In this document: positions 1 to 64,000 of the stretch, piece by piece | Numbering within the stretch: the first letter of the stretch is position 1 | Layout of the letters: each line of letters begins with the position of its first letter | Origin: an uncultured delta proteobacterium | GTDB taxonomy: Bacteria > Desulfobacterota > Desulfomonilia > UBA1062 | Direction: 5' to 3' | Assembly: GCA_963752595.1 (NCBI GenBank) | Contig: CAVVYZ010000017.1 | Coordinates: forward strand, 1 to 64,000 | DNA: 64,000 nucleotides | Notes under the pieces: generated by a model | What the model saw: only the letters and a program-made list of their open reading frames with translations | What the model was told of the DNA's origin: nothing | Database searches by the model: none | Position numbers and translations under genes: made by a program

Positions 1-1355
1 GCATACCGGAAGACAAGCTCGCTTCCGAGCGCAAGCTGTTCACGGAACGGAACAAGAAATCTTCTGCGATTTTCGAGAAGGCCAAGAACCTCATCCCCGG
101 CGGCGTTGAGCACAACCTGAGCCAGAACAAGCCCTTTCCCCTGGCCATGGACCGGGCCAAGGGCTACCGGATCTGGGACGTGGACGGCAACGAGTACATC
201 GATTATCTGCATGTGCGGCGCGCCCATCATCCTGGGCCACGGCTTCGACCCGCTGGATGAGAAGATCATCGAGATCATCCGGGAGAAGGGGCCGGCCACC
301 GGGCTGACCTCGGAATATGAACTGCTGGCCGCCGAGGAGATCATCAAGCACATGCCCGGCGTGGAGATGGTCCGCTTTCTCCAGTCCGGCACCGAGGCGG
401 ACATGGCCGCCATCCGCATCGCCCGGGCCTTCACCGGCAAGCAGAAGATCATCAAGATCGGCGGGAGCTACCACGGCTGGTCCGATCAGATGGTGTACTC
501 CCTGCATATTCCCGGGACCGGGGCTCTCAATCCAAGGGCATCCCGAACGAGATGCTATGCCCACATCGTGGACGTGGCGCCCAACGACTTCGACGCCCTG
601 GAAAAAGCCTTCAAGGACAATCAGGACAAGGGCGGCATCGCCGGCATCCTGGTGGAGCCCGTCGGCGGCGAGTCGGGCGCCCATCCGGTTCATCCGGACT
701 GGAACACGACGATCCGCGAACTGTGCGACCAGTACGGGTCGCTGCTGATCTTCGACGAAGTGGTGACCGGCTTCAGGCTGGACATGGGCGGCGCCCAGAA
801 ATACTTCAACATCATGCCCGACCTGACCGTGCTGGGCAAGATCATCGCCCACGGGTATCCCTCGTCCGGCGCGGTGGCGGGCAGAAAAGACGTGATGAGC
901 GTCTGCACGGGCGGCCTGGGCGAGAAGATCTACATCGGCGGCACCCTGGCGGCCAACCCGATTTCCACGGCGGCCTGCTACCACGCCCTGAAGCTCATGG
1001 AGGAGCACGACGCGGTGGGCAAGGCGACGGCCTATGCCGACAGGCTGACCAAGGCCATGAACGATCTCTTCGCCACGCGGCCCGATCTGGGCTTTTTCGT
1101 CTACAATTTCGGCCCGATCATGCACTACATGACCACCGCCTTCTTCTCCGTGGACCTGACCGCAGCCGGATGCCTTCAGCCAGATCCTCACCCGGAAGCA
1201 GGTAGCGGACGACTACCAGATCGTCACCATGGCCCACGGGCTGTGCACCCTGGCCGGGACCCGCATGTACACCTGCATGCAGCACGACGACGAGGCCCTG
1301 AAGAAGACCCTGGGGGTATGGGAATATCTGCTCTCCTCTGATCCCGAAGGGCTGA
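1..1355 (+). CDS. Class-III PLP aminotransferase (glutamate-1-semialdehyde aminomutase-like), 5' end outside the window, apparent frameshifts
   Basis: Frame 3 from base 3 reads ...IPGGVEHNLS...AKGYRIWDVDGNEYIDYL. It shifts at ~210 into ORF 211..1341 (SGTEA, LIFDEVVTGFR, PDLTVLGK). The C-terminus ...LAGTRMYTCMQHDDEAL...LIPKG* is recovered by further shifts at ~1162 and ~1338. Confidence 0.85.
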
Positions 1356-1388
1356 ACATTAGATGACTTACGGAAGGAGCATAACACC

Positions 1389-2722
1389 ATGAAAGACGAG
1401 GAACGACCAAAGTCAGATGGATGCCTTTGCCGACAAACCCATCGCCCTGCCCGAAGGCATCGATATGGAAAACCACGTCATCGCCACCTACTGGATCGAG
1501 GCCGACAGAACCATGGACATGGCGCTGATGGGCCAGATCCTGGCCATCGAGCAGACCACCGGCACCTGGGTGCCGGTGCCCGGCGAAACGCCGGAGGTCC
1601 GCGCCAAGCACGTGGCCAAGGTGATCGGCGTCTACGAGGCCCCGTACTACGAGTACGGCCGTGCCCGAGGATGTCGAGCACCGGCAGTATATCATGCAGA
1701 TCGCCTTCCCCTCCGCCAATGTCGAAGACCAGCTCCCCATGATGCTCACGGCGACCATCGGCAACATCTCCATGGTGCCCAATTTCAAGCTCCTGGACTT
1801 GCGGATTCCCAAGGCCACGCTGGACCAGTACAACGGCCCGAAATTCGGCATCGACGGCTGGTGGAAGGCGCTGGGCATTGAAGAAGGGCCGGCCGCTGCT
1901 CAACAACATGATCAAGCCGTGCAGCGGCTACCCCCTGGAAGTGGGCGCCAAGCTCTTCAGGGACGCGGCCCTGGGCGGCTGCGACGTGATCAAGGACGAC
2001 GAACTGATCGCCAACATGCGCTACAACGACGCGGTGGAGCGGGTCAAGACCTACATGGCGATCGAGAAGCAGGTGTATGAAGAGACCGGCGAGCACACGC
2101 TCTACACCGTCAACGTCACCGACCGTCTGCCGCGCATGTTCGACCTGGCGAAGCGCTGCATCGATGCCGGGGCCAACGCCATGATGGTGAACTATCTGGC
2201 CGTGGGTCCCGAGGCCATGCGCGCCCTGGCCGAGGACCCGGCCATCAACGTGCCCATCCTGGCCCACATGGACCTGGCCGGCGCGTACTTCATGTCGCCC
2301 TACCAGGGCATCTCTTCGCCCATCATTTTCGGCAAGTTCTCCCGGCTGTGCGGCGCGGACGCCATCGTGCTGCCCTTCTCCATGGGCGGCAAGGGCATCT
2401 ACATGCACGACCGCTTCATGGCCACCTGCCGCAACCTGACCTATCCCTTCGGCAACCTGAAGCCCACCATGCCCATGCCCTCCGGCGGCATCACGCCGGC
2501 CAACGTGCCCGATATCGTCGACGCCTGGGCAAGGACATCATGATCGGCTCGGGCGGCGGCATCCATGCCCATCCCAAGGGCCCGACAGCCGGCGCACGCG
2601 CCTTCCGCCAGGCCATCGACGCCGCGATCAAAGGCATCCCGCTGGAAGAGTATGCCCAGGAGCACGAAGAACTCGGCGTTGCCTTGGGCATCTGGAAGAA
2701 AAAGACCGAGTTCAAGATATAA
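1389..2722 (+). CDS. RuBisCO-like protein (form IV RLP), split by apparent frameshifts
   Basis: Fragments 1417.., 1661.., 1878.. and 2348.. join into one RbcL-fold protein: EQTTGTW, GPKFG, MIKPCSG, GGCDVIKDDE, PSGG, GSGGGIHAHPKGPTAGARAFRQA. AAGGAG RBS precedes ATG 1389. Confidence 0.9.
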
Positions 2723-2748
2723 GATCAGATACATCGACTGTTGTTTGA

Positions 2749-2780
2749 CCCGGGCAGGTCCTTCTCCCGGCCTGCCCGGG
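2749..2780 (+). terminator. GC-rich hairpin after the RLP gene, probable terminator
   Basis: CCCGGGCAGG (2749-2758) / CCTGCCCGGG (2771-2780) perfect 10-bp stem; weak U-tract. Confidence 0.5.
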
Positions 2781-2832
2781 CTTCTCGATCCTGTCTTTTT
2801 AAACGGATAGGGAACGGAGGGCAGGACAGATC

Positions 2833-3903
2833 TTGGATTACTACCTGCATGACGACCCGCAGATGCCCGAGGCTTGGGGACCCTGGTTTTCACATGAATA
2901 CATCACGTATTTCTCGGTCAAGGCCCTGGAGGATATCCTGGGGCTCCCACCGGTGCCGGCGAGGCCGAACCCCTCCCTTTACGACCCACGCTGGCCCGTC
3001 GGGCCTCATCATGTCGATGTTTATAAGGAGTCGTTCAGGGATGTTCGGAGGCTGGATCCGGTTTTTTCCTTCGACTACGAACGAAAGAACGGCGAATACG
3101 CATGTGAACCTCCCCTGGACAGGGAAATCGAGCCCTGGAAGGTGCTGGTCATCTACAGCACCGAGCCGGACCTCCACCCGGACTGCGGCCTGGACCTCCA
3201 CAAACGGCAGAAGATCACCGGGGGGTCACACGGCTGGAGGCATATGCAGTTCCGGTTACCGGGCATACTGTTCGGGACAGCGCCCTACTCGTTCCGGTAT
3301 CACCGGGATGCCGCGGAAAGGGCTTTTCAGACCGGCAATGATTACTGGGGCTGGCGCTTCCTTTCCCGCTGCACACACTATCTCGCCGATCTGGGAAATC
3401 CTTTCCATGTCAGGGCTGCACCGGCATTCATGCTGGTCAGGAACATTTTCTCGTTCCACAAGCTATTCAAAGTAATATCCGCAGTTCATACCGGTTACGA
3501 GCTCTATGTCGAACGCCGGTTTCGCGAAGGGCTCCCGGCCTTTAAGGAGGCACTTATGCAGGGCGCCTTTGAAGGCCGGGAGTCCTGCCGGGATATCGAC
3601 TCTGAGCTGAACGGGTATATTCGTACGGCAGAGAAACGCCTGAACCCTGTCTTTCATTTCATGCTTGAAAACTTTGGAACAGATCTCGTGGATGTGTACA
3701 GCCGGGTGGACCGCAACAGCAGAACCGATGCGGCAACACAGACCAAGCAGTGCTCTGCAGAAGCTGCCCGCATTCTTTTCCGGGAACCCCGCCCAGCGTC
3801 GCTGCATCATCTGGACGACATGACATCCGTTATTCTCAGGGATGTAGGAAGGGTGCTGGGCCTGCTCCTGGCAGGGTTCAGCCATGACGGCAGGACCTCA
3901 TGA
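2833..3903 (+). CDS. Zinc-dependent phospholipase C / S1-P1 nuclease fold protein
   Basis: W..H near the N-terminus, EPD, HYLADLGNPFH and H..YE match the tri-zinc ligand pattern. Start codon uncertain. Confidence 0.65.
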   Translation: MDYYLHDDPQMPEAWGPWFSHEYITYFSVKALEDILGLPPVPARPNPSLYDPRWPVGPHHVDVYKESFRDVRRLDPVFSFDYERKNGEYACEPPLDREIEPWKVLVIYSTEPDLHPDCGLDLHKRQKITGGSHGWRHMQFRLPGILFGTAPYSFRYHRDAAERAFQTGNDYWGWRFLSRCTHYLADLGNPFHVRAAPAFMLVRNIFSFHKLFKVISAVHTGYELYVERRFREGLPAFKEALMQGAFEGRESCRDIDSELNGYIRTAEKRLNPVFHFMLENFGTDLVDVYSRVDRNSRTDAATQTKQCSAEAARILFREPRPASLHHLDDMTSVILRDVGRVLGLLLAGFSHDGRTS

Positions 3904-4042
3904 ATACCACCTTGCAGGAGGAGAACCTCCCGCAAGGCATAGAACATCGGAATCAATGAACGACCTGCAGCAACCTGCGAGGAATCAACCCGGCAGAGAA
4001 TAAGGTTTTGGATGTAACCGTGCCCGCTTTCTGCCTTGGTGA

Positions 4043-5349
4043 TCAATAGATGAAATCGATGCCGACCGCAACGATGTTCGTGCTGTTCTTTGTATCCACT
4101 TCGCCTATCGGGGTATCAAAAGTTTCGTCATCCCAGAAGGTATGACTGTAGCTCACGTTCGCTTTGAGGTTTTCGGTTATGTTAAATCCGATTCCGGTGG
4201 ATACATTCAGGTTGTCGGAGTACAGCGTCTCGATTGCGCCGGTTGCATTGACGAAATACCCGTCCATGTCATGCCATGCATGCTTCGTGTACAGGAACCC
4301 GCCGCTCACCTCGAGTTTGGGCATCGCCTGGAAAGCCAGCGCAGCGCCGATGCTCCAGACATCACCTGCCATACCCGATATGGACTCTCCGGTATCCGAA
4401 TTTCCCCAGTCGGCATGCTCCTGGAAGAAGTAGTTGAGGTCCAGTTCCCCTCTGAGCTTTTCCGTGAGCTTATACGATGCACCCAGTCCGACCATGGCGG
4501 GAAAGTCTCTGCGGCTCCTCTCTCCGTCTGCGAACAGGCCCAGGTTGTCGTTCTCACTCACATCGGATTCAAAATTCAGGCGAACCTCTGTTTCGAACCG
4601 GAAGGCGATGTTCAGCTTATCCATCGGAACGATCTGGATGCCGAAGATGCCCCCCACCCGCCGGCTGACTGCTTCAGATCAACAACCAGGGGCACATCAG
4701 GCGTCAACGGCCCTGCCAGACCGCCGGTTACGGTAAGATCTCCGTCGATTTTATTATCCGCCTTGATATACCGGAGGCCTGCCGCTATCGAGACCTGGTC
4801 TGACAGCTTGTAGGCACCGCCGAGAGTCCCGGTAAGATAGCGGGAGCTGACTTCGATACTTTCATTCGAGATAGCGCTATACGCCCCGAAGAAAGGGCTT
4901 AAGGGGTTGAACAACAGGTCTGCACCGATTGCCCGGGTGGTGTATGAACCGTCGGGGTAATCGATGGTTACCCCGGCGCCCGGGATATAGATACCCGTAA
5001 AGGCAGACCAGGCGCCCTTCTTGTACGATGCGTACAGGTTCGGAATGAATAAGTCAGGGCCGTCCTGCTCGAAGCTTAAGCCCCCGCCGGAAATGGGATC
5101 GTCGAATGAGTGTTTGGGTTTGCGGAACATGAACTGGTTCGAGACGTTGAGATGGAACCCGTCTGAAAGAGAAACCAGCCCTGCGGGATTGTACACGACG
5201 ATATCGGCAGCATCGGTTGCAGCATTGCGGTTGGACATGCGCACCCACTCGGCGCTCATGTTGGTGAGATTGTCGATCTGCGCATATGCTTTTGCAGATA
5301 CTATCATACAAAACAGCCCCACAGCGATTGAGAAATATTTCATAGGCAT
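4043..5349 (-). CDS. FadL/OmpP1 family outer-membrane long-chain fatty acid transporter (frameshift ~4660-4680)
   Basis: Signal peptide, RNAATDAADIVVYNPAG motif, beta-barrel strands and terminal aromatic (DFIY). Split into ORFs 4612..5349 and 4043..4657. Confidence 0.8.
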
Positions 5350-5627
5350 TCTTCAAGATCCCCCTCTTAAAAAGGATTTGACCTTATTTCAAAGAAAAAC
5401 CCTGCATCTCGAAGCGGAACAGGTCATGAAGAGAGAATCACAATGAGGGAAAAAATGATATGACCGTTCCTGCCAAAGATAATACAAATCGGGCCAAAAT
5501 GAACACCATTACTTTCATGAATATGCAGGGCTTTACTATTTGACAATTGAATTCCCGGTTCGAGTTCTTATATTGAACATATCTTTAATTTTGCACAAAA
5601 ATTTTAAAAAAATGAGGAGGATTTTCC

Positions 5628-5843
5628 ATGGCAGACAAGGTCATCATCTATGGGAAGGCCGGCTGACCCTACACCGATCAGGCCAGGTCGGCCTATGGTG
5701 AAAAAGCTCTCTATTATGACGTGAAAAAGGACCAGGGCAGACTCGATGAGATGCTTGCCCATTCGGGCGGGCAGCGGCACGTACCCGTCATCGTGGAAGG
5801 CGGCAAGGTTACAGTGGGTTACGGCGGGTCCTGAGGGGTATAG
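5628..5843 (+). CDS. Glutaredoxin-like selenoprotein with two Sec (U13, U69), UXX-star type, copy 1
   Basis: GAGGAGG RBS, ATG 5628. Reading UGA as Sec gives MADKVIIYGKAGUPYTDQARSAYGEKALYYDVKKDQGRLDEMLAHSGGQRHVPVIVEGGKVTVGYGGSUGV*. It has the Grx-like UPYT, cis-Pro VP and IG/VG motifs, with a hairpin after each UGA. Confidence 0.9.
5680..5694 (+). promoter_or_regulatory. SECIS-like hairpin for UGA 5664 (copy 1)
   Basis: AGGCC-AGGTC-GGCCT, extendable by CACC/GGTG. The loop starts 18 nt after the UGA and resembles the E. coli fdhF SECIS apex (AGGUCU). Confidence 0.8.
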
Positions 5844-5846
5844 CGC

Positions 5847-5862
5847 GCCCATGGTCATGGGC
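5847..5862 (+). promoter_or_regulatory. SECIS-like hairpin in the 3' UTR for UGA 5832 (copy 1)
   Basis: GCCCAT-GGTC-ATGGGC; loop starts 18 nt after the UGA. Confidence 0.75.
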
Positions 5863-5888
5863 AGATAAAGGAACGAATCCACGATTAC

Positions 5889-5918
5889 TTCGCTCCCGGG
5901 CTCCGGCCCGGGAGCGAA
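5889..5918. terminator. Strong hairpin between the two selenoprotein genes
   Basis: TTCGCTCCCGGGC-TCCG-GCCCGGGAGCGAA, perfect 13-bp stem, no U-tract. Confidence 0.55.
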
Positions 5919-5974
5919 TCAGATGCCGTCAGTCTCCCTCCCTTCCCCCGATCTCTCGATTGCAGACCCGGTAC

Positions 5975-6002
5975 TTGATCCGGTGATCTCGTGTCATACA
6001 AT
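5975..6002 (+). promoter_or_regulatory. Putative sigma70 promoter for selenoprotein copy 2
   Basis: TTGATC-N16-TACAAT. Copy 1 has a comparable TTGAAT-N16-TATATT at 5547-5574. Confidence 0.4.
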
Positions 6003-6047
6003 AATTACTCATGAAGAATGCAATCTGATGAAGGGAGAAAATCCGCC

Positions 6048-6263
6048 ATGGCGAATAAAATAATCTTTTACGGAAAACCGAGTTGACCGTATTCAGACCA
6101 GGCCAGGTCGGCCTATCAGGACAGAGCCGAATATATCGATGTAAAATGGGATGATGAGAAGCTCGATGAAATGCTCCCCTACTCAAAAGGTGTCAGGCAG
6201 GTGCCGGTTATCGTAGAGGGGGAGAAGGTCAAGATCGGGTACGGCGGCACCTGAGGGATCTGA
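6048..6263 (+). CDS. Glutaredoxin-like selenoprotein with two Sec (U13, U69), UXX-star type, copy 2
   Basis: AGGGAG RBS, ATG 6048. Reads MANKIIFYGKPSUPYSDQARSAYQDRAEYIDVKWDDEKLDEMLPYSKGVRQVPVIVEGEKVKIGYGGTUGI*. Ungapped alignment to copy 1 gives 46/71 identities with both UGAs at the same codons. Confidence 0.9.
6100..6114 (+). promoter_or_regulatory. SECIS-like hairpin for UGA 6084 (copy 2)
   Basis: AGGCC-AGGTC-GGCCT, identical to copy 1; loop 18 nt after the UGA. Confidence 0.8.
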
Positions 6264-6264
6264 T

Positions 6265-6283
6265 GGCTCATCGGGTATGAGCC
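6265..6283 (+). promoter_or_regulatory. SECIS-like hairpin in the 3' UTR for UGA 6252 (copy 2)
   Basis: GGCTCAT-CGGGT-ATGAGCC; loop 17 nt after the UGA. Confidence 0.75.
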
Positions 6284-6310
6284 GGCATGTTGAGGGTTGG
6301 CAAAGAATCC

Positions 6311-7393
6311 TTATTCAAAAAAATCAGGCACGAAAAGTTCATTGAAAACCCGTAAAAAGGTCGTGTCTGTGAGGCTCGCGATGAAATCCCTCACCAGCTC
6401 GCCCGGGAGGTGTCTTTCCCGGTAGCACGCATCGAGCCTCCCCAGGAACCTCGCAGAGATGACCGAGTCCGTCCTTTTCTCCACGACATCCTCCAGGAGC
6501 CGCTGGAATATGAGATTGTACATGGTCCTGATCTTCGATGACTCGGTTTTTACCTTGGGATTGAGATAGATGTTCTCGTAGTTGAATCGTCTTAAGCTCT
6601 CCAGGGCTCTGAACACCTTTGACGAGTAGGCGATCCTTCCTTCCGTGGAATGTTTGAGCAGGTCCTCCACTAGGGCATAGACAATCTTTCCGTTCGTGTC
6701 TCCGAGCAGCCCGGAGGCCTCTTTGGGTATGTGGCTGCGTGCGATGATTCCCAGCGATATGGCGTCCTCGATATCGCGTCCTATGTAGCTTACGGTATCC
6801 ACGATCCGGACCAGACACCCCTCCATGGTCATGGGAGGCGGCATTTTGCCCTGCCCGGCAATCTCGATCTTTGCATCAAGGTCGGCGAAGGTGTGTGCAG
6901 GCTCCGGCTGTATGCACTGCTCGGAATTTTCACCGTTGTGGCACAGGATGCCGTCCAGAACCTGCAGAGTGAGATTCAGCCCCTTGCCGCATTTCTCGAT
7001 CCGCTCCAGGGACTGGATAGCCTGGACATTATGCCGGAACGGCCCGATGCCTGCCAGAATGCACAGCTCGTCGAGGTATCGCTCGCCGTCGTGGCCGAAC
7101 GGCGGGTGCCCGATGTCATGCCCGATGGCAATGGCCTCGATGAGGTCGTCATTCAGGCCCAGCCTGCGGCCGATGGTGCGGGCGATCCTGGAGAGAAGCT
7201 GTACGTGGATTACCCGGTGGGAGATGCCCTGGTGCCCGACGAGATAGAAGACCTGCGTCTTGTCGATGTACGAGGTGTAGGCCTGGGAATGGAGGATCCT
7301 GTCCACGTCGATGGAGAAGGCGTCCCTCATGTCCCACTTGCCGGATTTTTCTGCTCTTCTTCTTAAGGCTTTGGTAGGATGAGTACCGTTCAT
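6311..7393 (-). CDS. HD-domain deoxyguanosinetriphosphate triphosphohydrolase family protein
   Basis: DRILHS...DKTQVF, HR..HV, GHDIGHPPFGHDGE, D.VSY..RDIEDA, RDFIASLTD. Confidence 0.85.
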   Translation of the reverse strand: MNGTHPTKALRRRAEKSGKWDMRDAFSIDVDRILHSQAYTSYIDKTQVFYLVGHQGISHRVIHVQLLSRIARTIGRRLGLNDDLIEAIAIGHDIGHPPFGHDGERYLDELCILAGIGPFRHNVQAIQSLERIEKCGKGLNLTLQVLDGILCHNGENSEQCIQPEPAHTFADLDAKIEIAGQGKMPPPMTMEGCLVRIVDTVSYIGRDIEDAISLGIIARSHIPKEASGLLGDTNGKIVYALVEDLLKHSTEGRIAYSSKVFRALESLRRFNYENIYLNPKVKTESSKIRTMYNLIFQRLLEDVVEKRTDSVISARFLGRLDACYRERHLPGELVRDFIASLTDTTFLRVFNELFVPDFFE

Positions 7394-7396
7394 TCC

Positions 7397-9467
7397 TTAT
7401 GTCGATATCTTCGAGAACTGTGCAACCCTGTCGAAGAGCCCCACGAGATTCTTGAGCAGTGCGATGCGGTTGCTGCGCACCTGTGCATCATCGCTCATGA
7501 CGAGCACCTTGTCGAAGAAATTATCGATGGGCTCTTTCAGGCCTGCAAGGAGCTTTAAAGCGCTTGCATACTCGCCTTTGACGGAGTGCGCGATAAAGGG
7601 ATCTTCCATTTCCTTGAAGCGGCTGTACAGGGTCTTCTCCTCGTCCTGCGCAAAAAGGCTTTCCTTTATATTTCCTGCGGCCTCGACCTTCTTGAGGATG
7701 TTCTCGACACGCTTCGAAGCTGCACAGATGGAGCCGAACCATGGCTCGGGCTTCACGCTCATGATGGCGCTTGCCCGCATGAAGGTATCCAGCGGGTCGT
7801 CGAAATCCCTGGCCACAGCCTCGATGACATCCCCGGAGATCCCTTTGCCCTGGAGGATCGAGACGAACCTCGACCTGAAGAAGGAGAGCACTTCATCCCG
7901 CACCTCTGCACCGTCGCGTTTGAGCTTGGGCGCGAGATGGAGCAACGCCTGCTTGATGAGGTCGGATATGGATATCCGGTAGCCTTTTGCCAGGATGATG
8001 TTCTCGATGGCAATGGTCTGCCGCCTCAGGGCGAACGGATCGGAGGTGCCGGTGGGGATCAACCCCACGCCGAAACAGCCGCAGATGGTATCGATGCGGT
8101 CGGCAATACCTACGATATCACCGATAATGCCCTTGGGGAGCTCGCCTTCGGCCGAGGTCGGGAGGTAGTGCTCGCGGATGGCCTGGGCCACCTCGGGGTT
8201 AACGCCCTGGCGCAGGGCATATTCCCTTCCCATGATCCCCTGGAGTTCGGGGAACTCGCAGACCATGAGGCTGTTCAGATCCGCCTTGCAAAGGTATGCC
8301 GCCTCACTCACCTGATCTTTTTTCGCAGGCGCAAGGATACCGGCGAGGTACAGGGCTACCTTTCTGAAGCGCTCCATCTTTTCATACGAAGTCCCCATGT
8401 CCTTGTGAAAGATGACGTCGTTGAGCTTCTCGGCGTATTCCTTCAACGGGATATTCAGGTCTTCCGTAAAGAAGTACTTGCCGTCATCGAGGCGGGCCTT
8501 AAGCACCCGCTCGTTGCCTGCTCGCACCACGGCGTCGTTCTTCGGGACGATGTTGCTCACTGCCACGAAATACGGCCTCAAGCCGGTTGCGTCATCGAGA
8601 GAGTACATGGGGAAGTACCGCTGGTGATGTATCATGACGGTCACGAGGACCTCGGGCGGCAGATCGAGGAAGGCATCGTCAAAGCGGCCGATGATGATGT
8701 GCGGATACTCGAGCAGGTTGACCACCTCGTCGAGGAGTTCCTTGTCCTTCACCGAAGCTTTGAGGTTCTTTGCATTCAGCATCACCCCGTCCCAGATCGA
8801 TGGCCTTTCGCTTTTCGATATCCGGGATCACGTAGTTCGATGCGAGGAGATCTTCATATGCCTCCACGCTCGTTATCTCGATGGCCTTAGGAGCCATGAA
8901 CCGGTTCCCGTAGGTCTTCGATCCTGCCGTTATATTCCCGAACCTCACCGGCAGTATCTCGCCTCCGTAGAGCGCTGAGATCCAGTGAACCGGCCGGGCA
9001 AAGCGCACATCCGGGTTCGCCCACCGCATGGTCTTCGGGAAAGGGATCTGCGGGATCATGTCCTCGAGAATCCCGGGCAGGAACTCCGTGGTCGGCTTCC
9101 CCGGGATGGTCCTAGTGACGGAGAGGTACTCCCCCTTGGGGGTATTTGCGATAGAGACTTCACCGATATCCACGCCTGCAGAGCGGGCAAAGCCGAGCGC
9201 TGCCTTGGTTGGATTGCCGTCCTTGTCAAAGGCCGCCTGTTTTGCAGGGCCCATTCTCGTCTCAACCGTATCCGGCAGTGTCTCGGCCAGGCCTTTGACG
9301 CTTAAACCAAGCCTTCTGGGTGTTCCGAATACTTTGATGGGCTCATGGCCGAGCTTTGCCTCTGCGAACTTTTTCGCAACATAGGTGCGCATGAACGAAA
9401 GCGCGGGTACGATGAAACCTGAAGGTATCTCCTCGGAGCCGATCTCAAAGAGCAGCGACTTAGCCAT
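7397..9467 (-). CDS. glyS: Glycine--tRNA ligase beta subunit (apparent frameshift ~8800)
   Basis: LLFEIGSEEIP, TPRRL, FPKTMRW, HHQRYF, EFPELQG, PTGTSDPFALRR. Two ORFs join near 8800. Confidence 0.95.
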
Positions 9468-9468
9468 A

Positions 9469-10329
<861 letters not shown>

Positions 10330-10342
10330 ACCTCCCCCTCTA

Positions 10343-11050
10343 TCATTGGTTCGGGTTAAAATCAAGCAGCTTTGCCAGAAAGCAGGCGGATTTGAGCCGC
10401 TTGTCTGTTACGTGGTTGCACAGGGCAAGGAAAAATCCGGCAATCTCCCTTTTCAACACGGGATTTATGGAAAGCCTCTGCAGCACGTCTCTTTCGAGCC
10501 GGGACGCATTGATGAGGAACATACTCGCCTCCCGGGAGAGCGCATTCTGCATCCGGGGCCTTCTGCCGTCTGAACTCTTCTGCGATTTCAGATCGATGCC
10601 GTACCCGAGCGATGAAAGGATGTTCAGCAGCGATACGGACCAGACGGAGAACCACTGCCTGTCCGGCTCCATGGCCTCCAGGGCGTTCTGAAGGTGCTCA
10701 AAGGTGGCAGGACTCGGATCGAGCTGTCCCAGGTGCTCCTTGATAAGCTCCAGCAGGACCGTGGAATGGGCAAGGAGGTCGAGGTTCTCGCGGATACCCA
10801 GGTGGGCATCGGTAAGCTGAGCCGATTCAAGGCGGTGAAGCTCCCCTTCCCGCTTGAGGAACACATCCATGGTAACCTCGCAGAAAGGCTCCAGGGTTCC
10901 GGGAAAACGGATTTTGCTCCGCTTTGCGCCCTTGGCGATCGCATTGATGATGCCCCTGTCCCTGGTGAGTGCGCAGATGATCTTGTCCGACTCCAGGAAA
11001 TCGATGCTGTGCAGGATGATGGCTTCTGTGGTGAATCGCGACATAACCAT
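10343..11050 (-). CDS. recO: DNA repair protein RecO
   Basis: EAIILHS.DF.ESDKI..LT...[13 protein letters not shown]...LEPF; recO-glyQ synteny. Confidence 0.9.
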
Positions 11051-12390
11051 TAAAAGAGCAACAGCGTTGCTATCGTGAAATAGGTGACGACGCCTATCAG
11101 GTCCATTGCAGTGCTTACGAAAGGCCCGGAGGCTATCGCCGGGTCTTTTCCCATCTTGTAGAACAGCATGGGAAGCACTGTTCCCATGAATGCGGCCAGA
11201 GTCATCGAATTCATGATGGCCAGACCTACAACAAGGCTCATCTTCACCCTCTCCGGGTAGATGAAAAAGGCGATGCCTCCGAGCATGAGACCGTACGTCC
11301 CCCCGAGGAAGAGGCCCACTGCCAGCTGTTTGACTGCCGTTGTTAGGAAATTCGTCGTGGATACCACACCGGTGGCGATTCCTCTCACCACGAGCGTTAC
11401 CGACTGAGACGCCACATTGCCGCCCATGCCTAAGATGATGGGCATGAAGGCCGCGAGGCCTACGAGCTGGCTCAACGTCGGCTCGAACCGCCTGATGAGG
11501 AGGGTGATGAGAATGCCCCCGATCCAGCAGATAAAGAGCCAGGGGATCCTCGTGGAGGCATTCTTGATGATCGACGAGCTGAGCAGGTCTTCTTCGGCAC
11601 CGGCGAGCCTGAACATGTCCTCGGTCGCCTCTTCTTCGATGATGTCGACGATATCGTCGATGGTGATGCGGCCCAGCAGGACACCTTTGTCATCCACAAC
11701 GGGCATGGCCACTTCATCGTACTTTTTGAAAAGCTGAGCCACTTTTTCCTGGTCCATCTTGACCGGCACGGCCAGAGGTTCGGCGTTCATGATCCGGGAC
11801 ATATCCACCTGCGGCTTGGAGAGAATGAGCTTCACAAGCGGCACGGTACCGATCAGAACCCGCGCGCTATCCACCACATAGACTGTCTGGATGTCGTCGA
11901 CCTCGGAATGGAGCTGCCTGATCCGGGAGATGACCTCATCCACGGTTTCATCGGCACGGGCAGAAATGAGCTCGCGCTGCATGATGCCGCCGGCAGTATC
12001 TTCCGGGTACTTAAGCAGGGACTTGATATCCGAAGAGTCCTCGGGATTCATGGCGGCAAGGACCCGCTCAACCCGTTCCGCATGGAGATCGCCCAGCAGG
12101 TCTGCCGCGTCGTCGGTATTCATATCCTCGACGATCCGGGCCAGGTCCTTATCGGACATGCCTTCGACGACATCCTCCCGTGTCTCGGAGGAGAGCTCGG
12201 CAATTACTTCGGATGCGGTATCGACGTCTAAGAGCGCAAAAAAACTGCCCCTTGATTCATCGTCAAGGGTCTCGATAAGCTCGGCTATTTCCACAGGCTT
12301 CATATCGTACAGCAATTCGATGATGTGGAACTCCCAGCCTTTTTCGATATACTCCTGCAGCAGTCTTGCATCCGATGGTTTTACCGGCAT
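11050..12390 (-). CDS. mgtE: Magnesium transporter MgtE
   Basis: DDAADLL, YPEDTAGGIM, CBS pair, MGGNVASQS, DPAIASGPFVST..D. Confidence 0.95.
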   Translation of the reverse strand: MPVKPSDARLLQEYIEKGWEFHIIELLYDMKPVEIAELIETLDDESRGSFFALLDVDTASEVIAELSSETREDVVEGMSDKDLARIVEDMNTDDAADLLGDLHAERVERVLAAMNPEDSSDIKSLLKYPEDTAGGIMQRELISARADETVDEVISRIRQLHSEVDDIQTVYVVDSARVLIGTVPLVKLILSKPQVDMSRIMNAEPLAVPVKMDQEKVAQLFKKYDEVAMPVVDDKGVLLGRITIDDIVDIIEEEATEDMFRLAGAEEDLLSSSIIKNASTRIPWLFICWIGGILITLLIRRFEPTLSQLVGLAAFMPIILGMGGNVASQSVTLVVRGIATGVVSTTNFLTTAVKQLAVGLFLGGTYGLMLGGIAFFIYPERVKMSLVVGLAIMNSMTLAAFMGTVLPMLFYKMGKDPAIASGPFVSTAMDLIGVVTYFTIATLLLF

Positions 12391-12445
12391 ACCAAACCAA
12401 CCCCTCATGAGCAATCCGGTGGAGCTTTAAGGCATGCGTTAAAGA

Positions 12446-12913
12446 CTATGACTTCGCCGATTCGATTTCCGATGCGTTCTCAGAGACCGCCGACGCATAG
12501 GCACCGCCCGCAGACCCCTGGTAGGTGTCCCTGCATGTCTTCAAAGAAAAACCGATGGCAGCGGCCAATATAACGATCAGCAGGAGCACGAAGAGCATGC
12601 GCAGCAGGAAAGAACTCCCCTTGTCTCTCTTCATGAACCTGCTTTTTACCTCGTCTTTTTTCCCATATGCGGTCAAAGTCTCGTCCAGATGGCGGACAAG
12701 CTCTTCTTCATCAAAACCAAACTCCTTGCTGATTACCTGGAGAAAACCCCGTAAGAATGCCCGGGGCGGAAGTACGTCTATCTGGTCTTCCTCAAGGAAT
12801 TTCAGCGTCTGGGCAGGAATCTTCGTGGTTTGCTCGATCTCCTTGAGAGAGATCTCCCGTTTTTCTCTTTCCCCCTTGAAATATTGGCCCAGTGTGAGTT
12901 TTTCCTCAGGCAT
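12446..12913 (-). CDS. RodZ-like HTH_25 membrane protein (short)
   Basis: TLGQYFK.EREKR.ISL..I...TKI....L..LE......LP...F.RGFL followed by a transmembrane helix. Confidence 0.75.
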   Translation of the reverse strand: MPEEKLTLGQYFKGEREKREISLKEIEQTTKIPAQTLKFLEEDQIDVLPPRAFLRGFLQVISKEFGFDEEELVRHLDETLTAYGKKDEVKSRFMKRDKGSSFLLRMLFVLLLIVILAAAIGFSLKTCRDTYQGSAGGAYASAVSENASEIESAKS

Positions 12914-13139
12914 ATTACTCCTCCTTGCTTTCCATTTCCCCTTATCATGTCACTATTCATGTGGCAAGCAAGTACTATCATTTTGCCAAGGGTATTGTGT
13001 CTCTTTGCTTTCCGGAGAATCGGTCAGTATCCTGCTACCGGGAAAACCGCATGAGCAAAGACGCCGGAATAATGTAAATTCCGTTGACATAGTGCACAAA
13101 GGACTGTATCCGCATACTTCTGAAGAGGAAATATTTTAC

Positions 13140-15464
13140 GTGAACCGAATAGATCCCGAACTTTTGTACACCATTACAAAACCCGGCCGTTATATCGGAG
13201 GAGAGATAAACGAGGTCATCAAACCCGAGTCCGAGGTTCAGGTCCGTTTTGCGCTGGCCTTCCCCGATACGTATGAGATAGGGATGTCCCATGCCGGGAT
13301 CAAGATCCTGTACCATATCCTCAACTCCATTCCCGGGGTTTGGGCACAGCGGGTTTTTGCCCCCTGGCATGATATGGCGGAGGCGCTTGAGAAAAAACGG
13401 ATCGAGCTCTTCAGCCTCGAAGAAAAACGGCCGCTGAGGCAGTTCGATGTAATCGGTTTTTCTCTTCTCTACGAGCTCTCGTACACCACTATTCTTCGGA
13501 TGCTCAAGCTCTCGAACATCCCGCTCTATGCAGAGGAGCGCAAGGATAGCGACCCTATTGTTATAGCCGGTGGGACCTCTACGGTGAACCCTGGTCCTTT
13601 TGCTCACTTTTTCGACCTTGTCGTAATCGGTGACGGAGAGGAGATCATCGCCGAGATGGCCGAAGTATGCAAAAAGACGTTTGATCGTAAGGAACGCATC
13701 GCTGCCATGGCAGAGATCGAGGGAGTATTCAGGCCCGGCTCGATTTCCTCTCCGAAACGCCGGATACTGAAAGATCTCGACTCGCACCCGTTCCCTGCAG
13801 CGACCGTCACCCCCTATATTTCCATTGTCCATGACCGGATAGGCGTTGAGGCGGCGAGAGGGTGCACCAGGGGCTGCAGATTCTGCCAGGCGGGTATGAT
13901 TTACCGACCCTACCGGGAGAGATCGTACGAGTCCGTCATGGAGTTTCTGCGCAAGACGCTTCCTGCAACCGGGTATGACACCATCTCCATGCTCGCTTTA
14001 TCCATGACGGACTTAAGCTACATCAACACAATCATGGAATCGATCGCCTGCCCTTCGAGGGAGATCTCCATCGGCGTCCCGTCCTTGAGGGTGGAAGGCA
14101 TTACGAAGAAGGTTGCCGACATCATCTCCTCGGTGAAAAAGCCCGGCTTTACCATGGCCCCGGAAGCGGCAACCACACGGCTGAGACAGGTAATCAACAA
14201 GGGCAATACCGAAGAAGACCTTTTCAGGAGCGCATCTCTCATACGATCCATGGGATGGAAGAGCCTGAAGCTCTACTTCATGGTCGGGCTTCCCACCGAG
14301 TGCTCCGATGATATCGAGGCCATCTGTAAGCTCTCCCGTGACCTTTCCCGGCAGTTCAAGGGCAGCCTCACGATCAGCGTATCCGGCTTCATTCCGAAGC
14401 CCTGGACTCCGTTCCAGTGGCGGGAGCAGATCTCGCCTTCGGCTCATGAAGAGATAATACGATACCTGCAGACAAACTTGAGGCACAGGGGCATCTCACT
14501 CCGCTGGCAGGACCCGGCGCTGACCTTCCTGGAAGGGATCTTTGCCAGGGGAGACGCACATCTCTCGCAGGTCATCGAGGCGGCGGAAGCTGAAGGCGCA
14601 TACCTGGACGGATGGGGGGATACCTTCAACAAGGACGCCTGGGATAAAGCGTTCGATAAAACAGGCTTGGATCCTAGCCACTACCTCTCGGAAAGGAGCA
14701 AGGAAAAAGCCCTGCCATGGGAGTTCATCGACATGGGAGTGACACGTTCATACCTCCTCGGAGAAGATGACCGCGCCGTGGAAGAAAAGCCCACTCCGGA
14801 CTGCAGGTTCGAAGGCTGCACCGGGTGCGGCGTATGTACCGGCGATATTTCCAATATCCTCTATCGGGAAACGAAGCCTGCTCCGCTTTTCCGCGAGGGC
14901 CTGCCCCGTGAGCCCGTCCCTTATGTCGTCAAACTGACCAAGGAGGGAGATTTACGTTTCATATCCCCCCGTGACTACACGGAGATGATCAAGCGGGCCA
15001 TCCGCCGCAGCGGCATGAGTGCCGTATATACCAAAGGATACAGCCCCATAATGAAGCTGAGCATGTCACAGCCTACCTCCTTCGGCATTGCCTCCGAGGG
15101 TGAGTTCGTTCAGTTCGAGCTCAAGGAGGAAAAAGCACCTGAAGAGATCCTGCGAATACTGAACGAGTCCCTCCCCGGAAGCGCCAGGGCCTTAGCGTGT
15201 GAAAAGGGCAGGCTCACGTCTGCAGAAGCCTTTGTTTACCGCGTGGGCAGGCCTTTTTCCCTGAACATTGCCCCAGGTCAGACGATATGGAAGGGAGACA
15301 AAGAGCTGATCGTCGATGAGTTCCTGGTCTCCCACGATGCTGTTACCCTGACCATCCGCTTCAAGGATGGAAGAACCTTGTCCCCGCTTGCCATTCTCGA
15401 AGCCTTTTCCCTTGATGGAATCCGCGCCTGGGAGATAAGAAAGACCGACACCATATTTCTTTGA
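13140..15464 (+). CDS. B12-binding radical SAM protein (TIGR03960 type) fused to a radical SAM-linked (TIGR03936/DUF2344-like) domain
   Basis: KPGRYIGGEIN, FPDTYEIGMS, RGCTRGCRFCQAG, C-terminal C...C.GCGVC, then K.GDLRFIS. Probable GTG start at 13140; the ORF-track extension to 12525 overlaps the RodZ-like gene. Confidence 0.9.
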   Translation: MNRIDPELLYTITKPGRYIGGEINEVIKPESEVQVRFALAFPDTYEIGMSHAGIKILYHILNSIPGVWAQRVFAPWHDMAEALEKKRIELFSLEEKRPLRQFDVIGFSLLYELSYTTILRMLKLSNIPLYAEERKDSDPIVIAGGTSTVNPGPFAHFFDLVVIGDGEEIIAEMAEVCKKTFDRKERIAAMAEIEGVFRPGSISSPKRRILKDLDSHPFPAATVTPYISIVHDRIGVEAARGCTRGCRFCQAGMIYRPYRERSYESVMEFLRKTLPATGYDTISMLALSMTDLSYINTIMESIACPSREISIGVPSLRVEGITKKVADIISSVKKPGFTMAPEAATTRLRQVINKGNTEEDLFRSASLIRSMGWKSLKLYFMVGLPTECSDDIEAICKLSRDLSRQFKGSLTISVSGFIPKPWTPFQWREQISPSAHEEIIRYLQTNLRHRGISLRWQDPALTFLEGIFARGDAHLSQVIEAAEAEGAYLDGWGDTFNKDAWDKAFDKTGLDPSHYLSERSKEKALPWEFIDMGVTRSYLLGEDDRAVEEKPTPDCRFEGCTGCGVCTGDISNILYRETKPAPLFREGLPREPVPYVVKLTKEGDLRFISPRDYTEMIKRAIRRSGMSAVYTKGYSPIMKLSMSQPTSFGIASEGEFVQFELKEEKAPEEILRILNESLPGSARALACEKGRLTSAEAFVYRVGRPFSLNIAPGQTIWKGDKELIVDEFLVSHDAVTLTIRFKDGRTLSPLAILEAFSLDGIRAWEIRKTDTIFL

Positions 15465-15604
15465 AAAACCCGGAAACGAATACTGCTGCAATTAATATCG
15501 TAAACAATTTCCCTTTCTCTTGATATGGATCAATGCAAACATTACTAGTGGAGAATATTCAGGGAAGAAATACCTCTGCTCGGTGATCCAAAAAAGGAGT
15601 GTAT

Positions 15605-18097
15605 ATGAACCATTCAGATCGACAAAAACCGTGCTGTGCATCGAAGAACGGCAATCCTCCGAAAGAGTACCGGGACCCGGTATGCGGGATGACCACGCAG
15701 GATCCGGATGCATACCTGAAATATGATTACCGGGGAAAGACCTATTACTTCTGCAGCAGTCACTGCCTGAATAAGTTTAAAAGCAATCCCGAAGCATACA
15801 CCGGCACATCAGCCCATGTCACGGCCGGAATGCCGGCTGAAGGGGCGGGAACTGCAGGCGGTGAGTACTTCTGCCCCATGTGCCCGGATGTGCACAGCAC
15901 AAAGCCGGCAAACTGTCCGAAGTGCGGAATGTCCCTCGAACCGGCTATCCCCAAGGGCTTTCCCGGGAGCAGCCAATGGACGTGCCCCATGCACCCTGAA
16001 ATCATTCGTGATGAGCCGGGAAGCTGCCCGCTGTGCGGGATGGCGCTGGAGCCGGCAGCACCGTCTGAGCCGATGGAAGAGGAAAACGCCGAATACTCGT
16101 ACATGAAAAACCGTTTCCGGATCAGTCTCATCCTGACGATCCCCCTGCTGATCATAGCGATGCGGCACATGTTACCCGGCAGTGCAGCCCTGCACTCTTT
16201 AGCTTCGCCCCGCACCTATCTCTGGGCAGAGTTCATCCTTGCGAGCCCGGTAGTACTATGGGGTGCCTGGCCGTTTTTTGTCCGGGCATGGCAGTCGCTC
16301 GTCTATAGGAGCCTGAACATGTTCACGCTCATCAGCTTAGGTGTTGCGGTGAGCTATCTTTACAGCTTAGCTGCCTTATTCTTCCCCGGGATCTTCCCTG
16401 ATTCGCTCAAGACAATGGACGGGACGGTCGGGGTATATTTCGAGGCAGCAGCAGCCATAACCACCCTGGTGCTCCTGGGCCAGGTCCTGGAACTCAAAGC
16501 GCGCAGTAAAACAGGGGAAGCCATCAGGTCACTGCTGAATCTTGCACCGAAGAAAGCGCGGAAGATCTTTGCAGACGGCTCGGAAGAAGACGTCCCTCTT
16601 GATCTCGTACACCCGGGCGACCGGTTGCGGGTATTGCCCGGTGATAAAATCCCTACGGACGGTATAGTGATCCAGGGAAGGAGTAATGTCGATGAATCCA
16701 TGATTACGGGCGAGCCGATTCCGGCAGAGAAAAAGGCCGGAGACCGAGTTGTCGGAGCAACCGTGAACGGGACCGGATCTCTGGTCATGGAGGCAGAGAA
16801 GGTAGGGGCAGATACCATGCTCGCCCAGATCATATCGCTGACAGCGAGTGCCCAGAGGTCACGTGCCCCGATCCAGAGGGTTGCCGATGTCGTTGCCGGC
16901 TATTTTGTCCCGGCAGTCGTCGCGATCTCGCTCATTTCTTTCGCAGCATGGCTCTGGATCGGACCCGAACCAAGGCTTGCCTTTGCCGTGATCGCAGCGG
17001 TATCCGTGCTCATCATCGCATGTCCCTGTGCACTGGGCCTTGCAACGCCCATATCCATCATGGTCGCAACAGGAAAGGGTGCAACCATGGGCCTGCTCTT
17101 CCGGAACGCGGGTGCAATAGAAAGACTCGGGAAGATCGATACACTGGTGGTAGACAAAACCGGAACCCTTACCCTGGGTAAACCCAGCCTGACCCATATC
17201 CAGCCTCTAGCCGGACTGGATAAAAAAACTCTGGCAGGCTATGCCGGGAGCCTTGAAAGGGCAAGCGAGCATCCCCTGGCACAAGCGGTAACAAAGGGAG
17301 CGCTGGATCTGGGTGCGGACTTGGTGGATGTGCAGGACTTTTCTTCTGTGACCGGCAAGGGGATAACCGGAAAGATCGGGACCCACCGGATCATGCTCGG
17401 CAACCTGATACTCCTGGAAGATGAAGGAATTTCCACCCGCGAGCTTGCAGGCCAGGCTCAAGACCTCCAGGAGAAAGGCCAGACCGTCATGTATATGGCG
17501 ATCGACGGCACACCTGCAGGTATCCTGGGTGTCTCCGATCCGATCAAGGATTCGTCGCATGATGCCCTCGGGCGCCTTCACAAGGAAGGCATCAGGATTG
17601 TGATGCTCACCGGAGACAATAACTTGACCGCTTCGGCGGTAGCAAAACAGCTCGGGATTGACGATGTTGTGGCAGAGGTTTTGCCCGCAGACAAGGAAGC
17701 GGTTGTTTCCCTGCTCCAGAAAGAAGGAAGGATCGTTGCCATGGCCGGAGACGGAATCAACGACGCCCCTTCCCTTGCACGTGCCGATGTAGGCATCGCC
17801 ATGGGAGACGGCTCCGACATCGCTATGGAAAGCGCTTCGGTTACCCTGGTCAAGGGAGACCTTCGGGGTATAGTCTCGGCAATCCTCCTGAGCAGGGCGA
17901 CCATGCGCAACATCAGACAGAACCTGTTTTTCGCATTCGTATACAATGCCTTGTGCATACCCATTGCAGCAGGCGTCCTCTATCCTTTTCTGGGGGTCAT
18001 CCTGTCTCCGATGATTGCAGCTGCGGCCATGAGCTTGAGCTCCGTATCCGTCATAACGAATGCTCTCAGGCTCAAGACACTGCCTGTTGTACCGTAA
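15605..18097 (+). CDS. copA: Cu(I)/Ag(I)-translocating P1B-type ATPase with YHS and two CPM(H/C)P metal-binding domains
   Basis: DPVCGM..YYFCS..C (YHS), YFCPMCP, WTCPMHP, TGE, CPC, DKTGT, HP, GDGIND, YN, M..SS. Confidence 0.9.
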
Positions 18098-18342
18098 GGA
18101 ACGCCGGGTGCCGGGTCCTTGGTCGAGTTGTCCCGAGAACGGTTCACATCCTTTGTGAGAATCGAGGTTTTTTCAGGGCTGTAAAATCGGCATTGCAAAG
18201 CTGTGAAAAAAAAGTTATTGGAACTTACAAGGTTTTGCATTGCGTCTCTTGATGCTTGTATTGCTTGCGATGTCATGTGTATTTGATATCAAGTGTGTTC
18301 TTGCTGTTATTAATATAATTTATTTAGTCTTTTTAGGATACG

Positions 18343-18370
18343 AGGCTCATGCATACATGGGCCTTTTTTT
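18343..18370 (+). terminator. Rho-independent terminator
   Basis: AGGCTCATG-CATA-CATGGGCCT followed by a T-run. Confidence 0.65.
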
Positions 18371-18518
18371 CGTGATGTTTGTTGTGATGACGTGATTCGA
18401 CATCGATTGATGCTCCTCCCTTTTTTGTTCTTTCGGGGTAGAGGAAATGAAAACGTGCAGACCGAGGTTCTCCAGACAGGGGAAGAAGTATGGATAAAAG
18501 AGGGATGCGCCGGTTCAC

Positions 18519-21044
18519 GTGCATACAATAGAATCAGATCGAAATTTCAACAGCGCTCGAACAAGGCGGCGTATTTGGTTGCATAGAATCGCCGTTTTCG
18601 GGCCGCTCCTTTTCCTTACGCTTGTCATCTGGCTCGATCAGATCTTCGATATCTCCCATGTTATTTTCGGAACGATTCCCGGTAAAACCAACTGGCCGGT
18701 TGCTGTTACGGAGACGCTCTTTGTCATCCTGGCAGGTGTTCTTATTTCCCTAATCATTTCTTATGCGGCCAGAGGGCTTGCTGCAGACGAACAGGACAGG
18801 AAAAGGCAGAAGCTCATTTCAGACATCTTTATCACTGAATCTCCGACATTGTTTCTGGCCGTAAAAACTGACGGCGGCATCCTTATGGCAAGCAATTCCC
18901 TCCTGAGTAAGCTCGGCTATCATCTTGAGGAGGTCCTCGGGAAGAATTATCTTTCCATATTCGTACCTGTACGGGAACATGGGGAAGTTATGCAGATAAT
19001 CGATAATCTCCTCCAGTCCAAAACACCGACCAGAAATGAGACCCATCTCGTTTCGCGAAACGGGAAAGAATGCCTCGTACAATGGGAAGGCAGGGTTGCA
19101 TACCAGGCAAACGGTGATGTTGATTTCGTCTACGGGGCAGGGATCGATATTACTGAAAGGAAAGAAACCGAGCTTGCTTTACGCCGCAGCGAAGAGCGGT
19201 ACCGTTCATTTATCCAGAACTTCCAGGGGATCGCATACCGGGGAAACCTCGATCATACGCCCGTATTCTTTCATGGGGCAGTCGAAGATATTACCGGCTA
19301 CTGCGAGCAGGATTTTCTCAGCGGCTCTCCGAGATGGGATAAGATACTGCATCCGGACGATATTGAAATCCTGCGCGGAGGTCTGGAAAATATCCATACG
19401 ATTTCGAATTATGCAGCAGAAAGGACATACCGGATAATCAGACGTGACGGCCATACGCGATGGGTTCGGGAATACATCCAGAATATGTGCGATCCGATGG
19501 GCATTCCCGTCGCAGTCCAGGGAATGATCTACGACATCACCTCAACCAAGGAGGCAGAAGCTTCCTTACGGAAAAGCGACGAACGTTACCGGTTGCTCGC
19601 TGAAAACGTGAAGGACGTCATCTGGGTTCTCGATAAAAACATGCGCTATACCTACATCAGCCCCTCCGTTGAAAAAGTGAGGGGGTATACCGTGGAAGAG
19701 GTCATGAGCCTTCCTTTGGAAAAGATGTTTACCCCGCGCTCCTACAGAAAAATCAAATCGATTATATCCCAGGTATTTGCCATGCAGGAGAAAGGGGAAA
19801 TCCCTGATATCAACAGGTCTCTTACCTTTGAATCGGAACTGGCATGCAAAGACGGATCAACTATCTGGGTGGAGGTTATGGCAAGCTTTGCCTTTGACGC
19901 CGGGGGTGTCCCAGTCGGTATTGTCGGAGTTACCAGAGATATTTCCGAGAGGAAACGGGCGGAAGAATCCATCCGGCAGAGAGAAGAAATCTATAGAACC
20001 ATTTTCGAGAACACCGGAACAGCCATGGTCATCACCGAGAGCGATACCGTTATCTCCCTTACAAACGACGAATTTGAGAAACTCTCCGGCTATACAAAGG
20101 GAGAGCTCGAGGGAAAAAGATCCTGGAAAGAGTTTGTTGCCCCGGAAGATATCGAGCGGCTTGCGGAATATCATACCCTTCGGAGGAATGATCCCTTGTC
20201 GACCCCGAGAAAGTACGATTTCCGATTCATGAACAGGCAGGGCTTGATCAAGGATGTCTTTGCAACGGTGACGGTAATCCCCGGCACCACCCGGGCGGTC
20301 ATATCCCTTCTGGATATCACCGAAACGAAAAAGGCCTCGGAAGAACTCAGGATTTCACGCGAGCAGCTCCGCAACCTTCATAAGCATTCTCAGGACGTCA
20401 GGGAGCGCGAACGCACACGTGTGGCCCGGGAGATCCATGACGAACTGGGGCAGGTCCTTACGGCGCTGAAGATGGATTTATCCTATCTTGCAAAGAAACT
20501 CCCCCAGAACCTTCCATCGTTGCGCACGAAGACGAACCTCATGCTCAGGTTCATCGATATGACCATCCAGTCCGTTAAGCGGATCACGATGGACCTGAGG
20601 CCAGGTCTCCTTGACCACCTCGGGCTGGTGGCTGCCATCGAATGGCAGGCCGAGGAGTTCCAGAAGCGGACAGGAATCAGGTACAGCATTACGGTCGACC
20701 CGGAAGATATCCTCCTCAACCCGGACCGCTCAACTTCCATCTTCCGGATTTTTCAGGAAACGCTCACCAACATCGCAAGGCATGCCCATGCAACGGAAAT
20801 TAAGATATCATTGCTTGAAAAAAACGGTATCCTTGAATTGACAGTAAGTGATAATGGAATCGGGATATCAAAGGACCAGATAGAAAACGCCAAATCGTTC
20901 GGCCTTATGGGAATCAAGGAGCGTGCGTATTTCAGCGGGGGACAGGCGAAGATCCATGGACAAAAGGGAAAAGGGACAACAGTGCAGGTTTCCATACCGC
21001 TTGATCAGATGAGGGTTCTCGATGATACGAGTGCTTATTGCTGA
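18519..21044 (+). CDS. Membrane-anchored multi-PAS sensor histidine kinase (HisKA_3, NarX/UhpB-like)
   Basis: Two N-terminal TM segments, four PAS/PAC repeats (DITERK-type ends), ERTRVAREIHDELGQ, QETLTNIARHA, DNGIG, FGLMGIKER. Confidence 0.92.
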   Translation: MHTIESDRNFNSARTRRRIWLHRIAVFGPLLFLTLVIWLDQIFDISHVIFGTIPGKTNWPVAVTETLFVILAGVLISLIISYAARGLAADEQDRKRQKLISDIFITESPTLFLAVKTDGGILMASNSLLSKLGYHLEEVLGKNYLSIFVPVREHGEVMQIIDNLLQSKTPTRNETHLVSRNGKECLVQWEGRVAYQANGDVDFVYGAGIDITERKETELALRRSEERYRSFIQNFQGIAYRGNLDHTPVFFHGAVEDITGYCEQDFLSGSPRWDKILHPDDIEILRGGLENIHTISNYAAERTYRIIRRDGHTRWVREYIQNMCDPMGIPVAVQGMIYDITSTKEAEASLRKSDERYRLLAENVKDVIWVLDKNMRYTYISPSVEKVRGYTVEEVMSLPLEKMFTPRSYRKIKSIISQVFAMQEKGEIPDINRSLTFESELACKDGSTIWVEVMASFAFDAGGVPVGIVGVTRDISERKRAEESIRQREEIYRTIFENTGTAMVITESDTVISLTNDEFEKLSGYTKGELEGKRSWKEFVAPEDIERLAEYHTLRRNDPLSTPRKYDFRFMNRQGLIKDVFATVTVIPGTTRAVISLLDITETKKASEELRISREQLRNLHKHSQDVRERERTRVAREIHDELGQVLTALKMDLSYLAKKLPQNLPSLRTKTNLMLRFIDMTIQSVKRITMDLRPGLLDHLGLVAAIEWQAEEFQKRTGIRYSITVDPEDILLNPDRSTSIFRIFQETLTNIARHAHATEIKISLLEKNGILELTVSDNGIGISKDQIENAKSFGLMGIKERAYFSGGQAKIHGQKGKGTTVQVSIPLDQMRVLDDTSAYC

Positions 21045-21654
21045 CGACCACCCCATTGTCAGGGAAGGATTGAAGCAGATCCTGTCCGATACGGATGATA
21101 TCCTCGTTGTGGATGAGGCTGACAGAGGATCTGCCGTATTGAACCTCACCATGAGGAATAACTACGATGTCATCCTTCTGGATATATCGATGCCGGGGAG
21201 GGACGGCCTCGAAGTGCTCAAAGAACTGAAGCAGCTGAAGCCGAAACTGCCGGTGCTTGTCTTAAGTATGTACCCCGAAGAGCACTACGCCGTGCGGGTA
21301 CTTCGCGGAGGGGCCTCAGGCTACCTGACCAAGTCCAGCGCCCCTGATGAATTGATTTCCGCAATCCGCAAGGTTGCTTCGGGAAGAAAATATATCAGCT
21401 CAACGCTGGCAGAAAGGCTGACCTACGAGCTTGATCGGGACGCTGACAAGCCACTCCATGAAATCCTTTCCGACAGGGAATATCAGGTGATGAATATGCT
21501 GGCCACAGGGAAATCCGTGAAGGAAATTGCCGACGAGCTGAGTTTAAGCGTAAAAACCGTAAGTACTTACCGATCCCGCATCCTGGGAAAGATGAATATA
21601 AAGAATAATGCTGAAATCGTCCTGTATGCCGTGCAGAACAAGCTCGTCGACTGA
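21022..21654 (+). CDS. NarL/LuxR family response regulator (UvrY/GacA-like)
   Basis: IADDH, LLDISMPG, GYLTK, LSDREYQV...LSLSVKTVSTYR. Confidence 0.95.
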   Translation: MIRVLIADDHPIVREGLKQILSDTDDILVVDEADRGSAVLNLTMRNNYDVILLDISMPGRDGLEVLKELKQLKPKLPVLVLSMYPEEHYAVRVLRGGASGYLTKSSAPDELISAIRKVASGRKYISSTLAERLTYELDRDADKPLHEILSDREYQVMNMLATGKSVKEIADELSLSVKTVSTYRSRILGKMNIKNNAEIVLYAVQNKLVD

Positions 21655-21743
21655 TGAAAAAAACACGGTTTTGCCTGTCCTTTTCCTCTTCTCCGGCGCT
21701 CGTGCCGTACAGAAAGAGACGGAGGCACCTTCCTGTATAATTC

Positions 21744-21761
21744 TGTAGGATAATTCCTACA
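21744..21761. promoter_or_regulatory. Palindromic LuxR/GacA-type binding site
   Basis: TGTAGGA-TAAT-TCCTACA inverted repeat, close to the GacA box TGTAAG-N6-CTTACA. A perfect TATAAT lies at 21816-21821. Confidence 0.65.
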
Positions 21762-21827
21762 CGACATGAGGGAAATATATTACATCTGTTATAGGTATTA
21801 TCTGATTTACTGTCTTATAATCTTATC

Positions 21828-21935
21828 ATAAAAGGAAGATACAACAAGTGTTGTTCTGACCTCCTTTACGCCAGAAGAGGGGACAAGTCCTCTCGTGCTT
21901 TGTCCTTACACCTAACTTCTTCTGGCTATTTTTTT
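21828..21935 (+). ncRNA. Putative small regulatory RNA
   Basis: Follows TATAAT. Two hairpins (AAAGGA..ACAAC-AAGT-GTTGT..TCCTTT; GCCAGAAGA..GGACAAG/CTTTGTCC..TCTTCTGGC) and a T7 tail; no convincing ORF. Confidence 0.5.
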
Positions 21936-22384
21936 ATCCTTTTTTTATTCCCCCTCCTGGGTTTTTCCTCTCCATGTTCAGCAGGGGTTACGATGACTTC
22001 CACTTTATCGGCGGACAGTTTCCGCGTGGTAAAGGTACCGCTTCGTGTCAATGTATTTGCTACCTTTCCTGCATGCACATACGCTGTAAGGGGGGGGGTA
22101 ATGAATCCAAAGATAAATTGTCTGATCGTATCGAAAGATTTTGCCGTAGCAGACATGCGCCCGGCTTCCTGTGATATATTGAGATTGCCGGTCATTTCCA
22201 CCACTATTTCATGGAACCGGTCCGCCTGCTCCTGCGTGAACCGATATCCCGTATCGATGAGTTCAAACCGGGTGATCCCGGCATGAACCAGAATTGCATC
22301 GATATCTACGTCTGGGTAATGAGTTTGAATAAGCTCAATATACCCCTGGATAATCCTTATATCATACAGTCTATTATCCTGCAC
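21926..22384 (-). pseudogene. Truncated N-terminal sensory domain of a deltaproteobacterial signalling protein
   Basis: LY..RII..YI.LI...YP.VDID.IL..AGI...E..D.G..FTQEQ.DRFHE......GN.NI..EAGR...EKP pattern, which I recall from N-termini of HD-GYP/kinase proteins. It ends in a low-complexity Lys-rich tail. Confidence 0.5.
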
Positions 22385-22687
22385 TCCCCTCTGTGGAGCC
22401 CCGCTCGCGCCTTTTTCATCAGTCTTTTTCAACAGCCTATAGCCTCTGTTACGATACCTGTCGTATCTTCGGTTCCTTGTCTCGTCTATCGACATTTTAA
22501 GACAGAAAATAGAGGCCAAATCACCTTTTATCTGAAGTTTTCATCCCATGGAGCATACTGCGGGCTTCCTTTCCGGGGGAAGATCATAAAACTCCTTGAC
22601 CGGCCCAAATATATGGGCGATATGAAGAAAAAGGTTATATGGCGGTCTTGGATGGGATTCTCCTCGGTCCGCTCAACTTTTACCGAT

Positions 22688-23455
22688 ATGGAAGAGCATA
22701 CGACGGATTTAAGTATTCTTGAAATCAATCCCCAAATAGCCGGGGTGGCCAATACCTTTGTTCAGGAAATCTCCTCTGCCTTTTCACAGCAGGTATTAAG
22801 CCTTTCCCTGACAGGGAGCTGTCTGACGGGAGATTATATCCACGGGAAATCGGATATCAATTCCGTACTCGTACTCAGGGAGATGGACCCGTCATGCCTG
22901 GATAAATTGGCATCTATGGGAAGGCGTTATGGGAAAAAACGACTCAGAGCTCCTTTGACCATGACCCGTGAATACATCGAAAGATCCCTCGATGTCTTTC
23001 CTATCGAATTCCTGGATATCAAGCTGATTCACAAAACAGTGTACGGAGAGGATCTTTTCTCAGATCTATCCATCAACAAATCCCTGCTCAGGCTCCAGTG
23101 CGAACGAGACCTCAAGGCCAAGCTTATCCATCTCCATCAGGGGTACATTTCCTGTTCAGGAGGCGGAAGGGGATTGAGGGCATTGCTCCTGGAAGCTTAT
23201 CCGGGGTTCTTCCCCCTTTTCCGCGCAATGCTCTCCATCGTCAGGATCAACCGGCCCCCTTCAATTCTCAAGGCCGAAGTGCTCTCCGACATGGAATCAC
23301 ACTTCGGGATTTCCATGGATTCTCTCAGGGATATCAAGGCTTTTTCCATGAAAAGAGGTTTCGGCTTTGATTGGAGTTTGGTAAAGAATGTTTTCAACCA
23401 AGTGTATAAGGTTACCCATGAGCTCTCTTTCACCATGGATAGGTTGTCTTCCTAG
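22688..23455 (+). CDS. Nucleotidyltransferase-fold protein associated with LemA/TPM
   Basis: LSLSLTGS..TGDY..GKSDINSVLV (GS..D.D-like), SLDVFPIEFLDI, LRLQCER. Confidence 0.7.
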   Translation: MEEHTTDLSILEINPQIAGVANTFVQEISSAFSQQVLSLSLTGSCLTGDYIHGKSDINSVLVLREMDPSCLDKLASMGRRYGKKRLRAPLTMTREYIERSLDVFPIEFLDIKLIHKTVYGEDLFSDLSINKSLLRLQCERDLKAKLIHLHQGYISCSGGGRGLRALLLEAYPGFFPLFRAMLSIVRINRPPSILKAEVLSDMESHFGISMDSLRDIKAFSMKRGFGFDWSLVKNVFNQVYKVTHELSFTMDRLSS

Positions 23456-24209
23456 AGTTTTTTTATTCTTTCTCCTCATCATTCTCCCCGGACCTTCTCT
23501 TGCCCGGGAAGGTGTCCCCACGACCTATGTTGTCGATGATGCAGGGATCATAGAAGAAAACGCAGAGCATCTCCTGTCAAACCGCCTCCAGGAACTTGAA
23601 CAGAAAACCGGAGCTCAGATGCTTATTCTCACCATAGAGACGACCGGCGATATCCCCATTGAAGAATACGCATTCAAGAAGGCAGAGGAATGGAAGCTGG
23701 GGCAGAAGGGAAAAGACAACGGCTTGCTTTTTCTCATCGCTTCCAAGGATAGGAAGTACCGGATCGAAGTAGGGTACGGGCTCGAATCAATCATTCCCGA
23801 CAGTCTCGCAGGAACCCTTGCAAGGCAATATCTCGTTCCGTATTTCAGGAGAGGCGAATATACTGAAGGGGTTCTTCAAACAGCAGCCGTACTCATGGAG
23901 ACTATAGCAAAATCTCAGGGTGTTGCCCTCGAGAAAACTATATCTTATCCTTCAGCACGCCGCACCGGAAAACCTCAAGGATCTTCCTTTAAAAGCATTG
24001 TAGTATTTCTCTCTTTCTTTTTGGCCTTCTTCCTGTACCCCATGCTGATCATGAGAAGCAAAAAGGACAGCACCTGGAGAAACAGCGGTATGGGAGGAAG
24101 GGGCGGAATCGGCAGCTTCGGGGGCAGCGGGTTCGGTTCTTTCGGAGGGGGTGGATTCGGTGGGGGAGGCGGCGGGTTTGGTGGCGGAGGTGCATCAGGG
24201 GGATGGTAG
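23418..24209 (+). CDS. TPM domain (YgcG-like) membrane protein
   Basis: VVDDAGII, W.LGQKGKDNG.L.LIA..DRKYRIEVGYGLE..IPD, Gly-rich tail GGGGASGGW. Confidence 0.9.
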   Translation: MSSLSPWIGCLPRVFLFFLLIILPGPSLAREGVPTTYVVDDAGIIEENAEHLLSNRLQELEQKTGAQMLILTIETTGDIPIEEYAFKKAEEWKLGQKGKDNGLLFLIASKDRKYRIEVGYGLESIIPDSLAGTLARQYLVPYFRRGEYTEGVLQTAAVLMETIAKSQGVALEKTISYPSARRTGKPQGSSFKSIVVFLSFFLAFFLYPMLIMRSKKDSTWRNSGMGGRGGIGSFGGSGFGSFGGGGFGGGGGGFGGGGASGGW

Positions 24210-24341
24210 GCATTGTTATTTCGAACATGTTTCCCCTGTCAGGAACCATGATACGTTTGAAACAAAGGCAAGCTCTGTGATAACTTTGGCAGGTACCGGG
24301 CTTAAGGCCCTTTTCATATTACAATCCTTCAGGGAGGAGCA

Positions 24342-24905
24342 ATGAACAGGAAGATTTTGACCATACTGGCGGTAATCGGCGGCCTTGTTCTGATCGGCGC
24401 TTGGTTTGTGTCGCAGTATAATAGGCCCATTGCCATGAAAGAAGCTGTGGATTCGCAGTGGGCACAGGTGGAAAACCAGCTCAAACGCCGCTATGACCTC
24501 ATCCCCAATCTGGTTCAGACGGTGAAAGGGTTTGCCTCCCAGGAAAAGCAGATTTTTCTCGGTGTCGCTGAGGCAAGGAAGTCATATTTTTCCGCACAGA
24601 CCGTTGCAGACAAGGCCAAGGCAGCCAGCGGCCTCGAAGGTGCCCTGTCCCGCCTGCTGTTTCTCCAGGAGCGCTATCCGGAGCTCAAATCCAATGAAAA
24701 CTTCCTGAAGCTTCAGGATTCGCTTGAAGGCACGGAGAATCGTATTTCCGTCGAACGGAAGCGGTATAACGACCAGGTCAGGCTCCTGAATACCTATGTA
24801 AAGACCTTCCCGGGGAGACTATTCGCGTCCTGGGCCGGTATCGGGCCGTCAGAGTACTTCAATGTCCCGGATACGCAGCAGCAGGTACCGGAGGTAAAAT
24901 TTTAG
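24342..24905 (+). CDS. lemA: LemA family protein
   Basis: WAQVENQLKRRYDLIPNLV.TVKG, ERYPELKSNENF..LQ..LEGTENRI.VER.RYN. Confidence 0.95.
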   Translation: MNRKILTILAVIGGLVLIGAWFVSQYNRPIAMKEAVDSQWAQVENQLKRRYDLIPNLVQTVKGFASQEKQIFLGVAEARKSYFSAQTVADKAKAASGLEGALSRLLFLQERYPELKSNENFLKLQDSLEGTENRISVERKRYNDQVRLLNTYVKTFPGRLFASWAGIGPSEYFNVPDTQQQVPEVKF

Positions 24906-25019
24906 ATCGTATATGCAGACAATTACCTCCGTAAAACGGAGGACGAGGGCTGCCTGGCTTCTAAGCTTTCGCGGGGATAACCATACATCTCATGTGCTTC
25001 TTAAATACGTTTATACACC

Positions 25020-26885
25020 CTAGCATGCAGATATTTCCGCAAGGAAGCCCGAGGGTATCTGGAATACCTCCCTGCCGTAGATAGTCCTCACCCGGGACCA
25101 GGAGAGAACTACTTCTTTTCGGGCCCGGGTGATACCTACATAGAGAAGGCGCCTCTCTTCTTCGATCTCCAGGGTGGTTTCCATGGAACGGCTGTGAGGA
25201 AGAAGCCCTTCTTCAAGCCCCAGGATAAAGACATAATCGAACTCAAGACCTTTGGACATGTGCAAGGTCATGACGCTGATGCGCTCACCTGCATCCACAT
25301 CCACAGCGCTCATCAATGCCTTTTCTTCCAGGTATCCGCCGATATCCCTTAATCCCGCTGCGCTCGCGATAAGCTCCCGGACATTGTTCAGGCGATCCTC
25401 CCCGTCAACTTCAGCCTTCAGCGCTCTTTCGAGCCGGGCAATCTCCATAATATCCTTCAACAGTGAAGCGATATCGCCAAAGTCTACGCGGGACACGATA
25501 TCATGATATACTTTCAAAAAGCTCTCAAGCCCTTTCAGGCCTGCACCCTTTACCACTTTCTGGGTTACGGCCTCATCGATGACGTGCACCGTCGCCATTC
25601 CCTTCTTCCTGGCAAAACTCCTGAGTGCGGCGAGGGTCTTCTCCCCGATACCCCGGGAAGGTGTGTTGATGATCCTGGCCAGAGCCTCTTCATCCGATGG
25701 ATTCACAAGAATCCGCAAGTAAGCGAGAAGGTCTTTGATCTCCCTGCGCTCATAGAACCTCATGCCTCCATAGACCGCATAGGGAATGCCTTTGCGTACA
25801 AAGGCCTCTTCAATCACCCTTGAGAGGGAATTAACCCGGTAGAATACCCCGATATCGCAGGGGCTCACTCCGGAGCGCAGGAGCTTCTCGATGGCAAAAG
25901 CCGTGTGATGCGCCTCCCTCTCATCATCGATATGCTCGCTGATGGTAATGTCTTTGCCTTTTCCCTGCATGGCCTTGAGCGTCTTCGGGGCACGGTACTG
26001 GTTGTTGGCGATAAGGGATGAGGCTGCCCGCAGGATCCCTTCGGTAGAACGGTAGTTCTGCTCGAGAACGGTCGTTACCGCATTGGGAAAATCATCCCTG
26101 AACTTAAGGATATTGCTTACATTCGCCCCCCTCCATCCGTAAATGGACTGATCGTCGTCACCCACAACACAGATATTGCCGCTGTCTCCCACGAGGTTCA
26201 TGAGGAACACGTACTGGGCCGTATTCGTGTCCTGGTACTCATCCACGAGGATATAACGGAACCGTTTGCGGTATTTTTCCCGGAGTTCTTCATCCTCTGA
26301 GAGCATCATGCAGGGTACATAGAGCAAGTCGGCGAAATCAAACGCCTTGTGCTCTTTTTTCCTCTTCTCGTACAGAGAAAGAACGGGCTGGGGATCGTAT
26401 GGATAATTGCCCCCGATCTCCTCCACATCCCGCATGGTGTCGCGGGCAAAATTCGCGAGCCAGGCCAACGTCGAATCCATGCCGCGCTCGCATTTTATAT
26501 TCAGCTCCTTGAGGCACTTTGAGATTAAAGATCTTTGATCGGCCTCATCATAGATCACGAACGAAGATGGGTAGCCGATGCGATAGGCCTCCCGCCGCAG
26601 GAGCCATGCACCGAATGCATGGAATGTCCCTGCCCAGACAAGGATATCATCGGTATCGAGGATGCTCCTGAGCCGATCTTTCATCCCGCCGGCAGCTTTG
26701 TTGGTAAAGGTAAGGCACAGGATCTCACTGGGATGAACGCCCTGGGAAATCAGGTATGCCACCCGGTGGACAATGACACGAGTCTTCCCGGAACCGGCGC
26801 CTGCGAAGATGAGAAGCGGCCCGTCCGCGTGCTGGACAGCACGCACCTGCTGAGGGTTCAGTCCCTCTAAGATCTTATCCGGCAT
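25020..26885 (-). CDS. UvrD/PcrA family DNA helicase
   Basis: AGAGSGKT, TFTNKAA, DEYQDTN, VGDDDQSIYGWRGA, LEQNYRST, TLH.SKGLEF, EEERRLLYVGITRA. Confidence 0.95.
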   Translation of the reverse strand: MPDKILEGLNPQQVRAVQHADGPLLIFAGAGSGKTRVIVHRVAYLISQGVHPSEILCLTFTNKAAGGMKDRLRSILDTDDILVWAGTFHAFGAWLLRREAYRIGYPSSFVIYDEADQRSLISKCLKELNIKCERGMDSTLAWLANFARDTMRDVEEIGGNYPYDPQPVLSLYEKRKKEHKAFDFADLLYVPCMMLSEDEELREKYRKRFRYILVDEYQDTNTAQYVFLMNLVGDSGNICVVGDDDQSIYGWRGANVSNILKFRDDFPNAVTTVLEQNYRSTEGILRAASSLIANNQYRAPKTLKAMQGKGKDITISEHIDDEREAHHTAFAIEKLLRSGVSPCDIGVFYRVNSLSRVIEEAFVRKGIPYAVYGGMRFYERREIKDLLAYLRILVNPSDEEALARIINTPSRGIGEKTLAALRSFARKKGMATVHVIDEAVTQKVVKGAGLKGLESFLKVYHDIVSRVDFGDIASLLKDIMEIARLERALKAEVDGEDRLNNVRELIASAAGLRDIGGYLEEKALMSAVDVDAGERISVMTLHMSKGLEFDYVFILGLEEGLLPHSRSMETTLEIEEERRLLYVGITRARKEVVLSWSRVRTIYGREVFQIPSGFLAEISAC

Positions 26886-28134
26886 TCCCGCACCTTAAGA
26901 CAACCTTGTCCCCCTCGCTGAAAGGTTTTCTCATGAGTTCGCCTGCAACAGTTTCAAAGGGCAACTTCATCTCGAAGACCTCATTGGGCCGGATCCTTTC
27001 TTTCCCGGCCCCTTTCACCTGCATGCCGCTCAAGGTGAATGTCTGCTTCATCCGCCCTGCATCCCGAACCGGGAGCAGTTCGATTTTCATTCCCTCGATG
27101 AGGGGGTTCCGTGCCTCGAGAATTGTTTTGTCTCCATTATGTCCGATCACCCGTGCCGCCATCTGATAGGGCTGGATATAACCCTTGAAATCATAATTGA
27201 TTCCCCGACCATCGGGCTCCCCGAGGAAAAAGCCGGTAAAATAACTGCGGTTGCTGATTTTTTCAATTTCCTCCAGCCAATCTTGTCTTATAAGAAAGAC
27301 TTCAGGATCATCGAGGAAGGCATCCCTTGCCTTCCGGTATGTCTGAATAGTGGTAGCGATATAGAGTGATGTACGATTTCTGCCTTCGATCTTGAGCCCC
27401 TCGATCCCGAGGGCCATGACTTTATCCATCACCGGCAGCAGGCAGAGATCTTTCGAGTTATACAGGAAGGTATAGCCGTCTTCTTCCACTACCGGCATGT
27501 ACTGCCCCGGCCTTGTCCTCTCGAAAAGCGCATAATCCCATCTGCAAGGCTGGGTGCACCGGCCCTGGTTCGCATCCCGGCTGTTGAGGTAGTTGCTGAT
27601 CAGGCATCTTCCCGAGATGGAGACACAGATGCTGCCGTGAACAAACATTTCCAATTCTACCCCGGTATTCTTCCGGATGTATTCGATCTCATTGAAGGAG
27701 AGTTCCCGGGCGAGGATGATCCGCGAAATGCCGAGAGATGCCCAGGCTTGAATTGCCCGCAGATTCACTGCATTCGCCTGGGTGCTCAAGTGCAAGGGCA
27801 ACCCGGGTGCAATTTCCCGCACAAGGCTTAAAACGCCGATGTCGGATACAATTACGGCATCGACACCGATATCCCTGGCGTAGAGAATGATCTCGGGCAA
27901 TTCTTCCATCTGTCTGTCATGGGGATAGGTGTTCAGGGCAAGATATACCCTGACGCCTCTGGCGTGTGCATAGGCGACCGCCGCACCGAGATCTACCAGG
28001 GAGAAATTCTTCGCCCCCGCCCTGAGGCTAGACTCCCCCTGCACCCCGAGGTAGACAGCATCCGCCCCATATAGGCACGCAGTCTCAAGGTGTTCCATAT
28101 TTCCAGCCGGTGCAAGGATTTCAGAGATCTTCAT
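26875..28134 (-). CDS. Peptidase U32 family protein (TrhP/YegQ-like tRNA hydroxylation)
   Basis: EILAPAG, GADAVY, HLSTQAN, E.FVHG.IC.S.SGRC..S......DAN.G.C.QPCRW, KIEGR. Confidence 0.88.
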   Translation of the reverse strand: MKISEILAPAGNMEHLETACLYGADAVYLGVQGESSLRAGAKNFSLVDLGAAVAYAHARGVRVYLALNTYPHDRQMEELPEIILYARDIGVDAVIVSDIGVLSLVREIAPGLPLHLSTQANAVNLRAIQAWASLGISRIILARELSFNEIEYIRKNTGVELEMFVHGSICVSISGRCLISNYLNSRDANQGRCTQPCRWDYALFERTRPGQYMPVVEEDGYTFLYNSKDLCLLPVMDKVMALGIEGLKIEGRNRTSLYIATTIQTYRKARDAFLDDPEVFLIRQDWLEEIEKISNRSYFTGFFLGEPDGRGINYDFKGYIQPYQMAARVIGHNGDKTILEARNPLIEGMKIELLPVRDAGRMKQTFTLSGMQVKGAGKERIRPNEVFEMKLPFETVAGELMRKPFSEGDKVVLRCGNAG

Positions 28135-28247
28135 GACACAAAGAGGTATATCGCATCAGGGAGTGATAATACAAGGTGAAATGCCGGGCAGCCCTTCAGA
28201 ACATTTCCCTTGACTAAACAGGCCGGTGCATTTAATTAAAACCGCAT

Positions 28248-28320
28248 GCCCTCGTAGCTCAGGGGATAGAGCACAGGATTCCTAATCCTGGTGTCGCAAG
28301 TTCGATTCTTGCCGGGGGCA
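28248..28320 (+). tRNA. tRNA-Arg(CCT)
   Basis: GCCCTCG..TAGCTCAG..anticodon arm CAGGA-TTCCTAA-TCCTG..GTTCGATTC..CGGGGGCA; CCA not encoded. Confidence 0.95.
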
Positions 28321-28484
28321 TTTATTCTTTCTCAAGGCAGTCCCTATACCCCCTCGATGATATTTTTTTCATGTAAGGGACTTCAATTATTCTCAAAAAA
28401 TGTCCTCTCCTCGTTTAAATTTATTATCATCCCATCGTTTTCTTCCCGTCTCCTGATTATTTTTCTCATGTAGGGAGCACGTTT

Positions 28485-29069
28485 GTGAGCAAAAAAGATC
28501 GAAAGATCATTCTCATCTGTCAATGCCTGTTAAATCCATACTGCAGGGTTCACATCCTCGGGCAGAACTTCCCTTTGTCCCTTGAACTAACTACTTACCT
28601 CATGAGAAGGAATGTGGGCATAATCCAATACCTTTGCCCGGAGACAACTGCACTAGGTTTAATGAGAAACCCCCAAGGGCGTCAGCAGTATGACAGTATT
28701 TTTTTTCGCGACCACTGCAAGGAACTGCTCAAGACACCCCTGCTCATGGTACGGGAATTTCTGAAGAATAAATTCCGTCTATGCTGTTTTATCGGCCTCG
28801 AGAACAGCCCCACCTGCGGAATCCATTGGGGTAAGCACAAGGTAAACCGCTACGGTACCGAGTCTCCTAATCCTATGGATCGCCCGGGAAAGGATGAGCC
28901 GGCACTCATGGGCATCATGGCAGAGATCCTTTTAGAAGAACTTGCAAAGGACAATATTCATGTGCCGTTTCTTGAATTCCCGGCACTCTCAGAGCCGGCA
29001 TCTGAAAAACGTGCTGGATTCTGGGAAGAGCTCGAGTCGGCATTGGCTGCATCATCTGTAAAAGGCTGA
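28485..29069 (+). CDS. TudS/DUF523-related (CD3072-like) putative Fe-S desulfidase
   Basis: CLLN, IIQ..CPE, IG...SPTCG and GIM motifs. Confidence 0.7.
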   Translation: MSKKDRKIILICQCLLNPYCRVHILGQNFPLSLELTTYLMRRNVGIIQYLCPETTALGLMRNPQGRQQYDSIFFRDHCKELLKTPLLMVREFLKNKFRLCCFIGLENSPTCGIHWGKHKVNRYGTESPNPMDRPGKDEPALMGIMAEILLEELAKDNIHVPFLEFPALSEPASEKRAGFWEELESALAASSVKG

Positions 29070-29082
29070 CTCTCTTGGGCTC

Positions 29083-29877
29083 TCAAGCTACCGAGATGAT
29101 TTTCCCTGATTGTATGAGAAACCCTTCCCTCACAAGATCAGTAATGATCCTGTATAAACGATCGTACTCAATTCCTATTTGAATGATCAGGTCATCAATT
29201 TTTATTGATTCGCAGGAAGTCAGGATCTTAAGAATCCTCCCCCTGATCTGCCTGTCTGATCCTTCAAATGGAGCCTGCTTGATGTAATGTTTACTTCTTC
29301 TATTGGGATTAGGCAGCTTTCCTTTAAGCATTGCTCCATAATCCATGAGCGCATAATACCAATCTCGCGGATTCTCTCTATCCAAAGTTTTTTCCACGAG
29401 TGGCAGAATATCGCTGTCTCTTACCTTATCCATTTCTGAAAAGAAAAAATGTATGAACACACGTCTTATATTGGTTTCGATAAAACCTGTCGGGATATTG
29501 TGGGCAAAGGAAAGTATTGCGCCAGCCGTTGACCGTCCTATCCCAGGAAGCGCCATGAGCGTGTCCATGTTCTGGGGCAGGCTCCCGTTATGATCCTCCA
29601 TCACCCTCTGTGCAATTCCCCTAAGGGCAGTTGCACGTCGGTTGTATCCAAGTCCCTGCCAAGCACTCAGTACAGAGCGTAGATCAGAACCTGCAAGAGT
29701 ATCAAAGTCGGGGAACCTGCCAAGGAAGAGTTCATATTTGCCGAGGACTCTTTCAACCTGTGTCTGCTGGAGCATAATCTCGGAGACAAGGATATGGTAT
29801 GGGTTGATGGTACCTCTCCAGGGAAAAGAACGCCCAGATTTACGATAGTTTTCCAATATAATTTCTTGGAATACCAT
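29083..29877 (-). CDS. HhH-GPD A/G-specific adenine glycosylase (short MutY-like)
   Basis: PY.ILVSEIMLQQTQVERV, W.GLGYNRRA, LPGIG..TA, ETNIRRV. Lacks the Fe-S cysteines; start uncertain (ORF is open to 29970). Confidence 0.85.
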   Translation of the reverse strand: MVFQEIILENYRKSGRSFPWRGTINPYHILVSEIMLQQTQVERVLGKYELFLGRFPDFDTLAGSDLRSVLSAWQGLGYNRRATALRGIAQRVMEDHNGSLPQNMDTLMALPGIGRSTAGAILSFAHNIPTGFIETNIRRVFIHFFFSEMDKVRDSDILPLVEKTLDRENPRDWYYALMDYGAMLKGKLPNPNRRSKHYIKQAPFEGSDRQIRGRILKILTSCESIKIDDLIIQIGIEYDRLYRIITDLVREGFLIQSGKIISVA

Positions 29878-30170
29878 GTTTTGACATTTTAGAGCCGGGT
29901 CTCCCGAAGGCTTTTGCCCGTCTTCTTCATCATGGGTGAATATATTTCTTGTGGAAAAGTATGGTAACATTAAAACATAATATCAAATTAAATCACTCTC
30001 GGAAAAGGCTTTATATTATCCCTCTGGTCCTTTAGCAAAACCTTTTCCAGGATCATCCTTGCCAGATTGAAAACAGAAATTACTTCTTAATCCAGGGCAA
30101 CTGCCTGTTGTTTTTTGCCAGCACAGTAAGACAGAACAGCAAAAAGCAAGACATGACCCATTTTTGATAT

Positions 30171-30283
30171 GCTTCCTTCAGATCCCACCTCACGGTGACG
30201 CCCTTGCGCTTTGCTATGGCGTCACCGTCATCTGTTTGTCAAAAGGATTTCCACCCGCAAGCTGTCGTGCATGCTCGGCACAC
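30171..30283 (-). mobile_element. Group IIC intron 5' fragment (part of domain I), no RT ORF
   Basis: Minus strand reads GTGTGCCGAGCATG...GGTGGAAATCC...GCAAGGGCGTCACCGTGAGGTGGGATCTGAAGGAAGC, starting 3 nt after the terminator U-tract. Confidence 0.75.
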
Positions 30284-30286
30284 AAC

Positions 30287-30317
30287 AAAAAAAGCCCGGC
30301 ATATGCCGGGCTTTTTT
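30287..30317. terminator. Bidirectional Rho-independent terminator downstream of the pilin gene
   Basis: A7-GCCCGGC-ATAT-GCCGGGC-T6. Confidence 0.9.
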
Positions 30318-30344
30318 CCGATTCGTAAGGATAGCTTCGCGGTA

Positions 30345-30818
30345 CTAGTTCTTCGGGATGTAGTTGACCGGGCAGGTATCGGTGTTATCCGCGTTCCACT
30401 GAGCCTTTAGGCCCTGCTCTACACGCAGAGACAAGGTTTTATCAACGCCATCGTTCGCAACATCAAGATTATCCGCTTCAATGGTAACTGTAATGGTCCC
30501 GCGTTCGAGAGGCGCATCCCCGTCACCGTTATCTGAAGGTGTGAATGTCGCTGCATTCACGTATGTTTCTGGAATTGTAATGCCCAGTGAGTCATCGATT
30601 GCTGTCAGATCTGCCATGGCAGCAGGCATATCTCCCTTTGCCTGGAATAACTCGACAGCTGCATTGCCTACGGCTCCCATGGCATTGGTTATTTCGCTCA
30701 TCTTGGCCCTCTTGGTGTAGCTGGAATACGCCGGGATGGCTATTGCCGCCAGAATACCGATGATCGCGACGACGATCATCAACTCGATCAATGTGAAACC
30801 TTTTTTGTTCCTTAACAT
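30345..30818 (-). CDS. pilA: Type IVa major pilin
   Basis: [31 protein letters not shown] prepilin motif; GGAGGAG RBS; own terminator. Confidence 0.9.
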
Positions 30819-31198
30819 AGCTTTACTCCTCCCTAGGGAAATAGATTTGGATGATTCGCTTAACAATGTAGTTATTAAGCCCGTGTATGATTGAATAAAT
30901 ACGCATTCTATCTGCATTCAATGATTACTTTACGGCTGTTTTTTATTAAACTTGAGAAAAAAATTAAGAGATTATCACAAATGGGCGGCAACTCCTGCGG
31001 GAGTCCGTACACCCAGCCGATAACCAACGGTTTTACTGAATGATATTCTTCTGTTTTCCATAAAACAGGTGCAGCCCTTTCCTTCTCATGTAATGCCGGA
31101 TTCATATTCCCCCCATCCGGGCATTTCAAGCCTGTCCCTGTTCTCTGGTGCCTCAGCCCTTACCGAAATATAATCAATACAACTATTTATTTCTAGTC

Positions 31199-31924
31199 TT
31201 ATTCTTCTGAATCCCCCGGCTTGTCTGATATATAAAGAATCCGCTGGCATGCCGGGCAGTTGATCATCTTGTCGCCCCTGACGAGCTCATTGTAGAGCTG
31301 CGGCGGGATGTGCATGTGGCATCCCTTGCACACGCCGTCTGAGCATTCCACAACGGCAATGCCCTTCTTGCTCTGCCTGATACGGTCGTATTTTGAAAGC
31401 AGCGATGGATCAACGCTTTTCCGAAGCTTCTCATCCTGGCCCTTGTACTCGGCAACAACAGCCTCTAGCTCGCGCATCTGCGATATGAGCTTTTCCTTCT
31501 TATCATCGAGGATTACTCTATCGGCGTCAAAGGACTTCTGGATCCTCTCCTTCTCCGTCCCCTTCTTCTCAATCCTGTCCATGATGGTAAGAAGCTGTTC
31601 TTCGATGTCGGCCTTGCGTTTTTTCGCCAGATCGATTTCTCTCTGCAGAGCGAGGAATTCCTTGTTTGTTTTGATCTTTTTGATCCTGGCGTCCGCTGCA
31701 TCGAGAATGGTCTGGTTCTCTTTGAGCTCTGCTTCGAGAGGAACCTTCTTTTCTTCAAACGTCGCAATCTCTTCATCGACGGCATTCAAGGAGCTCTTCC
31801 TTGCCTGGATAATGCTGTCGATTTCATCAATTTCCTTGGGGAGTTCCCGTAAGCCTTCCTCTGCCTTAAAGATTTCAATCTCTACATTCTGCAAGGCTAT
31901 CAAACCATCTAACAATTCCTTCAA
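31199..31924 (-). CDS. Coiled-coil C4-type zinc ribbon protein (CT398/zf-RING_7-like)
   Basis: Long coiled coil, then C.GCHM.IPPQ...CP.CQRILY. Confidence 0.9.
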   Translation of the reverse strand: MKELLDGLIALQNVEIEIFKAEEGLRELPKEIDEIDSIIQARKSSLNAVDEEIATFEEKKVPLEAELKENQTILDAADARIKKIKTNKEFLALQREIDLAKKRKADIEEQLLTIMDRIEKKGTEKERIQKSFDADRVILDDKKEKLISQMRELEAVVAEYKGQDEKLRKSVDPSLLSKYDRIRQSKKGIAVVECSDGVCKGCHMHIPPQLYNELVRGDKMINCPACQRILYISDKPGDSEE

Positions 31925-32676
31925 TTTCGTTCTCCTTTGATATTCATGAATACGTCTTGTGCCCCGAATACATCGATTGAAATGTCCGGCAGCTCTCGGC
32001 TCAGCCTTTCTGCCAGCGGGGTAATAGCGATCTGCTCGGTAGCGAAGTGCCCGAGATCAACGACATTTATGCCGGATTCTTTTGCATCCAAAGCTCCATG
32101 ATATTTTACATCTCCGGTAACAAAGGTATCGCATCCCATATCACCGGCGTTTTTTACATACTCCATGCCGCTGCCCGGGCATATACATACATTCTTTACG
32201 GGCCGACCGGCATCCACGATCCGTACTGTTTCGAAAGGCAGGCCCATCGCCCATGCGCGAAGCGGCTTCTCTCCACCTACTGTCCCGAGCCGCAAAGGGC
32301 CAAAGGATCGTATATCCCGAAGAGAGACCCTCTGTGCAAGCATATCGGATACCCCGCCTGCTGCAATATCGAAATTCGTGTGCATGCTTATAAGAGCGAT
32401 GGATGAGCGGATGAGCGCCCCGATTTTCCGCGAGAGCGCTTCTCGAAGATCGATCCTCTTAAGGGGAGCATATATAAGGGGGTGATGAGTAATGATAAGG
32501 TCTTTTCCGGATTCCGCTGCTGCTTCGATTACTTCATGGGACGGGTCCAGTGCGACGAGAATGGACCGGACTTCCTGGTAGGGATCTCCCACCATGAGCC
32601 CTACATTATCCCACTGCTCCGCAGTTTGAAAGGGGGCTATGGAATCAAGAACTGTGAGTATATCGAGCAACTGCAT
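31921..32676 (-). CDS. Nif3-like dinuclear metal-centre protein
   Basis: WDNVGL, THHPL, HTNFD, TGDVKYH, GHFATE. Confidence 0.92.
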   Translation of the reverse strand: MQLLDILTVLDSIAPFQTAEQWDNVGLMVGDPYQEVRSILVALDPSHEVIEAAAESGKDLIITHHPLIYAPLKRIDLREALSRKIGALIRSSIALISMHTNFDIAAGGVSDMLAQRVSLRDIRSFGPLRLGTVGGEKPLRAWAMGLPFETVRIVDAGRPVKNVCICPGSGMEYVKNAGDMGCDTFVTGDVKYHGALDAKESGINVVDLGHFATEQIAITPLAERLSRELPDISIDVFGAQDVFMNIKGERN

Positions 32677-32690
32677 CCTTTTCCACGAAT

Positions 32691-32722
32691 AAAAAAGGGG
32701 ATGCTTGTCGAAGCATCCCCTT
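32691..32722 (-). terminator. Terminator downstream of tRNA-Ile2
   Basis: AAGGGGATGCTT-GTCG-AAGCATCCCCTT with an A-run on the left (U-tract on the minus strand). Confidence 0.75.
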
Positions 32723-32806
32723 GTCTGTCTCGCAAGAGATTATATGTCCTTTGGCGATATCAGAAAGCAACCCTTTCACTCCCTTTGCTTTTATCTCTTC
32801 GTTCTA

Positions 32807-32879
32807 TGGGCCCACCTGGAATCGAACCAGGGACCTACCGGTTATGAGCCGGTGGCTCTACCAATTGAGCTATGGGCCC
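32807..32879 (-). tRNA. tRNA with CAT anticodon, probably tRNA-Ile2 (lysidine)
   Basis: GGGCCCATAGCTCAATTGGTAGAGCCACCGGCTCATAACCGGTAGGTCCCTGGTTCGATTCCAGGTGGGCCCA; fully paired acceptor stem, so not fMet. Confidence 0.9.
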
Positions 32880-32926
32880 TTTTACTTGAAGGTTCATAAT
32901 CCAAACGAAAACATAGTGTCAAGCTC

Positions 32927-34693
32927 TTATTTGCCCCCCAGAGCCTCTAGGATATTCACGATTTTTATCCCCTCGTTGATGGTCTTGATACTTGAGTCGA
33001 TCTTCAGGAGCTCTTCTTGCAGGCGAGCCTTCTCTTTCTCATCGGTTTCTCGGGAGAGCTGCTCATCGACCAGCCCCTTGAGACCTTCCATGTATGCCCG
33101 TTCCCGATCCGGAAGCGAGAGGATCTTCGGCACCTCTGTCTGTGATCCGGACGAGGTTTCCCGCAAGAAATCGATTACATCCGGAGACTCCGACCTCGTC
33201 AACCCATGCTGCATATCCGTGTTCATGAATATGACCTCGTCATAATAGAAGCCGAAAACTTTCTTGATAAGTATTGATCTGTGGTCCAGGAGGTCATTTA
33301 TATAGCCGGATAGATCAGAAAATTTCTTTTCGCTTCTTTCCTCGATCTTAAGTATCTCCGCTTTATCGGTACAGGTGTAGCAATCTTTTATGGATTCATA
33401 GAACAATTCATAATAGCAGTGCAGGGCAAAGAATATGAGAAAATCGGCTACGACATTGCCGTTTGTTGTACAGGAACTTGTGGAAAGCGCTCCTCCCCTC
33501 TTGATGATCTCTTCCGGGGCCTTGAAGAACCAGTCGGTCCCGAAGATGCCGGGGACATTCGTAATAGCTTCATATTTCAGCCCGTTGCTTCGTGCCTTAT
33601 CTACAATCTCCTTGTCCCGATAGATCATGCCGAGGGCCTTGAGATTGGGAATGAGTGCTCCACAGATGAAGCCGTACTCATTATCCTCATAGAAGCTGAA
33701 GGAAAGATAGTTCGGAGAGGTGACATTGAGAAAATCAGGGGGGAAATTGATGAGGATTCCCTCGCCGTCTATTTCCCGGATGGTAGTGGGTTTCTTCTTG
33801 AGGAACTGGGCATATGCATTGAAGGCATCAGTTTGCAGGATACTGTCCATAATCCTCTTGAAAATGCTCTGAAATTTTTTGGAAGCCTTCCTCTGCTCAA
33901 ATTGATTGAACTGGTACAAAGGATCTCTCAGGGCAAGGCCTGTCCTGAATAATGTCCCTGTGGGGCTCGAGTTTCTGGAGCACAGTACACTGATCTCATC
34001 CTGCCGGGATAAAAGCCTGCTCTCCCATCCCTTTGCAGGGGCAGATTCGAGGAATCCCATGGCATACTGTTTTTCATGGATCTTATCCATCCACTTCTTC
34101 ATCCTGTCGGCCTTCTTTGCAGTATCGCCCACGCAGGACAGGAGGACATTTGCCCCGAGATCATAGGCAGTATCAAGGACCGTGTCCATGATGGCTTCGG
34201 CGGAGAGCTCACCGAAACGTACATTCGCATGGCGGATAATGGAAAGCACCTCCTGTTTGTCTTTGGAATAGATTTTTATTGCCGGCAGCCCTTCGGGGGT
34301 ATCCACGATCTCCTGGCGGTCGTAGGGGATTATATGATCCCTCTGGGGTTCTTCTGCAAGCGACTGCTCCACGTATTTGGTCCTTAATTCATGCTTGCCG
34401 TCCGACTTGATCCGGTAAATCGGATGGCCATTCTTGTCATATCCCTCTAGGACCTTCGATTTTTCAGAGCGCAAGACTCCGGCCAGGAGCTGCTGCACGG
34501 TAGGAATGTCAGCGGTAAAAGCACCGCAAACAACATCTATCCAGACATCGTCATCCTTCAACTCTTTGTGCTTGAATCGTGTGAGGATATCTTCGTTATT
34601 TTCCATGGAAGCATAGATTGCCTGGAGCCCCATCCTTCCATTTGCCCCTCTGATGGCGACTCTGATTACAGGAACTTTGTCTCTGATATCCAT
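32927..34693 (-). CDS. Divergent GAPDH-like protein with swapped segment order, function unknown
   Basis: RVAIRGANGRMG, DLGANVLLSCVG, ESAPAK, SRNSSPTGT, YEDNEYGF, STSSCTTN, MQHGLT, ETSSGS..VPKIL; GGAGG RBS. Confidence 0.65.
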   Translation of the reverse strand: MDIRDKVPVIRVAIRGANGRMGLQAIYASMENNEDILTRFKHKELKDDDVWIDVVCGAFTADIPTVQQLLAGVLRSEKSKVLEGYDKNGHPIYRIKSDGKHELRTKYVEQSLAEEPQRDHIIPYDRQEIVDTPEGLPAIKIYSKDKQEVLSIIRHANVRFGELSAEAIMDTVLDTAYDLGANVLLSCVGDTAKKADRMKKWMDKIHEKQYAMGFLESAPAKGWESRLLSRQDEISVLCSRNSSPTGTLFRTGLALRDPLYQFNQFEQRKASKKFQSIFKRIMDSILQTDAFNAYAQFLKKKPTTIREIDGEGILINFPPDFLNVTSPNYLSFSFYEDNEYGFICGALIPNLKALGMIYRDKEIVDKARSNGLKYEAITNVPGIFGTDWFFKAPEEIIKRGGALSTSSCTTNGNVVADFLIFFALHCYYELFYESIKDCYTCTDKAEILKIEERSEKKFSDLSGYINDLLDHRSILIKKVFGFYYDEVIFMNTDMQHGLTRSESPDVIDFLRETSSGSQTEVPKILSLPDRERAYMEGLKGLVDEQLSRETDEKEKARLQEELLKIDSSIKTINEGIKIVNILEALGGK

Positions 34694-34943
34694 ATGGTAA
34701 CCTCCACCTGTTTTATTAATGAATGATGCATTCTGAGAGCCGATAAATCATATACCAGATCGGCCATTTTCAGGCAAGGGGATCGAGGTCCTTCCTTTCC
34801 TCATCTCCTAGAAGAGAATATAGCGGCCAGCCTCTCACTTTTCTATGTACCTCGTTTTGTGAATAAAAGTTCACTGCACAATCTTTAAAACCTATTGTAT
34901 ATCGATGCGCCCCTCGCTTTTCCCGGTGTCGTTTTCCTGATAT

Positions 34944-36089
34944 ATGGAGGAAATGGTAGAAGTGGATATTACGATTATCGGCGCAGGGGTCATCGGCCTT
35001 TCCATTGCTCGAGAACTCGGCTCCTGTGCTGACCACGTGGTGATCATGGAAAAAGAGCCGAGGCCCGGCATGGGAATCAGCTCGAGAAACAGCGAGGTCA
35101 TCCATTCAGGGATATATTATCCAACAGGATCGCTCAAGGCACGGTTTTGCGTAGAGGGTTCCGTGATGCTCTCAGAATACTGTACATCCCACAAAGTCCC
35201 TTATCAGAACCCGGGAAAGGTCATCGTTGCAACCGAACCATCTGAAGAAAAGACCGTTGAAAAACTCTTTCTCAAGGGGACGGATAATTGCGTACAAGGC
35301 TTGAAAATCCTCACCAGATCCGAGCTCAAAAAGATCGAACCGAACGTATCAGGCATATGCGCCCTGCATTCTCACCACACAGGAATTATTGACTCCCACC
35401 GCCTCATCAAGTCATTGGAAGCACAGTGCCTCGACAAGGGGGTTTCCATCTTTTATAATACGGAGATTACCGCCCTTCAGAATTCATCTGCAGGCTTTGT
35501 ATGCACAGCCTGCAGCCTGAACGGAAATCCTTATACATTCTCTTCAAGGGTCGTGATCAATGCTACAGGGCTCTTTTCCGACAAAATAGCGGCTTTGGCC
35601 GGTATCGATATAGATGCTGCAGGATATCGCATCTATCCGGTGAAAGGCGAGTATTTTCGGGTGAGGGGAGGCAAACACAAACTCGTGGGCGGCCTCGTCT
35701 ACCCGGTCCCTGAGAGAAACCTCAAGGGCCTAGGCATCCATGCCACGAAGGACCTTGAGGGATTTTTACGGCTGGGTCCGAACGCTTTTCCCGTCGATGA
35801 CATCACCTATGATGTGGATAGCTCTCATGCAAATATATTCTATGAGAGCGCCAGGGGCATGCTCCCTTTCCTGGATCCTTCCGATCTCGTTCCCGACATG
35901 GCAGGCATCAGGCCGAAAATACAGAAGCCAGGAGGTTCCCAGAAGGATTTCATGATCTGCCATGAGGAAGCACATGGGCTTGCCGGGCTTTTTACCCTTG
36001 CCGGCATCGAATCTCCGGGGCTTACCTCATGCCTCTCCATCGGCAGGTATGTTGCCGCTCTGGTGAAAAAGGCCGGATTGATCTCCTAG
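34944..36089 (+). CDS. FAD-dependent oxidoreductase, L-2-hydroxyglutarate oxidase (LhgO)-like
   Basis: IIGAGVIG, SSRNSEVIHSGIYY..GSLKA, KGEYF, LGIH.T.DL, GIRPK, GIESPGLTS. Confidence 0.85.
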   Translation: MEEMVEVDITIIGAGVIGLSIARELGSCADHVVIMEKEPRPGMGISSRNSEVIHSGIYYPTGSLKARFCVEGSVMLSEYCTSHKVPYQNPGKVIVATEPSEEKTVEKLFLKGTDNCVQGLKILTRSELKKIEPNVSGICALHSHHTGIIDSHRLIKSLEAQCLDKGVSIFYNTEITALQNSSAGFVCTACSLNGNPYTFSSRVVINATGLFSDKIAALAGIDIDAAGYRIYPVKGEYFRVRGGKHKLVGGLVYPVPERNLKGLGIHATKDLEGFLRLGPNAFPVDDITYDVDSSHANIFYESARGMLPFLDPSDLVPDMAGIRPKIQKPGGSQKDFMICHEEAHGLAGLFTLAGIESPGLTSCLSIGRYVAALVKKAGLIS

Positions 36090-37354
36090 AATCGATAAAC
36101 GCTTTGGCCGCAGGCGATCGTATGAACGACCCTTCCCTGAAATTCCTGCCCCAAGAAAGGAGAGTTCTTCGATTTGGAGAGTATGCCCTCTTCCGTGAAC
36201 GTCCAACGGGCATCCGGGTCGAAAAGTACGATATCCGCCCGTGCTCCTGCGGTTAATGCGCCTCCGTCAATGCCTAGGATCCGGGCAGGATTGACGGTTG
36301 CACGTTTCAAGAGCTCCATGAAATCGATCCCGCATTCGCTATGAACCTTCATGATGGCCGGAAGAAGGGTCTGCAGGCCGAGAATGCCAAAAGGTGCCAG
36401 GTCGAAATCAAGATCCTTCTCGTCCTTGGTATGAGGGGCATGGTCAGTGGCGATGCAGTCGATGGTCCCATCCGTGAGCCCCTCGATGAGTGCAAGCCTG
36501 TCTTCCTCTCTGCGTAGCGGAGGATACATTTTGGCATTGGTGTCATAACCCTGCACCCTGTCCTCGGTGAGAAGCAGGTGATGAGGGGTGACATCGCAGG
36601 TAACCTTGACGCCGTCACGCTTTGCCTGCTTGACGATTTCGAGGCCCTTTTTTGTGGAAATATGGGTGATGTGAACAGGAAGCTCAGTATATCCGGCAAT
36701 GAGCACATCCCGGGAGATTATGATGTCTTCGCTCGCGTTCGGTATCCCCGCAAGCCCGAGTCTGGATGAGAGTGCGCTCTCGTTCATGACCCCGTCCGCG
36801 CTCAATGCCTTATCCTGGCAGTGGGTGATCACTGGAAGACCGAAAGTGGAGGCATACTCCATTGCCCTTCTCATCATCGAGGCCTTTTCGACTGTCTTCC
36901 CGTCATCAGTTACGGCCACGATACCTGCAGCCTTCATGAGCCCCATCTCGGCAAGCTCGACGCCCTTGAGCTCCTTGGTGAGTGCCCCCGCAGGAAGGAC
37001 ACGTATTACTGCCTTGGCCCTTGCCTTTTCAATGATATACCGGGTTACCGAAGGGTTGTCGTTTACCGGGTCGGTATTGGGCATGCAGACAATGGTCGTC
37101 ACCCCACCGGCTGCTGCAGCATGGCTTCCTGAAACGATATCTTCCTTGTATTCGTAGCCCGGATCACGCAGGTGCACGTGCATGTCGATGAGCCCGGGCA
37201 ATACCCATAAGCCCTGTGCATCGATAGTTTCGCCGTCTCTGCCTTTGTCTTCTCCGGGATAGACACCCGTAATGATTCCTTCAGTAACTTGAATATCTCC
37301 TGTCTGGACGGTGCCGGCTGCCGGATCGAATATTTTTCCGCCCTTAATCCACAT
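36086..37354 (-). CDS. pyrC: Dihydroorotase
   Basis: PGLIDMHVHLRDPG, MPNT.P, ATDHAPH, SKSKNSPF. Confidence 0.95.
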   Translation of the reverse strand: MWIKGGKIFDPAAGTVQTGDIQVTEGIITGVYPGEDKGRDGETIDAQGLWVLPGLIDMHVHLRDPGYEYKEDIVSGSHAAAAGGVTTIVCMPNTDPVNDNPSVTRYIIEKARAKAVIRVLPAGALTKELKGVELAEMGLMKAAGIVAVTDDGKTVEKASMMRRAMEYASTFGLPVITHCQDKALSADGVMNESALSSRLGLAGIPNASEDIIISRDVLIAGYTELPVHITHISTKKGLEIVKQAKRDGVKVTCDVTPHHLLLTEDRVQGYDTNAKMYPPLRREEDRLALIEGLTDGTIDCIATDHAPHTKDEKDLDFDLAPFGILGLQTLLPAIMKVHSECGIDFMELLKRATVNPARILGIDGGALTAGARADIVLFDPDARWTFTEEGILSKSKNSPFLGQEFQGRVVHTIACGQSVYRF

Positions 37355-38276
37355 TTATGTTTCCTCCCATCGACAGGTAGAGCAGTGTCATCCGTATGGC
37401 CACCCCATTTTCCACCTGGTCGAGGATTATCGAGCGGGCACTGTCTGCAGCATCATAGGTAATTTCAACCCCTCTGTTCATGGGTCCCGGATGCATGATG
37501 ACCGCCCCTTCCTTCATCATGTCCACCCGCCTCTTATTCAACCCGTAAAATATGGAGTATTCCCTTGAATCAGGGAAAAATCGTTCGTGAAGCCGCTCCT
37601 TCTGAACCCGGAGCATCATGATTGCATCGACCTCGGGGATGACCGGATCGAACTCTGTCATCACGTCCGCACCCCATGTCTCCACACCGCGAGGGAGCAG
37701 TGTTTTTGGTGCCACAAGGACTACATTCGCTCCCATTTTTTTGAGTCCGTAGACATTGCTTCTTGCCACCCTGGAGTGCATGATATCGCCCACAATGGCT
37801 ATCTTAAGACCATCCAGACTGCCGAAATGCTCCTTCATGGAATACATGTCAAGCAGAGCCTGCGTAGGGTGCTCATGGTATCCATCCCCTGCATTGATAA
37901 CCGAGCAGGGTAGCAGCTCCGCCATCTTCTTTGGTATTCCTGCATATGGATATCGGATAATGATGCAGTCCGGGGCCATTGCCATGACATTATAAGCCGC
38001 ATCCATTATGGTTTCACCCTTGGCAAAGGAAGATCCGGAAGCGGACAGTGTTGTGGTATCGGCGCTCAGGCGTTTTGCAGCGATCTCAAAGGAGAGCCTC
38101 GTCCTCGTGCTTGCTTCGTAGAACAGGAGGACTACGGTTTTGCCGCGCAAGGTAGGAACCTTTTTAATGTCTCTCTTGGATATTTCCTTGAAAGAGGATG
38201 CCATATCGAGGATGAGCCCTATCTCTACCGACGTCAGATCCTGTATGGCGATGATATCCTTGTGGGGCCAGTTCAT
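37344..38276 (-). CDS. pyrB: Aspartate carbamoyltransferase catalytic subunit
   Basis: FYEASTRTRLSFE, NAGDG.HEHPTQALLD, LRVQKER, MHPGP.NRG. Confidence 0.97.
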   Translation of the reverse strand: MNWPHKDIIAIQDLTSVEIGLILDMASSFKEISKRDIKKVPTLRGKTVVLLFYEASTRTRLSFEIAAKRLSADTTTLSASGSSFAKGETIMDAAYNVMAMAPDCIIIRYPYAGIPKKMAELLPCSVINAGDGYHEHPTQALLDMYSMKEHFGSLDGLKIAIVGDIMHSRVARSNVYGLKKMGANVVLVAPKTLLPRGVETWGADVMTEFDPVIPEVDAIMMLRVQKERLHERFFPDSREYSIFYGLNKRRVDMMKEGAVIMHPGPMNRGVEITYDAADSARSIILDQVENGVAIRMTLLYLSMGGNINVD

Positions 38277-38812
38277 TTTTTCACCCCGCTTACGATCACA
38301 TCTTTGATGGTAATTCCATCAGGTGCCGCCGCTTCGATTTTTATGATCTTTTCCTCGGGGATGCTCATCTGCTTGCCGACAAAATCGGGCTGGATGGGCA
38401 ACTCTCTCCCGCCACGATCGAAGAGTACCATGAAGTAAATCCTCTTGGGGCGTCCAAAATCTAAAATATGATCTATGGCAGCACGGACTGACCTGCCCGT
38501 ATTGATAACGTCATCAACGAGGATCACCCGCTTATTATCTACGGAAAACGGGATATCAGTACTCCTCACCTCTGGAGAAAAGAGTCTCTTGGATACATCA
38601 TCCCGGTACAGGGCGATGTCCAGGGTACCCAGGGGAAGCATCCCTGTCTTTTGTTCAAGGAGCTTCACCACATTCCTTGCCACTAGTACGCCGCCGCTCC
38701 TGATCCCGATAAAGACCACGTCATTCCAGGGCTTGATCGCTTCCATGAGCTGATCGGCTAGGTCCTTCAGAATTGCAGTAATCTCTTTTTCGCTCATGAC
38801 TATTTCCGACAT
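38273..38812 (-). CDS. pyrR: Pyrimidine regulatory protein / uracil phosphoribosyltransferase
   Basis: LDIALYRDD, ILVDDVINTGRSVRAA, DRGGRELPIQPDFVG. Confidence 0.93.
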   Translation of the reverse strand: MSEIVMSEKEITAILKDLADQLMEAIKPWNDVVFIGIRSGGVLVARNVVKLLEQKTGMLPLGTLDIALYRDDVSKRLFSPEVRSTDIPFSVDNKRVILVDDVINTGRSVRAAIDHILDFGRPKRIYFMVLFDRGGRELPIQPDFVGKQMSIPEEKIIKIEAAAPDGITIKDVIVSGVKK

Positions 38813-38822
38813 ATATACACCT

Positions 38823-39446
38823 CTAATGGACCAGATGTCCTATCCGGTTGAAGCGTATCCAATGCTTCGAACTATCCCATGAGAAATAAATGATAAAGGC
38901 CTTGCCTTTGATATTCTGCACAGGGACAAATCCCCAGAACCTGCTGTCATAGCTCTGGTCTCTGTTATCTCCCATAACAAAGCAGGTACCCGGATCCACC
39001 TTGACCGGACCGAAATTGTCCCGGACCATTCCTTGCCCCTGGGTAAGGATGAATGGGTCCGTATGCTTCTCGTAGGGTATTTCGAAGGGCTGGCCGTTGA
39101 TGTATACATTCTTTTCCCTGACCTCGACAGTATCGCCCGGAAGGCCGATCACCCGTTTCACGAAATCCATTGCGTGGTTTCCCGGGAAAGTGAAGATGAC
39201 GATTTCGCCTCTATTGGGAACTTTGTCGGCTCCCCAGACCTTGCGCGTGGTGAACGGCACCGTCATGCCGTAGTTGTATTTGGTCGCGAGGATATGATCC
39301 CCCTTGAGCAGGGTATCTTCCATGGATGATGATGGTATCCGGTAGGCTTGTAGAACGAAGGCCCTGATAATCATAGCAATGACAAAGGCAACGGTAAGAG
39401 CCTCTATCCAATCCCTCGCTACGCTTTTCTGTTTTATATCGCTCAA
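38823..39446 (-). CDS. lepB: Signal peptidase I
   Basis: IPSSSMEDTL..GD, FVKRVIGLPGD, MGDNRDQSYDSRFWG. Confidence 0.96.
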   Translation of the reverse strand: MSDIKQKSVARDWIEALTVAFVIAMIIRAFVLQAYRIPSSSMEDTLLKGDHILATKYNYGMTVPFTTRKVWGADKVPNRGEIVIFTFPGNHAMDFVKRVIGLPGDTVEVREKNVYINGQPFEIPYEKHTDPFILTQGQGMVRDNFGPVKVDPGTCFVMGDNRDQSYDSRFWGFVPVQNIKGKAFIIYFSWDSSKHWIRFNRIGHLVH

Positions 39447-39648
39447 AACTTACTCCTTTACCTGTAGGATTCGAGAAAATCTTCAGTCTGTATCTGCCCG
39501 TACTTTACAGGTATTTTATGCATTTACCACTATTTATCAGAATATAACTCATAACTAAAGACGATTCCATATGTATGATCTCTTCCTTTGGGTGTAGCTC
39601 TAACACAGGTCAGGAAAGAAAGGATAGGCCATATCACAGGTTAAGAGT

Positions 39649-40530
39649 CTAGACGGGACTCGATCTGCGGTACTCAATGAGGAATTCTTTGATATATTTA
39701 TCCAGTGATATCTGCCATGCAGGCATGAGCTTGCCTGTGACCTCGGTGAAACGCTTCGTGGAAAGTATACTATTCGCTGGCCTCTTCGCAGGACGGGGGT
39801 ATTCGCTGGTCGATACAGGGACAACCTCTGTCGGAATCCCAACCAGCTCTACGGCCTTCCTGGCGAGATCATACCATGTTGCTTTACCTCTGTTGCAGAC
39901 ATGATAGATTCCTTGGGCATCGCAGTCGATGAGAAGTCTGACGGCCTTGGCGAGGTCCTTGGAATAGGTTGGAGAGCCCCACTGATCGTTCACAACGGTA
40001 ATCTTGTCTCGGTCCTTGGCGATCCCTAGGATGGCGGAAACGAAGTTCTTCCCATGAGGACCGAAGAGCCATTGGGTTCTCACGATGGAATAATGCTCCA
40101 TGCCCTCCAGAACGGCGATTTCCCCTGCCCGTTTGCTCTTCCCATATATACTCGTAGGACCTGTTTTATCACCTTCGGTATACGGATCCTCTTTGCATCC
40201 ATCAAAAACATAATCGGTACTGATATGAAGGAGCTTTGCCCCAAATTCCTCACAAACCCTGGCCAGGTTTCCGGGAGCCTTTGCATTGAGCTCGAATGCC
40301 ATGTCCTGGTTTGTTTCACATCCGTCGACATCCGTATATGCCGCGCAGTTGATGACCCAATCAGGCTTCATGGTTAACAGAATACTACGGATAGATGCCA
40401 TGTCGGTGATATCGAGATGGAGGCTCGGAGGAACGATATCAGTTCTGAAAACCGTATCCCCCTGCCCTTCACACACTATCCCGACTTCATATCCCAAGAG
40501 GCCTTGAGAGCCAGTGACCAGAATCTTCAT
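39649..40530 (-). CDS. rfbD: dTDP-4-dehydrorhamnose reductase
   Basis: ILVTGSQGLLG, NCAAYTDVD, ISTDYVFDG, YGKSK, DQWGSPT. Confidence 0.95.
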   Translation of the reverse strand: MKILVTGSQGLLGYEVGIVCEGQGDTVFRTDIVPPSLHLDITDMASIRSILLTMKPDWVINCAAYTDVDGCETNQDMAFELNAKAPGNLARVCEEFGAKLLHISTDYVFDGCKEDPYTEGDKTGPTSIYGKSKRAGEIAVLEGMEHYSIVRTQWLFGPHGKNFVSAILGIAKDRDKITVVNDQWGSPTYSKDLAKAVRLLIDCDAQGIYHVCNRGKATWYDLARKAVELVGIPTEVVPVSTSEYPRPAKRPANSILSTKRFTEVTGKLMPAWQISLDKYIKEFLIEYRRSSPV

Positions 40531-41543
40531 CGATTTGCATACATCCTTTCGTAATACTTTTGATAATCTCCCGAAAGAATCTTCTCCCACCAGGGTTTAT
40601 TGTCCAAGTACCACTTCACGGTCTTTTCTATCCCTGTCTCGAAGTCCACCAATGGTCTCCAGCCAAGCTCGGATTCTATTTTCGAAAAGTCCATGGCATA
40701 CCGGAAATCATGCCCTGGCCGGTCTTTGACATATTTAATAAGGGTCTCGGGCTTCCGGAGGGATTGTAAAATATTCCGGACAATGAGGATATTCTCTTTT
40801 TCTGCATCCCCTCCCATGTTATAGGCCTCACCGCCCCTGCCCTTTTCTGCAACCATGACGATCCCGCAGCAGTGGTCATCCACATAGATCCAATCGCGAA
40901 CATTCCTGCCATCGCCGTATACCGGTAGCTCGCGATCACTGCAGGCATTCAAGACCATGAGAGGGATGAGCTTTTCAGGAAACTGATAAGGCCCATAATT
41001 GTTGGAGCACCGGGTGATGACCGCTTCAAGGCCGAAGGTCTTTACATATGACCTTACCAGAAGGTCGGCAGCGGCCTTTGAGGCGGAATACGGACTGTTC
41101 GGCGCCATGGGAAGATTCTCCTTGAATCTGCCGTCAGGCCCGAGGCTCCCATAAACCTCATCTGTCGATACATGCAGGAATCTGCCGACCTTGTGCCTCA
41201 CCGCTGCATCGAGCAGCACCTGAACACCCAGGACATTGGTCCTGATGAAAATACCGGCATCCTCAATGCTCCTGTCAACGTGGGATTCGGCCGCAAGATT
41301 CAGAACCAGATCGAATGCATGCTGAGCAAAGGCAGCATCCACCACGGCACCATCGGATATATCGGCCTTGATAAAGGTATATCTCCCCGGATACTCTTCC
41401 TCTAGTCCCAGGGTATTTTCCAGATTCCCTGCATAGGTCAGGAGATCGAGATTCACGAGTCTCCAATCAGGCTTATTCGCAAGGATGTACCGTATGAGAT
41501 TCGTCCCGATAAACCCGCATCCGCCTGTCAGCAATACATTCAT
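40527..41543 (-). CDS. rfbB: dTDP-glucose 4,6-dehydratase
   Basis: TGGCGFIG, AAESHVDRSI, STDEVYG, PYSASK, NNYGPYQFPEKLIP. Confidence 0.97.
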   Translation of the reverse strand: MNVLLTGGCGFIGTNLIRYILANKPDWRLVNLDLLTYAGNLENTLGLEEEYPGRYTFIKADISDGAVVDAAFAQHAFDLVLNLAAESHVDRSIEDAGIFIRTNVLGVQVLLDAAVRHKVGRFLHVSTDEVYGSLGPDGRFKENLPMAPNSPYSASKAAADLLVRSYVKTFGLEAVITRCSNNYGPYQFPEKLIPLMVLNACSDRELPVYGDGRNVRDWIYVDDHCCGIVMVAEKGRGGEAYNMGGDAEKENILIVRNILQSLRKPETLIKYVKDRPGHDFRYAMDFSKIESELGWRPLVDFETGIEKTVKWYLDNKPWWEKILSGDYQKYYERMYANR

Positions 41544-41574
41544 TCAATCCCCCTCGTATGTTGCCTGATGTTTG

Positions 41575-42306
41575 TTAGCCTTTCTTGTTCGCACCCGTTT
41601 TTGCCACAAGATTCCCGGCTTTCAGCAGGCTCTCTGTGGTGCCTGCATCGGTCCACCAGCCATTCAGTTTCGACCAGTGCATCGTCTTTGCCTTGATATA
41701 GGCATTATTCACATCGGTTATCTCCAGCTCGCCTCGCTCGGAAGGTGTAAGCCCGCTTATGATATCGAACACCATGGAATCGTACATATAGATACCTATA
41801 ACCGAGTAACTGCTCTTGGGATCCTTAGGCTTTTCCTCGATCTGGACAATCTTGTCTCCCTCAAAAACGGGAACACCGAATCTTTCGGGATCCGGCACAT
41901 CCTTGAGCATGATCCTCGCACCGCCTCCTTGTTTTTTGTACGCATCGACAGCCTGGATGATATTCATCTCTATGATGTTGTCTCCGAGCACCACGCATAT
42001 CGGTCTGCCCTCGGAAAAAGATTCGGCGAGGCTCAAGGCTTCGGCAATTCCGCCCTCTCCTTCCTGGTACGCATAATGGATACGGCTCAGACCGAACTCC
42101 TTCCCGTTTCCCAGGAGCCTCAGAAAGTCACCTGCATTGTTTCCTCCGGTCACAACCATGATCTCCTTGATACCGGCATTGGTAAGGGTTTCGATTGGAT
42201 AGTAGATCATGGGTTTATCATAGACCGGAAGCAAATGCTTGTTCGTTACCTTCGTCAGGGGATAGAGCCTTGTTCCAAGGCCTCCTGCCAGGACAACTCC
42301 TCTCAT
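41575..42306 (-). CDS. rfbA: Glucose-1-phosphate thymidylyltransferase (short SpsI/RfbA type)
   Basis: LAGGLGTRL.PLT...NKHLLPVYDKPMIYYP, EEKP, PS.RGELEITD, WTDAGT. Confidence 0.88.
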   Translation of the reverse strand: MRGVVLAGGLGTRLYPLTKVTNKHLLPVYDKPMIYYPIETLTNAGIKEIMVVTGGNNAGDFLRLLGNGKEFGLSRIHYAYQEGEGGIAEALSLAESFSEGRPICVVLGDNIIEMNIIQAVDAYKKQGGGARIMLKDVPDPERFGVPVFEGDKIVQIEEKPKDPKSSYSVIGIYMYDSMVFDIISGLTPSERGELEITDVNNAYIKAKTMHWSKLNGWWTDAGTTESLLKAGNLVAKTGANKKG

Positions 42307-42366
42307 TATTGCCTCCTTATCACGTATGCGTTATCTCTCAGTATCGCGCAATGGAGAGATATCTTA

Positions 42367-43143
42367 TCACATCTTTGCACGGCTCTTGTCCTTTGCCGGA
42401 CAAGGATCCTCGTACTGTACTCCCACAAGGTACAACCCCTGAGGAGGCGCCGTAGGACCTGCGAGGGCACGGTCCTTCACCGCAATGATCCTCTGTATGT
42501 CATCAGCCTCCATTCTCCCCTGGCCTATCAGGATCAAGGTGCCTAAAATGTTTCTTACCATATGTCGTAAAAAGCCGCTACCTTCGATCAAGAAGTATAC
42601 CTTGGTATCCCTCATGAAGATCTCAGATACATGAATTCTCCTTATGGTGGTCTTAACAGCGGAACCTGCACCCATGAAAGAGCTGAAGTCGTGCTCCCCC
42701 ATAAGCATTCCGGCGGAGATCCTCATGGCTTCGATATCCAACCTTCCGGGAAGGTGCAGGGCATATCTCATGAGAAAAGGGCTGAAGTTTCCCGATGTTT
42801 CTATCACATAAACATAGGTTTTTGATTTGGCACTAAACCTTGCATGGAAGCCAGGGCATACTTCTTCTACATGGGTAACTCTTATATCCCCGGGCAGCAC
42901 GGAATTCATTGCCTTCAAAAGTCCTTCTTCAGGTATGTCTGATGGAGCGTAAAAATTTATTACCTGCCCGATGGCATGGACCCCGGCATCAGTCCGCCCT
43001 GAAGAAATAACCCGAGTTTCATGTTTAAGTATCGTCGAAAGAGCTTTCTCAACCGTTTCCTGGACCGTCTTCGGCCCTGACTGTAACTGCCATCCGTGAT
43101 AACCGGATCCGTCATAGGAAAGAATTGTCTTAATGTTCCTCAT
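42367..43143 (-). CDS. truA: tRNA pseudouridine(38-40) synthase
   Basis: YDGSGYHGWQ, SGRTDAGVHA, FHARFSA, GFLRHMVR, TAPPQGL. Confidence 0.96.
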   Translation of the reverse strand: MRNIKTILSYDGSGYHGWQLQSGPKTVQETVEKALSTILKHETRVISSGRTDAGVHAIGQVINFYAPSDIPEEGLLKAMNSVLPGDIRVTHVEEVCPGFHARFSAKSKTYVYVIETSGNFSPFLMRYALHLPGRLDIEAMRISAGMLMGEHDFSSFMGAGSAVKTTIRRIHVSEIFMRDTKVYFLIEGSGFLRHMVRNILGTLILIGQGRMEADDIQRIIAVKDRALAGPTAPPQGLYLVGVQYEDPCPAKDKSRAKM

Positions 43144-43202
43144 GTTAGGCATACTTCTTGCCGATGAAATATATGAATATATGAAAGAGAGGCAAGGGAA
43201 AT

Positions 43203-43559
43203 ATGTTTTCATTCAACATGTCTTGTAAATTTTTAGGAACTCTTTCACTGAACGTAACCTGCTCCGGCCAGGAATTATCCTTCTGGGGCACAACCAGGGA
43301 ACTGGGCGCAAAAGATTTTTGCTTGGCTGTTCCTACCACGAGGATAAAAACTACATTTTCACAGATACTGAACGAGAATGTAACCATTGCGTGCGAAAGT
43401 GTACTCCTGGAGGGAAATGTGAGCTGGTACACCATCGAAGGAGATTATTATCTCATCGGTATCAGCATCGGTAAGGCCCATCGGTCAGCCTGGAAGAATC
43501 TCTTGTCCGAGAAGTCGAAGGTTTCTCTGCATGCGGAAGTCCGGCATGTCTCGCCTTAA
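43203..43559 (+). CDS. Hypothetical protein, possibly a degenerate PilZ-like beta barrel
   Basis: Fills the gap between truA and the M16 peptidase; G.T.ELG..., G.V.W and YLIGISI pattern. Confidence 0.5.
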   Translation: MFSFNMSCKFLGTLSLNVTCSGQELSFWGTTRELGAKDFCLAVPTTRIKTTFSQILNENVTIACESVLLEGNVSWYTIEGDYYLIGISIGKAHRSAWKNLLSEKSKVSLHAEVRHVSP

Positions 43560-44815
43560 GCGAGAGTGAGGCTCCCCACACCTTCCTCGTCCAGCTTTCC
43601 GAGTGTTACCAGGGTCATCTTGGATTCCTGAAATATATCACCAGACAGATTCACAATATCATCAGCTTGAACGCCTTCGATATGCTCAATAATCTCTTCT
43701 ACCGGGATATCTCTTCCATAATAAATCTCATTTTTTGCAAGCGATGACATCCGGTTCACGGTGTTTTCCCGGGAAAGCAGGAGATTCCCCTTTATCTGCG
43801 TTTTTACATCATCGAGTGAGATGCCCCCGAAATCACCCGTTTTGAGCTTTCTCAATTGATCCGATACGACATCGATGGTCTGCCTCACATAATTCGGCGT
43901 CGTAGCTGCATATATTGCCAGCACACCGCGATCTCGGTAAGAAATTAAATACGAATAGATGGAATAGGCCAGACCCAGTTTCTCCCTCGCCTCCTGGAAG
44001 AGCATGGAACTCATCGAGCCCCCCAGAATGGTATTGAGGGCGATATAAGACCAGCGCGTCTCATCCTTCACGGAAGCGCCTTTCGCCCCCAAGGTAATAT
44101 GAACCTGCTCGATGTCCCTATCGTATACCTTGGTCCTTCCTGTGAGAGACGGGATGGGGTCATCCCCCCCTTGTCTTTCCCCTGAGGGTTTCAGATCTCT
44201 GAATCTGCTCGCTGCCAGATTTACGAGCTTTGTATGTTCAAGATTCCCTACTGCAGATATGATGATGGAAGGTGATGAATAAAACGCAGAGAGAAAATCA
44301 AGGACGTTCTGCCTTTTAAATGAGCTTACGCTTTCAAGGGTTCCGAGAATGGGCACACCCAACGATGAACCCTGGAAAAAATCCTCAGCAAAGAGATCGG
44401 TGATATAGTCGTCGGGCGTATCTTCGGTCATCCTGATTTCCTGGAGGACGACCTTTTTCTCCTTGTCCAGCTCCTCCGAGTCGATTTCCGAATTCAGGAA
44501 GAGGTCAAAGAGAACACCCGATGCCTTTTCGAGATACTCATCGAGCACCCTCGTGTAATACACCGTATATTCCTTGGCTGTCTGGGCGTTCAGGACACCT
44601 CCCAGCGCATCGATCTCCTTTGCGATCTGGACTGCACTTCTCTGCTTCGTGCCTTTGAAGAGCATGTGCTCGGTAAAGTGGGCGATCCCTGAGCAATCAG
44701 AAGGGTCATGCCGGGAGCCAACGCTTACCCATACCCCCAGAGAAACGGAGCGCACCTCCGGCATTTTTTCCGAGATGATGCGGACTCCGTTGTCGAGAAC
44801 TGTTGTAGAGACCAT
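43556..44815 (-). CDS. M16 family zinc peptidase
   Basis: GIAHFTEHMLFKGT (HxxEH), LGGSMSS.LFQE.REK.GLAYSIYS; follows pnp. Confidence 0.93.
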   Translation of the reverse strand: MVSTTVLDNGVRIISEKMPEVRSVSLGVWVSVGSRHDPSDCSGIAHFTEHMLFKGTKQRSAVQIAKEIDALGGVLNAQTAKEYTVYYTRVLDEYLEKASGVLFDLFLNSEIDSEELDKEKKVVLQEIRMTEDTPDDYITDLFAEDFFQGSSLGVPILGTLESVSSFKRQNVLDFLSAFYSSPSIIISAVGNLEHTKLVNLAASRFRDLKPSGERQGGDDPIPSLTGRTKVYDRDIEQVHITLGAKGASVKDETRWSYIALNTILGGSMSSMLFQEAREKLGLAYSIYSYLISYRDRGVLAIYAATTPNYVRQTIDVVSDQLRKLKTGDFGGISLDDVKTQIKGNLLLSRENTVNRMSSLAKNEIYYGRDIPVEEIIEHIEGVQADDIVNLSGDIFQESKMTLVTLGKLDEEGVGSLTLA

Positions 44816-44821
44816 GCAGTA

Positions 44822-46909
44822 TCAGCGATTGGTGTCGTTGAGGGCTTCTTTCCGGCTGAGACGGATCTTGCCGGTCTTGCTGTCTATGCCGATAACCTTG
44901 ACAACGACCTCGTCACCCTCCTTTACAACATCTCTGACACTCTGCACCCTCTCATTCGAAAGCTGGGATATGTGAACCAGCCCGGACTCACCCGACGGAA
45001 AATCAACAAAGGCTCCGAAATCCATGATCTTGGCGACGACGCCGCTGTAAACCCGCCCAAGCTCCATTTCCTTGGTGAGTGCCTGTATCATATCCACAGC
45101 CATCTTGGCATGATCTTCATCCGGGGAGAAGATATCCACCCGGCCGGAATCATCTATTTCAATCTTGGTTTCCGTCTTTGCAATAATATCCTTTATGATT
45201 TTGCCGCCAGGACCGATGACATCCCTGATCTTGTCAGGATTGATACTCAGGGTGAAGATCCGCGGCGCATATGCAGATATGGTATCCCTCGGCCGGTCTA
45301 GCGTCTCGCTCATCTTCTCGAGAATAGAAAGCCTTGCCAGCCTTGCCTTTTCCAGCGCTTCTGCAAGAACCTGCTCGGGTAACCCGGAGATCTTGATATC
45401 CATCTGCAGCGCGGTGACGCCGTCCGAAGTACCGGCAACCTTGAAGTCCATATCACCCAGGTGATCTTCATCTCCAAGGATATCTGTAAGGATCATATAA
45501 ACGTCATCTTCCTTGATGAGCCCCATGGCTATGCCGGCTACCGGCTTTCTCACTGGAACCCCTGCATCCATCAGAGACAGGGAACCCCCGCAGATCGTAG
45601 CCATGGAGGATGATCCGTTCGATTCAAGGATCTCCGAAACGAGCCTGATGGTATACGGGAATGTTCCCTCTTCGGGGAGCACTTTGCTCAGAGCTCTTTC
45701 AGCGAGATTGCCGTGCCCGATCTCCCGTCTGCTTGGGCCCCTGAGCATGCGGACTTCACCAACACTGAACGGAGGGAACGAGTAATGAAGCATGAAGGAC
45801 TTCGTCGTCTCGCCAAGAAGCGTCTCCACCCGCTGTTCGTCCCGTGGAGTTCCTAAGGTCGTCGTTGCGAGGGCCTGGGTTTCTCCGCGCGTAAAGAGCG
45901 CTGATCCATGCGTCCGCGGCAGGATACCCACCCTGCTTTGAATGGAACGTATCTCGTCAAACCCTCTGCCGTCGACTCGTGCCTTCCGCTCTTTCATGAA
46001 CTTGCGTACGATTTCCTTCTCGATTGCGGCAAAGGCCCCCTTGACGGTGAGAGATCTCTCTTCGGTATCATCGGAAAATTTTGCCAGAACCTCTGACTGA
46101 AGTATATCGATCTGGGCATGTCTCTGCTGTTTCGAGTGATTGCCTGCCATGATCTCTTCAACCCTTCCGCCGATGAGTCCCCTGATCTGCCCAAGAAGAT
46201 CCGGGTCTTCTTTCAGCGGATTATAGTTGCTCTTCGGTTTACCGGCCTTCTGCTTCAATTCCTCGACAGCTTCTACGACCTCAAGGATGCGATTGTGCGC
46301 AACGGCTATTGCATCGATGATGGTTTTTTCCGGAAGCTCATTGGCCTCCCCCTCCACCATGACGATGGCATCCCGTGTACCGACAACCATCAGCTCCATC
46401 TGGCTCTTTTCCAACTGGGAAACAGACGGGTCTATGACAAACTCCCCATCTATCAGGCCGACCCGTGCTGCACCGATGGGCCCGTTGAAGGGAATATTCG
46501 AAATGCTCAAAGCCGCCGAGGCTCCGTTGATGGCGAGGATATCAGGTGTAAACGCAGGGTCGGCTGAAAGCACCATTGCAATCACCTGGATTTCGTTCCG
46601 GTATCCCTTGGGGAACAATGGGCGGATGGGCCTGTCTATCGCCCGGGCAGTAAGGATCTCCTGGGCACCCGGCCTTCCGTCTCTCTTGATGAAACCGCCC
46701 TTTATTCTGCCTGCGGCATAACTCATCTCTTGATATTCAACGGTCAAAGGCAGGAAGTCGATACCCTTACGTTCCTCTTTTGCTGCGGTTGCAGTAACGA
46801 GGACTACGCTGTCACCCTGATAAACAAGAACGGAACCATCCGCTTGTCTGGCAACTTCTCCAACGGAAAAAATAAGCGGCGTGCCGCTGCCTCGTGCTTC
46901 TACTTTCAT
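44822..46909 (-). CDS. pnp: Polyribonucleotide nucleotidyltransferase
   Basis: DFLPLTVEY, RREIGHG, ESNGSSSMA, GDMDFKVAGT, KH and S1 domains. Confidence 0.98.
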   Translation of the reverse strand: MKVEARGSGTPLIFSVGEVARQADGSVLVYQGDSVVLVTATAAKEERKGIDFLPLTVEYQEMSYAAGRIKGGFIKRDGRPGAQEILTARAIDRPIRPLFPKGYRNEIQVIAMVLSADPAFTPDILAINGASAALSISNIPFNGPIGAARVGLIDGEFVIDPSVSQLEKSQMELMVVGTRDAIVMVEGEANELPEKTIIDAIAVAHNRILEVVEAVEELKQKAGKPKSNYNPLKEDPDLLGQIRGLIGGRVEEIMAGNHSKQQRHAQIDILQSEVLAKFSDDTEERSLTVKGAFAAIEKEIVRKFMKERKARVDGRGFDEIRSIQSRVGILPRTHGSALFTRGETQALATTTLGTPRDEQRVETLLGETTKSFMLHYSFPPFSVGEVRMLRGPSRREIGHGNLAERALSKVLPEEGTFPYTIRLVSEILESNGSSSMATICGGSLSLMDAGVPVRKPVAGIAMGLIKEDDVYMILTDILGDEDHLGDMDFKVAGTSDGVTALQMDIKISGLPEQVLAEALEKARLARLSILEKMSETLDRPRDTISAYAPRIFTLSINPDKIRDVIGPGGKIIKDIIAKTETKIEIDDSGRVDIFSPDEDHAKMAVDMIQALTKEMELGRVYSGVVAKIMDFGAFVDFPSGESGLVHISQLSNERVQSVRDVVKEGDEVVVKVIGIDSKTGKIRLSRKEALNDTNR

Positions 46910-46917
46910 GATTACCT

Positions 46918-47187
46918 CTACTTCCGGAGATTGAGTGACTGGACGAGTTCCCTATATCGTTTGACGTCTCTGTCTTTGATGTAGTTGAGGAGCCTTCTCC
47001 TCTGTCCTACGAGCATCAACAGCCCTCTCCTTGAATGATGATCCTTTTTATGGATCTTGAAATGTTCCGTGAGATCATTGATCCGCTTCGTCAGTATCGC
47101 TACCTGAACATCGGGAGAACCGGTATCACTGTCATGTCTCTTGAACTGACTGATTATCTCTTTTTTCTTGTCAACGCTTAAACCCAC
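46918..47187 (-). CDS. rpsO: 30S ribosomal protein S15
   Basis: [21 protein letters not shown]. Confidence 0.98.
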
Positions 47188-47270
47188 TTTTTTTCCTCCT
47201 GCCTACCTTTCTACTATACTATGTTATCCAACGCCGGAAATTAACATACCATTGATTCTGCTGTAAATAG

Positions 47271-48173
47271 CTAATCGAGGAGAAATCCACGTTCAATATA
47301 TCCCCAGATACCTCCTGAAGGCTGGTACCTTGCTACACACAACAATTGTCCATCCGAATTTGTCATGGCAACATAATTCCCTTCGCAGAATTCCGATTCA
47401 TCCATAACCCACGAAAACTGAATGGGGTTGCCTTCCATAATTCCTTTCTGCCCCATGGGTATCACACGCGCCTTCGGTATATGCAGAGCATTTGTGAGAG
47501 GGATGGTGACATCGGCACCACACTCAACCTTCCCTGCAAGCTCATCAAGCGTCAGGGCTTCTTCGATCCGGAAGCCTTCGCTCCTCAGTCTTCTCAAATC
47601 CCGCAGGTAACCCCCATGCCCCAGTGAAGCACCAAGGTCTCTTGCAATGGACCGTATATACGTCCCCCTGGAACAGACAATACGGACTTCCATCCAGTCG
47701 CTGCCGGAACGTAGGACCTCGGCATCCTCAATATATACCTGCTTCTCGCGAGGCTGAACATCCATATTCGCTCTTGTCAGCTTATAGAGAGGCTTTCCCT
47801 GGTACTTCTGAGCACAATACCGGGGAGGAACCTGATTGATCCATCCCTGGTTCTCATTAAACCACCGGATCGCCGAATCAAGATCGACCGTGACCCCTTT
47901 AAAATGCTCGATGGGATTCCCGGTAATATCATCGGTATCTGTCATCATATCAAAACCGATGGTTGCAATATATTCTTTCTGGTGGGCATGCATGAACGGA
48001 AGAAGCTTTGTCCCCTGCCCTATACCTATGCACAGAAGCCCAGTGGCAAACGGATCGAGCGAGCCGAAATGGCCGGCCCGTTTCACCTTCAGGGTTTTCA
48101 TCACATGATCGACGACTTTGCGTGAGGTGATGTCTTTTTGTTTGTCTATGAGAACTACGCCTTGCTTACCCAC
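47271..48173 (-). CDS. truB: tRNA pseudouridine(55) synthase
   Basis: AGHFGSLDPFATG, QVPP.Y.A.K..G, CSRGTYIRS. Confidence 0.95.
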   Translation of the reverse strand: MGKQGVVLIDKQKDITSRKVVDHVMKTLKVKRAGHFGSLDPFATGLLCIGIGQGTKLLPFMHAHQKEYIATIGFDMMTDTDDITGNPIEHFKGVTVDLDSAIRWFNENQGWINQVPPRYCAQKYQGKPLYKLTRANMDVQPREKQVYIEDAEVLRSGSDWMEVRIVCSRGTYIRSIARDLGASLGHGGYLRDLRRLRSEGFRIEEALTLDELAGKVECGADVTIPLTNALHIPKARVIPMGQKGIMEGNPIQFSWVMDESEFCEGNYVAMTNSDGQLLCVARYQPSGGIWGYIERGFLLD

Positions 48174-49084
48174 TTCATTCCTTCCTCGATCACCTGCTCT
48201 ATGAGCTCATCCGCACGTCCTTTGACCGTAAACCCGGCCGCCATGCCGTGTCCGCCCCCGCCAAAGGCTCGAGCGGTCTTTAATGCAGCCTCGGTGCCCT
48301 TGCTCCGTATCGATGCGTGAACCGTATCCGGATTCATCTCTCTTAACAATATGACGAGCTCTGCACCGCCTAATGAGGCAAGCTCTTCGATGATCCCGGA
48401 GGCATCGTCAGGAGCTGCCCGTATATCGCCGAAATCACGGTATCGGATGTAGCTCCCGAATATCCTGCCGGACTGGATGATCCTGTCCATTATCATGCAG
48501 AGGATCTGATAATACTTCAGGCTCCTGTTTTTTTTTAGTTTGTATGCGATCTGATTTGGGTCTGCGCCTGCCTTTGTCAATTCGTAGGCCGTTTTGAAAA
48601 CCTTCGGCGTAGTATTGGAATGGATAAATCCCCCAGTATCACCAAAAAGGCCCATATAAATATTTGAAGCAATGGCCGGGGTAATATCCAGATCCATTGC
48701 CCGGATCAGGTCGTACACCATCTCCGAGGCTGAGGACTTTTTGGGATCGATCCAGCAAGCGATGCCCGGTTGTTCTTTCGTTCTGTGATGATCGATTACC
48801 ACGATCTCTCCGAGAGGCTTGACCCCGCCGAGAAGCTGCATATCGGATACATCCACAAGTATGGATATCTGGGGGGTGATCCCTTTTGTCTGTTTCGGCT
48901 CCGGCGTGAAGAGGAGAGAGTCAGGAATCGGGGATGGATATACCAGACGGACGGTTTTCCCAAGGAGGTTCAGGGCAAGAGCAAGAGCTCGACTCGAGCC
49001 GACGGAATCTTCATCGGGCCCCTCGTGAGTAATGATCTCGAAACGATCATATTCTTTAATTAGCTCAATTATCCGGTTCTTCAT
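48155..49084 (-). CDS. nrnA: DHH family oligoribonuclease/PAP phosphatase
   Basis: HEGPDED, IDHH, DTGGF, FGGGGH..AAG. Confidence 0.88.
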   Translation of the reverse strand: MKNRIIELIKEYDRFEIITHEGPDEDSVGSSRALALALNLLGKTVRLVYPSPIPDSLLFTPEPKQTKGITPQISILVDVSDMQLLGGVKPLGEIVVIDHHRTKEQPGIACWIDPKKSSASEMVYDLIRAMDLDITPAIASNIYMGLFGDTGGFIHSNTTPKVFKTAYELTKAGADPNQIAYKLKKNRSLKYYQILCMIMDRIIQSGRIFGSYIRYRDFGDIRAAPDDASGIIEELASLGGAELVILLREMNPDTVHASIRSKGTEAALKTARAFGGGGHGMAAGFTVKGRADELIEQVIEEGMKWVSKA

Positions 49085-49427
49085 CCTTGTCCAGCTTTTC
49101 CAGAAGTTCGTCTATCTTCGTTCCATAATCAAAAGAAGCATCATAGATGAAAAAGATTTCCGGCACATGCTTAAGCCGAAGCTCTTTACTCAATTCATGC
49201 CGCATAAATCCTGCCGTGCTTTCGAGACCCTCTTTTGCATGTTCCTTTTTTTCAGCATCAAAAACACAGAAAAACACGCGACAGACACGCAGGTCAACAC
49301 TCACATCAACTCCGGTAATCGTAACCCCTTCTACCCGCGGGTCCTTTACCTTTCGTTGCAAAAGTTCCGCTATAGTCTGCTTCAGGAGGTCACCGACTCG
49401 TGCCTGCCTTTTCGTAACAAGCTTCAT
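49065..49427 (-). CDS. rbfA: Ribosome-binding factor A
   Basis: KDPRV, V.VS.DL, LRLKHVPEI.F.YD.S. Confidence 0.96.
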   Translation of the reverse strand: MKLVTKRQARVGDLLKQTIAELLQRKVKDPRVEGVTITGVDVSVDLRVCRVFFCVFDAEKKEHAKEGLESTAGFMRHELSKELRLKHVPEIFFIYDASFDYGTKIDELLEKLDKDEEPDN

Positions 49428-49708
49428 AAATGCATTATCTCCGCCTGATGATACGTAAGCTCGATATCGGGATGCTCTGACAGAGAGTAGGTAATCCTGT
49501 CGAGAATCGAGTTAATATATCCTGCATCATTGCTCGTAACCGCAAAACCCATGGTGGATGTCTGCCATTTGTCCTGGTCTCCCACCTCGGCTACTGAGAC
49601 GTTCATTTTCAAAAATCGATCTTTCAGGGATTTCAACACCCTCCGCTTATCTTTGAGCGATTGCGCCCCCATTATCGTAAACTTGACCTCAAGGGCACCG
49701 ATTACCAC
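49424..49708 (-). CDS. DUF503 (YlxP) protein
   Basis: [23 protein letters not shown]; conserved infB-rbfA position. Confidence 0.9.
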
Positions 49709-52316
49709 TGATGCGATGTCTCCACTTTCTGCTGGGTATACGCCTCTATGACATCTCCTACCTTCAAATCATTATATCCACCGAGACCGATTCCGCATTC
49801 ATATCCTGCTGCGACTTCTCGAGCATCATCCTTGAACCGTCTCAACGACTGATCTTTCCATCATGGATAACGACATTGTCCCGCAAGAGTCGTGCGCTTG
49901 CACCTCGCAGGATATGGCCATCGGTCACCATACATCCGGCAATAACACCGATCTTGGGAACCTTGAAAAGATCCCTTACCTGAGCCCTTCCCTGGATAAC
50001 CTCTTCGTAGACAGGCTCCAGCATTCCTGTCAAGGCGTGTTTGATATCCTCGATGAGGTCATAAATAATGGTATAGAGCTTGATATCAACACTGTACTTC
50101 TTGGCCAGCACGCGAGCAGTAGGTTCAGGCCTCACATTGAAGCCCAAGACGATCGCCTTGGCTGTCGAGGCAAGAAGAATGTCATTTTCCGTGATTCCGC
50201 CGACAGCAGAATGAATCACATTAATCCGCAAATCTTGGCCCGCTGTATCAATTCCTTTTACCGAGCCTTCGATCGCCTCGACAGATCCATGCACATCTCC
50301 CTTGATGATGAGATTGAGATCCTTGACTTTGCCTTCCTGCACCTGGCTGTAAAGGTCCTCGAGCGTAACTTTCTCTTTTATTTCCTGTTTCTGCATCTGC
50401 TGCATACTTTTCTCATTCTGGAAATAGGAAACGATTTCCTTGGCCTTCTTCTCATTGGGAACGGCAAAGAATGTATCTCCTGCAGAAGGGAGCTCGGAGA
50501 AGCCGAGGATCTCGACAGGCGTTGCAGGATCAGCCTTCTGAATCGGCTTCCCGGTAAAGTCTAACATCGCACGAGCCTTTCCCCATGTAGGACCGACCAC
50601 AAAAATATCCCCGCGGTTCAACTGGCCGCTCTGGATGAGCACGCTTGCCATGGGGCCTCTCGCTTTATCGAGTTTTGATTCAAGAACTATCCCTCGAGCA
50701 TGTCCTTTCGGATATGCCTTAATATCCATCACCTCTGCCTGGAGGAGGATCATTTCCAGCAGATCTTCCATACCGATGTGATTTTTCGCAGATACATCGA
50801 CATAAATGGTATCACCACCCCAGGATTCAGGCACGAGGCCGAGGTCTGACAATTGCTCTCTTACGCGTTGCGGATTCGCATTGGGTTTGTCGATCTTATT
50901 CACTGCAACCACAATGGGGATCTTAGCTGCCCGGGCATGATTTATCGCTTCTTTGGTCTGATCCATTACTCCATCGTCAGCTGCTACGACAAGGACTACG
51001 AAATCAGTTACCTGGGCACCCCTGGAACGCATGGATGTAAAGGCTTCATGACCCGGAGTATCAATAAATGTAATGGGCTTTCCCTTGCACTGAGCCTGGT
51101 ATGCGCCGATATGCTGAGTTATTCCTCCGAATTCGCTGTCAATAACATTCTCCTGTCTGATAGCATCAAGCAGCGACGTCTTCCCATGGTCGACATGCCC
51201 CATTACCGTGACAACCGGCGGCCTTGGTTCCAACTCTTCAGAGGTATATTCAGGGGGGGTAAGATAGATTTCCTTTATTTCATCACGTGCCTCTTCCACC
51301 TCAAAACCAAGCTCGTGCGAAACCAGCACAGCCTCTTCCGAACTGATATACTGGTTTTGATTTGCCATCACGCCAAGATCTATAAGGATCTTAATGACAT
51401 CAGAAGCCTTAACTCCCATTTCTTTTGCAAGGTTGGAAACCGTAATCGCCTTGCCTATGAGTATCTTTTTCTTCTTAGCAGGGGAAAGTACTGCTCCGAA
51501 CCTACGGTCTTTTTTCCTTTTCAGCTTCTTTCCAAAAGCCGATCGTTCCCCGCCATAGAGATCGGACTGGGTATAGACCTCCATCTCTTTAGGCTTTTTA
51601 ACCTTCTTGACCGCATGTCGTGCTGTTTTATCCTCAGTTTCAGTTACTTCGACAACTGCACCCTCGACCGGCTTACCCTTTTTCCCCTTCTTTTTATCCT
51701 TTTTCTTCTTATCTTCTTCCTTTTCCTCTTTGTTATCCCCGCTCACAGCCGGGACGACAGCCGGTTTTTGCTCTTCTGTTGAGGTCTCCTGCGCTATTTC
51801 CGGTTCTGCTTGCGTTTCCCGGATAACTGGTACTTCTTCTTTTTGCTCTGCAGGCTTTTCCTGAGGCTCTTCGATCGTTACTTCAGGAACAGCTTCGCTT
51901 GCAGGAACCTCACCACCCTCGATTTTTTCCTGTTTTTCTTCGGCCGCTTCAGTTGCTTTCTTTTTATCCCTCTTTTGAAGCTTCTTATCCGGCTCCTGAG
52001 TTATATCTTCTCCTGCCGTCGCTTCCAAAGGAGTCGCCTGCTCATCGGCAGGAGCGGTCGGCAAGGGTGTAACCCGAGCCCTTCGCCTGATAATATTCGC
52101 GCTGACACGTTTCTCTACATAAACATCCTCAAGCGGCTGGTCCGGCTGTTTTTCGGTATCTTTCTGGAATCTCTTCTTTATCCTGTCAATATCGTGAACA
52201 TCGATCATACTCATATTGTTCTCGACAGAGATCGCAAGATCCTTGGCAATTTTCAACAGATCCTTGGGATCTACCGACAAATCCTTAGCTAACTCAAAAA
52301 CCCTCATTTTTTTCAT
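49702..52316 (-). CDS. infB: Translation initiation factor IF-2 (apparent frameshift ~49850)
   Basis: [21 protein letters not shown]. The conserved end [21 protein letters not shown]... is in another frame and stops at 49702. Confidence 0.97.
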
Positions 52317-52879
52317 ACAGCCAGCCCCTTGGAAGAAAGCTTTCCATACTTCTGCAGGTCCATCTCCAGCATGGATATCATGGGACAGCCATGATGAACG
52401 AGAAAACCCCTGCTCCCTTCCCCAAAGATGGAGGGCAAGTAAAAGGTTTTCAATCTGCGGCTCAAAGCAGTTGTATGCACGTTCTCTATCTCTTCTGGAG
52501 GATTATCATGGCTTATAAGGACAAGATCATCCCCCCGGATCAATTTCTCATCTTCCGGGATACCATGGAGATACCCCATCTTTTCACATAATTTTACGTT
52601 TTTCTCTATCGCTTTCAATATAATATCTTGTACCTCTCGTATTACTTCGTCAACACTTTCCCGTTTCCTGAAATATTCCGCTCTAATCCTTTTATTTCTA
52701 AACGCCTCTCGGAGGCATTTTTCATCCGGGCACAGATAAAAGCCTCTGCCCGGTTGCTTATTGTCACCATCGAAAATCACCGTTCCCGATGGCGTTTTCA
52801 TAAATCTCAATAACCTCTCTTTGGAAGTTACGATCCTGCAACCTATGCACTGCCTAACAGGTATATGCCTACCGTCCAC
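52313..52879 (-). CDS. YlxR/DUF448 (RnpM-like) protein with a C-terminal degenerate L7Ae-like extension
   Basis: P.RQCIGCR...K..LLRF, PGRGFYLC....C; lies between nusA and infB. Confidence 0.8.
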   Translation of the reverse strand: MDGRHIPVRQCIGCRIVTSKERLLRFMKTPSGTVIFDGDNKQPGRGFYLCPDEKCLREAFRNKRIRAEYFRKRESVDEVIREVQDIILKAIEKNVKLCEKMGYLHGIPEDEKLIRGDDLVLISHDNPPEEIENVHTTALSRRLKTFYLPSIFGEGSRGFLVHHGCPMISMLEMDLQKYGKLSSKGLAV

Positions 52880-54107
52880 TCAGGCCCGCCGATGCCTTTT
52901 CAATTAATTTCTTCGCTAAAGACTCGTCAATTCCCTCAAACTCAAGGAGATCTTCCTCCTTAGCCTTTGCAAGATCCTCTAACGTCAGATATCCTGCGTC
53001 CTTCAATGCTTCTGCCAGTGATTCGTCAACATCATCCATTGACGCTATAGCCTGCCCCTGATCAGAAGATACACTCTCCGGTGCATGCTCGGAACGGACA
53101 TCAATCTTCCACCCGGTCAATTTCGCAACCAACCGTACATTCTGTCCCTTCCTCCCGATAGCCAGACTGAGCTGATCATCGGCTACAACCACATCCATAC
53201 TCCAAGCGGCCTTATCAACAATAACCTTCGAAACCCTTGCCGGCGCAAGCGCATTACAAACAAATCTCACAGGATCTTCGGACCAAACAACGATATCCTG
53301 CCTCTCTCCCTTGAGCTCCTGAATGACATTCTGCACGCGCGCACCCTTAACACCAACACAGGTACCTACCGGATCCACCTTTGCATCATGAGATCTTACG
53401 GCAATCTTTGCACGAATACCTGGTTCGCGGGCAACAGCAACAATTTCAACTATACCTTCCGTAACTTCGGGAACTTCCATTTCGTAGAGCTTGGTTAGAA
53501 ATCGAGGGTGTGTACGAGAGAGCTCTATCTGGGGCTGACGCAAAGATTTTGTTACATCGAGGATCAATGCCTGAATCCTGTCACCGCGCCTGAAAGATTC
53601 TCCAGGGATCATTTCCTTTTCACGCAAGATCGCCTCAGCCTTCCCTATATTAACAATAGCATCTCGCCTGTCGAATCGATGAATGAATCCGGATACCAGC
53701 TCACCTTTCCGATCTATGAATTCATTGTAAACCGCATCCCTCTCGACTTCTTTCACCTTCTGGACAATTACCTGCTTGGCACTCTGGGCGGCTATTCTTC
53801 CCAGCCGCGAAGAATCGAGTTTTTCACCCAATTCATCACCTATCTGACAATTAGGATCGAGATTTCTCGCATCTTTCAGAGAGATTTGGACATTCGGATC
53901 CTCAACCTCATCAGAAATGACTTTGAACTGGAAGACCTCAACCTCATCGATACCCGGATTGTATTGTGCCTCAATATTATCATAGTCGCCATAAACCTTC
54001 CGGGCAGCGCTCTGAACCGCTGCCTCGACAACCTGGACCAGATCTTCCTGCCTGAGACCCTTTTCCTTGACTATCAATTCAATAACTTTCGACAGATTTA
54101 ATACCAT
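52869..54107 (-). CDS. nusA: Transcription termination/antitermination factor NusA
   Basis: GRIAAQSAKQV, AREPG.RAK, DPVGTCVG..G.RV, LSLAIGRKGQNVRL. Confidence 0.97.
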   Translation of the reverse strand: MVLNLSKVIELIVKEKGLRQEDLVQVVEAAVQSAARKVYGDYDNIEAQYNPGIDEVEVFQFKVISDEVEDPNVQISLKDARNLDPNCQIGDELGEKLDSSRLGRIAAQSAKQVIVQKVKEVERDAVYNEFIDRKGELVSGFIHRFDRRDAIVNIGKAEAILREKEMIPGESFRRGDRIQALILDVTKSLRQPQIELSRTHPRFLTKLYEMEVPEVTEGIVEIVAVAREPGIRAKIAVRSHDAKVDPVGTCVGVKGARVQNVIQELKGERQDIVVWSEDPVRFVCNALAPARVSKVIVDKAAWSMDVVVADDQLSLAIGRKGQNVRLVAKLTGWKIDVRSEHAPESVSSDQGQAIASMDDVDESLAEALKDAGYLTLEDLAKAKEEDLLEFEGIDESLAKKLIEKASAGLSGR

Positions 54108-54118
54108 AATTACTACTC

Positions 54119-54553
54119 CTAGAAATCGAAATCCAGATTGGCTTTCACGATATCTTTCATTTGAAGCGAAATCTCAGAACCATCAATATCCAGAAGCACT
54201 GCATCTCCTGCCAATCCTTTGATCGTCCCCCTGTATGATTCCTCTTTTGTCTGGATCTTCACCATTCTTCCTATAAAATGTTCGAAATCTTTCTCCGTTT
54301 TCAATCTTCTCGTGAGACCCGGCGAGGAAACTTCCAACCTGTACGATCCCTCGATAGGGTCTCTCGTATCCAGCAGCAGGCTCACCCTCCGGTTGACCGC
54401 AACGCAATCATCCAGCGTCACACCGCCAGGCTTATCAATGGTAAGCCTTAATACACCTCTGGAGTAATCCATCTCAATGAGCTCAAAGCCCATTATGGCT
54501 ATCTCCGGCGATATCAGCGCACTCAAGCTATCCAGTAATCCGTTATCTTTCAT
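54119..54553 (-). CDS. rimP: Ribosome maturation factor RimP
   Basis: IDKPGGVTLDDC, YRLEVSSPGL.R.L. Confidence 0.95.
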   Translation of the reverse strand: MKDNGLLDSLSALISPEIAIMGFELIEMDYSRGVLRLTIDKPGGVTLDDCVAVNRRVSLLLDTRDPIEGSYRLEVSSPGLTRRLKTEKDFEHFIGRMVKIQTKEESYRGTIKGLAGDAVLLDIDGSEISLQMKDIVKANLDFDF

Positions 54554-54560
54554 ATGAAAT

Positions 54561-54585
54561 AAAAAAGTGGGCTATCGCCCACTTC
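54561..54585 (-). promoter_or_regulatory. rimP leader hairpin/attenuator
   Basis: Minus strand AAGTGGGC-GATA-GCCCACTT-TTTT directly upstream of rimP, the typical rimP-leader motif. Confidence 0.8.
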
Positions 54586-54628
54586 GTCCTCTCTAACATT
54601 TCCTCTTCTCTAGCTTCCCTAAAACACC

Positions 54629-54704
54629 TGGAGCGGGCAACGGGATTCGAACCCGCGACATTCAGCTTGGGAAGCTGACACTCTACCAACTGAGCTATGC
54701 CCGC
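54629..54704 (-). tRNA. tRNA-Gly(CCC)
   Basis: GCGGGCATAGCTCAGTTGGTAGAGTGTCAGCTTCCCAAGCTGAATGTCGCGGGTTCGAATCCCGTTGCCCGCTCCA. Confidence 0.96.
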
Positions 54705-54861
54705 ACTGATCACTCTAATAGAATATGACCTATACTTTGTCAACACATCTTTAACAATCAAAAAGAAAGGGGTTTTCCTGAAGAAACAATGAGGAAAAAC
54801 TAGAAATAAGTTCTATCCGATAACTGAAGATTCTTTTATTCTAAGGAACGGTCGCTTTCAT

Positions 54862-55269
54862 TCATTCGATATAATCGGGGAGTATTTTCAGAAGAACCGA
54901 TCTCTTTCTCGGGCCGTCAAATTCGGCAAGATAAATACCCTGCCAAGTACCAAGAACAAGTGACCCGCTTTCCACAAGCACGGTAAGGCTCGAACCGATC
55001 AGACTCGATTTGATGTGGGCATCGGAATTCCCCTCTAGATGACGATAACCGCCGGAAGCCGGAACTAGTTTATCGAGGAACGAAAGTATATCTTCTTTCA
55101 CAGCCGGGTCGGCATTTTCGTTTATTGTTACTCCGCATGTTGTATGGGGAACATAAATGATCACTATGCCTGAGGAGACATCTTCGCTTTTCAAAAAAGA
55201 CTTGATGGAAGAGGTGATATCGATAAGCTGAGTCCTTGACGAGGTCTTTATTTCCACCCGTTTCAGCAT
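54862..55269 (-). CDS. yjbQ: YjbQ (UPF0047) family protein
   Basis: PHTTCGVTINENADP.V, H.EGNSDAHIKSSL, LGTWQGIY..EFDGPR. Confidence 0.9.
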   Translation of the reverse strand: MLKRVEIKTSSRTQLIDITSSIKSFLKSEDVSSGIVIIYVPHTTCGVTINENADPAVKEDILSFLDKLVPASGGYRHLEGNSDAHIKSSLIGSSLTVLVESGSLVLGTWQGIYLAEFDGPRKRSVLLKILPDYIE

Positions 55270-55291
55270 TCATTATTCCCCTTACAACACA

Positions 55292-56068
55292 TTATTTTTT
55301 TGTTGCAAATAATTTATCATAATTCATGGTCGTTTCCCGAGCAATATCTTCAGATGCACATCCCTTGATTTTTGCAATCTGTTCTATCGTATGAATCAGA
55401 TAAGCCGGCTCGTTTCGCTTTCCGCGGAAAGGGACCGGCGCAAGATAAGGCGCATCAGTTTCAACAAGAAGTTTTTCCATCGGGCACATGCGAACTACTT
55501 CTCTTAATGATGATGCATTCTGAAAAGTTACTACCCCGGGAACGGATATATAAAAACCCTTCTCCAGTATTGTTGAAGCCATCTCGGCATCACCGGAATA
55601 GCAATGAAATACCCCTCCGAGCTGCCAGGCATCCTCTTCATTCAAAACTCTCATTGTTTGAACGTGGGCATCGCGATCATGGATTACCAAGGGAAGCGAA
55701 AGGCTTTTCGCCAGAGATATATGAGCACGGAACAGTTCCCTTTGGAGCGGTTCGCTCTCGGGTGTACGATACAAATCAAAACCGGTTTCTCCTACTGCCG
55801 CTACTTTTCCTCGCCCGATGAGACTTTGTAAAGAATGAACATCTTCGGCGGTGTATTTACCGGCATTCTGAGGGTGTATGCCGAGGCTCACCTGTATTCC
55901 TTTATCTAGCGAGGCTAATTCCAGTGCCTTTTCCGAATCAACGGGGTCTGTACCAACCAGGAGCATATTCCTGACGCCCGAAGAAAACGCTCGGTCAATT
56001 ACCTCTTTACGATCTTTATTGAATGCATGAAATTGCAGATGATTATGAGAATCTGAAATACTACTCAT
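55292..56068 (-). CDS. TatD family hydrolase
   Basis: DSHNH, GIHP, VGETGFD, IHDRDA, FHCYSG, ETDAPYLAP. Confidence 0.93.
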   Translation of the reverse strand: MSSISDSHNHLQFHAFNKDRKEVIDRAFSSGVRNMLLVGTDPVDSEKALELASLDKGIQVSLGIHPQNAGKYTAEDVHSLQSLIGRGKVAAVGETGFDLYRTPESEPLQRELFRAHISLAKSLSLPLVIHDRDAHVQTMRVLNEEDAWQLGGVFHCYSGDAEMASTILEKGFYISVPGVVTFQNASSLREVVRMCPMEKLLVETDAPYLAPVPFRGKRNEPAYLIHTIEQIAKIKGCASEDIARETTMNYDKLFATKK

Positions 56069-56069
56069 A

Positions 56070-56822
56070 TTACATAATTTTCCTGAGATACTTGTGGATC
56101 ATGGAATTGCTCGCCAGAATATCCCTGCAATACACATCAAAGGGTTTACCATCGATTCCCGTGATTTTACCTCCTGCCTCAAGCACGATTGCCGCACCTG
56201 CAGCAACATCCCAGGGATATAGACCGATTTCCCAGAAACCGTCAAACGAACCTGCAGCAACATAGCATAAGTCCAAAGCTGCAGAACCAAGCCTGCGAAT
56301 ACCTTGTACCTCTCCGAGGATCCGTGAAAAACGTGAAATGATATCTCCCGCATGTTCTCCTGAATAGGGAAACCCTGTTACAACGAGAGCATCTATCAAC
56401 CGGGATGTTTCAGAAACAAAAATTCTCTTCCCGCTTCTATAAGCCCCCTTCCCACGTTCAGAATAATACAACTCCTCGCTTACCGGATTATAACAAACAC
56501 CTATATAAGGATTTTTATCTTTATAAACAGCTATAGAGACGCAAAATATCGGGATGCTGTGTACATAATTCACCGTACCATCCAAGGGGTCTACGAACCA
56601 GGTGAATCCGGCACCTGTCTCTTTTGTCAATCCTTCTTCAGCAATGACTGAATGGTTCGGAAATTCACGTTCGATTTCTCCAAAGATTATATCTTGCGAA
56701 CCTTTATCAACTCGAGTTACCGGATTGATACGGCTTTTGAATTCTACCTGAAGGTCTGTACCGATATTCTGCTTGAGATAACCGCCAGCCTTTTTTGCGA
56801 GATAAATAACAAAATCCAGCAT
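56070..56822 (-). CDS. suhB: Inositol monophosphatase family protein
   Basis: AEE, WFVDPLDGTVNY, RRLGSAALDL.YVA.G.FDG, WDVAAG; start could be 56852. Confidence 0.88.
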   Translation of the reverse strand: MLDFVIYLAKKAGGYLKQNIGTDLQVEFKSRINPVTRVDKGSQDIIFGEIEREFPNHSVIAEEGLTKETGAGFTWFVDPLDGTVNYVHSIPIFCVSIAVYKDKNPYIGVCYNPVSEELYYSERGKGAYRSGKRIFVSETSRLIDALVVTGFPYSGEHAGDIISRFSRILGEVQGIRRLGSAALDLCYVAAGSFDGFWEIGLYPWDVAAGAAIVLEAGGKITGIDGKPFDVYCRDILASNSMIHKYLRKIM

Positions 56823-56866
56823 AGCAACTCTTGCCAACCTCCTGACTTTCATGTACCATAATAAAT

Positions 56867-57382
56867 ATGGATTGCGTTTACAAGATAAAAAAGAAGCTTA
56901 AACTTCCCATGACTCTCGCAACAGTCATATCCATACCGGTCTTTGCAGATGTCATCATGCAAGGCTACAAAACCTCTCTTCTGGTTATGGCTGCTTCTCT
57001 TATGATACTTTTCTATCTCCTCACTATCAATAACTTATTACGAAAAGTGTGGATAACGGACAAAGAGATCTCGATCCGCGGCATTACAGGCTTGCGGCGT
57101 CTTCCCTTTGAGGATATTTCCTTCATCGACGGCATAACCATGGGCACGAGGCAATTCGTCTCCCTGTCGAGCAAAAAACGAAACTACCTTATCCCCAACA
57201 GTTTCGAGAATTTTTCTGATATCGTTTCCACCCTTGAACAGGTAGCAAATGAAGGTACCCTTGGAGAAGGATTAAAATCCATGAAAGAGAATATCGTTGT
57301 CCGTAAGAGTGATATAACCGGTGCATGGATTACCGTCATTCTGTTGCTCATCATCATCCTCGTCAGATTTTTTCCCCGATGA
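56867..57382 (+). CDS. Hypothetical membrane protein (bacterial PH-domain-like)
   Basis: Two N-terminal TM helices, a beta-rich middle and a C-terminal TM helix. Confidence 0.65.
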   Translation: MDCVYKIKKKLKLPMTLATVISIPVFADVIMQGYKTSLLVMAASLMILFYLLTINNLLRKVWITDKEISIRGITGLRRLPFEDISFIDGITMGTRQFVSLSSKKRNYLIPNSFENFSDIVSTLEQVANEGTLGEGLKSMKENIVVRKSDITGAWITVILLLIIILVRFFPR

Positions 57383-57456
57383 ATCCATTCAATTTATCAA
57401 TTCTCAATCAAACAAATTACAAAAAATATATTGTTTATTCGAGATCTTATAAATAG

Positions 57457-57472
57457 TGTTTCACGTGAAACT
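57457..57472. other. parS: parS centromere-like site
   Basis: TGTTTCACGTGAAACT, 15/16 match to TGTTTCACGTGAAACA, 38 nt upstream of parA. Confidence 0.9.
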
Positions 57473-57510
57473 TTTCTATTCAAAATGATTTTTTTTTATG
57501 GTAGAGCAAC

Positions 57511-58293
57511 ATGGTGAGTCCTAAGATTATAAGCATCTCCAATCAGAAGGGCGGCGTGGGTAAGACTACGACTGCAATAAATCTCGCTTCGTCTTTTGCG
57601 TTGCTGGGTAAGCGCACATTGCTTGTTGATCTGGATCCCCAGGCTAATGCGACAACCGGTGTCGGCATGAATCCTGAAACAGTAGCTTCCCATATCTATC
57701 ATGTCATGATCGGGGAAAAAGATGTTAACACAGTAATCAGGCAGACAAAGCTGAAAGATTTCTTCATAATCCCGAGTCATACTGATCTTGTCGGTGTAGA
57801 GTTTGAGCTGATGAATGAACCCATGAGGGAACGTACCATTTCCCGTTGCTTTTCTCAAATCACTCATCCCTTCGATTATATTATCATCGACTGTCCTCCC
57901 TCTTTGGGGCTCATTACTTTAAATGCACTCACGGCTTCCCATTCCATTCTCATCCCCGTTCAGTGTGAGTATTATGCACTTGAAGGTCTCAAGAGCCTGC
58001 TTAATACCTACAAGCTGGTGAAGAAGAGGCTGAATCCGAGCCTTGCCATTGAGGGTTTTCTTCTCACCATGTATGATTCTCGCACCCGTCTGAGTAATGA
58101 TATTGCAGATAATATGAAGGATCATTTCAGTTCTCAGGTTTTTAAAACTATTATTCCGAGGAATATTCGTTTATGCGAGGCTCCAAGTTTCGGCCTTCCA
58201 ATCTGCCTGTATGATATTTCATCAAAGGGTGCCCAGCATTATCTCATGCTTGCAAAAGAAATTCTTGCGCTGGAGGCAGGGTATGAAAACTAA
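57511..58293 (+). CDS. parA: Chromosome partitioning ATPase ParA/Soj
   Basis: NQKGGVGKTTT, DLDPQAN, IDCPPSLG, QCEYYALEG, IPRN.RL.EAPSFG. Confidence 0.96.
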   Translation: MVSPKIISISNQKGGVGKTTTAINLASSFALLGKRTLLVDLDPQANATTGVGMNPETVASHIYHVMIGEKDVNTVIRQTKLKDFFIIPSHTDLVGVEFELMNEPMRERTISRCFSQITHPFDYIIIDCPPSLGLITLNALTASHSILIPVQCEYYALEGLKSLLNTYKLVKKRLNPSLAIEGFLLTMYDSRTRLSNDIADNMKDHFSSQVFKTIIPRNIRLCEAPSFGLPICLYDISSKGAQHYLMLAKEILALEAGYEN

Positions 58294-59131
58294 AACGCGC
58301 TTGGGGAGAGGCATCGATGCGATCTTTACCGACAGTCTCCAGGATGATTCTTCACAAGTTATAGAAATACCGTTGGATGAAATTTATCCCAATCCTACTC
58401 AACCGAGAAAGACCTTCGATGAAAATTCCATTGCCGAACTTGCAGAATCTATCAAATCTCATGGTCTTATCTCTCCGATTCTCGTAAGGAGAATGAATTC
58501 GAGATATGAGATCATTGCAGGCGAGAGGAGATATCAGGCATGTAAATTAGCCGGCATCCGGAATATACCTTCGATTGTAAAGGATATCTCGGATGCGGAT
58601 GCCTTTAAGATCTCTCTGGTTGAAAATCTTCAGCGAGAAGATTTGAACCCAATGGAAGAATCAGAGGCTTTTTATACGCTAAAAGAACAATTCAATTTGA
58701 CACACCAGGATATTGCTGATGCGGTTCAGAAAGACAGGTCTACCATTACGAACTCATTGCGTCTCGTAAATCTCCCTGAAGAGGTGAAAAAATCTCTCAG
58801 GGAAGGAGTTATTTCCACAGGTCATGCCCGTGCCATTTTAATGATTGATAATTATCCCTCTCAGATAGTTCTTCTTAATAAAATCATTTCTCACACATTG
58901 AGTGTCAGAGAAGCAGAGAAGGCTGCATCTGAGAAAGGAAAGAAGAAAAAATGCCTACGGAAGCAAGACCCGTATTTGGAAGAAATTTCCTCTGTTCTTG
59001 CTGAGAAGCTCGGCGTAAAAGTTGTTTGTTTGTGGGGGAAAAGTAAGGGTAAGATCGTAATTGATGTGAGTACGCGAGATGATTTAAAAAGAATTGTACA
59101 GGAACTTTGTCAACATGAAGTACCTATCTGA
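58283..59131 (+). CDS. parB: Chromosome partitioning protein ParB/Spo0J
   Basis: LGRGIDA, NP.QPRK.F, IIAGERR, ENLQREDLNP, HTH. Confidence 0.96.
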   Translation: MKTKTRLGRGIDAIFTDSLQDDSSQVIEIPLDEIYPNPTQPRKTFDENSIAELAESIKSHGLISPILVRRMNSRYEIIAGERRYQACKLAGIRNIPSIVKDISDADAFKISLVENLQREDLNPMEESEAFYTLKEQFNLTHQDIADAVQKDRSTITNSLRLVNLPEEVKKSLREGVISTGHARAILMIDNYPSQIVLLNKIISHTLSVREAEKAASEKGKKKKCLRKQDPYLEEISSVLAEKLGVKVVCLWGKSKGKIVIDVSTRDDLKRIVQELCQHEVPI

Positions 59132-59302
59132 CCATAGAAGTTTTGAACATGTTGACACGGAATAGAATCAGATTCGGTATGGTGGTAAATTATAAACGTT
59201 GTTTTGAACCGGTCAAAAGGGTTAAAAACAAAGGGTTGATTTGGTTATGAACAGGTGAAAAGGTTTTATTAGTTATAACTATATCTAGGGAGAATAAAAA
59301 AA

Positions 59303-60427
59303 ATGAGATGTAACATTTCTAAAGTATCTTTGCAGAACATGCTTTCAAAAGTTCAAGGTTTCACGGAAAAAAAATCCACCCTCCCTATTTTGAGCCATGT
59401 CCTGCTTGAGGCTAAAGGTGATTCTTTGCAGGTTAAAGCGACTGATCTCCATACCTCAATTCAAGTGAAAGCTCCCTGCGAAGTCAATCAACCCGGTGCA
59501 TGTGCAATTAATGGAAAGAGTTTTTATGATGTGGTTCGAGAATTACCCGATCAAATGCTCCAGATACTTATAGAGGATAATTCACGGGCTCAAATCAATG
59601 CCGTAAACAGTAAGATAAAAATGAATGTAATGGATGCTGAAGAATATCCTATGGTCGAATTTTCGGATCTGGAGAAAGGATACCCGATCGATCTTGCCGT
59701 GATGAAACCAATGATAGAGAGGACGATTTTTTCCATTCCTTCTTCAGCTGAGAGCGACAGCAAGTATACATTAGGAGGAGCTCTTCTTACGTCTGGTATA
59801 ACGGACAGCAAAGAAGGATATATAGAGATGGTTTCGACCGATACCAGAAGGCTCTCTGTTGTACGATATCTCATGGATAGGCAGATCGACATGGGAAGCG
59901 GTATCATTGTCCCGCGGAAAGGACTTCAGGAACTTAAACGGCTTATGGATAGCAAGGAAGGTGATTCCAGTATTCTCCTTACGAGGGATTCGATCTTTTT
60001 TGTATCTCCTGATACGATAGCTACGGTTCGGTTGATTGATGGTAAATTTCCGGATTATCAAAGTGTAGTTGCTTTGGAAAGCTTTCCGATCTATACCCGG
60101 GTAAATGCTCAGGAGCTTTTTACTGTATTGAAAGTTTGTGTTGCAATGGTTTCTGATATCTCCAATTGTGTGAGATTTTCATTTCAGAAAAACCAGATAG
60201 TGGTTTTTGCAAACAATCCTGATCAGGGTGAGGTTGAGACGCCTATCCCTGCAGAGCATTTTGGCCAGGAATTGGAGATTAATTTTAATCCCCGGTATTT
60301 TATGGATTGCTTATCGTTTGTTGAAGGTGAAATTGAAATAAGGCTGAAAGGTCCCCAGGGTCCTTGCATGATAACGGATTTTAAAAACACAGAAAGTAAA
60401 TGGGTAATTATGCCCATGCGCTTCTAG
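59303..60427 (+). CDS. dnaN: DNA polymerase III beta sliding clamp
   Basis: TLPILS, ATDL, STD.RRL, IVPRKG, RLIDGKFPDY, FNPRY, VIMPMR. Confidence 0.95.
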   Translation: MRCNISKVSLQNMLSKVQGFTEKKSTLPILSHVLLEAKGDSLQVKATDLHTSIQVKAPCEVNQPGACAINGKSFYDVVRELPDQMLQILIEDNSRAQINAVNSKIKMNVMDAEEYPMVEFSDLEKGYPIDLAVMKPMIERTIFSIPSSAESDSKYTLGGALLTSGITDSKEGYIEMVSTDTRRLSVVRYLMDRQIDMGSGIIVPRKGLQELKRLMDSKEGDSSILLTRDSIFFVSPDTIATVRLIDGKFPDYQSVVALESFPIYTRVNAQELFTVLKVCVAMVSDISNCVRFSFQKNQIVVFANNPDQGEVETPIPAEHFGQELEINFNPRYFMDCLSFVEGEIEIRLKGPQGPCMITDFKNTESKWVIMPMRF

Positions 60428-60442
60428 GAGGCGTAAGGTTAG

Positions 60443-62836
<2,394 letters not shown>

Positions 62837-62863
62837 AGAAAGAATAACAACTGAGGAATATTC

Positions 62864-64000
62864 ATGAATATAACTACCGTCGCAATAGATCAGGAGATGA
62901 GGCGTTCGTACCTTGACTACTCCATGAGTGTAATTATCGGCCGGGCCATTCCTGATGTCAGAGATGGGCTCAAGCCGGTTCATCGCCGGGTATTGTTCGC
63001 TATGCATGAGCAATCAAATACTCATAACAGGGCTTACAAAAAATCCGCCCGTATTGTCGGTGATGTTATCGGTAAGTACCATCCCCATGGCGATTCAGCG
63101 GTATACGATACCATTGTGAGAATGGCTCAGAAGTTTTCAATGAGGTATCCTCTTGTCGATGGACAGGGGAATTTCGGATCTGTTGATGGAGATCCTGCGG
63201 CTGCAATGAGATATACCGAGATACGGATGGAGCGTCTTGCAGAAGAGATGCTTGCAGATATCGAAAAAGATACCGTTGATCATCATCCTAATTATGACGA
63301 GTCGCTGCTTGAACCCGATGTCCTTCCCACCCGTATCCCCGCTTTGCTTCTGAACGGTTCTTCGGGAATTGCCGTCGGTATGGCTACGAGCATTCCGCCC
63401 CACAACAGCAGCGAGCTTATCAATTCGCTCATAGCATTGATCGACCGTCCGAATATCGAGCTGGAAGAAATCATGAAGATCATTCCCGGGCCCGATTTCC
63501 CCACCGGGGGGATTATATTCTCAGGCGGGGAGATAGAAAAGGCATACGCCACGGGAAGAGGCATCATAACCTTGCGGGGAACGTTGAGCAAAGAGCAGGA
63601 TAATAATCGTGATAAGCTCATCATAACGGAGCTCCCGTATACGGTAAATAAGGCCGATCTGGTTGAGAGGATAGCAATACTCACCAATGAGAAAAAAATA
63701 GACGGCATATCCAATATCCGCGACGAATCGGATAAAGACGGCATGCGGGTGGTTATCGATCTGAAAAAAGGTGCTCAGCCTGAGGTGATCGAGAACCTAC
63801 TCTACAAGCTCACCAATCTGCAGACTTCTTTTTCCATGAACATGCTCGCCATCCATAACGGCAGGCCCAAGGTAATGGGGTTGCGCGAGATGCTCAATGC
63901 ATTCCTCGATTTCCGTGAGGAAGTAGTAACACGCAGGAGCCTCTTTGAGCTGAATAAAGCCAAAGCAAGGGTTCATATCCTGGAAGGACTCCTGAAAGCC
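62864..64000 (+). CDS. gyrA: DNA gyrase subunit A (runs off the window end)
   Basis: ATG 62864: ...[28 protein letters not shown]...[12 protein letters not shown]...AAAMRYTE. Confidence 0.97.

Follow-up and report, generated by a model that had tools for sequence, protein, structure and literature searches.

UXX-star selenoprotein family 1 (NCBIfam model NF041114) appears as 'Distant Grx-like protein 1', with a UxxT motif and two selenocysteine (Sec, U) residues, in Table 1 of PMC13188914, where it stands outside the experimentally verified block. The same name was in use in 2022 (PMC9312934). In the parts of PMC13188914 consulted, it is suggested that the Sec residues of UXX-star proteins may be metal ligands or contacts to unknown substrates. 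The parts consulted of PMC2398784, PMC13326102, PMC12013277 and a preprint by Haft added nothing on family 1, and a literature search, also over partial texts, for a diselenide or C-terminal Sec mechanism in bacterial glutaredoxin-like proteins returned other families only. No tested function for family 1 was found in the passages of the main texts searched. The primary source on UXX-star is probably the 2025 article by Haft and Tolstoy (mSystems).

In glutaredoxins the glutathione-scaffold site consists of the Thr-Val-Pro loop before strand 3 together with the helix that follows it (PMC5382279, sections consulted), and a conserved active-site lysine contacts the glycyl carboxylate of glutathione (PMC11567954, sections consulted). 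In NrdH-redoxin the conserved lysine also lowers the active-site pKa (PMC5382279, same sections), and the presence of this lysine does not, therefore, point to a glutathione-like ligand alone.

The DNA examined here, referred to as the window, is a stretch of 64,000 nucleotides from an uncultured delta proteobacterium (contig CAVVYZ010000017.1, positions 1 to 64,000). Two short genes of UXX-star family 1, A and B, lie in tandem on its forward strand. Gene A (5628..5843) runs from the ATG at 5628 to a TAG ending at 5843 and gene B (6048..6263) from the ATG at 6048 to a TGA ending at 6263; each encodes 71 amino acids when in-frame TGA is translated as Sec. These TGA codons are codons 13 and 69 in both genes, at 5664-5666 and 5832-5834 in A and at 6084-6086 and 6252-6254 in B. 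Residues 13-16 read UPYT in A and UPYS in B, and the proteins end in GGSUGV (UGV-TAG) and GGTUGI (UGI-TGA), respectively. The two proteins are identical at 46 of 71 residues with no gaps, neither contains Cys, the starts are 420 nt apart, and neither gene is in the standard ORF listing of the window. A sequence-only reading of this DNA had proposed twin frames overlooked by ORF calling, and its spacing, UGA positions, identity count and absence of Cys were all reproduced. A tblastn search of the assembly gave no third copy.

Each gene has its own start signals. Ribosome-binding sites were read from the sequence at 5615..5620 (AGGAGG, + strand, gene A) and 6031..6037 (AAGGGAG, + strand, gene B), as the earlier reading had it, and both are kept in the congener G004, the other of the two family genomes with the tandem. 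Sigma-70-like promoter motifs, also on the + strand, precede A at 5547..5574 (TTGAAT-16-TATATT; TTGAAT-16-TATAAT at the aligned place in G004) and B at 5975..6002 (TTGATC-16-TACAAT, both hexamers identical in G004 within a diverged surrounding spacer). Six such motifs were found against 1.4 in shuffles, and those of A and B are among the six. The separate promoters suggested earlier are thus both retained in the congener as motifs, with a promoter function that is putative. A 13-bp perfect G+C-rich inverted repeat lies between the genes at 5889..5918 (-28.3 kcal/mol, no U tract); it occurs once in the genome, is absent from G004 and is probably not part of the A/B system. Rfam models run on 5300-6500 gave one chance match (E 2.6). 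Readthrough at the third UGA of B (codon 72) was considered and rejected, as the main hairpin is only 8 nt away and homologues stop there; an alternative G-loop hairpin at 30 nt is weak and is not kept in G004.

Both proteins score well above the family 1 cut-off of 72 bits (A 112.2, B 102.9, with U entered as C and over model positions 1-70 of 70; 98 and 88.3 with the stops read through). They also pass the umbrella model NF041212 (84.3 and 78.1 against 66) and the PF00462 domain. NF041211 (family 2), NF047338 (family 3) and NF045501 (HUGP/GUXX-star fusion) give 46-53 bits against cut-offs of 97-325, TIGR02181 gives 31.3 and 27.4 against 90, and the TIGR02196 cut-off is likewise missed. A CPWC glutaredoxin of the ordinary YruB-like kind (L052:260-730), which has no Sec tail, reaches 74.8 with NF041212, and passing this umbrella model alone is therefore no proof of membership. 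The proposal that these are members of a UXX-star glutaredoxin-like family with two Sec residues holds, since both pass NF041114. The two-Sec design is already in print.

Homologues were collected as 59 genes from 57 loci, with a tail TGA required for selection. Duplicates (L023, L048), near-duplicates (L064, L067), cut or masked sequences (L092, L094, L096), a gene with an unclear start (L035), a decayed copy (L036), off-frame Pseudomonas-type matches (L097-L099) and plain glutaredoxin matches (L037-L046) were left out. Position 13 is TGA in 50 of the 59 and a Cys codon in the other nine; the tail TGA is present in all 59 by selection. Library proteins such as P0033, P0078, P0093, P0130 and P0168 carry Cys in place of the tail Sec, and homologues with Cys at the UGA positions, which the earlier reading had named as a check, thus exist for both sites. 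The stop position is TAA or TAG in 33 of 54 short-tailed homologues, and the residue after the tail Sec is Asp or Glu instead of Gly in 8 of these 54. Among named genomes, those of Syntrophales, other deltaproteobacteria and Nitrospirota hold the closest relatives, and the host is therefore likely, judged by this kinship, to be an anaerobe of that kind. A long-tailed variant has its second Sec at 75-82 (L049, L050, L035, L069, L076, L084), and three of these keep a full CxxC or UxxC. The decayed copy L036 (G006:C65:105844-106017) is also long-tailed; its first UGA has become TGG, it has no start codon and is frameshifted before the tail, and its genome has selA.

All four UGA codons are followed on the + strand by a SECIS-like hairpin. 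For A these lie at 5672..5700 (U13; loop AGGUC, 5685-5689) and at 5847..5862, 3' of the stop codon (U69; loop GGUC, 5853-5856), and for B at 6100..6114 (U13, upper stem; loop AGGUC, 6105-6109) and at 6264..6284, again 3' of the stop codon (U69; loop CGGGU, 6272-6276). In that order the loops begin 18, 18, 18 and 17 nt after the UGA. The bSECIS model, as given in the parts of PMC13188914 consulted, asks for a loop of 3-9 nt, a stem of 4-16 bp, a spacing of 16-37 nt, a G in the first two loop positions and a minimum free energy of at most -7.5, and in our own implementation of this model, which is distinct from bSECISearch, all four sites agree with it. The sites are not independent, as the genes are paralogous. 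By chance, a stem of at least 5 bp with a G-loop at 16-19 nt follows 4.7% of the 152,342 TGAs in the genome, and a stem of at least 6 bp follows 1.9%. Folding energies are unremarkable, with none of the four 39-nt stretches standing out from shuffles (z -0.31 to -1.85), and the hairpin after U13 of B, the weakest of the four, has a competing fold in longer windows. The case for SECIS elements is one of position and conservation, not of energy.

Conservation was scored as a G-loop hairpin of at least 5 bp located 15-21 nt 3' of the UGA. The tail UGA has such a hairpin, mostly in non-coding DNA, in 57 of the 59 homologues, and the first UGA has one in 38 of 50. The corresponding figures are four of nine for the Cys codon at position 13, 5 of 59 for the true stop and 232 of 2328 for random TGAs. 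Covariation was examined in a structure-blind alignment of 58 tail-hairpin stretches using five pairs picked by eye. These show pairing in 76.6% of cells (shuffles 59.0%) and 71 double-sided changes (shuffles 26.7), values reached in 0 of 500 shuffles; slid controls gave at most 58.3% paired. Two further measures, one counting pairs and one pair types, gave no separation from the shuffled sets. The SECIS geometry reported earlier for all four UGAs is borne out by these spacings, by agreement with the bSECIS model and by the conserved, covarying tail hairpin.

The Sec machinery is present in large part. Matches to selA, selB and selD in the genome score 524, 361 and 377 bits, all over cut-off, and selD itself has an in-frame TGA with a hairpin. 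Searches of this 84% complete assembly by Rfam, pattern, blastn, nhmmer and synteny did not find selC, which is present in four of five congeners tested, the exception being G004. A 69-nt 'SeC' tRNA called by ARAGORN was discarded as it matches neither Rfam nor the selC of the congeners. The expectation of a full selA/selB/selC/selD set was thus borne out for three of the four genes. We consider it very likely that A and B belong to UXX-star family 1 and are decoded with Sec. In the window genome (G000, C14:147172-151999) selB has an ACR3 arsenite exporter gene some 2 kb away on the other strand.

Among the 52 genomes of the host's family, window genome included, 11 have no selA match, and this is so for 9 of the 36 that carry a UXX-star gene. 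Five of these relatives (G021, G050, G024, G054 and G048) are 96-99% complete. Each has selB, selC, selD and a UXX-star gene with TGA codons, but searches with TIGR00474, PF03841 and the SelA of the window genome gave no selA match in any of them. SepSecS and PSTK, sought as stand-ins, were over cut-off in none of the 52. The gene that neighbours selA elsewhere was not found in four of the five and in G050 is present beside another gene. On the plain reading the missing selA genes are assembly gaps, and a non-canonical Sec synthase in these relatives could conceivably be at work.

The pair is old. The gene is present in 36 of the 52 family genomes and in tandem in two, the window genome and G004. 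Compared with their orthologues in G004, A shows dN 0.08 and dS 0.57 and B shows dN 0.09 and dS 0.48, and by these rates both copies are under purifying selection, as measured against this one congener. Synonymous sites between A and B are saturated (pS 0.88), which, with both copies being present in G004, rules out a recent duplication or an assembly duplicate. In the tree the A copies fall together (90/89), as do the B copies (93/94), though without a star on either grouping and with deeper forks left open. By sequence comparison, then, A and B are old, conserved paralogues of UXX-star family 1. The survival of both promoter-like motifs and both ribosome-binding sites within the diverged spacer of G004 supports two working genes with their own starts. 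The earlier claim that both paralogues are maintained is in keeping with the selection against G004; its suggestion of divergent roles gained no support from any test, as retained motifs do not show different jobs. The second copy is most likely a separately regulated, overlapping capacity.

The neighbourhood offers little guidance to function. On one side the pair is flanked by a convergent dGTPase-like gene, the usual neighbour in this family (18 of 30 loci), and on the other by an outer-membrane-like gene that is divergent and frameshifted. Neither has the look of a redox partner, and no conserved partner gene was found across the locus set. Elsewhere the genome encodes a thioredoxin reductase (TrxR; C17:269915-270823) that scores over cut-off, together with two PDO-TrxR fusions, including one on C3. 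Of 49 outside loci, eight have a PDO-TrxR gene downstream, all of them in Nitrospirota, and this fusion is a candidate reductant, suggested by gene order in that one clade only. In these eight loci (L082, L083, L077, L065, L062, L074, L073 and L068) the gene is the first in a run that also includes an isochorismatase-like hydrolase and the PDO-TrxR (AhpF-like) fusion, divergent from an ECF sigma/anti-sigma pair. Single frameshifts were seen in several genes (window 211-2722 and 4043-5349; G000 C20:148265-149168 and C29:56701-58220), namely an aminotransferase, a RuBisCO-like protein, the outer-membrane-like gene (named by eye), an EF-Tu-like match and a PDO-TrxR copy, and this suggests indel errors in the assembly. 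Within 211-2722 a class III aminotransferase lies directly upstream of the RuBisCO-like protein, whose best model, 2,3-diketo-5-methylthiopentyl-1-phosphate enolase, is below cut-off.

An AlphaFold model of A was built from a 54-row alignment with U entered as C. It has a glutaredoxin core (pLDDT 88.2; best Foldseek match 3ic4, TM 0.74) but lacks the helix that follows strand 4, with nothing helical beyond residue 63. DSSP marks a strand or bridge at 51-52 and at 69-70 (block pLDDT 88). When the protein was folded again as a control with the six tail residues removed, 51-52 was no longer marked. The tail is therefore predicted to pair with residues 51-52, just before Pro53, a pairing partner deduced from the two DSSP strings. 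Across the 54 sequences V52 and P53 are invariant and K10 and R50 are at least 90% conserved. In the modelled structure the tail takes the place of the helix of the glutathione-scaffold site. The glutathione-synthesis enzymes GshB and GshF are over cut-off in none of the 52 family genomes, a result that covers these two enzymes in genomes that are incomplete.

The predicted docking of the tail on the scaffold loop, the conserved K10, R50, V52 and P53 and the lack of GshB and GshF matches lead us to propose that the tail is a tethered stand-in for glutathione that would resolve U13, a reading to which we give a slightly better than even chance. U13 would attack an oxidised target, such as a protein disulfide; the Gly-Gly-Ser/Thr linker would then swing U69 into the groove beside the cis-proline strand, where it would resolve the mixed bond and leave a U13-U69 diselenide. 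A thioredoxin-reductase-type system (TrxR or the PDO-TrxR fusion, both present in the genome) could re-reduce this diselenide. The bond, the reductant and the substrate are those that we infer, and an intramolecular U13-U69 diselenide, as proposed from the sequence, is plausible in light of the model. The earlier idea that the C-terminal Sec replaces a missing resolving Cys is too simple as a plain swap. A CxxC or UxxC is kept together with the tail Sec in 4 of 59 homologues (L069, L076, L084 and L087), and in 16 of 150 library hits, known at the protein level only, the chain has CxxC and stops at the very point expected for the tail UGA. Substitution for the resolving Cys alone thus does not account for the tail; a resolving role of the tail is nevertheless what we propose. 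Relatives with Cys at both sites also exist: in a rough pattern count of the same library hits, a monothiol site occurs with a tail Cys in 12 of 150 and CxxC with a tail Cys in none. Taken with the model, A and B likely work as self-contained redoxins in which a selenium-bearing tail is predicted to stand in for glutathione. Extending this to family 1 as a whole, as glutaredoxins with their own selenium 'glutathione' whose S/T-U-G-V-COOH tail sits in the groove and whose U13 is recycled via a diselenide, is a tentative step that falls somewhat short of an even chance.

The same docked tail could serve a different chemistry, with the two selenolates coordinating a soft metal or metalloid (arsenite, mercury or copper) in a carrier or trap. 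This is rather unlikely. Metal-ligand roles are suggested for UXX-star Sec in the parts of PMC13188914 consulted, long-tailed relatives lie beside ArsR and ACR3 genes, an ArsM gene is found 20 nt upstream of a short-tailed gene in G012, and the library protein P0146 (240 aa) reads by eye as ArsR fused to a UXX-star-like domain ending at the place of the tail UGA. Near A and B, however, there is no arsenic or metal gene; the ACR3 gene of this genome is on another contig and no ArsM match passes E 1e-15, while within 1.5 kb of 30 family loci there is one close ArsM match and no ACR3 or ArsR match. The tail might also be an outward relay arm, with electrons entering at position 13 and U69 handing them to an outside substrate or to a second subunit (A-A or A-B), by analogy with the large thioredoxin reductases, which carry a C-terminal arm. 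Of the two Sec residues, the one in the tail varies less and occurs together with a full CxxC or UxxC in those four homologues, and long-tailed forms place Sec 13 residues further out (U82). The monomer model nevertheless places the tail, with good confidence, in the groove of the same chain, and a heterodimer is not required given the single copy in most genomes; an outward relay is therefore improbable in our view.

That the UGA codons are real stops, so that the genes are pseudogenes or encode truncated peptides, is very improbable, as is their translation as Trp by a different code. The absence of selC from the assembly, its indel errors elsewhere and the five nearly complete relatives that carry the gene without a selA match could be taken in this sense. 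Genes from many phyla, however, have TGA at these two codons, the alternative being Cys and not Trp, the covarying hairpin lies in non-coding DNA, and dN/dS is near 0.15-0.2 over the whole frame. Additionally, selA, selB and a TGA-bearing selD are present in the genome, and the five relatives without selA have selB, selC and selD. We retain the tethered stand-in for glutathione as the preferred reading of the tail.

If this reading is true, occupation of the glutathione site by the tail would account for the frequent occurrence of glutaredoxin-fold proteins in anaerobes without detectable glutathione synthesis, glutaredoxin chemistry would be open to anaerobes that do not make glutathione, and a natural intramolecular diselenide redox centre would be contained within 71 residues. 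The tandem pair would then be a natural two-variant test case; beyond the retention of two Sec-expensive copies it adds little. As genes, A and B amount to an annotation fix, being family members overlooked by stop-codon-naive gene calling.

Compared with class I glutaredoxins and the NrdH/YruB-like redoxins (PF00462; PDB 3ic4, 3grx), A and B have the same fold, the Lys at -3 from the active residue, the (U/C)PY motif and the Val-Pro loop. They differ from these proteins in lacking a resolving Cys, the helix that follows strand 4 and an acidic residue behind the Gly-Gly, and they carry a Sec tail instead and come from hosts without detectable GshB or GshF; the CPYC site of class I glutaredoxins is replaced by UPYT in A and UPYS in B. 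The other UXX-star models (NF041211, NF047338, NF045501 and NF041212) have the glutaredoxin-like core and the Sec-bearing tail in common with A and B. The likeness to UXX-star family 1 extends over the whole length, with about 70 amino acids, UxxT/S, a U two residues before the stop and two Sec residues. B has Ser where at least 90% of the aligned family homologues have Thr, and its G004 orthologue has UPYT. A and B are new members of a known family from which they do not differ as proteins, and the novelty of this locus is the tandem arrangement alone, with its separate promoter-like motifs.

Follow-up and report, generated by a model that had tools for sequence, protein, structure and literature searches.

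Few enzymes are as conserved, or as intensively studied, as GAPDH. In the cited descriptions of the class I enzyme, Cys149 and His176 form the catalytic dyad, the Ps site comprises Thr179, Arg231 and Arg195, and the Pi site comprises Ser148 and Thr208-Ala210, with Asp32 serving NAD and Arg77 and Ser33 serving the 2'-phosphate of NADP (PMC12041015, PMC9287727). Natural non-circular permutation is described for DNA methyltransferases, in which it lies within a domain and the critical groups are kept; such within-domain permutations are described as rare, and as rarer than circular ones (PMC10085705). A permuted GAPDH was not found in searches of the open-access literature, and the string "permut" does not occur in the available text of a 2025 review of the superfamily (PMC12041015).

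The window analyzed here, the whole stretch of 64,000 nucleotides from an uncultured delta proteobacterium, carries on its minus strand an open reading frame of 588 aa (32927-34693) with an ATG start and a ribosome-binding-like GGAGG ahead of it. Its product, P0001, descends from class I GAPDH but has its segments in the order A-C-B rather than A-B-C, and it is about 250 residues longer than class I GAPDH. The features of the locus are listed below, with GAPDH residue equivalents given as putative assignments.

32927..34693, minus strand: gene for the A-C-B permuted GAPDH-like protein P0001 (588 aa), based on the open reading frame, its family and its conservation

34013..34693, minus strand: segment A, residues 1-227, the Rossmann NAD(P)-binding part, with GANGRMG, SCVG and SAP

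33614..34012, minus strand: segment C, residues 228-360, the latter half of the catalytic sheet plus the helix that is C-terminal in canonical GAPDH, with R240 (putative Arg231), E336 (in place of Tyr311) and N338 (putative Asn313)

33572..33613, minus strand: new C-to-B linker, residues 361-374, predicted to form a short helix

33113..33571, minus strand: segment B, residues 375-527, with SSCTTN, C408, H496, T499, the shortened S-loop and S515-G516

33470-33472, minus strand: codon of C408

33206-33208, minus strand: codon of H496, at which a predicted strand ends

33236..33442, minus strand: helical insertion within B, residues 418-486

32930..33112, minus strand: predicted C-terminal helical hairpin, residues 528-588, family-specific and not present in the distant relatives P0096 and P0102

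32807..32879, minus strand: tRNA with CAT anticodon, directly downstream of the permuted gene

34944..36089, plus strand: divergent FAD-dependent oxidoreductase that matches L-2-hydroxyglutarate oxidase best, although below cut-off

Segment A also holds a conserved beta-rich insert (residues 71-148), the conservation of which (0.86) is at the same level as that of the core; the C-to-B linker is poorly conserved (0.58). The Cys-to-His spacing is 88 residues in P0001, 27 in canonical GAPDH and 56-57 in the distant members.

An earlier note on this DNA had read GAPDH motifs in the order A-C-B, and all of those it quoted occur verbatim, at the residues given, and in that order in the 588-aa frame. 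Segment A contains RGANGRMG (15-22), DLGANVLLSCVG (178-189) and ESAPAK (216-221, with S217), segment C contains SVLCSRNSSPTGTL (235-248) and YEDNEYGF (335-342, with D337), and segment B contains TNVPGI (378-383), STSSCTTN (404-411, with C408), DMQHGLT (493-499, with H496) and RETSSGS..VPKIL (511-525). TNVPGI held up in P0001 itself, but its glycine is not retained in distant members; likewise, the tail described as a coiled coil is present, but it is a predicted helical hairpin confined to the protein's own family. Homologues with the same order, for which the note had proposed a search, proved to be numerous: 101 of 128 collected proteins have all seven motif patterns, and every one of these 101 has the A-C-B order. 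The remaining 27 lack at least one motif and are mostly fragments or chimeras, along with two full-length proteins and one repetitive false match. Canonical order was seen in none of the 110 proteins that have both EDNExG and SCT[TS]N, and the spacing from SAP to the putative Arg231 is 23-29 residues, as against 113 in a canonical gap. The A-C-B motif order exceeds chance. Since A-C-B is not a rotation of A-B-C, the permutation is non-circular for the whole chain; equivalently, B and C have been exchanged behind a fixed A. Misassembly, against which the note had argued from the intact frame, can be dismissed: dozens of genomes assembled independently contain full-length matches, and a contig from another sequencing run is colinear over 32853-34810 with no joint.

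Kinship with GAPDH is not apparent from the single sequence. The sole Pfam match of P0001 alone was a weak one to DapB_N (16.8 bits); NCBIfam gave P0001 no match at all, no GAPDH match was obtained in Pfam, NCBIfam or PDB with either the single sequence or a narrow profile, a single-sequence search of PDB sequences gave nothing significant, and the ESM Atlas yielded no usable P0001 match. The distant P0096 scored 18.8 bits against the class I GAPDH model, below the cut-off of 367.2, and its language-model neighbours were class II GAPDH clusters at 0.86-0.87, which is below 0.9 and a lead only. A GAPDH match surfaced only once distant members joined the profile, whereupon the top PDB sequence match was GAPDH in three pieces out of order, with query residues 9-65 matching 15-73 of the GAPDH chain, 251-344 matching 238-331, and 402-442 matching 156-195.

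The reference for the reordering comparison was a profile built from 32 canonical GAPDHs of related genomes. The prediction that an A-B-C rearrangement would score far better was borne out by hhalign in local mode, in which the native order gave 47.3% over 58 columns and the A-B-C order gave 96.0% (E 4e-9, 231 columns), the best among six orders; the C-A-B order, which also contains an A-to-B join, gave 93.7%. The same prediction failed with HMMER, the scores of which were flat across segment orders with no rise on reordering. A grid of 90 junction pairs had its maximum at residue 228 and 370-400, and in a shuffle control the real B scored 74.3, compared to 49.6 +/- 5.5 (maximum 62.4) for 40 column-shuffled versions of B and 43.1 for the native order. 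Segment 373-420 aligns to GAPDH 148-157; residues 485-530 alone and 228-260 alone gave no profile match to GAPDH.

The AlphaFold model of P0001 has a pLDDT of 87.5 and a pTM of 0.88, with residues 500-520 below a pLDDT of 50, and the P0096 model has a pLDDT of 60.7. Among the top Foldseek matches listed, those of both models were GAPDH or E4PDH throughout. When compared to 48,161 PDB representatives, the P0001 model ranked class I GAPDH first (Z 14.1 with an rmsd of 3.0 over 239 aligned residues, then 13.1), with the next family at Z 9.8, and the P0096 model gave Z 14.5 and 13.9, with the next entry at 9.3; structural identity to class I GAPDH is 11-20%. In an order-respecting alignment, residues 8-360 of P0001 alone cover GAPDH chain 1-333 with approximately 240 pairs, and P0096 behaves in the same way (residues 1-325, Z 14.9). 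The roughly 90 GAPDH residues left unaligned equal the length of B, so the shortfall matches B. The structural ranking and the out-of-order profile pieces thus uphold the GAPDH fold that had been proposed: the protein is predicted to combine a Rossmann part with the GAPDH catalytic alpha/beta domain, to which A and C are assigned from the modelled structure and B from the reordered profile. We regard the segment-swapped A-C-B topology itself as nearly certain.

Residues were mapped onto GAPDH numbers by motif and predicted secondary structure, using canonical motif numbering. C408, H496, T499, S515 and G516, as well as R240, D337, N338, E339 and G341, are identical in all 86 family proteins, in P0096 and in all 12 sequences of the P0102 cluster. 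Also conserved across these three subfamilies are G16, G19, R20, G22, G189, S217, P219, T247 and E336, together with T409-T410-N411, M494, E502, R511, S517 and E520-V521-P522; S407 is kept in 85 of the 86 family proteins. C408 lies in S-C-T-T-N and a helix starts at 408 in the AlphaFold model. By this mapping, C408 would be the equivalent of Cys149, T499 of Thr179, S515-G516 of Thr208-Gly209, R240 of Arg231, and N338 of Asn313. H496 is the least secure of these assignments. In the global reordered alignment, DMQH fell on the DMPH of the S-loop and not on the catalytic His, so that the putative equivalence of H496 and His176 is an assignment by strand position and invariance; in both models a strand ends at H496, followed by x-x-Thr as in GAPDH.

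The S-loop is as short as had been suspected. His-to-Gly209 spacing is 20 in all three subfamilies versus 32, a difference of 12 residues that leaves no evident place for Arg195 of the Ps site. Tyr311, Thr174 and Cys153 are replaced by an invariant Glu, Met and Gly/Ala, respectively, which points to a remodelled pocket, and E336, E502, R511 and E520 are new invariant charged residues. In the cited account of human GAPDH, Tyr314 and Thr177 govern peroxide sensitivity and are dispensable for basal activity (PMC10132988), and their replacement is thus compatible with catalysis.

At the end of Rossmann strand 2, where the register is uncertain, the protein's own family has G57 (86/86), A/V58 and F59 and no Asp or Glu. 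Together with the invariance of T60 and R159 in that family, this makes a preference for NADP(H) likely there, a preference that would be complementary to the host's canonical Gap, in which Asp32 is present; the canonical gap sequences of the family that were examined keep Asp32. By eye, strand 2 of P0096 still seems to end in an Asp. In GAPDH, certain strand positions face the partner subunit. Their equivalents here are polar by eye (N491, D493 and Q495), which, taken together with the shortened S-loop, suggests that oligomerization may differ.

The homologue search returned 96 proteins, 95 of which are 61-100% identical to P0001, and homologues occur among MAGs labelled Desulfomonilia, Deltaproteobacteria and Syntrophaceae. 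Of 36 genomes from the host's own family, whole-genome searches located the gene in 34 (in a few as fragments), and of 24 sister-family genomes in none. In a sample of 400 genomes of the phylum, all six own-family genomes were positive; matches in two of the other 394 were 30-residue N-terminal ones and were discounted as generic to Rossmann proteins. Searching 1.84 billion representatives with a profile yielded 17 matches. Two of these are distant proteins of full length, P0096 (459 aa) and P0102 (454 aa, from a cluster of 12 near-identical sequences), and another is the fragment P0107. These distant subfamilies are approximately 25-31% identical to the own family and to each other, share the A-C-B order, and terminate just after B, the stop of P0096 being a real TAA. 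Weak GAPDH models are the sole NCBIfam matches of the two proteins. The P0096 host genome also has a canonical gap, and among 61 genomes around it a real match was found in the host alone, with one further weak match containing an internal stop. P0102 as a query gave no matches in the metagenome scan, and no relatives were found in viral contigs. In a tree of 21 members, in which canonical GAPDH was not included, the distant branches are 5-10 long and uninformative on origin. P0096 lies after a purine-nucleoside-phosphorylase-like gene, near MutT and a cofactor-independent phosphoglycerate mutase (L074:376-9377), and its host's relatives have small genomes of 0.8-2.5 Mb.

The permuted protein is under strong selection. 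Its dN/dS is 0.057 relative to the nearest unsaturated relative, the sole usable pair of 12 as the ratio was saturated or undefined in the other 11, and in nearly all loci its conservation exceeds that of the Nif3, PyrC and FAD oxidoreductase encoded nearby. One genome contains two gene copies with matching neighbourhoods (G031:C50 and C7), possibly from mixed strains. In three assemblies (G029:C5, G035:C8 and L118) the copies are broken in frame or contain stops, and in G027 (L056) the match is limited to residues 2-48 of the permuted protein, which suggests recent loss.

The neighbourhood is one of housekeeping synteny. The divergent FAD oxidoreductase adjoins the gene on one side in 36 of 46 loci and the tRNA-CAT on the other in 38; beyond the tRNA come Nif3 in 38 and a zinc-ribbon protein in 36, with pyrBC upstream, many of the loci being short. 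The tRNA-CAT is a conserved neighbour that is not thought to be functionally linked to the gene, and the neighbours give no pathway in most genomes. The LhgO-like FAD oxidoreductase (34944-36089) stays beside the gene at L075 and L080, where other tested neighbours were not found, and a functional link between the two is possible. In one genus (L054:8755-15319, L055 and L056), a GAF-domain protein, a canonical gap, a CarB-like gene and the permuted gene follow one another in that order, and the position of the permuted gene two genes downstream of a canonical gap is a weak hint of origin or function. Promoter and terminator counts are at chance level. A 12-bp hairpin with a T-run follows the tRNA-CAT (32695-32722, minus strand) and resembles a terminator, and the gene and tRNA may share a transcript. 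GC skew turns from negative to positive near 58 kb (56000-60000), where GC is lowest, as at a replication origin.

As the note had anticipated, a canonical gap coexists with the permuted gene: a PF02800 gene is present in 34 of 36 own-family genomes, and hosts carry 1-3 ordinary GAPDH-family genes. The genome under study has a class II archaeal-type GAPDH above cut-off (contig C9). Its own canonical class I gap (G000:C12:1566-2575, L001) is spread over three frames by two frameshifts, owing to either assembly error or decay. In near-complete own-family genomes, members of the Asd/ArgC family and PGK were each found in 5/5. PdxJ was found in 0/4 and PdxA in 0/5 of the own-family genomes searched, making an Epd role in vitamin B6 synthesis unlikely; PdxS was found in 3/5. 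Host gene content therefore does not support gap-filling roles as Asd/ArgC, as PGK, or in vitamin B6 synthesis via Epd.

Catalysis of some kind is very probable. We give an even chance to the protein being an active Cys-thioester dehydrogenase, probably NADP-leaning, for G3P or a similar phosphorylated aldehyde. B would dock in the usual GAPDH slot, bringing C408 beside H496, with N338 and F/Y342 holding the nicotinamide. Attack of C408 on the aldehyde would lead to a thioester, with phosphates held by T499 and R240 (Ps site) and by S407, T409, S515 and G516 (Pi site); NAD(P)+ would accept the hydride, after which the acyl-phosphate would be freed from the thioester by phosphate, the sequence being reversible. 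The simplest route to the A-C-B order would be a duplication of B behind C followed by loss of the first copy, although no A-B-C-B intermediate was found. Against a role in G3P oxidation, the hosts already have a class I gap (34/36) and the genome under study a class II enzyme too, so that a further G3P enzyme would be less needed. The same Cys-thioester chemistry might act on something other than G3P, such as a larger phosphorylated aldehyde, an acyl-phosphate or a carrier-bound acyl, in which case the helical insert, the beta insert and the tail could form a lid or docking surface. The coexistence of 1-3 ordinary GAPDH-family genes would fit such a substrate, as would the new invariant charges (E336, E502, R511 and E520), the core-level conservation of insert 71-148, the short S-loop and the alteration of position 311, a position that is described as changed in E4PDH for a larger substrate (PMC12041015). 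However, the putative equivalents of Thr179 and Arg231 are retained, whereas the same source gives E4PDH a Met179 (PMC12041015), and the hosts show no obvious pathway hole (Asd/ArgC 5/5, PGK 5/5), with an Epd role being unlikely. We consider a non-G3P substrate rather unlikely.

A non-phosphorylating dehydrogenase is a quite improbable alternative, in which E336 would activate water or back H496 in a Cys-His-Glu arrangement and the thioester would be hydrolysed, making the enzyme an irreversible source of NAD(P)H. The invariance of E336 in all three subfamilies and the loss of the S-loop part of the Ps site are consistent with hydrolysis, and in the unrelated AlDH fold a Glu by the Cys is described as positioning the hydrolytic water (PMC12041015), but that analogy spans different folds and the Pi-site residues are all retained here. 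Redundancy with gap and the large insertions could also indicate a protein that, without being a catalyst, senses NAD(P) or redox state or acts as a scaffold, for which a degenerate trypanosome GAPDH-like protein offers a precedent (PMC4106842). That protein is predicted to be inactive in the cited account (PMC4106842), whereas here the Cys, the His and both sets of phosphate-site residues are invariant at 25-31% identity, and a non-catalytic role appears very unlikely. The chance of an artefact, whether a misassembly or an unrelated Rossmann protein with a fortuitous series of motifs, is practically negligible: P0001 as a single sequence indeed lacks a significant library match save the weak DapB_N, but the same order recurs in independent genomes and metagenomes, a second contig is colinear, and the fold and reorder tests agree. 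A bolder reading, which we entertain with more doubt than confidence, is that of a third GAPDH architecture: an ancient, active, non-circularly permuted enzyme with a rebuilt Cys-His-Glu site and no S-loop. Such an enzyme would have left the classical tetramer, would catalyse a novel reaction, either NADP(H)-linked or non-phosphorylating, and would have become fixed in a single family of uncultured anaerobes as one of its core genes.

A natural, strongly selected swap that places the Cys/His segment at the C-terminus indicates that the GAPDH fold tolerates re-wiring. Through it, the origin of such swaps can be tested directly, as can the requirement for the S-loop and the tetramer. It points as well to a gap in annotation, in that a core gene of an uncultured Desulfomonilia-class family is missed by Pfam, NCBIfam and PDB sequence searches. 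The permuted enzyme may carry an unrecognized step in the carbon or NADPH metabolism of its own family.

Natural non-circular permutations such as those of the DNA methyltransferases and, reportedly, the HK97-like fold of phage BPP-1 concern folds unrelated to GAPDH. Within the superfamily, class II archaeal-type GAPDH and Asd/ArgC/LysY share with the permuted protein a Cys at the start of the catalytic helix, but they have lower structural Z scores (8-9) and are carried separately by the hosts, and the SAP, HxxT and DNExG of the permuted protein are of class I and not class II type. Epd/GapB (TIGR01532) ranks level with GAPDH by fold (Z 14.3) and is likewise changed at position 311, as described in the cited review (PMC12041015); unlike the permuted family, in which T499 and E336 are invariant, it has the canonical order, Met179 and Cys311. 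The closest described system is class I GAPDH (TIGR01534; Gp_dh_N PF00044 and Gp_dh_C PF02800), with which the permuted protein shares the fold (Z ~14, rmsd ~3, ~240 residues) and the motifs GxxGRxG, S-C/T-x-G, SAP, SCTTN, HxxT, the Arg231 strand and DNExG. It differs in its A-C-B order, in an S-loop 12 residues shorter, in the lack of Asp32 in its own family, and in scores far below the family cut-offs, P0001 giving no match to TIGR01534 or PF02800. On order, score, S-loop and Asp32, the protein falls outside class I GAPDH.
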